From: Candidatus Heimdallarchaeota archaeon
Lineage (GTDB): Archaea; Asgardarchaeota; Heimdallarchaeia; Heimdallarchaeales; Heimdallarchaeaceae
Length of the DNA: 44,910 bases
Reading direction: 5' to 3'
Assembly (NCBI GenBank): GCA_021399395.1
Contig: JAAFKJ010000021.1
Span: forward strand, 1-44,910
The position numbers and the translations under genes were made by a program. The notes beneath the pieces are model-generated. The model worked only from the letters and a program-made list of their open reading frames with translations. It made no database searches and was not told the origin of the DNA. Below, piece by piece: positions 1 to 44,910 of this stretch (its first letter is position 1; each line of letters starts with the position of its first letter).

Positions 1-297
1 ACGGTTATCAAATCGAATATTGCTATTAATCTCGAAGAGGAAGTCACTAACCAAGTCACTCTAGAGGAGATAATTGAAGAGTTTAACAAAATCTCTCCGG
101 TCTTAAATGAACATTTATCTTTACTTACACGAGAACAAGAAGAGGAATATATCGATATGTGGAAAGGAAAAATGGAGAGACGTGTTTATATAGTTCGTTT
201 AATCAACCACGAACACAGACATTTAGGACAAATACAGTGGTTACTCAAACGTTCAACTGGTTGGACTGATAAAGAAATTTATGAGGGAAACAACTAG
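1..297 (+). CDS. DinB/DUF664-like four-helix protein, 3' part (truncated by window edge)
   Basis: Frame 1 is open from base 1 to TAG 295-297: ...RLINHEHRHLGQIQWLLKR..., matching the DinB H-x3-H-x-G-Q motif. Not in the ORF track. Confidence 0.7.
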   Translation, partial: TVIKSNIAINLEEEVTNQVTLEEIIEEFNKISPVLNEHLSLLTREQEEEYIDMWKGKMERRVYIVRLINHEHRHLGQIQWLLKRSTGWTDKEIYEGNN

Positions 298-304
298 TAT
301 TTTT

Positions 305-1063
305 TCACAATATAAATTCTGCAGGATCTGGTTCTACTAACGTTCGAAAATGTTTTTGTCTGTATACATAAGATGCATAGATAGGTATCCCTCTTTTCAC
401 TGTTTTCCATTTATTCTGCGGTTCGCCTAGTCTTAACTGAGGTATTTCTTCATAGTTTTCATTAAAATCCCATTTTCCTTCTTCTTTTCTTCTATAGCAT
501 GTGCCTTTAGTTTTTTCAAATTCTTTTGTTATTTCTTTTGCTTCATCTGCTCTTATCCTTGCAAGAACAGTTCTTTTTTCACTTGGATTTATTATAGAAA
601 TACCATAGACAGGAGGTACGATTATAGCATCAAATTTCTGAACTCTTAACAAAACAGCGTCTTTTACTTGCTCATGTTTTTCTCCTGGTTGTTGCAGTAA
701 AATTTCAGCATACCCATCTACAACCTGATAGATTTCTGGATAATTGTAACCGTTCTCGGCTAAAGACCTGTAATAACCTAGAGTACTTTTGAAGGTTTCA
801 CCCAATATGCCAGGTTGAACAATCACTACATCAAAACGGATATCATCCCATAGTTCTTTATCTTCAATTCGCCTTATTCCCTCATATACTCTGAAGGCTT
901 CCTCATCCTCATCCTTACCTTCCCATTGCTTCTGATTTAGATTTGACTCTATATCCTTTACTTTGTAAATTATTAGGTTTTTCACACTAATCTCGTTATT
1001 ATCATAGATGAGAGCTATTTCGTCACTCTCAACTGACAATCCAAGACTTTCCCTTAAATCCAT
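305..1063 (-). CDS. Cupin-type glucose-6-phosphate isomerase-like protein, probably catalytically inactive
   Basis: RFDVVIVQPGILGETFKSTLGYYR...YPEIYQVVDG...IIVPPVYGISIIN resembles cupin PGI motifs (GHxH, E, PPxxxH), but the His residues are replaced. Confidence 0.65.
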   Translation of the reverse strand: MDLRESLGLSVESDEIALIYDNNEISVKNLIIYKVKDIESNLNQKQWEGKDEDEEAFRVYEGIRRIEDKELWDDIRFDVVIVQPGILGETFKSTLGYYRSLAENGYNYPEIYQVVDGYAEILLQQPGEKHEQVKDAVLLRVQKFDAIIVPPVYGISIINPSEKRTVLARIRADEAKEITKEFEKTKGTCYRRKEEGKWDFNENYEEIPQLRLGEPQNKWKTVKRGIPIYASYVYRQKHFRTLVEPDPAEFIL

Positions 1064-1087
1064 CTATCTCTTCTCATTTGAGTTTAT

Positions 1088-1354
1088 TTAGAGCCTATAG
1101 AAATAATCTTCACCATCGTCGGTTATTTTCCAACTATCTAATGATCCTACTTGGAATTTTCTGAGATATTCCTTATCTGTTAAATCATTCAATATTTCCA
1201 AAATCATTTCAGGCTCTGCTTTTTCACCTTTAGGAGAGTATAAATTATTTATTTGAAATGTTACATCAGAGATGTTTAACCCCCTATTCAAAGATACGAA
1301 AATATCCAATAAATCTACTTCGACCTGTTCCTTAGTTACCATACTAATCAACAT
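1088..1354 (-). CDS. Small winged-helix domain protein
   Basis: C-terminal ILEILNDLTDKEYLRK...WKITDDGEDY is a typical wHTH wing (x-I-T-x-x-G). Start is probably ATG at 1354 or 1342 rather than the ORF-track 1495, which would cover the divergent promoter. Confidence 0.55.
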   Translation of the reverse strand: MLISMVTKEQVEVDLLDIFVSLNRGLNISDVTFQINNLYSPKGEKAEPEMILEILNDLTDKEYLRKFQVGSLDSWKITDDGEDYFYRL

Positions 1355-1514
1355 AATATCACATAATTCTTCTAAAAATTTTTCTCTGGTTTTCAAAGAA
1401 TAGTAAAAAATCGCATATCCAAAAAGATAATAAGAATTCTTTGTCCTATATCTCAACCATAATCGTCCATCTAGTAGGAGATTTTCGCTTAACATTATCC
1501 ATGAGGAGAAAAAT

Positions 1515-2783
1515 ATGACTCAACAAAAAGAAAAGAAGAGAACATCTGTTGAAAGATATATGTTGAAACACGAAATTGAGAAGCTAGAAGCCAGAAGAAG
1601 TTTCAATATGTCTACAAGTTTAATCTCCTTATACATCCCACCGGGCACAAGAATACCAGATATCACATCGCAACTAAAAAATGAATATGGAACTGCAACA
1701 AATATCAAAGATAAAAGTACAGGCAAAGCTATTCAATCTGCCATCTCATCAATTTTATCTAGGATGAAAAATGTCCAAAAAGCAGGGGAAAATGGTTTAG
1801 TTATTTTCTGTGGAATAACTCAAAGTAACAAAACAGAGTATTTTGCTATTGAACCTCCAGAACCAGTTGCTATCAAGTTATATCGCTGTGATCATATTTT
1901 CCTTGTTGATCACTTAAAGGATATTTTAGAAACCAAACAACGTTATGGAATAGTAATTGTAGCAAGGGGGGGTTCGACAATTGCATCTGTTCAAGGTTCC
2001 AAAGTTGACATTCATTGGGATGAAGATTCGCATGTTCCAGGGAAACATAGAATGGGTGGTCAATCAGCTGCACGTTTTCAAAGAGCTACAGATGAAGCAG
2101 CAAAAGCATGGTATGCTAAAACTGCAATCAAGATGAACGAAATATATTTGGAAAATAATCCGGTTGAAGCTATAATTGTAGGTGGTCCTGCACTGTCTAG
2201 ATCAAGATTTTTGGACAACAAAGAAGTTGACTTTCGTTTACGAGAGAAGGTTATTGGAGTATATGACGTTGGATATGAAGGATTACAAGGCATTAGAGAA
2301 TTATTAGAAAAAGCAGAAGATAAATTAGTAGATTTTGAGATTATAAGCGAAAAGAAACTGATGAAGAGATTTATGGAACATCTGGGAAAAGACTCAGGCT
2401 TAGCTACATATGGAGAAAAATTTGTTAAAGAAGCTTTAGAAAAAGGTGCAGTTGAAATTTTACTTGTTAGTGAAGATGTAGATCGAGTTACACTTGAGAT
2501 CAAATGTGGCAACTGTGAATATGTGAAGGAAGAATCCATCAAAACAAAAGATTACAATGAATTTATTAAAGATCTTTCAGATAGAAAATGTCCAGAATGC
2601 AGTAACTCACGCATGTATATTGAGAGCGAAAATGACTTAATTACTGAATTAAACAATCTTGCAAAAAAAGCAGATACTACACTTGAAGTAATATCAACAG
2701 ACCATGATGATGGATCTATACTCTATAATACATTTGGTGGGATAGCAGCAATTCTACGTTACAAGTTCTATGATAGTTACTAA
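1515..2783 (+). CDS. prf1: Peptide chain release factor aRF1
   Basis: SLISLYIPP, NIKD, YRCDHIF, GGQSAARF, Zn-ribbon minidomain, C-terminal FGGIAAILRY. Confidence 0.97.
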   Translation: MTQQKEKKRTSVERYMLKHEIEKLEARRSFNMSTSLISLYIPPGTRIPDITSQLKNEYGTATNIKDKSTGKAIQSAISSILSRMKNVQKAGENGLVIFCGITQSNKTEYFAIEPPEPVAIKLYRCDHIFLVDHLKDILETKQRYGIVIVARGGSTIASVQGSKVDIHWDEDSHVPGKHRMGGQSAARFQRATDEAAKAWYAKTAIKMNEIYLENNPVEAIIVGGPALSRSRFLDNKEVDFRLREKVIGVYDVGYEGLQGIRELLEKAEDKLVDFEIISEKKLMKRFMEHLGKDSGLATYGEKFVKEALEKGAVEILLVSEDVDRVTLEIKCGNCEYVKEESIKTKDYNEFIKDLSDRKCPECSNSRMYIESENDLITELNNLAKKADTTLEVISTDHDDGSILYNTFGGIAAILRYKFYDSY

Positions 2784-2801
2784 GAAAAGAAAGAAGAGAA
2801 A

Positions 2802-3497
2802 TTAATCAGAAACTAAAGTTCCAACGGTTTCTCCTTTTATTGCTTTGAATATATTAGACGGATCTTGACCGTTTGCAAACACTACTTTTAATCTTGATCT
2901 CTTTATTATCTCACAACCTACTCTATCAAACAGAGCATATTTTCCTGGCTCTTCCTCTTGTTTTGAGATTATTTCTAACAATTCCTCAGGTGTGACTTTA
3001 TCTAATTCTTTAGCATCTGGATACTTATTCGGATCTTTATCGAATACTTTATCCACATTTGTTAAATTGATTAGTAAATCAGCATCCCAGTATTCTGCTA
3101 CCAAGGCAGCAACCGCACTTGTTGATTGTCCTGGTTGCAATCCCCCTGTAACTACTATTTTACCAGAGGAAAGTGCTTTCCCTACTTCTTCAAAAGATCT
3201 TGGTACTAGTAAGTAAGCTTTGTTATGTAATGAAGCTATAATCAACAAAGCATGAATCCTTGTAGATTCAACAGCAAGAATATCTTTGAATGTTGCAGCA
3301 TGACCTAGAACATCACTTGCTTGAATAATCACTCGTGCTAGTTTACCCCCTCCTACAACGACAGCCACCTTATAACCGTCTTCGTGCAGTTGAGTTATAG
3401 TTTCAACTATTTCTTGAATTCTTTCTACATTCAAAATCATGTTTTCTTTGTATAAAACCGATCCGCCAAATTTTATTACAATCTTCTTCATATCCAT
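2802..3497 (-). CDS. pyrH: UMP kinase
   Basis: IKFGGS, VVGGG, PGQSTSAVAA, TNVDKVFDKDP: archaeal amino-acid-kinase-family UMP kinase. Confidence 0.93.
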   Translation of the reverse strand: MDMKKIVIKFGGSVLYKENMILNVERIQEIVETITQLHEDGYKVAVVVGGGKLARVIIQASDVLGHAATFKDILAVESTRIHALLIIASLHNKAYLLVPRSFEEVGKALSSGKIVVTGGLQPGQSTSAVAALVAEYWDADLLINLTNVDKVFDKDPNKYPDAKELDKVTPEELLEIISKQEEEPGKYALFDRVGCEIIKRSRLKVVFANGQDPSNIFKAIKGETVGTLVSD

Positions 3498-3632
3498 CGC
3501 TTAAGCCTACTTTGTTGCTATGATAAATAACGTTTTTTCTCTTTAATAGTATTTTTTAGAAAAAATACAACAAAAATGAGAACCTTTTTTAAGTAAATTT
3601 CAATGTTGCAAACATATTAATGAGGACTGCAA

Positions 3633-4946
3633 ATGGATATACATAAGAAAACTGAAATCAGCAAAGTGTTTTCAGGAGAACTAGAAGAGGTAACTATCGC
3701 CGGTTGGATTCAACAAGTTAGAGATCTTGGCGGTTTAAAGTTTCTTCAATTACAAGACAGATCTGGTGTTGTTCAGATTGTATTGCCAAAAAAGAAGGTT
3801 TCCCCAGAAATTTTTGAAATTGATTATCAAGAAGGAGACATACTACTGGTTAAAGGTGGGATTGTAGCCAATAACAGCGCACCCAAGGGGTTAGAAATCC
3901 TTCCTCAAGACATAGAAGTTCTAAATAAAAGAGCTCAAGAATATCCCATAGCAGTAACTGAGAAAATAGAAACTAATCCAGATAAAAGGTATGATTATCG
4001 TTTCTTAGATCTCAGAAACAGAAATGTTGCCCAAATATTTGAGATTGAAAGTACTGTTGCTTATGCACTTCAAGAATACTTCAACAAGAACAATTTTCTA
4101 CAATTTTTCTCTGCCAAGATTGTAGGTTCTGCAACTGAAAGTGGGGCAAATGTCTTTGAAATAGGGTATTTTGATAAGAAGGCATACTTAGCTCAATCTC
4201 CGCAGTTTTATAAGCAAATGATGTTAATGGCAGGATTTGAGAAAGTATTTGAAATTGGTCCTGTCTTCCGAGCTGAGAAGCATCATACATCAAGACATCT
4301 ATGTGAGTATACTTCCATTGATTTTGAAATATCATACATTAAAGACCAAGTTGATGTAATGAAGGTTCTTCAAGGCGCAATTTCATATACCATGGATACA
4401 ATAAAGAAAAACAGAGCACCAGTCTTAGAAGAATTAGAAGTTGTAATCGATGATCAACCCAAAGAATGGCCGATAGTCTCTATTCCAAAATGTAATGAAA
4501 TTTTGAGTAGTGAAGGCAAAGAGCTTGGACTGTATGAAGACTTAGATGCGGAAGCAGAGAAAATACTGGGTCAATACGCAAAGGAAAAATGGAAATCAGA
4601 TTTTGTATTCGTTGATCAATATCCTTGGGAAGTAAGACCATTCTATACTATGAAAGATGATGAAGATCCAAACTTAACCAAATCTTTTGATCTCTTGTAT
4701 AAGGGACAAGAACTAACTACTGGAGGACAAAGAGAGCATAGGGTTGACATCTTAACTAAACAAGCAACTGAAAAAGATTTCAAATTGAAGGATGTGGATA
4801 GTTATCTTCAGTTCTTCAGAAATGGAGCTCCACCTCATGGAGGAAGTGGCACTGGAATAGAAAGGTTTGTACAGAAAGTATTGAACCTTCAGAATGTTAG
4901 AGAAGCAAGATTACTTCCAAGAGATCCATCAAGATTACATCCATAA
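3633..4946 (+). CDS. aspS: Aspartyl-tRNA synthetase (archaeal type)
   Basis: OB-fold VRDLGG, RFLDLR, LAQSPQFYKQ, FRAEKHHTSRHL, GGQREH, PPHGG. Confidence 0.95.
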   Translation: MDIHKKTEISKVFSGELEEVTIAGWIQQVRDLGGLKFLQLQDRSGVVQIVLPKKKVSPEIFEIDYQEGDILLVKGGIVANNSAPKGLEILPQDIEVLNKRAQEYPIAVTEKIETNPDKRYDYRFLDLRNRNVAQIFEIESTVAYALQEYFNKNNFLQFFSAKIVGSATESGANVFEIGYFDKKAYLAQSPQFYKQMMLMAGFEKVFEIGPVFRAEKHHTSRHLCEYTSIDFEISYIKDQVDVMKVLQGAISYTMDTIKKNRAPVLEELEVVIDDQPKEWPIVSIPKCNEILSSEGKELGLYEDLDAEAEKILGQYAKEKWKSDFVFVDQYPWEVRPFYTMKDDEDPNLTKSFDLLYKGQELTTGGQREHRVDILTKQATEKDFKLKDVDSYLQFFRNGAPPHGGSGTGIERFVQKVLNLQNVREARLLPRDPSRLHP

Positions 4947-5025
4947 TTTTTGTTGGATAATTCAATCAACATGAAAAATCTTAAAAAACGAACATGTTTC
5001 ATAATAATAAGCATTTAATTTCAAT

Positions 5026-5154
5026 GCGGGGATAGCCAAGTGGCCAACGGCGGCGGACTTAAGATCTTGGTTCATACCGAAGATAAGGGTTAGAAAAAAA
5101 ATGAGAAATCCGTTCCTTAGTGGTTCGGGAGTTCGAATCTCCCTCCCCGCACCA
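5026..5154 (+). tRNA. tRNA-Leu(TAA) with 44-nt intron at 37/38 (5064-5107), CCA encoded
   Basis: GCGGGGA acceptor pairs with TCCCCGC-A-CCA; anticodon stem GCGGA/TCCGT; CT-TAA-G then intron; long variable arm; GTTCGAATC T-loop; BHB-like CTTA/TGAG helix with AAA bulge. Confidence 0.95.
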
Positions 5155-5284
5155 TTTTGTTTCACATTAAACTTTACGGTTTAACCCTTTTACTTCTCCT
5201 TTACAAGTGTTTAACCCATCAATTGAAGAATTGTTCTAAATAATTAAAAAAATGATTAAATAAAGCCCTTTCAATTATAGATTA

Positions 5285-6190
5285 GTGATAAATTTGAATA
5301 AACACGAAATACAAATGTATGAAGAACTCTTAGAGCTTCTTGAAAAGAGGTTTGATGATGGCGAGATTGATAAAAGCAATTACGCTGAGTTAAAGACACG
5401 ATATTTGCAAAAACTTGATACAGTTAAACAGAATCAAGAAATGCAAAAGGAAGCATCAAAAATTTACACTTCTGGAGTTAAATCAGTTACAGAAAGATCA
5501 TTAACAGCAGCAGGTTCTACACGAATTTCTGGTGGAGCAGTAAGGAAGGATATTCGTATTGCAGGATCTGGAAAAATTGATGGTGATGTAGAATGTAATA
5601 ACCTGAAGTCAGCTGGATCTTTGAAAAGTTTTGGAAACATCCTTGCTCACGGAGATGTTGGTTGTGCTGGATCTTTCAAATGCGCTGGGTCATTACACGG
5701 AGACAAAGATGCCAAATTCTCAGGATCCGCCAAGATAGAAGGAGAAGTAATAGTTAAAGGAAGAATTTCTGCAGCTGGAAGCTTCTCAAGTGGTAGTCTC
5801 ACTCAAGCAGAAAGAGGAGTCAAATTCTCAGGATCTGCAAAAATCCATGGAAGCCTTTTATCTCAAGGTTTAGTTGATATTGCAGGTAGAGTGGTGGTTG
5901 AAGGAGATTTAGTGGGAGAAGATGTCTTAATTAACAAAGGAAGACATGCTCATGGCCATAGATGGAAAAAACTCAAACCTTCTGTAATTGCAGGGAACAT
6001 TTTTGGAACTGGTGAAGTATATTTAGGCAATACTCGTGCAGAAGGAGATGTCAAAGGATTAAAGGTAGAAATTGGACCCTACTCCAAAGTTGAAGGTGCA
6101 ATCTACTATGTTGAGAGTATCGAAATAAATAACAAAGCTCACATAGAATCCGAGCCTGTTCAAATCAAAAGAGAGGATCTAAAGTTATAA
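5285..6190 (+). CDS. Bactofilin-like (polymer-forming cytoskeletal) beta-solenoid protein with N-terminal SHOCT-like helix
   Basis: Repeated (I/F)-x-G-S-x-x-I-x-G units of about 18 aa; C-terminal GDVKGLKVEIGPYSKVEGAIYY as in YhbE/YhbF-type bactofilins; N-terminal LEKRFDDGEIDKSNYAELKTRY. Start codon uncertain. Confidence 0.7.
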   Translation: MINLNKHEIQMYEELLELLEKRFDDGEIDKSNYAELKTRYLQKLDTVKQNQEMQKEASKIYTSGVKSVTERSLTAAGSTRISGGAVRKDIRIAGSGKIDGDVECNNLKSAGSLKSFGNILAHGDVGCAGSFKCAGSLHGDKDAKFSGSAKIEGEVIVKGRISAAGSFSSGSLTQAERGVKFSGSAKIHGSLLSQGLVDIAGRVVVEGDLVGEDVLINKGRHAHGHRWKKLKPSVIAGNIFGTGEVYLGNTRAEGDVKGLKVEIGPYSKVEGAIYYVESIEINNKAHIESEPVQIKREDLKL

Positions 6191-6208
6191 TAATAAGGAG
6201 AGATTAAA

Positions 6209-7105
6209 ATGGAAAACACACAAGAAAAAACAAATGAAAGTTATGAAAGAGCATTAATTAGCTCTGCAGGAAGTTTAAGAGAATCTGATACAGAGGTTAA
6301 AGTTTCTGGAGCCGCAAGTATATCTGGCGGAGAGATTCCAAAACAATTGAAAATATCTGGTTCAGGAAGAATAGAAGGTGATTTAAGGTGTCATGGATTA
6401 AAATCTTCAGGTTCTCTTCAAAGTGCAGGAAGCATTACTTCTCAAGGTTTTGTGAAAAGTTCTGGATCATTTAAGACAGAAGGAAGTCTTCAAGGAAATG
6501 ATGATGCAAAGTTTAGTGGATCAGCAAAAATCGGTCAGAATGCAACTATTGTTGGATCAGTAAAATCTTCAGGTTCTTTCAAGGTTGATGGAGATTTAGA
6601 TTTAGGTAACAATGCAAAGTTTAGTGGATCAGCAAAGATTGGAGGAGAAACATCTATACAAGGTTTTACAAAATCATCTGGATCATTCAAGATAAAGAGA
6701 AATCTACAAGCAGTTGGTGGATTAACCGCCCGTGGATATCTGGGGGTAAATGGTAATGTACTCTCTCAGAGTAATGTCTCAATACTAGGTGCCACTACAA
6801 TAGGTGGAAATTTGGTTGCTGAGAATATAGAAACCGACCCAACACGCTGGTACAACTTTCTGGGTTTTAGACGATTATTATCACGCAAGCACCCATACAA
6901 AGTTAATGGTAGTGTCTATGCGAAAAACAAAGTCAATCTAGGAAGAACAGCTGTAGAAGGAGAGGTTAAAGGTTTTGATGTCAAAATAGGAAGAAAAACA
7001 ATAGTAGGTGGACAAGTCTATTTTGTTAACTCCCTTAAAATTAGTCGTAGTGCAAAACTTTCTAGTGAGCCAATCCAAATTAAACCTGAAGAACTCAAAC
7101 TATAA
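6209..7105 (+). CDS. Bactofilin-like beta-solenoid protein, paralogue of the upstream gene
   Basis: KSSGSFK/AKFSGSAKIG repeats; same C-terminus as the upstream gene (EPIQIKPEELKL vs EPVQIKREDLKL); AAGGAG RBS. Confidence 0.7.
   Translation: MENTQEKTNESYERALISSAGSLRESDTEVKVSGAASISGGEIPKQLKISGSGRIEGDLRCHGLKSSGSLQSAGSITSQGFVKSSGSFKTEGSLQGNDDAKFSGSAKIGQNATIVGSVKSSGSFKVDGDLDLGNNAKFSGSAKIGGETSIQGFTKSSGSFKIKRNLQAVGGLTARGYLGVNGNVLSQSNVSILGATTIGGNLVAENIETDPTRWYNFLGFRRLLSRKHPYKVNGSVYAKNKVNLGRTAVEGEVKGFDVKIGRKTIVGGQVYFVNSLKISRSAKLSSEPIQIKPEELKL
6504..6636 (+). repeat. Intragenic 25-bp exact direct repeat, 108-bp (36-aa) period
   Basis: ATGCAAAGTTTAGTGGATCAGCAAA at 6504-6528 and 6612-6636. The upstream paralogue has CAAATTCTCAGGATC at 5713 and 5821, also 108 bp apart. 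Confidence 0.85.
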
Positions 7106-7188
7106 GGAGGCTTTAGCTTCTTCTTTTTCTCTTTTAACTTTAAACAAAATATTCTTTAATCTCTTTGTTTTCTTTCTTTTGATTATTT

Positions 7189-8532
7189 ATGTTAGGGAAA
7201 CTTGGCTCAGCTCTTAATACGGCTATCTCTAAAATACTTAGAGGAGGACCACCAGACAAAGACCAAATTCGTGAACTAAAGAATGCTATGCTTAAAGCCC
7301 TTTTAGAGGCAGATGTTCAATTCGATTTAGCAGCTGAAGTGGTGAATGAAGTTGAAACCAAATCAATGGATAAAAAACTCCCAGAAGGTCTTTCTCGTAA
7401 AAAAAGTGTACTATCAATCATACATGATGAGCTTACAAAATTCTTAGGAACAAAAGCTTACCCTCTAACATTGCATCCAAATAAACCAACAATCATCATG
7501 CTTGTAGGTATTCAAGGTTCAGGAAAAACAACAACAACTGCAAAGCTTGCTAAGCATATTCAAAAACGTGGTAAAAAGGTAGCAGTGGTTACAGTAGATA
7601 ATTTTAGACCGGGTGCATTTGAACAACTTCAACAATTGTGTTCATCTATTAAAGTGCCAGTTTATGGGGAACCTGATAACAAAAACGCCGTAAAAATTGC
7701 GGTAGATGGTGTCAAGAAGTTCTTAGATGAAAAGAATAATGTAATTATCATCGATACAGCTGGGCGTCACAAGGAAGAAAAAGCTCTGCTCAAAGAAATG
7801 AAAGAAATCGGAGATAAAATCAAACCAGATGAAATAATACTGGTGATTGATGGAAACTTAGGACAAGCAGCTAACGAACAAGCCCTCGCATTTTCCAAAT
7901 CCACCCAAATAGGTTCCATTATAGTTACAAAAATGGATGGGTCCGCAAAAGGAGGAGGCAGTCTTTCTGCTGCTGCAGCAACAAATGTTCCCATAAAGTT
8001 CCTAGCAGATGGAGAAAATATAGATGCTTTTGAAGAATTTAATCCTACATCCTTTGTTGGGAGGTTAATCGGTGTAGGTGATCTTGAAGGACTATTGAAG
8101 GAAGTTAGAGAACTCGAAGTACTACCCTCAAAAGAAGAAGCTATGAGTATGCTTAGCGGAAAGATTTCATATAGACAAATGATGGAGTTGTTAGATAATT
8201 TCAGTTCAACTGGTTCTTTGAAGAGAATGATGTCAATGATTCCAGGTCTAGGAATGACTATTGACGATAATATGATGGATCTTTCAAAAGAAAATATGAA
8301 GAAATTCAAAGTTATTATGTCCTCGATGACAAATGATGAGCTAGATGGGAAAATCAAACTAGGGAGTTCAAGAATTCAGCGTGTAGCCAAGGGTAGTGGT
8401 AGAACAATTGCAGAAGTTAAAGAATTGATCAATCAACATAAAATGATGACAAATCTAGTCAAGCGCATGCGTAAAGGACGACGTGGTGGAATGCAAATTC
8501 CTGGAATGCCTCCTGGACTACTAGGAGGATAA
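7189..8532 (+). CDS. srp54: Signal recognition particle 54 kDa protein
   Basis: GIQGSGKTTT, DNFRPGA, DTAGR, TKMD; Met-rich M domain with SRIQRVAKGSG. Confidence 0.97.
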   Translation: MLGKLGSALNTAISKILRGGPPDKDQIRELKNAMLKALLEADVQFDLAAEVVNEVETKSMDKKLPEGLSRKKSVLSIIHDELTKFLGTKAYPLTLHPNKPTIIMLVGIQGSGKTTTTAKLAKHIQKRGKKVAVVTVDNFRPGAFEQLQQLCSSIKVPVYGEPDNKNAVKIAVDGVKKFLDEKNNVIIIDTAGRHKEEKALLKEMKEIGDKIKPDEIILVIDGNLGQAANEQALAFSKSTQIGSIIVTKMDGSAKGGGSLSAAAATNVPIKFLADGENIDAFEEFNPTSFVGRLIGVGDLEGLLKEVRELEVLPSKEEAMSMLSGKISYRQMMELLDNFSSTGSLKRMMSMIPGLGMTIDDNMMDLSKENMKKFKVIMSSMTNDELDGKIKLGSSRIQRVAKGSGRTIAEVKELINQHKMMTNLVKRMRKGRRGGMQIPGMPPGLLGG

Positions 8533-8555
8533 GAACCCGTTTGTGTGAAAGCTTC

Positions 8556-9128
8556 ATGTCAAAGATCATATTTGTTATTAATGCCCCACCTCTTTCTTTT
8601 AATAAAACAGATTTATATAACCCTGAATTTGTAGATAATCGATTAAACCCATATATCAAGTCTATTGCTGATTCTTTTTTCCTTTCCAACCACTTCAGAA
8701 AAGACAATACAGTCTATTTTCTCACTGAATTTGAAGGGGATTCTTATCAGATTGTATTTAAGGGGGATGAATTGCGTTTTCTTGGGCCTAGCTTCTTTTC
8801 AGCAGGACACTTACTTCTAAGAGCAAAGAACCATATTATTGATCCTAATTCAAAAAAAGGGAAATTAACTCCGGGCATATCGGTTAATAAAAGAAATATT
8901 AAATGGATTTTCGAGAAATATAAGGAAAGCAAATGGTATCAAATAGAAGATTTCGAGGATTTAGCAAAAGACATAAAACTAGATTTAACATCTGATACAT
9001 GCATATTCCTTTTTGGATTTGAGAATATTGCTGATTTTGGTGGTAAAATTACTAAATTATCTTTGGGATCAATAGACATAGACGAACAAATAATTATAAC
9101 CAATTATATGATTGAGAGTGTGAAATAA
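8556..9128 (+). CDS. trmY: tRNA (pseudouridine54-N1)-methyltransferase TrmY-like SPOUT protein (divergent)
   Basis: FFLSNHFRKD, GDELRFLGP, TPGISV and LSLG match TrmY motifs; directly upstream of pus10. ATG 8556 preferred over TTG 8541. Confidence 0.65.
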   Translation: MSKIIFVINAPPLSFNKTDLYNPEFVDNRLNPYIKSIADSFFLSNHFRKDNTVYFLTEFEGDSYQIVFKGDELRFLGPSFFSAGHLLLRAKNHIIDPNSKKGKLTPGISVNKRNIKWIFEKYKESKWYQIEDFEDLAKDIKLDLTSDTCIFLFGFENIADFGGKITKLSLGSIDIDEQIIITNYMIESVK

Positions 9129-9129
9129 T

Positions 9130-10455
9130 TTGAATCTACTGGAAAAAGCAACAAAAATACTTCATAACCATTCATTATGTGACTATTGTCTAGGGAGACA
9201 GTTTTCCAATTTGGCTACAGGTACAACCAATAGAAGAAGAGGAATCACAATTAAAGAATTTTTGACCATGAATACCGCTACTCCAGTTGAAAATGAAAAT
9301 TTTTCTTTTTTGCAGATACTATCTAAATCTGGTGGAACTCTAGCGAAAAATACATTGAAGAAGAAAGAAAATATCCCTGAAGAGACTAAAAGTTGCTACA
9401 TCTGTCGTGATACCTTAGAATTTACGGATAATATGGTTGATATCGTAGTCCCAAATCTCAAAGACATTGAGTTTCAAACATTGTTAATAGGTACAATACT
9501 ACCTAAGGAGTTTTTTGAAAGAGAAAAGAAACTAAAAGAAGAATTCGATGTTTTGCAGACAGAATTTCTTAAACAGGAGTTTAACAGGATCATTGGAAAG
9601 AAGATATCAGAAAGGCTTCCAGTTACTACAGATTTTAAATCCCCAGAAATCGTTATTGAAGTTGCCCCCATCTCATCTAAGTTTGAAATGAGAATTAAGT
9701 CATTGTATATCTCTGGAAGATATCTGAAATATTTACGCACAATACCACAAACCAGATGGCCATGCAACAAATGTAAAGGAAGGGGGTGTGATGTGTGTAA
9801 TGGAACAGGCAAAAGGTATCAAGAATCTGTTGAAGAATTAATAGAATTTGAAACAATAAGAACCACCAATAGTACAAAGGGAGTTCTTCATGGAGCAGGT
9901 CGAGAAGATATTGATGCTCTAATGTTAGGAAATGGACGGCCTTTTGTATTTGAAGTTGTATCCCCAAGAATTCGTACAATTGATTTGGATAAACTACAAG
10001 ACGATATAAACAGATATACAAAAGGAAAAATAGAAGTTAAAAATTTCAGATGGTCTTCAATAGATGAATTAAGAGATCTGAAAGGAAGTGCGGAAACCAC
10101 CGTTAAAAAATACAGAGCAAAAGTACTTTTTGACGAAACAATTGATAATGAGACAGTATCTGAAATTGAAAATTACTTTGTGAATAAAGAAATAGACCAA
10201 AGAACCCCTCAACGAGTAGTGCATAGGAGGGCAGATAAAATTAGAAAGAAGACAGTTTTTTCAGTAGAATGTTCACGTCTAAGTGAAAATGAAATTGAAA
10301 CTATCATTACTTGTGATGGTGGGTGTTATGTTAAAGAATTGATATCAGGAGACGAGGATAGAACAATTCCGAACATATCAAAAGTTGCAGGAATCAAAGC
10401 TATCTGTAAGGAACTTGATGTTTTAGAGGTTAGAAAAGACATAGAAGAGAAGTAA
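9130..10455 (+). CDS. pus10: tRNA pseudouridine(54/55) synthase Pus10
   Basis: LCDYCLGRQF, GRYLKY, HGAGREDIDALMLGNGRPF, QRTPQRVVHRR, GCYVKELISGD. Confidence 0.96.
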   Translation: MNLLEKATKILHNHSLCDYCLGRQFSNLATGTTNRRRGITIKEFLTMNTATPVENENFSFLQILSKSGGTLAKNTLKKKENIPEETKSCYICRDTLEFTDNMVDIVVPNLKDIEFQTLLIGTILPKEFFEREKKLKEEFDVLQTEFLKQEFNRIIGKKISERLPVTTDFKSPEIVIEVAPISSKFEMRIKSLYISGRYLKYLRTIPQTRWPCNKCKGRGCDVCNGTGKRYQESVEELIEFETIRTTNSTKGVLHGAGREDIDALMLGNGRPFVFEVVSPRIRTIDLDKLQDDINRYTKGKIEVKNFRWSSIDELRDLKGSAETTVKKYRAKVLFDETIDNETVSEIENYFVNKEIDQRTPQRVVHRRADKIRKKTVFSVECSRLSENEIETIITCDGGCYVKELISGDEDRTIPNISKVAGIKAICKELDVLEVRKDIEEK

Positions 10456-10564
10456 ATAGAAATTAGTATGACCTATTTTTTTACTGAAACGTAAAACGAA
10501 AAGATTAAAAGTTACACTGAGGGACTTTGCTCACTTAATTAAATAACAAAAAGGTGTACATTAA

Positions 10565-10876
10565 ATGCGCAAATCTAAAGGATATCGTAGTAGAACTAGA
10601 CATTTGTTCAAGAAACACACAAGACAAAAAGGTATTAGACCTTTAGATTACCTATTACGGGATTTCAATGAAGGTGATATAGTAGATATTATCGTTGATT
10701 CCAGTGAACACAAGGGGATGCCTCATAGACGTTATCACGGAAAAACTGGTGAGATAACAAAGAAACAAGGAAAAGCATTCATTGTTGCCATAAAACAAGG
10801 AAGAGCAACAAAGCAGATTATTGCAAAGAAGGAACATTTGCGTCTAAGTCGTTCTGTTATTCAAGCAGGTAATTAG
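10565..10876 (+). CDS. rpl21e: 50S ribosomal protein L21e
   Basis: SKGYRSRTR, KGMPHRRYHGKTG, EHL. Confidence 0.97.
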   Translation: MRKSKGYRSRTRHLFKKHTRQKGIRPLDYLLRDFNEGDIVDIIVDSSEHKGMPHRRYHGKTGEITKKQGKAFIVAIKQGRATKQIIAKKEHLRLSRSVIQAGN

Positions 10877-10888
10877 TGAAGTGATACT

Positions 10889-11242
10889 ATGCCAAGAGAT
10901 GTTCTAGAAAAAAAACCATTAACAATTTCAGAAGCAATGGGAATCTTACAGGGAAGAAGTGAAGAATCCGAACTCTCCTATTGGCAAAGAGTTGCATTTG
11001 AGCATGCCATGCAAAATGCTCGAATAGAGCCAGCAGAATCAAGAAAGATTGTAAAAGAATTAATCAAAAAACACAAGATTTCAGAGCTTTCAGCATTTAC
11101 TATTGCAAACATTTTACCCCCATCTATTGAAGAACTGAAAGATCTGCTTTCAAAGGAACCAAAAATACTAAAAGATGAAGAAATCAAAGAGATTTTTAAC
11201 ATTATAAAGCCATTTGCTGATAAGTACGAGAATCAAAAATAG
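10889..11242 (+). CDS. rpoF: RNA polymerase subunit Rpo4 (F)
   Basis: LTISEA, ELSYWQR, IANILP-x3-EL; conserved position after rpl21e. Confidence 0.9.
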   Translation: MPRDVLEKKPLTISEAMGILQGRSEESELSYWQRVAFEHAMQNARIEPAESRKIVKELIKKHKISELSAFTIANILPPSIEELKDLLSKEPKILKDEEIKEIFNIIKPFADKYENQK

Positions 11243-11305
11243 AAAATGGGGTTTCAAAAGTTTCGTTTTAATAGAAAACAAAAACTTTTTTTGTATTAGA
11301 AATTT

Positions 11306-11989
11306 ATGTATGGTGAGAATAAGATGGCAAACAATCAATATCCAAGGACCAACAAACGTCCTGAAAAGCAATCTGAAAGTGATGATTTTATAATTGGAGC
11401 CGTAACCCACGTTAAGTACTTCAAGAAAATTGAATCACGCATTTTGGTACTTGATTATTTGCCAGAAGGTAAAGGATTTGGACAATCTAAACAAAGAGAA
11501 CCAATGGTACAAGGAATTGGTGTAAAATGGTTTAGTTTGTTAGAAGTTACAGTTGAACGAAAAGGAACTTATACAAAACTTGTAGAATTAGATTTACCGC
11601 AAACTAGTGAATCATCTCCTATCAAACAAATTAAACGTCGAATATCTGTAAATGATATGACTAACACGGGCTATGAAACCTTAGAGGAAGCTGTTCTTCT
11701 AATTATAAACAAAAATGAGAAACGATTTGTTTCATTCTTCAATAAAGCGCAACCGATTACAAATAGAATACATTCACTACAGCTGATTCCAGGAATTGGG
11801 CAGAAATTAATGTGGGAGATATTAGCTGCTCGAAAAGGTATGCCTTTTGTTTCTTTCAGCGATATTGAAGAAAGAGTTAAAATATCTGACATTAAAAAAA
11901 TGATTTTTAATCGAATCATACAGGAATTGGAAGGAGAAGAAAAACACAGGTTATTTACTGCTAGTTCTGATTCGGGTCAAAAGAGATAA
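11306..11989 (+). CDS. DUF655 family putative RNA-binding protein (HhH)
   Basis: VLDYLPEG, FSLLE, FFNKAQPITNRIHSLQLIPGIG; conserved between rpoF and ksgA. Start may be the second Met. Confidence 0.9.
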   Translation: MYGENKMANNQYPRTNKRPEKQSESDDFIIGAVTHVKYFKKIESRILVLDYLPEGKGFGQSKQREPMVQGIGVKWFSLLEVTVERKGTYTKLVELDLPQTSESSPIKQIKRRISVNDMTNTGYETLEEAVLLIINKNEKRFVSFFNKAQPITNRIHSLQLIPGIGQKLMWEILAARKGMPFVSFSDIEERVKISDIKKMIFNRIIQELEGEEKHRLFTASSDSGQKR

Positions 11990-12001
11990 TATTAATTTTA
12001 A

Positions 12002-12898
12002 ATGGTTAGAGTAATGGACTGTTGGAATTCTTCTTCCGTCATTAAGAAACATGTTTTTGATAGTTTAAGAAAGATGGATATGACCCCTTCAAGGCATAAG
12101 GGGCAAAATTTTCTAGTTGATTATCACATTTTACATTACCAAGTTGAACAAGCAGAAATAAATCAAAAGGATATTGTCCTCGAAATTGGAGGGGGGATCG
12201 GGAACTTATCAAAATGCTTAGCACAAGATGCAAAGAAATTATACATTGTTGAAACTGATAGAAGAATGGTAGGGTTTCTTCAAGAATTTATGAGTAGTTA
12301 TTCCAACACTGAAATACTGCATGGAGATGCCGTTAAAATCGAATTACCTAAATTCACAAAATGCATATCTAACCTTCCCTACCAGATTTCATCCCCCATT
12401 ACATTCAAATTACTTGAACATGATTTTGAACTCGCAATCCTCATGTATCAGAGAGAGTTTGCGCAAAGATTTTTTGCATCACCAGGAACTAGAGACTATT
12501 CTAGAATTTCCGTTATGATGAATCTTAAAGCTAATTGTATATATCTGAAAACAGTAAAACCATCCTCTTTTTTCCCAGCACCTAAAGTGTTTTCTTCGAT
12601 TGTTTCAATCACAAAGAAAGAAGATACACTCAATTTTAATCACGACGATTTTGGTCGCTTCATTACTTTACTCTTTACACAAAAGAAGAAAACAGTTAGA
12701 AGTGTTCTTGTAAACCTGATAAAAAGAAAATCTAAACAGAATGTTCAGATTAAGAAAGAAGTTTTGGAAGAATTGTCTTATCTTGAAAGAAGGATTTTTA
12801 GTCTAACACTTGATGAACTTACAAAAATGTATTCAGATCTTAAAGCTAAGTTAGGTGAGGAACTTTGGTTAAATATGATTTCCCTAAATACCAGATAG
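12002..12898 (+). CDS. rsmA: 16S rRNA adenine dimethyltransferase KsgA/Dim1
   Basis: GQNFL, LEIGGGIG, SNLPYQISSP, MYQREFA. Confidence 0.95.
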   Translation: MVRVMDCWNSSSVIKKHVFDSLRKMDMTPSRHKGQNFLVDYHILHYQVEQAEINQKDIVLEIGGGIGNLSKCLAQDAKKLYIVETDRRMVGFLQEFMSSYSNTEILHGDAVKIELPKFTKCISNLPYQISSPITFKLLEHDFELAILMYQREFAQRFFASPGTRDYSRISVMMNLKANCIYLKTVKPSSFFPAPKVFSSIVSITKKEDTLNFNHDDFGRFITLLFTQKKKTVRSVLVNLIKRKSKQNVQIKKEVLEELSYLERRIFSLTLDELTKMYSDLKAKLGEELWLNMISLNTR

Positions 12899-13497
12899 TT
12901 CTTGAAATAGAGGAAGATGTTTATTTTCCTGCAGAAGATACTTTTGCTTTGATAGATGCCATTCAGTTAGAAGATAATCACAAGTTTGTAGTAGAGTTAG
13001 GTGGCGGTACAGGTATAATCTCTATTGTTCTTGCCAAAGGCCATCCTACAGTCAGATTCTTGATAACAGATATTTCTTTTAGAGCTGTAAAAACTATTGA
13101 AAACAATATTGTATTGAATGAAATTAAGAATCAAATCGATTTAATCTGCATGGATAAACTTGAAGCAATCGAGCATCTATCCCCAGATATTATTATTTGG
13201 AATCCCCCATATTTACCCATAGATGATGAAACAGATAATCTTAAAGCTCTAGAAAAATTAATGCTTATAGGAGGGAATAAAGGATTTGAGCAAGCCTACA
13301 AACTTATTCAATATCTGAAGTCACAAAACAATCAAGTCATTTTTTATACAATTTTTTCCTCTGTAGGTACAACAGAAAGCACATTTACTCAAATGAGGAA
13401 AGAAGGTACTAATATTGAAATCATTGATGAGGTAAATCTGTTCTTTGAGAAATTGTATTTAGTAAAAGTAAATGTAGGTGAAAAAAATAGGAAATAA
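12865..13497 (+). CDS. HemK2/Mtq2 release-factor glutamine methyltransferase
   Basis: VYFPAEDTF, ELGGGTG, NPPY; overlaps the ksgA 3' end. Confidence 0.88.
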   Translation: MVKYDFPKYQIVLEIEEDVYFPAEDTFALIDAIQLEDNHKFVVELGGGTGIISIVLAKGHPTVRFLITDISFRAVKTIENNIVLNEIKNQIDLICMDKLEAIEHLSPDIIIWNPPYLPIDDETDNLKALEKLMLIGGNKGFEQAYKLIQYLKSQNNQVIFYTIFSSVGTTESTFTQMRKEGTNIEIIDEVNLFFEKLYLVKVNVGEKNRK

Positions 13498-14227
13498 ATC
13501 AAAACTACATCTTGACATTATTTTAGTTGAACCTAAAATCGGAGGAAATATTGGAGCGGTAGCGAGACTCTGTCAGAATTTTAATATTAATAAATTAATT
13601 TTAGTTGCACCTCAAATCGATCACAATAATAACGAAGCTAGACAGAGGGCAAAACATTCTCATCAATATCTAGACGAAGCAGAAATATGTGACTCTTTAG
13701 AAAACATACGAGATAATTACGCATTTTTAATTGGTACATCAGCCAAAGCAGGAAGAAACTACAATGTTCGTAGACAACCATCTTATCCATGGGAGTTGGA
13801 AGAAATACTGACTGTGACTGAAGGAAAAATAGGGCTTGTTTTTGGGAGAGAGGATAGAGGGCTGTCTAATGAAGAACTACTTAGTTGTGATTTTCTTGTT
13901 AATATTCCTGTTCCAGCAAAATTTAAGGTAATGAATATCTCGCATGCGGTTGCTGTTGTCCTATATGAAATTTGGAAGCTACTCTTTCAAAAAGAAGCAA
14001 AATTAACTGCAGAAAAAAGTTCAAGTAATCTCGAAAGAGAAATCCTATTTGATACTTTCAAAGAGATTGTTGAAGCACTACCATATGAAGAACATAGGAA
14101 ACCCATAGTAAACCACAGTTTTACAACTATGATTAACCGAAGTTTTTCTACTAGTGAAGAGATTCATTCGTTGATTGGGATATTTAAAACCATTAAAGAC
14201 AACCTATCTAGTGATATTGAGGAATGA
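13478..14227 (+). CDS. trmJ: TrmJ/TrmH-family SPOUT tRNA 2'-O-methyltransferase
   Basis: LVEPKIGGNIGAVAR, LVFGREDRGLSNEEL, MNISHAVAVVLYE. Confidence 0.88.
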   Translation: MKKIGNKSKLHLDIILVEPKIGGNIGAVARLCQNFNINKLILVAPQIDHNNNEARQRAKHSHQYLDEAEICDSLENIRDNYAFLIGTSAKAGRNYNVRRQPSYPWELEEILTVTEGKIGLVFGREDRGLSNEELLSCDFLVNIPVPAKFKVMNISHAVAVVLYEIWKLLFQKEAKLTAEKSSSNLEREILFDTFKEIVEALPYEEHRKPIVNHSFTTMINRSFSTSEEIHSLIGIFKTIKDNLSSDIEE

Positions 14228-14832
14228 TAGTAATGAAGCAAAAGGATCTTGAAATTTTTTTAACTCAACTGGAGTCATTTAATAGCCCAAAATTACACCT
14301 TGAACAATATCAAACTCCCCCCAGAATAATCGCAATGATTCTGTGGAGGGCGCTTCAGTTAGGAGATTTAGAAAATAAATCAATAGGGGATCTTTGTTGT
14401 GGAACAGGGTTATTTGGAATAGGTGCCAAGATTTTGGGAGCTAAAGATGTTCTTGGTATTGAAATAGATAAGGAAGCTATTGAAATTGCTAAAAGAAACG
14501 CAAAAAAATCAGAAGTTAAAATCGATTTCATTAATAAAGATATTAGGGATGTAGAGAAATCATTCGATACTGTTTTCATGAACTCTCCTTTTGGAATTCA
14601 AGGAACAGTTAAGGATCAAGAGTTTTTGCTATCTGCATTAAAAATGTCTAAGATAATATATTCTATCCATCTATATCAGGAGAAGAATGTTGATTTTTTA
14701 ATCAATTTCGTTGACAGACAAGGGAGAGAAGTTAAAGAAGTAATAAAGGCAGAATTTGAGTTACCAAAATCATATAAATTCCACAAAAGAAAATACCATG
14801 TAATTGAAGTAGCTATTCTACGATGTGTTTAA
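14224..14832 (+). CDS. METTL5-family rRNA N6-adenine methyltransferase
   Basis: LEQYQTP, DLCCGTG, NSPFG (NPPF-like), YSIH, YKFHKRK. Confidence 0.88.
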   Translation: MIVMKQKDLEIFLTQLESFNSPKLHLEQYQTPPRIIAMILWRALQLGDLENKSIGDLCCGTGLFGIGAKILGAKDVLGIEIDKEAIEIAKRNAKKSEVKIDFINKDIRDVEKSFDTVFMNSPFGIQGTVKDQEFLLSALKMSKIIYSIHLYQEKNVDFLINFVDRQGREVKEVIKAEFELPKSYKFHKRKYHVIEVAILRCV

Positions 14833-14843
14833 AACAAGTATAG

Positions 14844-15023
14844 TTATTGTGATTGAAGTTGATCTTTGAACAATCTTCGCCTGTATTTGGAATATTTTTT
14901 CTCTTTTTCAAGAGAAAATCTTGCAGGTTGTGGAGAAACAGTTTTTTTACCACAGTGCGGACAGGTCTGCTCATTTAGTGTGTATTCTTTGCACTCAATA
15001 CAACGGTAGATAGATTTAGTCAT
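14844..15023 (-). CDS. nop10: H/ACA RNP protein Nop10 (59 aa)
   Basis: Not in the ORF track. Translated by hand: MTKSIYRCIECKEYTLNEQTCPHCGKKTVSPQPARFSLEKEKKYSKYRRRLFKDQLQSQ. Start overlaps the aIF2a stop (TAATG). Confidence 0.93.
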   Translation of the reverse strand: MTKSIYRCIECKEYTLNEQTCPHCGKKTVSPQPARFSLEKEKKYSKYRRRLFKDQLQSQ

Positions 15024-15823
15024 TATGATTTCACTTCAACAACTTTCACTGAAGCTTTGTAATCTGTAAGGTAGGTTTCTACAGTTTCGACTACTCTTGA
15101 CATTAATCCTTCTGCAAGCTCATAATCTCTAGCATGAATCTTGAACCTGTACATTGGAGCACCTCTAACAAAAACATCCATGCTCAATTCTGCATCTTCA
15201 GCTTCAATATCAGATCTAGCCTTTTCAGCTTCTTGTAGAGCGTTCTTAATCAAAGTTATTCCATTACTTTCCCAGCAGATAATTTCTAAATCTCTTGTAA
15301 TTTCAACTTTAGGAATTGTAAGATTCTTCTTAGCAATCGAAGTTAGAGTAGAGGCCCATTCTTCAGACACTTCAGCTTCGGTAAAGGCGATTTCACCTCG
15401 GAATAAAGCTTCTTCAAAAGCGTTAAACAAACTTCCATGAAAATCGGTTAGTAAATCTTCTACTTCAGATCTGGCGGTTTCCAAATTAATTTTTCTTCTA
15501 GTTGCTGCCATTTCAAGTAGAGTTAAACCGGTTTTATATTTCTTCCATTCCTCAACTTTTGATCTTTTTAGACCATCGGATACTCGTTTAATACTTATAT
15601 CGATTTGTTCTGCTTTTATACGCATAACCCTTCCTACAACCTTTTTTCCAATTCTCATTACGTTTCGAATATTTCTAACCCAAGTTGAACTAACTTCGGA
15701 AACGTGACAATAAGCTTGGAGGTCTTCGTACTCATCAAGATCAACGTATACTCCATGATCAAAAATCCTCTTTACAGTACCTATTACTAAATCACCAGAT
15801 TCTGGAAGATTCCTTCTACTCAT
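15023..15823 (-). CDS. eif2a: Translation initiation factor 2 alpha subunit
   Basis: S1 domain LPESGDLVIGTV, HVSEVSSTWVRNIR, IDISIKRV, GAPMYR. Confidence 0.95.
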   Translation of the reverse strand: MSRRNLPESGDLVIGTVKRIFDHGVYVDLDEYEDLQAYCHVSEVSSTWVRNIRNVMRIGKKVVGRVMRIKAEQIDISIKRVSDGLKRSKVEEWKKYKTGLTLLEMAATRRKINLETARSEVEDLLTDFHGSLFNAFEEALFRGEIAFTEAEVSEEWASTLTSIAKKNLTIPKVEITRDLEIICWESNGITLIKNALQEAEKARSDIEAEDAELSMDVFVRGAPMYRFKIHARDYELAEGLMSRVVETVETYLTDYKASVKVVEVKS

Positions 15824-15921
15824 ATAAACCAGTATCCGTTCTATATTCTTTATTTAAAAAGTTACTTTCCTATCACTTAAATTAGCAAGTTACTTAAGGG
15901 TAGAAGCATTACGGATTACTT

Positions 15922-16506
15922 GTGAAAGAAAATATAAGAACTATTGGGATAGATGATGCAGCTTTTGATAGAGCAAAGTCAACCAAAACTTTTGTTTTCG
16001 GTATAATCGTAAGAGGTTACAATTTGGTTGAAGGGGTTCTTCGAACAGAAATTTCCATAGATGGCATAGAAGCAACAAAAAGAATAACATCTATGATAGT
16101 TAAGAGCAAATACCATGAGCAATTAAGAGCAATTTTCCTAAGAAGTTCTACAATTGCAGCTTTCAATATTATTGACATGAATATGCTTAGCAAAACAACT
16201 TCCATCCCAGTAATAACAGTATTATCTGAAATGCCTGATGAGAATGATGTTAAGAAAGCCCTTTCTAATCTTCCAGATTGGGAAAATCGTTTAGAAATTC
16301 TCAACAGAAACCCACCTATTGAGAAAATCAGATACATAAATAAGGAGGGGAGAGAATGCGAAGTATTGATTCAGCAAGTAGGGTTGTCAAGTAAATCAGA
16401 TATCAAAAATATTCTCCAAATCTCAAGTTATTCAAGTTGCATACCAGAATGTCTTAGATTAGCAGATAAAATAGGGCAAAGTTTCAAAGATTATATAATA
16501 AAATAG
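15922..16506 (+). CDS. DUF99 family endonuclease V-like protein
   Basis: IGIDDAAF, DGIEAT, AFNIID, IPECLRLA. Confidence 0.85.
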   Translation: MKENIRTIGIDDAAFDRAKSTKTFVFGIIVRGYNLVEGVLRTEISIDGIEATKRITSMIVKSKYHEQLRAIFLRSSTIAAFNIIDMNMLSKTTSIPVITVLSEMPDENDVKKALSNLPDWENRLEILNRNPPIEKIRYINKEGRECEVLIQQVGLSSKSDIKNILQISSYSSCIPECLRLADKIGQSFKDYIIK

Positions 16507-16926
16507 TTAGGGCAAAATTCCTAGTTTTTTACAGAAAACATTAATCAATAAAGTGAATGACTCTGCACAAAGCTCTTTTTCTTGACTTTGAAGAAGTTTT
16601 TTGTTTTGGTTTAGGTTTTTTGACAGAATCATAATCATTTCTTTTATCGTGTTTTTATTTCTCAGATAAACATAAGCAACAAAAGCTTCTACCGCATCAC
16701 CAATATCTCCAGCATTCTTTCTAGTTCCCAAATACTCTCGCAATTTAGAATTTCTACAAGCTTGAGCTAAACATGAATCCCAAACCTTCACTCCTCTAGA
16801 ATGTTGAGTTACTTCGAAAACAGCTGCATTATATATAAAATTCACAATTGAATCGCCAAATTTTGAAAAATCTTTATTTGAGAGAATTGCTCTAAGGTCT
16901 GACGCAAAAGGAGTTGGTGTGTCCAA
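16507..16926 (-). CDS. Archaeal minimal RNase III-domain protein
   Basis: SKFGDSIVNF and GDAVEAFVAY resemble RNase III signature helices; no dsRBD. Confidence 0.75.
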   Translation of the reverse strand: MDTPTPFASDLRAILSNKDFSKFGDSIVNFIYNAAVFEVTQHSRGVKVWDSCLAQACRNSKLREYLGTRKNAGDIGDAVEAFVAYVYLRNKNTIKEMIMILSKNLNQNKKLLQSQEKELCAESFTLLINVFCKKLGILP

Positions 16927-16940
16927 AAAGACCCCAACCT

Positions 16941-17225
16941 TTATTCGATTTTAGCTTTACACAAACCAATAAATTCTTGTGTTTTTTCACTTAAACTTCC
17001 CAATGACCTATTAATTGCTGCTACTGGATCGGAGGTCTTCTTCTTCATTTTTACTTGAAACACAACGGATTCATAGAAAGATTCATCTCTCCAATATCCA
17101 GAAAAATCTACTTCATCATCATGCAATAGTTCGTCACGTAAGAGGTTAAACAATGTATGAGGATCTGTCTGCTTAATGTTAAATTTTAAGTATCCTGCTT
17201 CTTGTTTTAAGATATTAATCTGCAT
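16941..17225 (-). CDS. rpoL: RNA polymerase subunit Rpo11 (L)
   Basis: HTLFNLLRDELL-x3-VDFSGY; size and context (csl4 cluster). Confidence 0.85.
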   Translation of the reverse strand: MQINILKQEAGYLKFNIKQTDPHTLFNLLRDELLHDDEVDFSGYWRDESFYESVVFQVKMKKKTSDPVAAINRSLGSLSEKTQEFIGLCKAKIE

Positions 17226-17342
17226 TTATAAGCCTCGAATTTCTTTTATTTGTTCAATTTATATACTTTACCAGTCTTGCTATTTTTACGAAAACAAGTG
17301 GTTTGTTGATTTTACTTGTTCATCGAATTCTTCATATTCTGA

Positions 17343-17978
17343 TTATGATGACTCTTTTGATAATAATTCAATTAAGTCTGTAATGCACTTTTTTGGTTCG
17401 TAGTTTATTAAAACGGTATTTTGTTGTGTTTTGAAATATTCTAGTTCCAACCCCTTATCTAGCACAAAACTAGTCGTCAAATCAGTACAGTAACTAATTG
17501 TAGCTAAAACTCGTTTCATAATCTGTGTTCTTACATTCAAAGGAGTTTCTTGTATAAGATCATGTAACTGTTCTAAAATCTGTTGAACTTCTTGCATTGT
17601 TGCAGTTGTTATCAAATCTTGTCCTTCAACCATTGAATAGACTCCAGAATGGATGAGAACTGTACTTATTGTATCTAATGAGATAATCTTCGAACCAATT
17701 TGTTGTATTAGTTTTAGATTGTGTGTGTAATAACCGTGTTTATCCGGTGTAGAAGATTGTATAAACATCTTCCCATAAGATTTTACAGTTATAACAGATT
17801 GATTGACAACTTCTTTTTCTCCATATAACCGAACTTTTACAACCCCTTCTTTGTAAGTTAGTGTGAATTCTACATACTTCAATGCATCAGATACTAACTC
17901 TATGAAAGTTTCAAGAGACTTCCTACCAATAATATTAACATAAATTTCTTTTGTGGTTGTTCTTGCCAAAAAAATCAC
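17343..17978 (-). CDS. Conserved archaeal hypothetical protein, DUF2067-like
   Basis: VKVRLYG motif and position between csl4 and rpoL; assignment mainly from context. Confidence 0.5.
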   Translation of the reverse strand: MIFLARTTTKEIYVNIIGRKSLETFIELVSDALKYVEFTLTYKEGVVKVRLYGEKEVVNQSVITVKSYGKMFIQSSTPDKHGYYTHNLKLIQQIGSKIISLDTISTVLIHSGVYSMVEGQDLITTATMQEVQQILEQLHDLIQETPLNVRTQIMKRVLATISYCTDLTTSFVLDKGLELEYFKTQQNTVLINYEPKKCITDLIELLSKESS

Positions 17979-17998
17979 CTTAGAATTTGGATGAATGG

Positions 17999-18601
17999 TT
18001 ATAGTTTGAACCCTAATTCTCCACTTCCATAATCAATAGTTGTTTTTCGCCTCTGTATATAGGAACAATCAGTGCATTTCAGTTTATCTCTACCAATTTT
18101 TTCTAATTTAGAACCACATTGTGAACAAGGAGCAAGTACAACCCCAAGTTGAGAACCAATAAGAGAGCCCTGTAAAGGTATAGTTTTTGCATCAATTATC
18201 TTAGCACGAACTATATCAGCCAAACAAACAGCATCATCAGCTGTTTCTAAATACTCTTTAGAAAGTTGTGATATATGAATAACCATTGTATAAGATGGAC
18301 GAACTGGTCTATTATTGATATAACTTACAGAAACAGTAGTCATCTGACGCGATACATTTACAACACCCCCAAGTATTATATCGCCTATTTTAGGCACACT
18401 AGCTGATTGTGGTTTTGATAAGACAGAAATCTCATGTCTTCCCAAATCGATAATAACTTTTCCAGTAACTGCAGAATAAACATAATTTTTCTCAGAATAG
18501 GTACCTGAACCGCCAATAAACTCCTCTGTAACAGCTAAACGAGTACCGGGAAGAACCAATTTTCCAGAGTCTTTTGTTCTATCGTAAATTTCTAATGTCA
18601 T
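17999..18601 (-). CDS. csl4: Exosome complex RNA-binding protein Csl4
   Basis: VLPG, EEFIGGSGTY, S1 domain, DIVRAKI, LGVV-x2-CSQCG...CTDC-x4-RK Zn ribbon. Confidence 0.93.
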   Translation of the reverse strand: MTLEIYDRTKDSGKLVLPGTRLAVTEEFIGGSGTYSEKNYVYSAVTGKVIIDLGRHEISVLSKPQSASVPKIGDIILGGVVNVSRQMTTVSVSYINNRPVRPSYTMVIHISQLSKEYLETADDAVCLADIVRAKIIDAKTIPLQGSLIGSQLGVVLAPCSQCGSKLEKIGRDKLKCTDCSYIQRRKTTIDYGSGELGFKL

Positions 18602-18784
18602 TCAATGTCACGTACGCTCTTTTACATTATGAAAAATTATTGAATAAAATACCTTTCCATTAGTAACAAAGAAGGAAAAATCTTACAAATTTGAAACAAT
18701 CATTTCAAATCTTTATTTTTTCACAATTGAATTTCTTTACTACAAATCAAAAAATATTTAATCTAACTGTTAATCCCATAGCTG

Positions 18785-19429
18785 ATGGCAACTCCTGAAT
18801 TTGGAACAATTAGTGCAACAAGAATGGAATTACTAAACACTAGAGCCAAAATCCGTTTAGCACAGAAGGGTCATGATCTCTTAAAGGAAAAAATGGATGC
18901 TTTAGTAATTGAACTATACGCCATCAAAGATGAAGTCCGTGAAGCAAGAAAACAAGTTGAAGAAGAATTGAAGATTGCTTATCAATCTCTGGCAAAAGGA
19001 GAAATGGTTATAGGTCCAGATAAGATACGAGATTTAGCACAATATGCACCTTCTGTTTTGGAAATAAATACACAAACAATTAGTATTATGGGAGTTAAAT
19101 CACCCAGATTCATTGTAGAAGAGATTCAAACAGAAGAAGAAATTTTCTATGGTTTGACTAGTTCAAGTGCACAATTAGATCGTGCAATTGTGTATTTTAG
19201 AAAATCGCTAAAGACTCTGATGATAATTGCAGAAAAAATGACACTCCTTGAAAAACTCGCAACAGAGATTAATAAAACCAAAAGAAGGGTCAATGCCCTG
19301 AACTACATATTAATCCCCAAGTTGAGAGCAACAGCTAACTTCATAGCTAGTACTCTTGAAGAACAAGAGCGTGAAACCTTTTCAAGGCTTAAAAGAGTAA
19401 AAGCAATACTTGAAGCTAAGAAACAATAA
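18785..19429 (+). CDS. atpD: A/V-type ATP synthase subunit D
   Basis: TRMELL, GHDLLKEKMDAL, KTKRRVNALNY, LEEQERE. Confidence 0.96.
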   Translation: MATPEFGTISATRMELLNTRAKIRLAQKGHDLLKEKMDALVIELYAIKDEVREARKQVEEELKIAYQSLAKGEMVIGPDKIRDLAQYAPSVLEINTQTISIMGVKSPRFIVEEIQTEEEIFYGLTSSSAQLDRAIVYFRKSLKTLMIIAEKMTLLEKLATEINKTKRRVNALNYILIPKLRATANFIASTLEEQERETFSRLKRVKAILEAKKQ

Positions 19430-19595
19430 ACTATGGTTTTGTCAAACCTACTGTAGAGAAAGAGCATATTCTCAAGATATTATTGTCCTTTTTATTTGGA
19501 CACTTTGATAGAGTTTATTAAGTATAATCTTATAATTCTGTAGACAGAGAAAGAAATTAAAAGATTTCAAGTATATAAAATTCAGAGGCAAGGAT

Positions 19596-20615
19596 ATGTC
19601 GATTATAGATTGGTTTGATAAATTTCCACCATTAAGTATGGAAGATAATGGTTTAAAGCTACTTATTTATCTTCTATTGATTTTTACATTTCTAAGTGCT
19701 CTTGCAGTATTTTTAACTACAAGATATTATAGGAAAAAGGATTCGCCTTCACTTTTGGATCTAGATTTCGAATCGGATATACCAACTCCGTCAGATATTC
19801 CTTCTTCAGAAAGAATAGCAATTCTAAATATTGAGAAAGCAAAGTCAATTGCTGCTCAGCGTGCATTATCTGATGCACATAAGAAGAAGGAAGTTAGTGA
19901 AGCAATTTTTGGCAGATTATCCGTCAGATATGCATCTGATGTTAAAAAGATCGAAGACGAAATTGAAAAAACAACAAGAGAAGCAGAAGTCTCTCAATTA
20001 GAAGAAGAATTGAAGAAGATGCAAGGCGATTACTTAAGCAAAATTAAAGGAGAAGAAAAAATTGAAGTTACTCCTTCAACTCCTTCATCCGCACCACCAG
20101 CACCACCAATGCCTGCTGTAGGATCAGCTCCAGCACCACCAATGCCTGCTGTAGGATCAGCTCCAGCACCACCACCAATGCCCACTCCAACTCCAATAGC
20201 TCCTAAACCTGCTAAACCTCCAAAGCAAAAGAAGGTAAAGAAGAAGAAGAAGGATAAAAAAGGAGTTACTCCACCAACACCTCCAACTCCCGCACCTACA
20301 CCATCAGTGTCTGGAACAGCTGCACCTCCACCTCCACCTGGAGTTACTTCAACACCCCCAGGAACAGCAGTGCCTGCACCACCAATGCCATCACCTTTAC
20401 CAGGAGCACCAGCAAGTACTCCCTCAATACCAGCACCAACAGTGCCAACACCTAAACCACCTGGACTAGGAGCACCAGCACCAGCCGTAGCTCCACCAGC
20501 AGCTGGAGAAGGAGAAGGGGATTTATTTGCAAAAAGTACTTCAATTGCTGCACTTCGAAAAGAAATGCTCAAGGAACTAGATCGTCTCAAGAAATTCATG
20601 AGCGAACAACAGTAA
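19596..20615 (+). CDS. Single-pass membrane protein with coiled coil, polyproline/basic low-complexity region and C-terminal amphipathic helix
   Basis: Hydrophobic LLIYLLLIFTFLSALAVFL followed by RYYRKK; helical region; PPAPPMP and APPPPPG tracts; KQKKVKKKKKDKK; C-terminal SIAALRKEMLKELDRLKKF. Confidence 0.85.
   Translation: MSIIDWFDKFPPLSMEDNGLKLLIYLLLIFTFLSALAVFLTTRYYRKKDSPSLLDLDFESDIPTPSDIPSSERIAILNIEKAKSIAAQRALSDAHKKKEVSEAIFGRLSVRYASDVKKIEDEIEKTTREAEVSQLEEELKKMQGDYLSKIKGEEKIEVTPSTPSSAPPAPPMPAVGSAPAPPMPAVGSAPAPPPMPTPTPIAPKPAKPPKQKKVKKKKKDKKGVTPPTPPTPAPTPSVSGTAAPPPPPGVTSTPPGTAVPAPPMPSPLPGAPASTPSIPAPTVPTPKPPGLGAPAPAVAPPAAGEGEGDLFAKSTSIAALRKEMLKELDRLKKFMSEQQ
20097..20174 (+). repeat. 33-bp coding tandem repeat (PAPPMPAVGSA) x2 plus partial copy
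   Basis: CCAGCACCACCAATGCCTGCTGTAGGATCAGCT exact at 20097-20129 and 20130-20162, then CCAGCACCACCA. Confidence 0.95.
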
Positions 20616-20629
20616 AGCTTAATCAACAA

Positions 20630-20676
20630 GGGTTGAAACGATAGGTTGTTTCTACCCAATTTCATTTTTATTTTTC
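20630..20676 (+). terminator. Hairpin plus T-rich tract after the proline-rich gene
   Basis: GGGT-T-GAAACGA/TAGG loop/TTGTTTC-T-ACCC (20630-20657) followed by TTTCATTTTTATTTTT. Confidence 0.45.
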
Positions 20677-20720
20677 ATACTTCGTATTTCTTCATTCATA
20701 CTTCGTATTTCTTCATTCAT
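20674..20720. repeat. 21-bp intergenic tandem repeat x2 plus partial copy
   Basis: TTCATACTTCGTATTTCTTCA at 20674-20694 and 20695-20715, then TTCAT. Confidence 0.9.
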
Positions 20721-20760
20721 CATTAGTTTTAAAAAATTCCAATGTAATAATATTATTAGA

Positions 20761-21507
20761 GTGAGTTTTCATATGAATCAAAAGGAACAACAATTCCAAA
20801 AGCAAGAAAAAGAGAAACTCTTAGCTGCACAGAAAGCTGCTAAAGAATTCATTTATGACGAATTTGCAGTAGGAGTAGGCACAGGCTCTACTGTTAAGTA
20901 TTTTATTCAAGAGCTTGGGATACTTATTGAAGAGGATGACTTAGAGATCATTACAGTTCCTTCATCTAATGAAACTCACCTTGAATTAATAAAGGCTGGA
21001 CTACCAGTGGGAACTCTGGTAGAATATCCTGAACTTGAAGTCTATGTTGATGGTACAGACATCATAACAGAGGATTTTGTTCTTATCAAAGGCGGTGGAG
21101 GAGCATTTACTAAAGAAAAAATCCTTGCAAGTGCATCTAAAGAGTTCATTGTAATTGCAGATAGTTCGAAATATCCAAAAGATCTCATTAGCCAACCTGT
21201 ACCGGTTGAAATAATCAGCGACGCCGTAAACACCGTTATCCAACCAATCTTTTGTTTGGGGGGTGAGTTAAGAATTAGACATGGAACTGGAAAAGTGGGT
21301 CCTGTGATTTCAGACAATGGTAATATAATAGGGGATATCTATTTTCAGAAATTATATAATCCAGTTGTAATTGAAAAAGAACTAAACAACATACCTGGTA
21401 TTGTTGAAAATGGATTGTTCCCAAAAGGTCCACATAAAATCTTAATTGGACAAGAAGATAAAACAAAAATTATTGTCAGAGAGATTGATACTAAATTAAA
21501 GCACTGA
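20761..21507 (+). CDS. rpiA: Ribose-5-phosphate isomerase A
   Basis: GVGTGST, VDGTD, IKGGGGAFTKEK, PVEI, SDNGN, IPGIVENGLF. Confidence 0.96.
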   Translation: MSFHMNQKEQQFQKQEKEKLLAAQKAAKEFIYDEFAVGVGTGSTVKYFIQELGILIEEDDLEIITVPSSNETHLELIKAGLPVGTLVEYPELEVYVDGTDIITEDFVLIKGGGGAFTKEKILASASKEFIVIADSSKYPKDLISQPVPVEIISDAVNTVIQPIFCLGGELRIRHGTGKVGPVISDNGNIIGDIYFQKLYNPVVIEKELNNIPGIVENGLFPKGPHKILIGQEDKTKIIVREIDTKLKH

Positions 21508-23302
21508 TTGTAGCGCCCTTGCTATGAGCTTCCATTAGCATTTTCCCTACTTGACTATTTTTTGCTACACTAACTTCACCAGTTTTTCCAACAGTTAATT
21601 GAACTATATGCGCGCCATTTACGGTAACAATAACATCTTTACCAATGCATACATCGGGAAAAACCATGTTTACTTTGTTTTTAATGGGATAAGCATCTAT
21701 AACGAATTCCATTTCTTCCATTTCATCCAGTGATTTTACAGTTATGGAAAGACCAAGCTTTTGCTCAATTTCATCTATAGTTCGACCGTCTCTACCAATT
21801 ACTCGTGGTCTATCCTTATTGGAAACAAAAAGTATTAGAGAATTTGGGGGTTCAAATTCAAAATTGTGATCATAAATTGAATATTGTTTCAATACTTTCT
21901 CTATGTTTGAAGGGGTCACATTTGAAACACGGGTAGTTTTACTTCTTGATTTGCGAGATTTACTTACCGGAGAGACAACAATCTGTTCTCCAAAAGTATA
22001 AATTTCGTACTCATTTTTGTTTGTATAAAAGTCTTTTACCAGAATAACTGGTCTACTCAAGTCTCTTTCTGCCATACCTGTTGGTAAAGCTACAGTTAAT
22101 TCTAAAGTGTAAACTTTGGAAACCTCTCCATTAGAAATAAAAATAATTGTATCTACTATTGATGGTATTACACCTAAATCAACTCTTTTGATAAACCTTT
22201 GAATGCCATCTATTGCTTGAGTTGCATGTACTACGCCAATTAATCCAATTCCAGCTAGACGTAAATCAGAATACGTTTCGAAATCCCTAGTTCTTCTTAG
22301 TTCATCATAAATAACATAGTCAGGTCTCATTAGAAGTACGAGATCAGCTGAAGCAGATATATCACCCCCAAATCCTGACATCTGTGTGATTCTGTTATCA
22401 ACTTGAAGATCTCTTGGATTTTCAAATGTTTTAACTATACGATCCATATCAGCATAATTTTCAGCTAATGCTGTAGCGAAGGTGCTTTTTCCAGCACCTG
22501 GAGGACCAGCAATTAAGATACCGTCTGCCTTTGTCTCAATTCTTTGAAGAAGCTTGGAGTCAATCTCATAATCTTTCAAAGTTAATTTTACAATTGGTCT
22601 TACAGCTGTTATCTCCATAGCATCACTAAAAGGTGGTCTTATGATTACTATCCTTGTTTTCATTAACTGGATAACTGATGTTCCATGCCTATCTGATTCA
22701 ATAAAACCATCCTTTTCTCTAGATGCCCTTTCGATAACATCTTTAGCTAATTCATCCAATAAATCTCTAGTCAGTATTTTTTCATCTTCTATAGGAACTA
22801 ATTTGAAATTACCTGGAAAACCCTTCTTTGCGAGAGGTAAGTTGTTTTCTCTTAGGTGAATAGACATTGTCGTTTCATCAAAATAATCTTCAATCTTCTT
22901 GCCTATACTTCTTGTTTCTTCTTTTATGAAAACTACAGCTAAACCTTCTGCTTTGCCTATTTCAGCCATAACACGATCAGATGTAATGAGAATAGCCTCA
23001 TATTCAGATGCTAAGTCTCTAATTTGGGCATCTAACTCTCCACCTGGAGCACCCTTAATTTGATTAACTGTGGGTCTGTATCCATCTATTACTAATTCCA
23101 CAGCTGTTTTTGCGCAATAATCGCGCATTCTTTGTAATTCTTCTAATGCGGCCATTCCTGTAGTTTTTGCTTGATTAGCCATATTTTCTATTTCAGCAAT
23201 AACAACCCTTGAGAGAACTATAGAATCTACGTCTTCTTGCTTTACCAAGTATTTCAAAAATTGCCCGTTAATTATTGTGGAGGTATCTGGTACGTACTTC
23301 AT
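21491..23302 (-). CDS. PIN-domain ATPase with KH domains (PINA family)
   Basis: N-terminal VPDTS PIN domain, GPPGAGKST, ENPRDL, RPDYVIYDELR, GVVHAT, IGRDG KH motif. Confidence 0.92.
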   Translation of the reverse strand: MKYVPDTSTIINGQFLKYLVKQEDVDSIVLSRVVIAEIENMANQAKTTGMAALEELQRMRDYCAKTAVELVIDGYRPTVNQIKGAPGGELDAQIRDLASEYEAILITSDRVMAEIGKAEGLAVVFIKEETRSIGKKIEDYFDETTMSIHLRENNLPLAKKGFPGNFKLVPIEDEKILTRDLLDELAKDVIERASREKDGFIESDRHGTSVIQLMKTRIVIIRPPFSDAMEITAVRPIVKLTLKDYEIDSKLLQRIETKADGILIAGPPGAGKSTFATALAENYADMDRIVKTFENPRDLQVDNRITQMSGFGGDISASADLVLLMRPDYVIYDELRRTRDFETYSDLRLAGIGLIGVVHATQAIDGIQRFIKRVDLGVIPSIVDTIIFISNGEVSKVYTLELTVALPTGMAERDLSRPVILVKDFYTNKNEYEIYTFGEQIVVSPVSKSRKSRSKTTRVSNVTPSNIEKVLKQYSIYDHNFEFEPPNSLILFVSNKDRPRVIGRDGRTIDEIEQKLGLSITVKSLDEMEEMEFVIDAYPIKNKVNMVFPDVCIGKDVIVTVNGAHIVQLTVGKTGEVSVAKNSQVGKMLMEAHSKGATISALI

Positions 23303-23312
23303 TTCAAATCAC

Positions 23313-23855
23313 TTATAACTTATTATTTATTTTCTCAAATTCCAGTTCACTTACGCTATAGTAGGATACATCCCCTAAACTGTCAATTACTGCAAATATT
23401 AATTGCTTACTTATTTTCTTTGTTTCAGACACTATTTGATCGATGTCATCAATATCAAATAGAACACCCTCAACCATAGGGATAACTAGAGCTAGATGTT
23501 TTGCTTTGTTTGGTGTTGCACCACGTTCGTATAGCTCAAAATACTGATTGTCAAGAGATTGTTTTTTTACAACATATCCCCTACTTCGCAAATCCTTATA
23601 CAGAAGATAATGAATTAGGAAATCTGGTTCATTATCTGAAAAATAGGCTACCACGTCTTTTAGTTCTACCTGTTGGTTTTGCTCATCCATTACATCTATT
23701 TTCCTTCTTTCAAGTAACAAAACTGTTTCAAATGGATCTAATTTCAGATTATTCCCCTTAGAGAAATATCCAAACCAACCTTGACTATAGATATCGTTTG
23801 CGTTTTTATCTTCAATTAAGGAATATTTTTTGTTGAGCTTTGCAGTACAAACCAT
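23313..23855 (-). CDS. endA: tRNA splicing endonuclease subunit (EndA family, divergent)
   Basis: LDPFETVLL, YKDLRSRGY, FELYERG, AVIDSLGDVSYY. Confidence 0.85.
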   Translation of the reverse strand: MVCTAKLNKKYSLIEDKNANDIYSQGWFGYFSKGNNLKLDPFETVLLLERRKIDVMDEQNQQVELKDVVAYFSDNEPDFLIHYLLYKDLRSRGYVVKKQSLDNQYFELYERGATPNKAKHLALVIPMVEGVLFDIDDIDQIVSETKKISKQLIFAVIDSLGDVSYYSVSELEFEKINNKL

Positions 23856-23922
23856 TTTCTTCTATAGAGTATAGGAAGTAGATAATATTAAAAATTGATG
23901 TTAAAAGATATAATTAGTATTA

Positions 23923-24759
23923 ATGAAACTAAAACAGAGATTACAAACCACTTTTCAAGATAAGATGAATTCAAAACAACTTGAAAGATTACCCGCAGGA
24001 TATTCAATTATAGGAGATATAGCCATCTTTCACCATATTGATGAAAGTATTTCTGACTACAAGGAATTATTAGGGGATATAATTCTAGATCTTGATCCAA
24101 AAATTAGTGTGGTTGTTGAACAGCTAAACACCTTAACTTCTTATAGAAAACCAATTATTTCACGTATCGCAGGAGAATTTAGAACCAAGACAATTCATCG
24201 AGAATTCAAAACTGAATTTCATTTAGATGTGGCAGAAATAACATTATCCCCAGGCAATAAAGGTGAAAGAGAAAGTTTGATTCAAAAAGTTGAAAATAAT
24301 GAAATCATTTGTGATATGTTTGCTTGTATTGGAAATCTATCTTTACCGATTCTAGTTAACAACCCATCAATAACCGCTTATGGGGTAGAATGGAATCAAA
24401 TAGCTTATAATTTTCTTGAAACCAATATCAAAGCGAATAAAGTAGAGAAAAGGTATTATCCTATTTTTGGAGATAATAGAAAAAGCACACCAATCAATTT
24501 TGCCACTAGAGTACTAATGGGTTATTTTGGGAGTGATGAAGCACAGTTCAGGTGTGCTCTAGAAGCATTAAAGGGTGAAGGTTGGATTCATTATCACAGC
24601 CTTTCATCTAGAGAGAAGCTGAATGAGCCTGAAAAGTATATCAAAAGATTAAGTAAAACAATTGATTATGATATTGAAATTAAGGAGATCAGAAGAATTA
24701 AGAAATTTTCTCCTAAAAAATATCATCTTTGCACAGATTTGTATGTTAAGAAATACTAG
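23923..24759 (+). CDS. Trm5/Taw2 (Met-10+) family SAM-dependent tRNA-modifying transferase
   Basis: YSIIGDIA, SPGNKGER, DMFACIG, EWN, GDNR, RVLMGY, WIHYH. Confidence 0.85.
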   Translation: MKLKQRLQTTFQDKMNSKQLERLPAGYSIIGDIAIFHHIDESISDYKELLGDIILDLDPKISVVVEQLNTLTSYRKPIISRIAGEFRTKTIHREFKTEFHLDVAEITLSPGNKGERESLIQKVENNEIICDMFACIGNLSLPILVNNPSITAYGVEWNQIAYNFLETNIKANKVEKRYYPIFGDNRKSTPINFATRVLMGYFGSDEAQFRCALEALKGEGWIHYHSLSSREKLNEPEKYIKRLSKTIDYDIEIKEIRRIKKFSPKKYHLCTDLYVKKY

Positions 24760-24807
24760 TTATTATTGATAACAATTTTTATTATCTGTTATTACACGTT
24801 CAATTTA

Positions 24808-25305
24808 ATGACAAGATTTGAGAAACCAAATGATTCAGATTTAAAGAAAATACAGAGTATCGCTGATTATCAATTTGGGCAAGGAGCAGGAGAGGCTTTA
24901 TTTTCTGAAAATATAGAGATTGAGCGATCTAGGGGAACAAATAGGATACGTTTCATATATCAGAATAAAGAAAGAATCTGTTCGTTTCGTGTTCGAGATG
25001 GTTTCTTGGTTCCATCCTTAATAGGTGGAGAGATACTACATAAAAGTGATTTTGGCCTAAAAGTGGTGGTAAACGAAGATACTGAACCTTTTGTGAGAGA
25101 TGGAAAAACAGTTTTTGCGAAGCATATTGTGGAAGTTGATCAACAAATTGCAATTAAAGATGAAGTGATTATTATTAATCAGAAAAATGAGTTTCTTGGT
25201 ATTGGAACCGCAAAAATTTCAGGAACTATGATGAAAGAAATGAATATAGGTGTGGCTGTATCCACACGGAAAGGTATGAAAAAAGAGAAAGAAGTTATTA
25301 CTTAG
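24808..25305 (+). CDS. Stand-alone archaeosine-TGT C2 plus PUA domain protein
   Basis: IADYQFGQGAG, RIRFI, PFVRDGKTVFAKHI, DEV, GVAVSTRKG. ATG 24808 preferred over 24766. Confidence 0.85.
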   Translation: MTRFEKPNDSDLKKIQSIADYQFGQGAGEALFSENIEIERSRGTNRIRFIYQNKERICSFRVRDGFLVPSLIGGEILHKSDFGLKVVVNEDTEPFVRDGKTVFAKHIVEVDQQIAIKDEVIIINQKNEFLGIGTAKISGTMMKEMNIGVAVSTRKGMKKEKEVIT

Positions 25306-25669
25306 TTTTTAGTTTAACAATTGCTCCAGCAAGATCTCCATTCTCTTCTTCAAGAGTTTTTCTAGCATCTTCCTCAGAAGCACCTGTTTGTGCCATAACA
25401 AGCTCCACGTCAGAGTCTGTTACTGTAACACCTGGAGCTGCACCATCTTCACTTCCGCGGGGACGATCTGTTCCTGCTCCAACAATTTGGAAAGTATCAG
25501 ATTCCATCATACCAGGGACAAATGTTTTAACAACAGTGGGGTTATAGACAACAGTTTCTTTATCTGCGAAACGTATTATAACCTCTTCAACTCCATCCAA
25601 TTCAATTTGTTTCATTCTCGCTTGCATTCTTTTTGCTTCACGAGGAGATATAGGCCGTCTACTGCTCAT
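25298..25669 (-). CDS. nac: Nascent polypeptide-associated complex protein (aNAC)
   Basis: VEEVIIR NAC domain; UBA-like DVELVMAQTGASEEDARKTLEEENGDLAGAI. Confidence 0.93.
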   Translation of the reverse strand: MSSRRPISPREAKRMQARMKQIELDGVEEVIIRFADKETVVYNPTVVKTFVPGMMESDTFQIVGAGTDRPRGSEDGAAPGVTVTDSDVELVMAQTGASEEDARKTLEEENGDLAGAIVKLKTK

Positions 25670-25684
25670 AATATTATCACATTC

Positions 25685-25957
25685 TCATTCTTTTATTTCA
25701 GAATTTTTGTTTTGGTCTATTTTTGCTTCAAGCATCCCTTCTTTTGGTGCTCTGGTTTTTAGGAAAATCCACCCAATCCATGTCAGAAAAATCAACACAA
25801 TAAAAGCAATAACAAAAAACACTATTGCTAAACCAAGATACGCATCAAATATACGTTCTGGCCATAGAATTGGCATCAAAATAGTCCAATAGAATAGAAA
25901 ACCAAGAATTGATAGTGATCCAACAATCATTACTAAACCAATTATTTTGTCATTCAT
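25685..25957 (-). CDS. Small two-TM membrane protein, DPM2-like
   Basis: Two hydrophobic segments; DKIIGL-x5-SL-x-I-x6-WTILMP and WIGWIFLKT parallel DPM2 as recalled. Confidence 0.6.
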   Translation of the reverse strand: MNDKIIGLVMIVGSLSILGFLFYWTILMPILWPERIFDAYLGLAIVFFVIAFIVLIFLTWIGWIFLKTRAPKEGMLEAKIDQNKNSEIKE

Positions 25958-26012
25958 CTACTTGGTCTCCATCAAAAAATAATAAGGGAAGTCTATAAAG
26001 ACTTTTCTTCCA

Positions 26013-26351
26013 TCACATTTCTATGTCAATGCCCAGAGCCATTTTAATCAATGCACGAACCTTATCTTCTGCACTTTCATACTGTGCTTTTTTCCCTGGT
26101 ACTTCAACAATGACAGGATATGGATTGAGTTTTATTCTTCGGATTAAATCTTGGTTTGCTTTAGCAACTTCCTCTGTTATTATCAAAATAGCTAATTCTG
26201 GATCATCTGCTTTTGAACGGAGTAAGGAGGATGCCTTTTCAGGTTCTTCTGTATATACTTCAGAAATACCTGCTAATTTAAAACCCAAAGAAGTCTCTTC
26301 ATCACCAATACTAACAATTTTAGTTCTTTGGGGGGTGCTCATTTTAATCAC
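26013..26351 (-). CDS. atpF: A/V-type ATP synthase subunit F
   Basis: IGDEETSLGFKLAGI, ILIITE, PVIVEVP, ALGIDI. Confidence 0.95.
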   Translation of the reverse strand: MIKMSTPQRTKIVSIGDEETSLGFKLAGISEVYTEEPEKASSLLRSKADDPELAILIITEEVAKANQDLIRRIKLNPYPVIVEVPGKKAQYESAEDKVRALIKMALGIDIEM

Positions 26352-26353
26352 TA

Positions 26354-26662
26354 CTAGAGTATTTCAGAGAGAATGAATTCGATAGCTTTCTTTTCTTGTT
26401 TCTTTGCTTTCTCATCGAGTTTAATTTTATCTGCTTCAAACTCTTTATCCATCGAAGCAAATTCCTTTTCAACTCTCCCTTGTACTCCTGAAAGGAGTTT
26501 ATTAGCTTCTTCCTTTGCTTGAATTTCCGCATCTCGTATCTTCAAAACACTATCTCTTTCTGCATCCATTATCGCACTATCTTTTGCGGATTCAGCCTTT
26601 TTGATTTTCTCTTCACAGTCTCTCTCGACTTTTCTAATAGTTTTTAGAAATTCAACACTCAT
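26354..26662 (-). CDS. atpH: A/V-type ATP synthase peripheral stalk subunit H (G)
   Basis: 102-aa charged coiled coil (LKTIRKVE...A...A; KAIEFILSEIL) directly upstream of atpF. Confidence 0.75.
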   Translation of the reverse strand: MSVEFLKTIRKVERDCEEKIKKAESAKDSAIMDAERDSVLKIRDAEIQAKEEANKLLSGVQGRVEKEFASMDKEFEADKIKLDEKAKKQEKKAIEFILSEIL

Positions 26663-26813
26663 TTTTGACCACAGTATTTCCTTTGGTTAAATGATATGCA
26701 ATGATGACGTTTTTAAAAGATTCTGTTTCGCCTCTAAAACGAATCCAAAACACAGGTTAAGTTCTACTTGCGTTGTCGAAAGAGATTTAACCGTTCAAGA
26801 TTTTAAGTGAGTA

Positions 26814-28202
26814 ATGAAAAGGAAGTATTTTGGCACCAACGGGATTAGAGGAGTTGTTGGAGAGCGGATTAATCCTAAATTTGTATCTAGAATGAGTTCA
26901 GCTATTGCTTCCTATATGTTAGATAAGGGGACGATGGCAATAGGGGTTGACTCAAGAATTAGTAGTCCTACACTAAAAAACTCCATTATTGCAAGTTTCT
27001 TAGCGAATGGCATAGAAGTAATAGATGTTGGAATGGTACCAACCCCCCTTCTTCAGTTCGCCGTTCCATTTCTGAAAGCAGATATGGGGATAATGGTAAC
27101 TGCAAGTCACAACCCTCCTGAATTCAATGGAATGAAAATAATTGATTCTGATGGTATTGAAATAGACATTCATAAACAAATACAAATCGAACAGCAATAT
27201 GAAAAGGAAGAATATCAATATGTTAGTTGGAATGAAAACAAAAAGACAGCAAAAATGGATGTTTCAACAGAATATATTGAACAAATAATTAATCTTGTAG
27301 ATTTCGAAAAAATCAGAAAAAAGAATCTTACAGCTGTTGTAGATGGTGGAAATGGTGTAGGGAGCTTAATTACCCCACTTCTTCTACGAAAACTAGGTGT
27401 GAAGGTTGTTAGTTTAAATTGTCAATTGGATGGAAATTTCCCAGGAAGAGGTGTAGAACCTGTACCCGATAAACTTAGCTTAATGAATAGTATAACAACA
27501 GAAATTGGTGCTGACTTCTCAGTTGCACATGATGGAGATGCTGATAGAGCAATTTTCGGAGATAATAAAGGTCATATTCACTTTGGAGACAAGTCAATTG
27601 CACTTTTTGAAAAATGGGTTTTAGGTCAAAGTGACAATAAAAAATTCGTTACACCTATCAGTTCTTCCTCTATTATGGTCGATATAATAAACGAAGAAGG
27701 TGGCGAAATATTCTGGACACCCGTTGGATGTATTTATGTCAGTCGTAAAATGATTGAGAAAAATTGCATCCTTGGTGGTGAAGAAAATGGCGGTTTATTT
27801 TATGGTCCACACCAAAGTGTTAGAGATGGTATGATGGCAGCAGCTTTAATGGCTGAAATTCTTGCAAATTCCGAGAAGAGTTTAAATGAATTATTAAGTG
27901 ATTTTCCCCATTACTACCAAAGAAAGAATAAGTTACAATGCCCTGAAAATATTAAGGAAGATGTTATGCAATATATTATTTTAAATGCTGAAGAAGCTGA
28001 GGAAATCATTACCATTGATGGTGTCAAATTACTCTTCTCTGATGGCTGGACTCTTATTAGACCATCTGGTACTGAACCTATATTCAGAATTTTTGTTGAA
28101 GCAAAAACTGCTGAAAAAGCAGATGTGTTTATGAAAAACGGTTTAGAACTTGTTAGAAATGCAATCGAGAAATCCATAGGTAAACTCCAAAAACCAACAT
28201 AA
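26814..28202 (+). CDS. Alpha-D-phosphohexomutase (phosphoglucosamine mutase / phosphomannomutase)
   Basis: FGTNGIRG, TASHNP, DGDADR, GEENGG, RPSGTEP. Substrate specificity cannot be resolved. Confidence 0.92.
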   Translation: MKRKYFGTNGIRGVVGERINPKFVSRMSSAIASYMLDKGTMAIGVDSRISSPTLKNSIIASFLANGIEVIDVGMVPTPLLQFAVPFLKADMGIMVTASHNPPEFNGMKIIDSDGIEIDIHKQIQIEQQYEKEEYQYVSWNENKKTAKMDVSTEYIEQIINLVDFEKIRKKNLTAVVDGGNGVGSLITPLLLRKLGVKVVSLNCQLDGNFPGRGVEPVPDKLSLMNSITTEIGADFSVAHDGDADRAIFGDNKGHIHFGDKSIALFEKWVLGQSDNKKFVTPISSSSIMVDIINEEGGEIFWTPVGCIYVSRKMIEKNCILGGEENGGLFYGPHQSVRDGMMAAALMAEILANSEKSLNELLSDFPHYYQRKNKLQCPENIKEDVMQYIILNAEEAEEIITIDGVKLLFSDGWTLIRPSGTEPIFRIFVEAKTAEKADVFMKNGLELVRNAIEKSIGKLQKPT

Positions 28203-28314
28203 CAACTGATTAACACTTTTCTCAAATTTGTTGCTTTTTATTAAATTTAGATGTATTTAACAAAACTTAAAAAAAGAAATCAATAAGTTGCGTAGTATAT
28301 AGAGTGTAATTAAA

Positions 28315-30105
28315 ATGACCATTGCTAATTCAGAACAGACTGGTTACATTGAGAGAATTTCTGGACCTGTAGTTCAAGCTTCAAAAATGTTAGGAGCCAA
28401 ATTATATGATGTAGCGAGAATTGGTGAGGAGAAATTAGTTGGAGAGATTATCAGACTTACTGGAGATTTAGCTACAATCCAAGTGTATGAAAGTACAGAT
28501 GGGTTAACTCCAGGAGAACCTGTATATCGAACCAATGCTCCTCTTTCAGTAGAACTAGGACCAGGATTAATAAGGCAAATTTTTGATGGAATTCAAAGAC
28601 CATTACCAGTTATTCGTGAGATGTCTGGCGATTTCATAGAAAGAGGAATTGAAATTCCAGGATTAGATCACAAGAAATTGTGGGATTTTGCTCCCAGTGT
28701 AAAAGTTGGTGACAAAGTAATTGGAGGAGACATTCTAGGAGAGATTCCAGAAACACCTACAGTAGATTTCAAACTTATGGTTCCTCCAAACCTAAATGGA
28801 AAAATCGATTTTATTGCACAAAGAGGCGATTATAATATTGATGACACTGCTGCAACCTTGTTAACAGCTGATGGAGATAAAATTGATCTAAAATTCTATC
28901 ACAACTGGCCAGTTAGAAAACCAAGACCATATCACAGTCGATTACCTTCTAATGTTCCTCTAATAACAGGTCAGAGAATCTTTGATACTTTCGCTCCAAT
29001 TGCTAAAGGAGGAACTGGAGCTATTCCAGGAGGTTTTGGAACAGGAAAAACTGTAAGTCAACATCAGCTTGCTAAATGGTCAGATGCCAAGATAGTTGTC
29101 TATGTAGGGTGTGGTGAACGAGGAAATGAAATGACAGACGTTCTTCGTGAATTTCCAAGACTCGTAGATCCTTACACAGGAGGACCACTTATGGATCGTA
29201 CTGTTTTAATTGCAAATACATCAAACATGCCCGTCGCTGCCCGTGAAGCAAGTGTATATACTGGTATTACTCTTGCAGAATTTTTCAGAGATATGGGATA
29301 TGATGTTGCGATGATGGCCGATAGTACATCTCGTTGGGCAGAAGCTATGAGAGAGATATCAGGACGTTTAGAAGAAATGCCTGGCGAAGAATCTTTTCCA
29401 GCTTATCTCTCATCAAGAATTGCTCAATACTATGAAAGAGCAGGTCGTGTTTTAACAATTGGTTCAAAACAAAGAGAGGCCAGTATTACTGTAGTAGGAG
29501 CAGTTAGTCCTCCAGGTGGAGACTTTAGCGAACCAGTTACACAAAATACATTGAGAATTGTCAAAGTATTTTGGGCGCTTTCTAAAGAACTAGCAAGTCG
29601 TAGGCATTTTCCAGCAATTGATTATCTTTTAAGTTATACTCTTTATTGGTCAGCACTTGAAGATTACTACGCACAAAATGTGCATACTGAATTTCCCGAA
29701 TTAAGATCAGATGCTCTAGCACTACTACAAAAAGACAAAGAACTTCAAGATATTGTAGCTCTTGTTGGGCCTGATGCTTTACCTCCAAGTGAAAAAATAA
29801 TCCTTGAAACAGCAAGAATGCTCAAAGAAGATTTCTTACAACAAAATGCTTTCCATGAATCTGATAGTTTTTGCAGTCTAGAAAAACAATATTTGATGCT
29901 CAAAACAATTCTTCGTTTCCATGAAAAAGCTGAGGATCTTTACAGAAGAGGAACAAATGTCGCAGAAATATTTGAGAGTGATTTGGTTGTAAGAATTGCA
30001 CGAATGAAATATATCGAAAGAAGCGATGTTGAAACTAGTTTAAATGAGCTAATGAAAGAAATTGATGGATTAACACCTCAGAACTTCGGGGTGGAGGACA
30101 TTTAA
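28315..30105 (+). CDS. atpA: A/V-type ATP synthase subunit A
   Basis: [40 protein letters not shown]; no intein. Confidence 0.98.
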
Positions 30106-30118
30106 TAGAGGGATAAAA

Positions 30119-31561
30119 ATGACAATACAAGAAAAATATGAAGCAAGAGAATTTCAAACTGTATCAGAAGTTTCTGGACCTTTGATGTTTGTAGATTTAA
30201 AAGAAATGGGAGGAGTATCTTACGGAGAAATGGTTGAAATCACCACCACTACAGGAGAAAAAAGAAGAGGGCAAGTCTTAGATGTGTCCAAAAGTCTAGC
30301 AGTCATTCAGTGTTTTGAAGGTACTTCTGGTCTCGAAACAAAAGATACTACTTGTAGGTTTCTTGGAGAAACAATGAAAATAGGTGTCAGCAAAGACATG
30401 CTTGGTCGTGTTTTCAATGGAAGAGGTGACCCCATAGATGGTGGAGGAGATATAGTTCCAGATAAAATATTGGATGTAGCTGGAACACCAATCAATCCAT
30501 CTGCTCGTCAATATCCAAAAGAATTCATCGAGACTGGAGTTAGTACAATTGATACTCTACTTACTCTGGTTAGAGGGCAAAAGTTACCTCTCTTTAGTGG
30601 AAGTGGGTTACCTCATAATATGCTCGCAGCTCAAATTGCACGTCAAGCTAAAGTACTTGGAGCAGAAGAAGAATTTGCAGTTATCTTTTCAGCTATGGGA
30701 ATCACAGCTGATGAAGCTAGGTTCTTCCGTGATGACTTTGAAGCAACTGGTGCCTTAGATAAAGTTGTTTTATTCTTGAATCTAGCTGATGATCCTGCTA
30801 TTGAACGCCTATTAACCCCCCGGTTAGCTTTGACAGCTGCAGAACATCTTGCTTATGAGCTCGATTATCATGTTTTAGTAATTTTAACAGACATTACATC
30901 ATATGCAGAATCATTACGTGAAGTTGCAGCGGCTAGAAGTGAAGTACCAAGTAGAAGAGGTTACCCTGGATACATGTATTCTGATTTTTCAACAATATAT
31001 GAAAGAGCCGGAAGAATACAGAATAAGAAAGGAACAATTACACAAATACCAATCCTAACTCTACCAAATTACGATATTACTCATCCTGTACCTGATCTTA
31101 CAGGCTATATTACTGAAGGCCAAGTATACGTAGATGTGGCTTTAAATCGTAAGGGTCTTTACCCACCAATAAATCCATTACCTTCACTTTCAAGACTTAT
31201 GAAAGATACAATAGGACAAGGGTCAACTAGAAGCGACCACAAATATGTTGCTGATCAACTTTATGCTCTTTATGCAACTGGAAGAGATTTAAGAGATTTA
31301 GTTGCAGTTGTGGGAGATGAATCACTTTCAGATACTGATAAGAAAGTTCTAGAATTCGCTGATTTATTTGAACAGAAGTTTATCAACCAAGATTATCATG
31401 AAGACAGATCCATATTCGAATCATTAGATATTGGTTGGGAGATGTTATCTATTTTCGATGATCCTTACAGAGTTCTCAAGCGTATTCCTTCAGAAGTAAT
31501 TGATAAGTTCCATATAGACAAAAGAGACGATAAAACAGATTACAATTCAGTTGATACCTGA
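30119..31561 (+). CDS. atpB: A/V-type ATP synthase subunit B
   Basis: [47 protein letters not shown]. Confidence 0.98.
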
Positions 31562-31747
31562 TTTTACAATCGTTCTCATTTTTTCATTTTATTAAAGGAT
31601 AATCAATAGTAAGTGTGTTTTTTATTCCAGTTCTACACAGTCTAAATCATTGAAATTCAACCATTTCTTCACTTTCAAAAAATTATTAATCTCATCCATA
31701 CCAATAGAAAATTCAACATCCTACTCATAACCAATTTCTGAATCAAA

Positions 31748-32272
31748 TCATTCGCTTTTCTTGTATTTTCCTCTTACATATGTAAGTAGATTAGGATACT
31801 CATTATCTCTCCATTTCTCATCTAAATGTAAAGCAACTACTTCCCCAATAAACAAATCATGAGAACCTAATTCGACAATTTGATGCAGTTTGCATTCCAT
31901 ACTCACTGGACATTCCGAGATAAATGGTGTAGTTATTTTTACACTTTGTCCCTTTGTGAAATTGCATTCTTTCCATTTATCAAAATCTTTTCCAGACTTT
32001 GTTCCGCAAAACTCAACAGAATCTTTCAAATTTTCTGTAGGAATGTTGACAACAAACTCCTTGGATTGGCAAATTAAATCATAGGAGAACCTTTCCTTTC
32101 TTATAGCTACTGCAACATAAGGTGGATTTGAGCTGCAAGTTCCTCCCCAAGCAAGGGTTATAATGGATTCTTTATCTTCATAAGATGCTGAAACAAGCAT
32201 TACTGGATTTGGATACAGCGCTGATGCGGGTCTTTCTTGTAGAGTCTTCATATTCATCGTATTCGTGGACAC
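31748..32272 (-). CDS. Flavin reductase-like FMN-binding protein
   Basis: LYPNPVMLV, EFVVNIP, CGTKSG, ECKL, GSHDLFIGEV. Confidence 0.9.
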   Translation of the reverse strand: MSTNTMNMKTLQERPASALYPNPVMLVSASYEDKESIITLAWGGTCSSNPPYVAVAIRKERFSYDLICQSKEFVVNIPTENLKDSVEFCGTKSGKDFDKWKECNFTKGQSVKITTPFISECPVSMECKLHQIVELGSHDLFIGEVVALHLDEKWRDNEYPNLLTYVRGKYKKSE

Positions 32273-32298
32273 AGTTCAGAAGATAAGTTTTTCCCGTA

Positions 32299-32847
32299 TC
32301 ATGCTTCGCCTAGTTTTTCAGTTGATTTCATTAAGGCTCCTACATTTGAAGGTGTAAAGAAGCCATCAAAATCTCCGAAACGTTGTACATATTCGATTAT
32401 ATGGTTAGCAGTTGTTGTAGGTAAAGTGAAAATTTGTTTAATTCCATCCTCTTCACTTCCAATTATATAATCAGTTGTGAACTTAACTCCCCTTTCTTTC
32501 TGGATTTCCACAACTTTCTCTATATCTTTAACTAAGTAAGCAAAATGATGAATTCGACCACCATATTTCTCAACATACTTTTCAACAATAGAATCTTCTG
32601 TTAGCCCTTCGCTAACAACGATAACAGGTAGTGTTTCGTGAAGTTTCAGTGTACTTGTAATTGCATTCATAGATATGACTTTGAAAGTTTTATAGTCCTT
32701 ATAAGGTACCAAGTTGGCAAGCTCTGCCATTGCTTTTTCTCTTTCTCCTTTCTTAACTCTGTATGCTATGTGATCTAATTTGACAATTAAATCTTTTAAA
32801 CCGGCGTCTTCAATTTCACCATAAAGCTCTGATACGTTTTTTAACAT
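32299..32847 (-). CDS. Single-domain VOC/glyoxalase protein resembling the C-terminal half of HPPD
   Basis: DHIAY, HHFAY, QIFT, EYVQR-x5-GFF-x3-N-x2-ALM. Confidence 0.7.
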   Translation of the reverse strand: MLKNVSELYGEIEDAGLKDLIVKLDHIAYRVKKGEREKAMAELANLVPYKDYKTFKVISMNAITSTLKLHETLPVIVVSEGLTEDSIVEKYVEKYGGRIHHFAYLVKDIEKVVEIQKERGVKFTTDYIIGSEEDGIKQIFTLPTTTANHIIEYVQRFGDFDGFFTPSNVGALMKSTEKLGEA

Positions 32848-32941
32848 GATTTTTCCACCTTTAATAGTTTATAATTTGAAGTGATATTTGAAAGTTTATT
32901 AATTTCAAAATTAAATCGGTGAGAAAAATATTTTATCTAGC

Positions 32942-33652
32942 TTGTCACTATTCAATGTAGATTACATGGATTCCAAAGAAGTTCTATTGAAACTCAAATT
33001 AGCTCAGAACCCTAATAGTATTGAAGGGATGGCAAAATTTGGCATTACTCCTGACAAAACTTTTGGCATAAAAATTCCTGTTTTACGTAAAATGGCAAAG
33101 GAAATAGGTGTTGACCACAATTTAGCTTTAGAATTATGGGGGCTTGGATATAGAGAAACAATGATACTTGCTTCAATGATTGATGACTTAACTCAAGTTA
33201 CGGAACAACAAATGGAATCATGGGTTAACGATTTCAGTTATTGGGAAATATGTGATCAAGCTATAATGAATCTCTTTGAAAAGAAAGAGCAAGCATATGA
33301 TAAGGCTGTTGAATGGAGTTTAAGAGAAGAAGAATTTGTTAAAAGAGCAGGTTTTGTTATGATGGCACGATTAGCTGTGAGTGATAAAAAAGCTCAAGAT
33401 GAACAATTTCAAGAATTTTTCCCTCATATCTTAAGAGGAGCTAAAGATGACAGAAATTTTGTAAAGAAAGCTGTTAATTGGGCTATAAGACAAATAGGAA
33501 AACGTAATTTAAGTCTAAACAAACATACTATTCAACTGTCAAAAGAAATTCAATCGATTGATTCAAAATCTGCTAAATGGATTGCAAATGATGCTCTTAG
33601 AGAATTATTAAGTGATCCTGTACAAAAACGATTAAGTAAAAACTCGAAATAA
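32942..33652 (+). CDS. DNA alkylation repair protein (AlkD-like)
   Basis: GIKIPVLR, LALELW, WEICDQ, DDRNFVKKAVNWAIRQIGKR. Confidence 0.9.
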   Translation: MSLFNVDYMDSKEVLLKLKLAQNPNSIEGMAKFGITPDKTFGIKIPVLRKMAKEIGVDHNLALELWGLGYRETMILASMIDDLTQVTEQQMESWVNDFSYWEICDQAIMNLFEKKEQAYDKAVEWSLREEEFVKRAGFVMMARLAVSDKKAQDEQFQEFFPHILRGAKDDRNFVKKAVNWAIRQIGKRNLSLNKHTIQLSKEIQSIDSKSAKWIANDALRELLSDPVQKRLSKNSK

Positions 33653-33666
33653 AGACATTAAAAGGA

Positions 33667-34293
33667 CTACCTTTCACCCTTCATTATTTTCTTTGTCTTT
33701 TCTGTAATTTCTTCCATTTCACTTATTTTGTCTGTTAAAACCTGTTTCAACTGTTCATTATCAAATGCTTCTAGTCTTCCATTACAATGTTCGCACTCGA
33801 AATTATTATCCATTGCCTCTTGAAAAGTAACACGGGGACATTCAGGATTATTGCAAGTAAAGAACATATTGGATTCTTCGTAATTTAGTCTCTCTTTTAA
33901 TTTTGACATTACTTCTTGTTGCTTTTTCTCTACAAAAATATCGATTCGTTCTGGATGTAATGTCCAGAAATAAACAAACCAGCCAGTTGATTTATCTCTA
34001 ATTCTTCTAAAAGTCGCCAACTGTAAATCATATAGTTTGTACAGAGATTTTCTAACTTGGTTTAGCCTCATATCAAGTTTTTCTGAAATTTCTTCATCTG
34101 TAGTCTCTTTATCGGCATTTAGTAAAACTAATGTTACTTGTTTTACTTCCTCTCCCGCTATGTCATCAACAACCTCAATAAGAGTTTGTCTTTGTCTTTC
34201 AGAGATGTTTATTTTTGATGCCATTTTGGTGGCACCAACATCACTTTCCTCGTCAAAATCACTTACTGCTTCCCTAGACATAGTCAAACTCAC
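33667..34293 (-). CDS. tfe: Transcription factor E (TFIIE alpha)
   Basis: TDEEI, VRKSLYKLY, RDKSTGWFVYFW; Zn ribbon CNNPEC...CEHC; DN motif. Confidence 0.93.
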   Translation of the reverse strand: MSLTMSREAVSDFDEESDVGATKMASKINISERQRQTLIEVVDDIAGEEVKQVTLVLLNADKETTDEEISEKLDMRLNQVRKSLYKLYDLQLATFRRIRDKSTGWFVYFWTLHPERIDIFVEKKQQEVMSKLKERLNYEESNMFFTCNNPECPRVTFQEAMDNNFECEHCNGRLEAFDNEQLKQVLTDKISEMEEITEKTKKIMKGER

Positions 34294-34451
34294 ACTTGAA
34301 GAATTTTAATAGTAACAACAAAATGTTATTCACTTAATCCTTCTTTAATTTTCTCTTATGGGGGTAAACTGTAAAATGGATGAAATACAAAAGAAATTTG
34401 TGTTAGGGTCGAGGAAAAAAATAAATAAAGCTCTTAAAGATTCATTCTCAA

Positions 34452-35633
34452 ATGAGTATAATTAAGCAGAAAACTGACCAAGCAGTTGGAATTTTAAAGG
34501 AACTAGATATTGATGTTTGGTTAACCTATGTTAGGAAGACATCTGAAATACATGACCCCGCACTATATTTCCTTTTGGAAGATAGTTGGTTAACTTGGCA
34601 ATCTGCTCTGATTATTAGTAAAGATGGGCAAAAAATCGCTATCTGTGGAAGATATGATGCGCAAAATCTAGAAAAATCTGGAATTTATGACAGAGTTGTT
34701 AGTTATGATGAAAGTATAAAAGATCCCTTACTCAATGTTCTAAATGAATTAAATCCTCAGAACATAGCTATAAACTATTCAATAGATAATATTGCAGCTG
34801 ATGGACTAACTCATGGATTGTGGATAAGATTAAACAAGATACTAGAGGGTACTGTTTTTCTAGAAAGATTAATATCTTCAGAGAAGTTGTTGGCAGCATT
34901 AAGAGGAAGAAAGACAGAAGCAGAGATTGAAAGAATAAAAAAAGCAGTAGATATCAGTGAGGAAGGACATAGAAAAGTAACTGAAACAGCTAAACTAGGA
35001 GTATCAGAAGAGGATATAGAAGAAGTTCTTTTGAAATTTACTAAAGACAAAGGACTTACAGTATCATATCCACCCTTAATTCATGTTGGTCCTACAACAA
35101 CCATAGGTCATGGAAAAGCATCCCCAGACATCAAAATCAAAAAAGGAGATCTCATTAATGTAGACTATGGAGTCTTCTATGAAGGATATGCTTCGGATCT
35201 TCAAAGAATGAATTATATCTTAGGAGAAGAAGAAGATATACCTCCAACAGAAGTAATTAGAGCATTTGAAACAGTAGTTAATGCAATTACTGCAAGCGCA
35301 GAAGTATTAAAACCTGGAATTCTAGGATGGGAAGTTGATCAAGTAGCAAGGAAAATTGTCACAGATGCAGGATATAAAGAATTTATGCATGCTCTAGGTC
35401 ATCAAATAGGGCGCAATGTTCACGATGGTGGTTGTCTCTTGGGACCTAGGTGGGAAAAGTATGGTGAATCTCCATTCTATCCCGTTGAAGAAGGTCAAGC
35501 TTTTACCTTAGAACTTCATGTTTATGTAGAAAATCATGGCTATTGTAGTATTGAAGAGGATGTCTTAGTCACCAAAGATGGTTGTGAGTTTCTTTCAAAA
35601 AGACAATTAGAACTACCATTGCTAAAACTATAG
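34452..35633 (+). CDS. Xaa-Pro peptidase family (M24) protein
   Basis: KTEAEI, VDYG, YASDLQR, HALGHQIG-x2-VHD, TLE, IEEDVLVT. Confidence 0.92.
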   Translation: MSIIKQKTDQAVGILKELDIDVWLTYVRKTSEIHDPALYFLLEDSWLTWQSALIISKDGQKIAICGRYDAQNLEKSGIYDRVVSYDESIKDPLLNVLNELNPQNIAINYSIDNIAADGLTHGLWIRLNKILEGTVFLERLISSEKLLAALRGRKTEAEIERIKKAVDISEEGHRKVTETAKLGVSEEDIEEVLLKFTKDKGLTVSYPPLIHVGPTTTIGHGKASPDIKIKKGDLINVDYGVFYEGYASDLQRMNYILGEEEDIPPTEVIRAFETVVNAITASAEVLKPGILGWEVDQVARKIVTDAGYKEFMHALGHQIGRNVHDGGCLLGPRWEKYGESPFYPVEEGQAFTLELHVYVENHGYCSIEEDVLVTKDGCEFLSKRQLELPLLKL

Positions 35634-35672
35634 TTCAGTAAAAATATAAATGTCTAAGCGAGGTGTTAGATA

Positions 35673-36935
35673 ATGAGGAAAAATTCGTTACTACTTATTT
35701 TCATACTTATATCCACTATTTCACTATCTTTTTACTCTACAAATTTGGATGCATTTCCAACTCAGAATAGTGAAAATCCTATTAGAACCTATGCAGTTCT
35801 TTTTGATCAATTCCCGCATGACGTCAATGGAACTACCATGTGTTCTGCAGTAGAGCTTAAAGATGCCCTTCTAAATTTGGGATGGTCTGGAGATAATATC
35901 TCTTTATTTTTGGGTGAAGAGAATTTGACCAAAACCATTTTCTTAGAACAATTGAACTATCTTGAACAAGTAGTCGATGAAAATGATTTGGTTTTCATTT
36001 ATATTATGGCCCATGGACACACCTATTGTCGAGATGTTCTTGAGTTTAATAGTTGGTTTCAAATCGAGTTTTTCCAAATAAACACAAAAAACAAAGTATA
36101 TCTTATGGATTCTTGTTACGCAGGAGAATTCGTTAAAAATTTCTATGATCAGTGTTTTGCACTGGGGAGTGTAGCTGAGCATGAAATTGCAATAGGTTAT
36201 TTTCCAGAAGAAAATGGTACATGGATTCTTAGTGAGCCACCTTTCGCAGGAGGTATTTCTTCGCACTTCTGGGCAAAAGCACTTACAAACATTGAAGCAG
36301 ACACATCATTAGATGGTGTTGTGAGTTTGGAGGAAATGCACACATATTCTTTACCAAACATACGAGCTTGTTATAATGAGACCTTTGAACTTTATCCCGA
36401 TATGGCAGATTATGCAGAAAACATAGCTGGCTATACAGAAAATTACCCATATCCCAAAATAATGAATAATCTTCATTATGAGTTAACTCTAAATGCAACA
36501 GAATTCAGATTAAACAACGAACAATATGTTTGGGAGGATGATATAGAATCTCCAAAAATACGTTCTCAAAATATAATCTATTTTACGGAGGAAGACGATG
36601 TTATAGACATAACCTTTCAGATAAGCGATCAATCTTCTTTTGATTATTATTGTTATGTGGATGGCCAATTGGATCCATTTGCTACTGGAAGTCATGCTGC
36701 AACAGGAGAGGAATATTGGAATTTCACCTATGAATTATCAATTCAATCAAATAATAATTACAATGTCTCGTTAGCAGCTGTAGATGAATGGTCTAATAGA
36801 AACGAAAATTTCACCCTTGTGGTCTACAATGGCGAATCCAACACTGCCAATTATGAGTTTACAGTTTCAATTTTAGTATTTTTAGTATTTCAAATTGTCA
36901 TTTTACGTTTGAAAGCAAGAAAAAGAAAAGATTAA
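35673..36935 (+). CDS. Exported, C-terminally anchored clan CD (caspase/legumain-like) cysteine peptidase
   Basis: Signal peptide; FIYIMAHG and MDSCYAG (His/Cys dyad); ADTSLDGVVSLEE; beta-rich Ig-like region; C-terminal TM plus RLKARKRKD. Confidence 0.75.
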   Translation: MRKNSLLLIFILISTISLSFYSTNLDAFPTQNSENPIRTYAVLFDQFPHDVNGTTMCSAVELKDALLNLGWSGDNISLFLGEENLTKTIFLEQLNYLEQVVDENDLVFIYIMAHGHTYCRDVLEFNSWFQIEFFQINTKNKVYLMDSCYAGEFVKNFYDQCFALGSVAEHEIAIGYFPEENGTWILSEPPFAGGISSHFWAKALTNIEADTSLDGVVSLEEMHTYSLPNIRACYNETFELYPDMADYAENIAGYTENYPYPKIMNNLHYELTLNATEFRLNNEQYVWEDDIESPKIRSQNIIYFTEEDDVIDITFQISDQSSFDYYCYVDGQLDPFATGSHAATGEEYWNFTYELSIQSNNNYNVSLAAVDEWSNRNENFTLVVYNGESNTANYEFTVSILVFLVFQIVILRLKARKRKD

Positions 36936-36984
36936 ATAAGTATTGAAAGACTTCTCAAATATCACTTGACTAAAAACTAATTTT

Positions 36985-37093
36985 GCGGGGATAGCCAAGT
37001 GGCCAAAGGCGGCGGACTCAAGATTAAAAATCTGAGTCAATGAGAAATCCGTTCCTTAGTGGTACGGGAGTTCGAATCTCCCTCCCCGCACCA
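36985..37093 (+). tRNA. tRNA-Leu(CAA) with 24-nt intron at 37/38 (37023-37046), CCA encoded
   Basis: Exons differ from the tRNA-Leu(TAA) gene at 3 positions; BHB with CTCA/TGAG helix and AGA and AAA bulges. Confidence 0.95.
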
Positions 37094-37173
37094 TTTCTAA
37101 CTAATTTATTGAATAAGACGCGAATTTGTTTTGTAACAACATTTTTTTAAAGCATAGTTCTCAAAACTCATTC

Positions 37174-37359
37174 ATGTCAAAGATACCATATCCAACAACT
37201 AAGTTTCTGAAAGTCAAATGTACTAGTTGTAATAATGAGCAAATTGTTTTTGATTCTGCAAAAATAGTAGTCAAATGTGATGTTTGTAGTGAGGATTTGA
37301 CTCAACCTCGTGGAGGAAAGGCTAAAATCCTTGGAGAGATTTTAGAAGTTCTTTCTTAG
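37174..37359 (+). CDS. rps27e: 30S ribosomal protein S27e
   Basis: FLKVKCTSCNNEQIVF...CDVC...PRGGKA; ATG at 37174. Confidence 0.95.
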   Translation: MSKIPYPTTKFLKVKCTSCNNEQIVFDSAKIVVKCDVCSEDLTQPRGGKAKILGEILEVLS

Positions 37360-37367
37360 TCTTATAT

Positions 37368-37946
37368 TTAATCGACTAGTTCTATATTTTCTGCAATTTC
37401 CCTTTTCACTAGCCCTCTAGCATTTTCTTTAGGCAATACACTTACATCTTCTTCTTTAAAAGGTCCATATGGATTACCGTCAATTCCTTGAAATCCCTCT
37501 TTAGTGCTTTTGAGAAACCTAACAGCTACTAATTCAATTGCTTCCTCTGCTTCCTCAACACTTTCTTTACCTACAATTGAGTCTATATCTGTGTATACTA
37601 TATCCTTAGGAGAGAAAATATCTTTGCGATAAACATCATATAATATCTTTATTCGATCATAGAAATTTTTCTCTTCTCTTGCTAAAATGACAGTGATTTC
37701 TTCTTTATTCAAAACAGCTTGAAGTATTTTTGTTGTTCGTATCGCCAAAAGATCATCGATCACATAACGCATTCTACCTAATTTCTCTTCAAGAACTTTC
37801 TTTATAATGGGATTAATCTCTTCTTTAGCTCTAACAGTTTTTGTTTTCAGAAAATCTCTCATAGCTCCATAAAATGCCTCATTCATTGGAGTAAGTTGTG
37901 TTTTTTCCCTTTCCTCTTTCCATTTATTCTGAATTCTGTCGAACAA
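37368..37946 (-). CDS. GINS complex subunit (Gins51/Gins15 type)
   Basis: W-x2-E...L-x5-FY, RTTKI, LAREEK-x-FY; C-terminal B domain GIDGNPYGPFKEEDVSVLPKENA; downstream of PCNA. Confidence 0.85.
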   Translation of the reverse strand: MFDRIQNKWKEEREKTQLTPMNEAFYGAMRDFLKTKTVRAKEEINPIIKKVLEEKLGRMRYVIDDLLAIRTTKILQAVLNKEEITVILAREEKNFYDRIKILYDVYRKDIFSPKDIVYTDIDSIVGKESVEEAEEAIELVAVRFLKSTKEGFQGIDGNPYGPFKEEDVSVLPKENARGLVKREIAENIELVD

Positions 37947-38006
37947 TTTCTTACCTCGTTCTATTGTAATGAAATAAATTACTCCCTCATTCAGTCTTAA
38001 AATTAC

Positions 38007-38792
38007 CTAATCTATTTCTTCGCTTTCTTCAATTCTTGGTGCTACGAAGTAAATCAAATGTCCTTTATCCTCAATTTCGTAAATTAATCTAATAGGTTGT
38101 TCCTGATTAAATGAAATTTTAACATAGTCTGAAGATCGTATACCTTTAAGAAAGTTAGAGAGAAAATCTAATGAATACATGGCTTCAGATTCACCAGTTA
38201 CTTGAAAAGCTGCAGTTTCCATTTCTTCACTTTTTGGTTCTATGAAGGTGTCCATCTCTTTTGTATCGCTTTCAGCTCCAAAGAAAATTCCATCTTCTCT
38301 AGCCTTTATCTTTAGATAATCGCTTACCATCTCTGCGTCTTTTAATACTTGTTGAATAAATGTTGCTTTTACTTCGAAATTGGTGTCAAAATCGATATGA
38401 ATCGAATCTGGGATGTTTCCTTCGTCTGGAATATCAATCAAAGATAAAGCAAATTTCCTTAGTTGGTTCTTACCCTGGAATTCCACTACGAACCGTTTTG
38501 TTGCATCATCCAATGTCATTTTCAAACTTTCGTTTGACTTTGCAGTCTTCAGAATTGTATTGAGTGTTTCCAAACTTAAGCCAACTACAGTTGTTTCTTT
38601 TACTTCATATTTCTGGAATGCTTCTTTTTTCATGAAGAAATCAATCATAGAAATACGAGTAGCATCGAAAGCTTTGATTCTAATACCATCATCTGCTACA
38701 TTTATACTGCTTTCTGCAACTATTGAACTGATTATTGAACTTATGTTGGACATTAATTTTGCGTCCTCTAGTACCATTTCAAAACTCATCAT
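38007..38792 (-). CDS. pcn: DNA polymerase sliding clamp PCNA
   Basis: AFDATRISMI, YSLDFL, P-x-RL-x-Y, YFVAPRIE. Confidence 0.95.
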   Translation of the reverse strand: MMSFEMVLEDAKLMSNISSIISSIVAESSINVADDGIRIKAFDATRISMIDFFMKKEAFQKYEVKETTVVGLSLETLNTILKTAKSNESLKMTLDDATKRFVVEFQGKNQLRKFALSLIDIPDEGNIPDSIHIDFDTNFEVKATFIQQVLKDAEMVSDYLKIKAREDGIFFGAESDTKEMDTFIEPKSEEMETAAFQVTGESEAMYSLDFLSNFLKGIRSSDYVKISFNQEQPIRLIYEIEDKGHLIYFVAPRIEESEEID

Positions 38793-38882
38793 AATACCCC
38801 GATTTTCTTGTTTATTACCTAGAAGTTTCTCATTCTCCTTTTTATTATTTCACTATATAAGGGAATCGCATATTGAAGCTAC

Positions 38883-39230
38883 TTAAGTATTAGCTTTTCT
38901 TAAAGATTGTTCGAGTTGATTGAGTTGTCTGTAGGAATCAAGGTCTATTTCATTGAAATCTTGTATGAATGTTGTTGTCATCTGTTTTTCTGGTTGGATG
39001 TTTACATAACCAAAAGCCCGAATTGTAATACCATCTTCAAGTTTCAAACTGATTTCCTCAGGAATGGTTATAGTTAATTGTCCAAAACCATCATCTATCA
39101 ATATGGAGTTCTCAGTCACATCCACAATCTTACCTACGACACGGTATTTACCTGGTTGTTTGATTTCTGCGATATTAGAATCAACAAAAGGTTTAATTTT
39201 ATACTCTTTTTCATTTATTGAATTGCTCAT
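38883..39230 (-). CDS. Small OB-fold protein, RPA14/Rpa3-like
   Basis: IAEI, RVVGKI, IDDGFG, IRAFG, IQDF-x3-D followed by a C-terminal helix, as in the smallest archaeal RPA subunit. Confidence 0.75.
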   Translation of the reverse strand: MSNSINEKEYKIKPFVDSNIAEIKQPGKYRVVGKIVDVTENSILIDDGFGQLTITIPEEISLKLEDGITIRAFGYVNIQPEKQMTTTFIQDFNEIDLDSYRQLNQLEQSLRKANT

Positions 39231-39243
39231 TATTTCTCACCAA

Positions 39244-39597
39244 TTAATCGTATTCTCTCCATGTTTCTCCACACTCTGTGCATCTGAAGAAACGTGTGGG
39301 TGATTCATCAGCACTTCTGGTCTGTACCATCCAGAAACTTACTTTTTGATTTTTTTGACATTCAGAACAATAGATAATATTGGTAGGTAATGTTGAATCA
39401 GCTTGACTTACTTCTACTACTTCCATTATTTCCTCTACTGGATCATGTTCAATTTCTTCAGTGTGACTAAAATCTTCATCCTTTGCTAGTTTTCTTTTAT
39501 ATCCACATTTTGTGCAAATGAGAATACTTTTACCTTTATTGTCTTTGTCTGTATGGAGTAATTTTCCGCAATCTGGGCAAAAATCCATAATTATCAC
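39244..39597 (-). CDS. tfs: Transcription factor S (TFS/RpoM family)
   Basis: FCPDCG...CTKCG and QTRSADESPTRFFRCTECG, with the acidic DE hairpin intact. Confidence 0.93.
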   Translation of the reverse strand: MIIMDFCPDCGKLLHTDKDNKGKSILICTKCGYKRKLAKDEDFSHTEEIEHDPVEEIMEVVEVSQADSTLPTNIIYCSECQKNQKVSFWMVQTRSADESPTRFFRCTECGETWREYD

Positions 39598-39699
39598 CTT
39601 TGTTGTATGATATATTAATTTATATCACTTCTTTTTAGTCTTATAGAAAAATGTTTTTGAATTTATCCTTCTTTGTCAAACAAAAATTAACACCAATAG

Positions 39700-40227
39700 G
39701 TGATCAAACTGGCAACATGTGAAATGTGTGGTCGTGAAATATTTGGAAGGCCGATTTCCATAAAAATTGAAGGCGCAGAGTTATCGGTATGCCCTGGATG
39801 CGCTAAACACGGTAAGAAAGTAGTCAAACCTAAACCTAAACCCGCTGCTTCTAGAATGCGAACTCCTACACAAGGTTCTTCTACACCCTCTAGGACATTT
39901 TCATCCCGAAGACCAAGGGTAACAAGAGCGGATAAACAATTGGTTTCAGATTTCAATGAACGTATTAGACTTCAGAGACAAAAGATGAAATTAAGTCAAA
40001 AGGATGTATCGTTTCAAACAAAAATATCAATTTCTGAACTTCAAAGTATAGAAACGGGGAAAATGCGCCCTTCTGATAATCTAATAGAGAGACTTGAAAA
40101 ATTCTTTGAAATTAAAATTACTGAAGAAGTTGTAGCAGTTGGAAAGAAAGACCAGCAAAAAGGTCCTGCTTTTCAAACACTCGGAGATATAGTTGTAATC
40201 AAAAAGAATAATGAAGATGAAGAGTGA
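39700..40227 (+). CDS. Multiprotein bridging factor aMBF1
   Basis: CEMCG...VCPGCAKHG Zn ribbon, HTH with IETGKMRP, TLGD motif. Confidence 0.92.
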   Translation: MIKLATCEMCGREIFGRPISIKIEGAELSVCPGCAKHGKKVVKPKPKPAASRMRTPTQGSSTPSRTFSSRRPRVTRADKQLVSDFNERIRLQRQKMKLSQKDVSFQTKISISELQSIETGKMRPSDNLIERLEKFFEIKITEEVVAVGKKDQQKGPAFQTLGDIVVIKKNNEDEE

Positions 40228-40249
40228 ACTAATTTTACTTCTCTATTCT

Positions 40250-40459
40250 TTAAAGAGTTACAACATCTAGTTTAGAAGAGAGGTCATTAATAATCGATTC
40301 AGCTTCTTTCATGGGAAGTTTGATAGTATATAATCTCTTCTTTGTTCTGAATTTTATTTTGATATCATCCTTATGACGTTTTGTTCTTACTTCTCCACTT
40401 TGATCAATGGTAAGTTGGATAATCTTTTCCAATTCCTCTTTAGATATTTCTTTGGGCAT
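40250..40459 (-). CDS. rpl38e: Ribosomal protein L38e
   Basis: MPKEI...VRTKR...KIKFRTKKRLYTIKL...EAE matches the eL38 pattern; 69 aa. Confidence 0.8.
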   Translation of the reverse strand: MPKEISKEELEKIIQLTIDQSGEVRTKRHKDDIKIKFRTKKRLYTIKLPMKEAESIINDLSSKLDVVTL

Positions 40460-40569
40460 TTTGCTTCGAGATGCAACAATTGAAATTTTTTAAAAAAGTT
40501 TTGATTTAGAGGTTTTTTAGAATCTTCAACAAAATATAAAAAACAAAACAGGGATTAAGTGATAGAAAC

Positions 40570-41094
40570 ATGTCAAATCTAGGGATACCTTCGAAAGAAA
40601 AATGTAAAAAGATTCTACAGAAATACAATACTCCAGCCAATGTTATCAAGCATTGTTTGCTAGTAACAGAGATATCTGAGGAGTTTTGCAATAAAATTGA
40701 CCAAATCGATAAGGATCTTGTAATTGCTGGAGCTATGTTACATGACATTGGTCGATCAATAGACCATTCTATAAAACACGCCATTGAAGGAGTTAGAATT
40801 TTAGAAAGAGAGAATCTAGACCCAAGAGTTATCTCCATAGTGAAGCGACATATAGGAACAGGAATAACTAAGAATGAAGCAGCCAAATTAGGGCTTCCTG
40901 TAGAAAATTACATCCCCTCTACAAAAGAAGAATTACTGGTTTCTTATTCCGATAATCTCGCTTGCGGAGACAAAAGATGCTCATTTGAGGAAATTCTTGA
41001 ACTGTTCATAAGAAAATTCGGTAATGATTCTCATGTTGTAAAAGAGTTCCATAAACAAAAAGAAATTATTGAAAAAATGTTAAGTTCTAATTAG
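40570..41094 (+). CDS. HD (HDIG) domain metal-dependent phosphohydrolase
   Basis: VIKHC, LHDIGRS, HAIEG, RHIGTG, YSDN. Confidence 0.9.
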   Translation: MSNLGIPSKEKCKKILQKYNTPANVIKHCLLVTEISEEFCNKIDQIDKDLVIAGAMLHDIGRSIDHSIKHAIEGVRILERENLDPRVISIVKRHIGTGITKNEAAKLGLPVENYIPSTKEELLVSYSDNLACGDKRCSFEEILELFIRKFGNDSHVVKEFHKQKEIIEKMLSSN

Positions 41095-41112
41095 GTAAGA
41101 GTTTTAACCTAA

Positions 41113-42315
41113 TTAGATGAAACCAGTAGTTGTTCTAGCTGTAGTTTCTTTATCGCCTACGAGTTTCTTTATTGAATCGACGAAATCACCATTAACCACG
41201 TGATCTCTTTCTGCTCGAATTGCAAACATACCAGCTTCTGTACAAATATTCTTGACGTCTGCGCCACTAGTACCTTCAGTCATGTGAACCAGATAATCTA
41301 AATCAACGTCACCTTTGAGGTTCATTCCTGAAGTGTGAATCTTGAAAATTTTCATCCTGCTTTCTGAATTTGGAATTGGAATTTCAATCATTCTGTCAAA
41401 TCTTCCAGGTCGTAATAATGCTTGGTCAAGGATATCTATCCTATTTGTAGCAGCAATAACTTTTACGTCACCTCTAGTATCGAAACCATCCAATTCTGAC
41501 AGAAGTTGCATCAAAGTTCTTTGTACTTCTCTATCTCCACTTGTTGCTAGATCTATCCTTCGGCTTCCAATAGCATCCAATTCATCTATGAACAGTATAC
41601 TTGGTGCATTTTCTCTAGCAAACTCAAATAACTCTCTTACTAATCGAGCACCATCACCTATGAACTTCTGTACTAACTCGCTACCTATCAAACGAATGAA
41701 AACAGCTTCAGTTTCATGAGCAACTGCTTTTGCTAGCAAGGTTTTCCCAGTTCCAGGAGGGCCATGGAGGAGTATCCCCTTAGGGGGATCAATTCCTATT
41801 TTTTCAAATAATTCTGGTTTAAGTAAGGGTAATTCCACTGTTTCTTTAATCTCCAAAATCTGATCATCAAGACCACCAATACTCGCATATTTTTCAGGAG
41901 GTTTTTCGATCAATTCCATTTTTTGAACCATTGGATCTTGTAGAGTTGGTAGAATATTAACGATAGCAAAAGTTCTCTGATTGAGTGCTACACGTGTATC
42001 AGGTTTAAGATTGTTAACATCAACTTGACGAGAAATAGATACAACGAGATTTGGGCCAGTTGTACTTCGTACTACAGCAGTCTTATTATCGAGGATTTCG
42101 ACAATCGTCCCCATAAACAAGGGAGGAGACCGTAACCTTTCTAGTTCAACTTTGAGATTATTTACTTCTCTTTGAAGCCTTAATCTCTCACTTTCTACCA
42201 TTTGTTTTTCTGTTTCTAATTGTCTAGCTTGTCTCTCAAGATGGTGTGCATAAGAGATTAGATATGCTGGGTCGTTTTGATCAGGTTCAGATCTCTCTTT
42301 TGACAGTTTTAACAC
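41113..42315 (-). CDS. pan: Proteasome-activating nucleotidase
   Basis: Coiled coil plus OB domain, [33 protein letters not shown]. Confidence 0.96.
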
Positions 42316-42495
42316 CCTCGTAGTTTCTCAGTATTTTCTAAAGCAGAAATATATAATAACTTTTGTTTTCTGGTCATACCTCTGCCTTACATATTATAAT
42401 AATGAAGAAACCTATCAATGGTAGTAATTGCATTAAAAATATAAAAGAACATCAAAAACAGCAACTTTAAGTGTATATTTTAATCATCATTCTTA

Positions 42496-43020
42496 ATGCT
42501 AGCTGTATTAAGATTATCACATAGGGTTTTTAGAGATAAGAGAATCTCAACACACTTAGCACTTACAGCTAGAGCTTTTGGAGCGGACGAATTCTATTAC
42601 ACTGGAGAACATGATTCACATTTGGAAGAAAGTGTTGAAAGAATGTGCAATGAATGGGGAGGAAACACTAAAGTAGAGCACATAGAAAGTCCTTGGGGCT
42701 TCATTGAGCAGTGGAAGAATTCAGGTGGAACCATAGTTCATCTTACTATGTATGGCATCGATTTAACAGACAAGTTATTTGAATTAAAACAAAAAGAAAA
42801 GTTGTTAATCGTAGTTGGGGGAGTCAAGGTTCCTGGTGCAATCTATGAACTAACAGATTATAATATAGCAATAGGTAATCAACCACACAGTGAAGTAGCA
42901 GCACTTGGTATTTTTTTGGATCAAATCTCTGATAGCAAAGCTAGAAAAAAAAGATTTGAAAATGCTAAGAATGTTATAACTCCTTCTGAAGACGGTAAGA
43001 AAATGGAAAAAATAGAGTGA
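42496..43020 (+). CDS. trm56: tRNA (cytidine56-2'-O)-methyltransferase
   Basis: RDKRISTHLALTARAFG, HLTMYG, KVP, NQPHSEVAAL. Confidence 0.95.
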   Translation: MLAVLRLSHRVFRDKRISTHLALTARAFGADEFYYTGEHDSHLEESVERMCNEWGGNTKVEHIESPWGFIEQWKNSGGTIVHLTMYGIDLTDKLFELKQKEKLLIVVGGVKVPGAIYELTDYNIAIGNQPHSEVAALGIFLDQISDSKARKKRFENAKNVITPSEDGKKMEKIE

Positions 43021-43796
43021 TAAAAATGTTGACAGTTGCTGTTTTAGAGAAAACCTACAATGTAGCTAGGCATAGTTCAATCAAAGCTTTTACCTTTATA
43101 CTTGATGAAGAATTGAAAGGTTTGGATGTGGAAGTCAAAGAAATCACCTTCAATAGAGAAAAATATGCGGAAATAACTCTAGAAGGAGAGGATGAAGAAG
43201 TTGCTAAGAATCTTATAATCAAAAACTATGGTACTAATAGAAGTATAGCAGAGGTTAAACTAGGTGATGAAATCTACGGAAGATGCAAAGATGTAGGTGG
43301 TGTGAAGTTTGGTTTCTTCGCTGATGCAGGGATTCTGAGCACAACAAAAAAAATCGATGTCCTCTATCCACTTTTTGAACTAAGAGAACAACTAGCTGGT
43401 GGAAAAAAGATTCCTCTACTTACTATTATGAGAGCCTATGGGTTCACAGAAAATTTACCTCTATTCTTTGAGATTACAAAAAGGCAAATAATAGGTTCAA
43501 AGGTTTGGGTGAAACTTACAGAAAAATCATTAAGTTGGCTGAAAAAGCCATCAGACGAAAGGAAGGATGCTTTGATCGTCTGTGGAGTAACAAGAAGAGC
43601 GATAAAAAATGCACTTATCACCTCCAACCATGCTGAAGATATAGAAGAAGTAGAAAGAATTGGGATTTTGGAATATCGATTGGTTTGCAAAAGAGGAACT
43701 AGAGCAGAGGGATTAATTCCAGAAATAGGCTATCTTCTGGGTAGAGCTAAAATCGGTGCTCAGGTTTATACTAGAGTAAAGGAATTACTTGATTAA
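43017..43796 (+). CDS. Conserved archaeal protein, DUF2110-like
   Basis: GEDEEVAKNL, VGGVKFGFF, ERIGILE, GT-x-A-x-GLI; follows trm56. Confidence 0.65.
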   Translation: MIKMLTVAVLEKTYNVARHSSIKAFTFILDEELKGLDVEVKEITFNREKYAEITLEGEDEEVAKNLIIKNYGTNRSIAEVKLGDEIYGRCKDVGGVKFGFFADAGILSTTKKIDVLYPLFELREQLAGGKKIPLLTIMRAYGFTENLPLFFEITKRQIIGSKVWVKLTEKSLSWLKKPSDERKDALIVCGVTRRAIKNALITSNHAEDIEEVERIGILEYRLVCKRGTRAEGLIPEIGYLLGRAKIGAQVYTRVKELLD

Positions 43797-43798
43797 GA

Positions 43799-44908
43799 TT
43801 GGTGATAATCGTGGAAATTTCAGTTCCAACAATACTAATTGATAAGGACATAGTACTGAAGAACATAAAAAACATGGCTGAAAAAGCAAGAAGACATAAT
43901 ATTGTTTTCAGACCACACTTCAAGACACATCAATCAGTTGAAGTGGGGGAATGGTTTAGGGATTTTGGAGTTGAATGTATAACAGTTTCGTCAGTAAACA
44001 TGGCAAAATGCTTTGCAGATGCAGGATGGAAAGACATCACAATATCTTTTCCTGTTAATGTTTTGGAAATAGATGAGATCAATACCCTTGCCAAAAGAGT
44101 GAAGTTGAATCTTCTTGTAAATAATAGAGATTCTATTAAGTTTCTACAGAAGCATATTGAAACGCATACAGAAGTCTGGATCAAAGTGGATGTTGGTTAC
44201 CATAGAGCAGGTCTCCCATGGGATAGGTCCGATGAGATAATAAAAATAGCTAAGGAGATTGAGTCTTCAAAGAAATTGAAGTTCGCAGGTATCTTAGTAC
44301 ATTCAGGAAACTCGTATAAATCTAAAAACAACTCTGAAATATTAGAAGTTCATAAGGAAGCATCTGAAAGAATTGCTACTCTTAAAGAACAATTGATCCA
44401 AGAAGGGTTTGACCTAGTCAAAGTCTCCATAGGGGATACACCCACTGCAAGTATTGCAGATGATTTTGAAGGAGCAGATGAATTACGACCGGGTAATTTT
44501 GTTTTCTATGACCTAAAGCAGTTGCAAATTGGTTCATGTACTGAGGAAGATATAGCGATAAGAGTTGCTTGTCCAGTTGTGTCAAAAAATGAAGAGAATT
44601 TAGAATTGATAATTTATGGTGGAGCAATTCATTTCTCAAAAGATATCACTTTAGATGAAAAAGGAAGGTATATTTTTGGATATCTCATAGAAGAAAAAGA
44701 TGGTAAATGGGGATCTATAGTTAAGGAATCTTATGTTTCATCATTAAGCCAAGAACATGGTATTGTAAAAACTGACGGTGAACATTTTGAGAAAATTAAC
44801 GTAGGAGATGTTATATTAATTATACCAGTTCATTCATGTCTAACAGTAAATATCATGAAAAAGTTTAGATTAACAACTGGTGAAGAATTTGATGCACTTT
44901 GTAGTTAA
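43799..44908 (+). CDS. PLP-dependent fold III enzyme, D-serine dehydratase / D-threonine aldolase family
   Basis: RPHFKTH (PLP Lys), DVGYHRAG, GDTP, RPGNFVFYD, SQEHG, PVHSC. Start may be GTG 43811. Confidence 0.88.
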   Translation: MVIIVEISVPTILIDKDIVLKNIKNMAEKARRHNIVFRPHFKTHQSVEVGEWFRDFGVECITVSSVNMAKCFADAGWKDITISFPVNVLEIDEINTLAKRVKLNLLVNNRDSIKFLQKHIETHTEVWIKVDVGYHRAGLPWDRSDEIIKIAKEIESSKKLKFAGILVHSGNSYKSKNNSEILEVHKEASERIATLKEQLIQEGFDLVKVSIGDTPTASIADDFEGADELRPGNFVFYDLKQLQIGSCTEEDIAIRVACPVVSKNEENLELIIYGGAIHFSKDITLDEKGRYIFGYLIEEKDGKWGSIVKESYVSSLSQEHGIVKTDGEHFEKINVGDVILIIPVHSCLTVNIMKKFRLTTGEEFDALCS

Positions 44909-44910
44909 GC

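Follow-up and report, generated by a model that had tools for sequence, protein, structure and literature searches.

How the filaments or other remodelling machinery of Asgard archaea are tied to the membrane is the question raised by a gene for a 339-aa protein, here called P0001, in a Candidatus Heimdallarchaeota genome (contig JAAFKJ010000021.1, assembly GCA_021399395.1). The window that we analysed is a stretch of 44,910 nucleotides of this contig, and the gene lies at positions 19596-20615. A first-pass annotation had regarded its product as a candidate membrane-anchored actin assembly factor. Because homologues exist, we counted the ORF as a real gene. Its product is one of a set of proteins that nearly all Asgard archaea encode and that are recognised by a 25-residue helix, carried at the C-terminal end of a Pro-rich arm. 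In the accessible text covered by our literature searches, neither the family nor its motif was described.

Gene anatomy and membrane topology

The gene was divided into the following parts.

19596-20615, + strand: whole gene, 339 aa (P0001), without a Pfam or NCBIfam family; 84 homologues
19596-19658, + strand: N-terminal tail (aa 1-21) with a net acidic charge, probably extracellular from the flank charges
19659-19715, + strand: single transmembrane (TM) helix, core aa 22-40, from Kyte-Doolittle hydropathy and an AF2 helix at 18-47
19722-19739, + strand: juxtamembrane basic patch RYYRKK, aa 43-48, from the sequence and positive-inside counts
19782-20054, + strand: conserved helical hairpin or coiled-coil stalk, aa 63-153, from AF2 and many invariant columns
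20055-20516, + strand: disordered Pro-rich linker, aa 154-307, AF2 pLDDT <50, 35% Pro
20097-20174, + strand: perfect 33-nt tandem repeat, 2.4 copies, within the linker, encoding PAPPMPAVGSA
20223-20261, + strand: Lys cluster KQKKVKKKKKDKK, aa 210-222, position counted by hand, not conserved
20325-20339, + strand: pentaproline run in APPPPPG, aa 244-248, of the profilin-ligand type, not conserved
20517-20612, + strand: C-terminal module, aa 308-339, a FAK mini-motif and the amphipathic helix STSIAALRKEMLKELDRLKKFM, the pan-Asgard motif

Residues 22-40 were the best 19-aa Kyte-Doolittle window (mean 2.78) and the sole hydrophobic segment of P0001. The N-terminal side of this segment had 2 K/R versus 4 D/E, and the 15 residues after it, RYYRKK among them, had 4 K/R versus 2 D/E. 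From these charges, with the RYYRKK patch setting the topology, we predict a membrane-anchored P0001 whose N-terminus is outside and whose C-terminal part is cytoplasmic. Positive-inside flanks were also found in most single-TM orthologues, and relatives with neither a TM nor a signal peptide bore the same linker and helix. In the N-terminal tail, W6, P11-P12, D17 and G19 formed near-invariant, 'LPPxG'-like alignment columns. The LPP(E/x)G of this tail recurred in loci L024-L028 and L031.

In the AF2 model, the stalk consisted of two helices (70-96 and 102-153, pLDDT 83-87) and the C-terminal module of one continuous helix (309-338). The 154-aa linker included PPAPPMP, APPPMP and APPPPPG, with one Pro5 run and several PPxPP tracts. 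The 33-nt tandem repeat within it is a sign of recent repeat expansion. On the other strand, a 211-aa antisense ORF at 20030-20665 was read as a Gly-rich mirror image of the Pro-rich frame.

These results agree with a large part of the first-pass annotation. It had described an N-terminal TM followed by RYYRKK, a coiled coil, a Pro-rich part, a Lys cluster and a terminal helix, and all of them were recovered at the same coordinates. Its membrane anchor with a cytoplasmic C-terminal part was upheld by the flank charges, here and in the orthologues, and by the TM-less relatives. The modular design that it had proposed was also borne out, in the form of a flexible Pro-rich arm presenting a conserved terminal helix.

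Genomic neighbourhood

Two neighbours flanked the gene.

18785-19429, + strand: A-type ATP synthase subunit D (atpD), upstream in 17/18 related loci
20761-21507, + strand: ribose-5-phosphate isomerase A (rpiA), downstream, present in 18/18 family loci

The collinear block DUF2067-csl4-atpD-target-rpiA-PINA-EndA-Trm5 was found in 17 of the 18 family loci, and L019 was without atpD. In the loci of other Asgard families, rpiA adjoined the TM-type gene in six out of seven cases, with varying orientation, and so serves as a positional marker of this gene type across Asgard classes. We read this conserved neighbourhood as positional orthology, not as an operon. A-ATPase genes were found near the gene here (atpD) and in loci L023 and L034 (atpF); they provided no usable functional lead.

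A C-terminal motif carried on different anchors

The motif occupied the last ~25 residues and can be written as S-x-x-x-LRxEMLxELxRLKK-Φ-M. Within the family, the exact 24-mer DLFAKSTSIAALRKEMLKELDRLK was present in 82 of the 83 members. Residues D309-K332 were invariant across 25 relatives, whose N-terminal parts dropped to ~53% identity. Linkers of 44 to 156 aa preceded the motif in members of the family. In other Asgard lineages the linker was rich in P/T/S or in P/E/V/K, or was made of GGPPKAP repeats.

A 36-column profile of the motif matched 341 of 400 Asgard genomes, 81 of 90 high-quality Asgard genomes and 74 of 85 genera. Most genomes had one or two copies, and the present genome had a single motif-bearing ORF. 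Among 1.84 billion cluster representatives there were 98 matches, and the motif ended at most 8 aa from the C-terminus in 89 of them. Among the 74 representatives of at least 150 aa, the 60 residues before the motif contained 15% Pro or more in 66 cases. The N-terminal parts of 74 motif proteins were diverse: 29 had 1-2 TM, 16 were polytopic, 29 had no TM, and some of the proteins were Ras/Roc GTPase or TIR fusions. We looked up 10 clusters; the six named ones were all Asgard, and by source names the distribution is confined to Asgard archaea. When Heimdall-type and Loki-type families were compared with HHalign, the motif alone aligned (probability 98.2%). The C-terminal helix is a portable module, used throughout Asgard archaea on differing anchors, with a predicted role in docking.

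Conservation and surface of the helix

The invariant residues M324, L328, R330 and L331 shared one face of the single long helix. A hydrophobic stripe was formed by I317, L320, M324, L328, L331 and M335, and the invariant polar residues were R321, E323, E327 and R330. The hydrophobic moment was modest (0.45-0.50) and the mean hydrophobicity was ~-0.3. Because of the invariant polar residues and the modest moment, the helix looks like a protein interface, not a lipid anchor.

We then compared the pace of change at three taxonomic distances. The motif core was identical to that of relatives at 21/22 positions in the same family, 17/22 in the same order and 15/22 in the same class. The N-terminal domain of P0001 itself had identities of 66%, 24% and 30% in the same comparisons. 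As the motif changes far less than this domain, its predicted partner is probably very conserved. Actin identity was 93% in the same family and 78% in the same order, and the MIT domain of Vps4 had 71%, 31% and 41% in family, order and class. The likeness of motif and actin in conservation is a correlation over three comparisons, and any slowly evolving partner fits it equally.

Searches for known families and folds

P0001 had no Pfam family at E≤0.01 nor at E≤1, and NCBIfam likewise returned none. The WH2, FH2 and EVH profiles did not match it. We also searched 17 motif peptides against Pfam at E≤10, a setting at which the HMMER filters drop most matches above ~0.1; WH2 (PF02205) matched 0/17, and the only match was the OAR motif (6/17, best E 0.017).

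Several candidate memberships were considered and rejected. A ZipA domain was rejected because P0001 had no Pfam family and its C-terminal part is a single helix. A SHOCT domain (PF09851) in the stalk was sub-threshold in 3/31 relatives (E 0.06-0.28, 11-13 bits against a cut-off of 27) and had no match in P0001. CdvA was rejected, as P0001 did not match the CdvA coiled-coil family PF18822 and no PRC-barrel family was among the matches. PF18822 matched 2/31 relatives at ~20 bits, with a cut-off of 30, and in this genome it found ORFs other than P0001 (best E 0.0014). The MIM1 consensus is (D/E)xxLxxRLxxL(K/R). MIM1 membership was also rejected: P0001 agrees with this consensus in the hydrophobic spacing M324-L328-L331-K332 and departs from it at the acidic position 1 and at R7.

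The fold search with the AF2 model effectively covered residues 65-156 only. Its best matches (Z 8-9.4) were tied among unrelated helical hairpins, namely HIV gp41, the cytoplasmic domain of MK-D1 OST1, ESCRT-I, CdvA, Snf7 and a V-ATPase stalk. Among these ties, the hairpin of the CdvA filament (9s9g) matched the stalk with Z 8.8 and an rmsd of 1.5 over 71 residues; helical-hairpin matches at Z 8-9 are at noise level according to the note of the search tool. As these generic matches were tied, we assigned no fold to the stalk. In Protein Atlas, the best scores of the N-terminal part (0.86, 0.82 and 0.77) were to unnamed archaeal clusters, which serve as leads only.

Proposed role of P0001

We propose that P0001 is a single-pass tether, with its N-terminus outside and a conserved helical-hairpin stalk under the membrane. 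From this stalk, a long, fast-evolving and disordered Pro-rich arm would extend into the cytoplasm, and the almost invariant amphipathic helix at its tip would be a docking module. The helix may capture a very conserved cytoplasmic protein and keep it near the membrane. On the analysis as a whole, we give about even chances to this reading of P0001 as a ZipA/CdvA-style membrane tether with a portable docking helix for a conserved cytoplasmic partner. Actin, as monomer or by the side of the filament, is the leading candidate for the partner, although this assignment is tentative. If actin is the partner, lineages with true polyproline runs could use the Pro-rich arm to bring in profilin as well.

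A more doubtful prediction is that the LRxEMLxELxRLKK helix binds actin as a module specific to Asgard archaea, functionally equivalent to helices of the WH2/Lifeact type and older than eukaryotes. If so, the motif proteins would supply the actin nucleators and the links between membrane and cortex that are missing in Asgard archaea. The carriers would then be the TM tethers of Heimdallarchaeia, polytopic forms in Hodarchaeales, soluble GGPPKAP-repeat forms in Lokiarchaeia and tandem-motif fusions with Ras-like GTPases, and they would connect both membranes and signalling by small GTPases with actin assembly. According to the accessible text of a recent preprint (10.1101/2025.11.30.690169), Asgard archaea crawl and form actin-filled protrusions, and the actin regulators that this text names as known are profilins and gelsolins only. 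The motif is a concrete and cheap experimental handle. Whichever protein the helix binds, its identification would reveal a way of recruiting proteins to the membrane that the archaea closest to eukaryotes have in common.

Actin, profilin and ESCRT-III in Asgard genomes

The present genome had three matches to PF00022 (actin), with 448, 437 and 197 bits, and a profilin homologue, which was found via the profilin of family f5 that matches PDB 6yrr. The Pfam profilin model had no match among the ORFs of this genome even at E≤10. In family f3, weak 'profilin' matches were rejected, because by inspection they look roadblock-type. The first-pass annotation had counted on both actin and profilin; as both are encoded here, its actin idea was not refuted.

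Across the phylum, actin was found in 359/400 genomes and ESCRT-III in 384/400. Both are near-universal, as are the motif and profilin, and co-occurrence therefore does not discriminate between partners. The earlier proposal had called for a search for homologues of the terminal parts and for co-occurrence with actin and profilin; the homologues were indeed Asgard-restricted by source names, while the co-occurrence was uninformative. Families f24, f25 and f23 were without the motif. Family f24 had the motif in 0/7 genomes, actin-family proteins in 5/7, Snf7 in 7/7 and profilin in 2/2 sampled. Family f25 had the motif in 0/5, Snf7 in 0/5, profilin in 0/3 sampled and actin-family proteins in 5/5. 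In family f23 the motif was found in 0/1, and Snf7 was also absent. The actin-family proteins of f24 and f25, present without the motif, weigh against the favoured reading.

Alternative explanations

According to the first-pass annotation, P0001 would be an assembly factor like WASP, VASP or formins, in which the Lys patch binds acidic lipids, polyproline loads profilin-actin and a WH2-like helix delivers monomers to the ends of filaments at the membrane. The FH1 and Ena/VASP regions of such proteins consist of repeated XPPPPP-type runs that bind profilin, and a WH2 is a short amphipathic helix, followed by a variable linker and then by an extended LKK[TV] tetrad, which binds actin in its barbed-face cleft. 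P0001 resembles them in combining membrane targeting, a Pro-rich region (with its APPPPPG and APPPMP runs) and a short C-terminal helix, and in the LKK-Φ tetrad of its motif, which is LKKF near the end of P0001. The actin and profilin of this genome also speak for such a factor, as does the parallel between the conservation of the motif and that of actin. So do the paralogues P0113, P0137, P0168 and P0090, which have two or three motif copies with polyproline between them and a Ras-like GTPase fusion; tandem-WH2 nucleators resemble this layout. However, the motif is longer than a WH2 and, in the AF2 model, one continuous helix, neither the whole protein nor the 17 motif peptides matched WH2 in Pfam, and the invariant M324, L328, R330 and L331 fall where the WH2 linker would vary. 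The second basic residue of LKK varies across lineages (K, R, E, G or A). Thus the WH2-like nature of the terminal helix was not confirmed. Nor was the polybasic lipid patch a conserved element, since the Lys cluster occurred in only 45/83 family members, as an insertion confined to a subset of relatives. The profilin-type Pro runs fared no better: a run of at least five Pro was present in 40/83 only, and the linkers of other lineages, P/E/V/K-rich or built of GGPPKAP repeats, differ. In addition, polyproline is at best a weak ligand of Asgard profilins: in the accessible text of PMC8410842, the Loki and Odin profilins do not bind it and the Heimdall LC3 profilin binds it at a KD of 0.3-3.3 mM only. 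We consider an assembly factor of this type unlikely.

Ranked behind it, and improbable in our judgement, is a link with ESCRT, in which a MIM1-like helix would engage the MIT domain of Vps4 or another ESCRT component. P0001 would then do the work of CdvA from a TM anchor, as a membrane binder with a polymerising helical-hairpin stalk, a disordered linker and an ESCRT-binding peptide at its C-terminus. In this genome, the tails of the two ESCRT-III proteins are DLEAELEGLKKKMSEDN and DDLENEIQKLRRKEED, and that of P0001 is EMLKELDRLKKFMSEQQ. Like the MIM1 tails of ESCRT-III proteins of the Vps2/CHMP1 class, and much like the ESCRT-III tails of this genome, the motif is an amphipathic helix that closes the protein and follows a Pro-containing linker, with its hydrophobic residues spaced Φ-x3-L-x2-L before K/R. 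The pattern [DE][LMI]..E[LIM]..L[KR][KR] occurred in 3/4958 ORFs, which were P0001 and the two ESCRT-III proteins, but it was post hoc, composed after the tails had been viewed. An unbiased profile, made from 15 ESCRT-III tails of other Asgard lineages, ranked the genome's own ESCRT-III proteins 1st and 2nd and P0001 812th of the 4958 ORFs. Conversely, the motif profile ranked the ESCRT-III tails 35th and 442nd, and the conserved N-terminal half of the motif, STSIAALR, has no counterpart in these tails. The motif has also changed far less than the MIT domain and, by a hand comparison within the same family, less than genuine ESCRT-III tails. The sub-threshold CdvA coiled-coil matches of the two relatives and the CdvA hairpin among the tied folds would suit this link; however, P0001 itself had no CdvA match and the hairpin scores were at noise level. 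Families f25 and f23 are without both Snf7 and the motif, as the link would suggest, yet f24 has Snf7 throughout and the motif in none. Placed lower again, the helix would be a homotypic coiled-coil or oligomerisation element that clusters the tethers, and in genomes with several motif proteins it could co-assemble the GTPase and TIR paralogues with the anchor, without a separate partner. VASP has a C-terminal tetramerisation helix. The hydrophobic stripe and paired charges suit helix-helix packing, and a self-complementary interface would account for the extreme conservation across architectures and for the tandem copies. However, there is one motif ORF in this genome and one or two in most, and hetero-assembly therefore cannot be a general role; P0001 already has a coiled-coil stalk, and the hydrophobic spacing (4-4-3-4, by eye) is not a regular heptad. 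Very improbable is the absence of any docking role, with the helix binding the membrane or the Pro-rich part being an extracellular surface spacer. MinD and FtsA are anchored by C-terminal amphipathic helices, surface proteins commonly carry Pro/Thr/Ser-rich linkers, and the helix of P0001 is amphipathic. On the other hand, lipid-binding helices do not typically combine conserved acidic and polar residues with a mean hydrophobicity below zero, as this one does, and lipid binding would not demand strict sequence invariance. The positive-inside flanks put the C-terminal part in the cytoplasm, 29 of the 74 motif proteins are without a TM segment, and some include a cytoplasmic GTPase or TIR domain.

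Comparison with known tethers and actin-binding motifs

The membrane tether that we favour has parallels in two known systems. The bacterial ZipA is an N-out/C-in single-TM protein with a charged juxtamembrane part and a long Pro-rich linker, and it captures FtsZ by its C-terminus. P0001 shares the TM topology, the juxtamembrane charge, the Pro-rich arm and a C-terminal element for which capture is predicted. In contrast to the globular FtsZ-binding domain of ZipA, P0001 ends in a ~25-aa helix; it has a conserved hairpin stalk, and there is no sequence or Pfam kinship between the two. CdvA, which recruits ESCRT-III in crenarchaea, carries a PRC barrel, and its tail binds the winged helix of CdvB by strand addition. 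Like CdvA, P0001 is predicted to be membrane-bound, and it has a hairpin stalk, a disordered linker and a short conserved C-terminal peptide with a predicted docking function. The anchor of P0001 is a TM instead of a PRC barrel, its tail is a helix whereas that of CdvA adds a strand, and the ESCRT-III-tail profile does not recognise its motif.

A third comparison concerns the Asgard 2DGel gelsolins, which have LRRV, LKHV, LVDV or LKDV between their gelsolin domains (PMC9433394; 10.1101/2025.11.30.690169). In the accessible text of these two sources, such WH2-like, LKKT-type motifs are the sole short actin-binding motifs described in Asgard proteins so far. The L-basic-basic-Φ tetrad is common to the 2DGel motifs and to that of P0001. 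Those of 2DGel lie in extended linkers between domains, whereas the tetrad of P0001 ends a long helix in a protein without a gelsolin domain.

Anatomy and topology of the membrane-anchored protein

The anatomy of the protein supports a tether: after the membrane anchor come a stalk and then a disordered spacer, and a putative docking helix ends the chain. All of the elements listed in the first-pass annotation were found again by sequence, AF2 and hydropathy analysis.

19596-20615, +: open reading frame of the 339-aa protein
20097-20174, +: perfect 33-nt tandem repeat (x2.4) inside its linker

The single hydrophobic segment (core residues 22-40, Kyte-Doolittle mean 2.78) falls in a helix predicted by AF2 at residues 18-47. 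Flanking charge is acidic in the N-terminal tail (2 K/R vs 4 D/E) and basic over the 15 aa on the C-side (4 K/R vs 2 D/E, RYYRKK included). Two long helices were predicted at residues 70-96 and 102-153 (AF2, pLDDT 83-87) and a C-terminal helix at 309-338. The linker between them (residues 154-307, 35% Pro, predicted to be disordered) holds PPAPPMP, APPPMP and APPPPPG as well as a Lys cluster at residues 210-222, and its perfect tandem repeat is a sign that it grows by repeat expansion. Neither Pfam nor NCBIfam gave a family match for the protein.

Single-TM orthologues mostly follow the positive-inside pattern, with 0-2 K/R in the N-terminal tail and 2-5 K/R in the 15 aa after the TM; the exceptions are L035 and, judged on the detected segment, L023. 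The flanks of the protein and of most of these orthologues support the cytoplasmic placement proposed for the C-terminal part. Proteins that carry the C-terminal motif without a TM, or fused to GTPase or TIR domains, also argue for a cytoplasmic location of the linker-plus-motif unit, as far as sequence can tell.

A (D/N)-x-LPP-x-G motif lies just N-terminal to the TM (window 19596-19658; also L024-L028 and L031). This LPP-type motif is kept across several Heimdall-related families, and the tail is presumably external. An antisense 211-aa Gly-rich ORF (20030-20665, -) overlaps the Pro-rich region. We rejected it as a gene and read it as the mirror image of a CCN-rich frame, which also explains the raised local GC (0.42 vs about 0.33 elsewhere).

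Conservation among 25 aligned relatives was strongest at the C-terminus and extended to the hairpin stalk and the TM region. All columns from D309 to K332 were invariant, with whole-protein identity down to 53%. The exact 24-mer DLFAKSTSIAALRKEMLKELDRLK was present in 82 of 83 family members, and the sole exception had an aberrant C-terminus. Linker length spans 44-156 aa across the 83 members, of which 45 have a Lys/Arg cluster and 40 a run of at least five Pro. Therefore, the polybasic patch and true polyproline runs, both present in this protein as annotated, are features of lineages and not of the family. Nor could the linker be upheld as a conserved profilin ligand, since Pro5 runs are limited to those 40 members and linker types differ among lineages.

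The C-terminal helix across Asgard archaea

The whole-protein profile matched 88 of 400 Asgard genomes, including 29 of the 30 in its own family; beyond that family, matches were confined to the linker and tail. When 20 such places were retrieved, three types of N-terminal part were found with the same terminal motif, a helix of about 25 aa:

224-354 aa: one TM helix, then a helical stalk
about 560-575 aa: polytopic membrane domain
about 200-260 aa: soluble helical domain of about 55 aa, then GGPPKAP-type repeats

A motif profile of 36 columns, built from 17 diverse tails (invariant M, L, R and L), matched 341 of the 400 genomes. Among those of high quality it matched 81 of 90, and it reached 74 of 85 genera; most matched genomes have 1-2 copies. 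Among 1.84 billion cluster representatives it matched 98 proteins, and in 89 of them the motif ended at most 8 aa from the C-terminus. The 74 matched proteins of at least 150 aa comprised 29 with 1-2 TM, 16 polytopic and 29 without TM, and 66 had at least 15% Pro in the 60 aa upstream of the motif. Six of ten clusters looked up were named by source, and all six were Asgard (Odin, Hod twice, Sigyn, Loki and Hel). HHalign aligned the Heimdall-type and Loki-type alignments over the 25 motif columns only (probability 98.2%, E 5e-14). This result and the spread over unlike N-terminal parts indicate that the motif is a portable module, not the tail of one orthologous family. Further combinations were as follows:

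P0090: three tandem motif copies
P0113: Ras/Roc GTPase domain, two motif copies with polyproline between, then a zinc ribbon
P0133, P0137, P0168: two to three motif copies each
P0173, P0181: Ras/Roc GTPases with the motif at the end
P0175: TIR domain added

Neither the motif nor the family was found described in the literature searched or in passages of PMC8410842, PMC12962969, PMC9433394, PMC7240154, PMC12050087 and 10.1101/2025.11.30.690169.

A zinc-ribbon-like segment (CxxC...CCxC) accompanies 2-3 motif copies in P0137, P0168 and P0113; for P0137 and P0168 the sources are Hod- and Sigyn-labelled clusters. These two also have an extra domain at the C-terminus, about 150 aa long, that matches no Pfam family. 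Loki-type soluble proteins carry further conserved mini-motifs (columns about 115-130 and 250-290 of their alignment), in the order N-terminal helical domain, AASTLFxLLSG, then LPPAPKLPP and SFAKRP. Heimdall-type proteins likewise have FAK immediately before the motif.

Candidate partners of the motif

In its working mode the protein can be likened to ZipA and CdvA, and it may work like WASP/VASP-type factors; it belongs to none of these families. Kinship with CdvA was not supported: coiled-coil matches (2 of 31 relatives) were below the cut-off and the CdvA filament hairpin was one of several tied fold matches, both at noise level.

The leading candidate, though a tentative one, is that the motif helix binds actin. 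The source genome has both actin and profilin, whose absence was to count against such a role. Two indirect points keep this candidate in the lead. The combination of a Pro-rich region and the motif, with tandem copies on GTPase fusions, resembles that of known actin assembly factors. The motif also evolves as slowly as actin, a correlation over few related genomes: core identity was 21/22, 17/22 and 15/22 with a same-family, same-order and same-class relative, and actin identity was 93% (same-family) and 78% (same-order). The corresponding three values were 66%, 24% and 30% for the protein's N-terminal domain and 71%, 31% and 41% for the Vps4 MIT domain. The terminal helix had been called WH2-like, which was not supported. 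In a WH2, a variable linker joins a short helix to an LKKT in extended form; the invariant residues of the motif lie along one face of a long helix (17-tail alignment, AF2), and Pfam gave no WH2 match for the protein or any of the 17 motif peptides. Their only Pfam match, the OAR motif (E at least 0.017), was regarded as chance.

Binding to Vps4 or another ESCRT component seems unlikely. Contig C180 of the genome carries two ESCRT-III genes and vps4, both ESCRT-III tails resemble the second half of the motif, and a pattern drawn up after viewing the tails matched 3 of 4958 ORFs, namely this protein and the two ESCRT-III. However, an unbiased profile of 15 ESCRT-III tails, all from other lineages, ranked the genome's own ESCRT-III first and second and this protein 812th among the 4958 ORFs, and the motif profile ranked the ESCRT-III tails 35th and 442nd. 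We rate about as low, or marginally lower, the idea that the helix is a self-assembly element. Phyletic patterns of the motif against actin, Snf7 and profilin did not discriminate between partners. Family f25 had the motif in 0/5 genomes, Snf7 in 0/5, profilin in 0/3 sampled and an actin-family gene in 5/5; f24 had Snf7 in 7/7, profilin in 2/2 sampled, actin in 5/7 and the motif in 0/7.

Three actin-family genes of the genome, which score 448, 437 and 197 bits with the Pfam Actin model, lie on contigs C48, C37 and C149 (L001, L002, L003): two high-scoring actins and a longer, more divergent 491-aa open frame, with 197 bits. Its 119-aa profilin homologue (G000:C23:4945-5289) was missed by the Pfam profilin model and found with a profilin query from family f5 (query against PDB 6yrr, 1.6e-39); it matches 5zza_P (1.2e-9) and 7pbh_A 'Profilin' (2e-6). 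According to PMC8410842, Loki and Odin profilins do not bind polyproline and Heimdall LC3 profilin binds it with a KD of 0.3-3.3 mM. Weak Pfam 'profilin' matches in family f3 (E about 0.002-0.005) fall on a 134-aa protein (L068:232-636, -, genome G043) that by eye looks like a roadblock/LC7-type protein. Low-scoring profilin matches in Asgard genomes are not to be trusted as such.

Genome and gene neighborhood

The assembly (2.8 Mb, 201 contigs) is 81.8% complete. The window carries archaeal housekeeping genes, and homologues of the protein bear the source labels Heimdallarchaeota or Heimdallarchaeaceae. The gene is flanked by atpD and rpiA, and the block DUF2067-csl4-atpD-target-rpiA-PINA-EndA-Trm5 has the same order in 17 of 18 related loci, L019 lacking atpD. 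The 166-bp gap after atpD and the varying orientations in other lineages indicate that this is not an operon. Of 7 TM-type loci in other families, 6 have rpiA next to the motif gene, so TM-type genes are apparently positional orthologues.

A-type ATP synthase genes are scattered in the window, with no single operon. The positions of these and of two bactofilin genes are:

18785-19429; 26013-26351, -; 28315-31561: A-type ATP synthase genes
5285-6190, +: bactofilin domain PF04519 (E 2e-9)
6209-7105, +: bactofilin domain PF04519 (E 6e-9)

By itself, atpD lies beside the motif gene; atpF is about 7 kb off on the opposite strand, and atpA-atpB come after a gene for phosphoglucomutase. In L023 and L034, two loci of another Asgard family, atpF adjoins rpiA and the motif gene. 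The two bactofilin genes, each of about 300 aa, form a tandem pair in this Asgard genome with SRP54 just downstream; by their domain matches they encode cytoskeletal proteins of the polymer-forming kind. In genome G086 of family f7, the motif gene is directly followed, on its own strand, by a gene for an extended Arf-family GTPase (309 aa; L027:442-1371, -); an Arf GTPase is among the proteins enriched in Lokiactin co-IP according to 10.1101/2025.11.30.690169.
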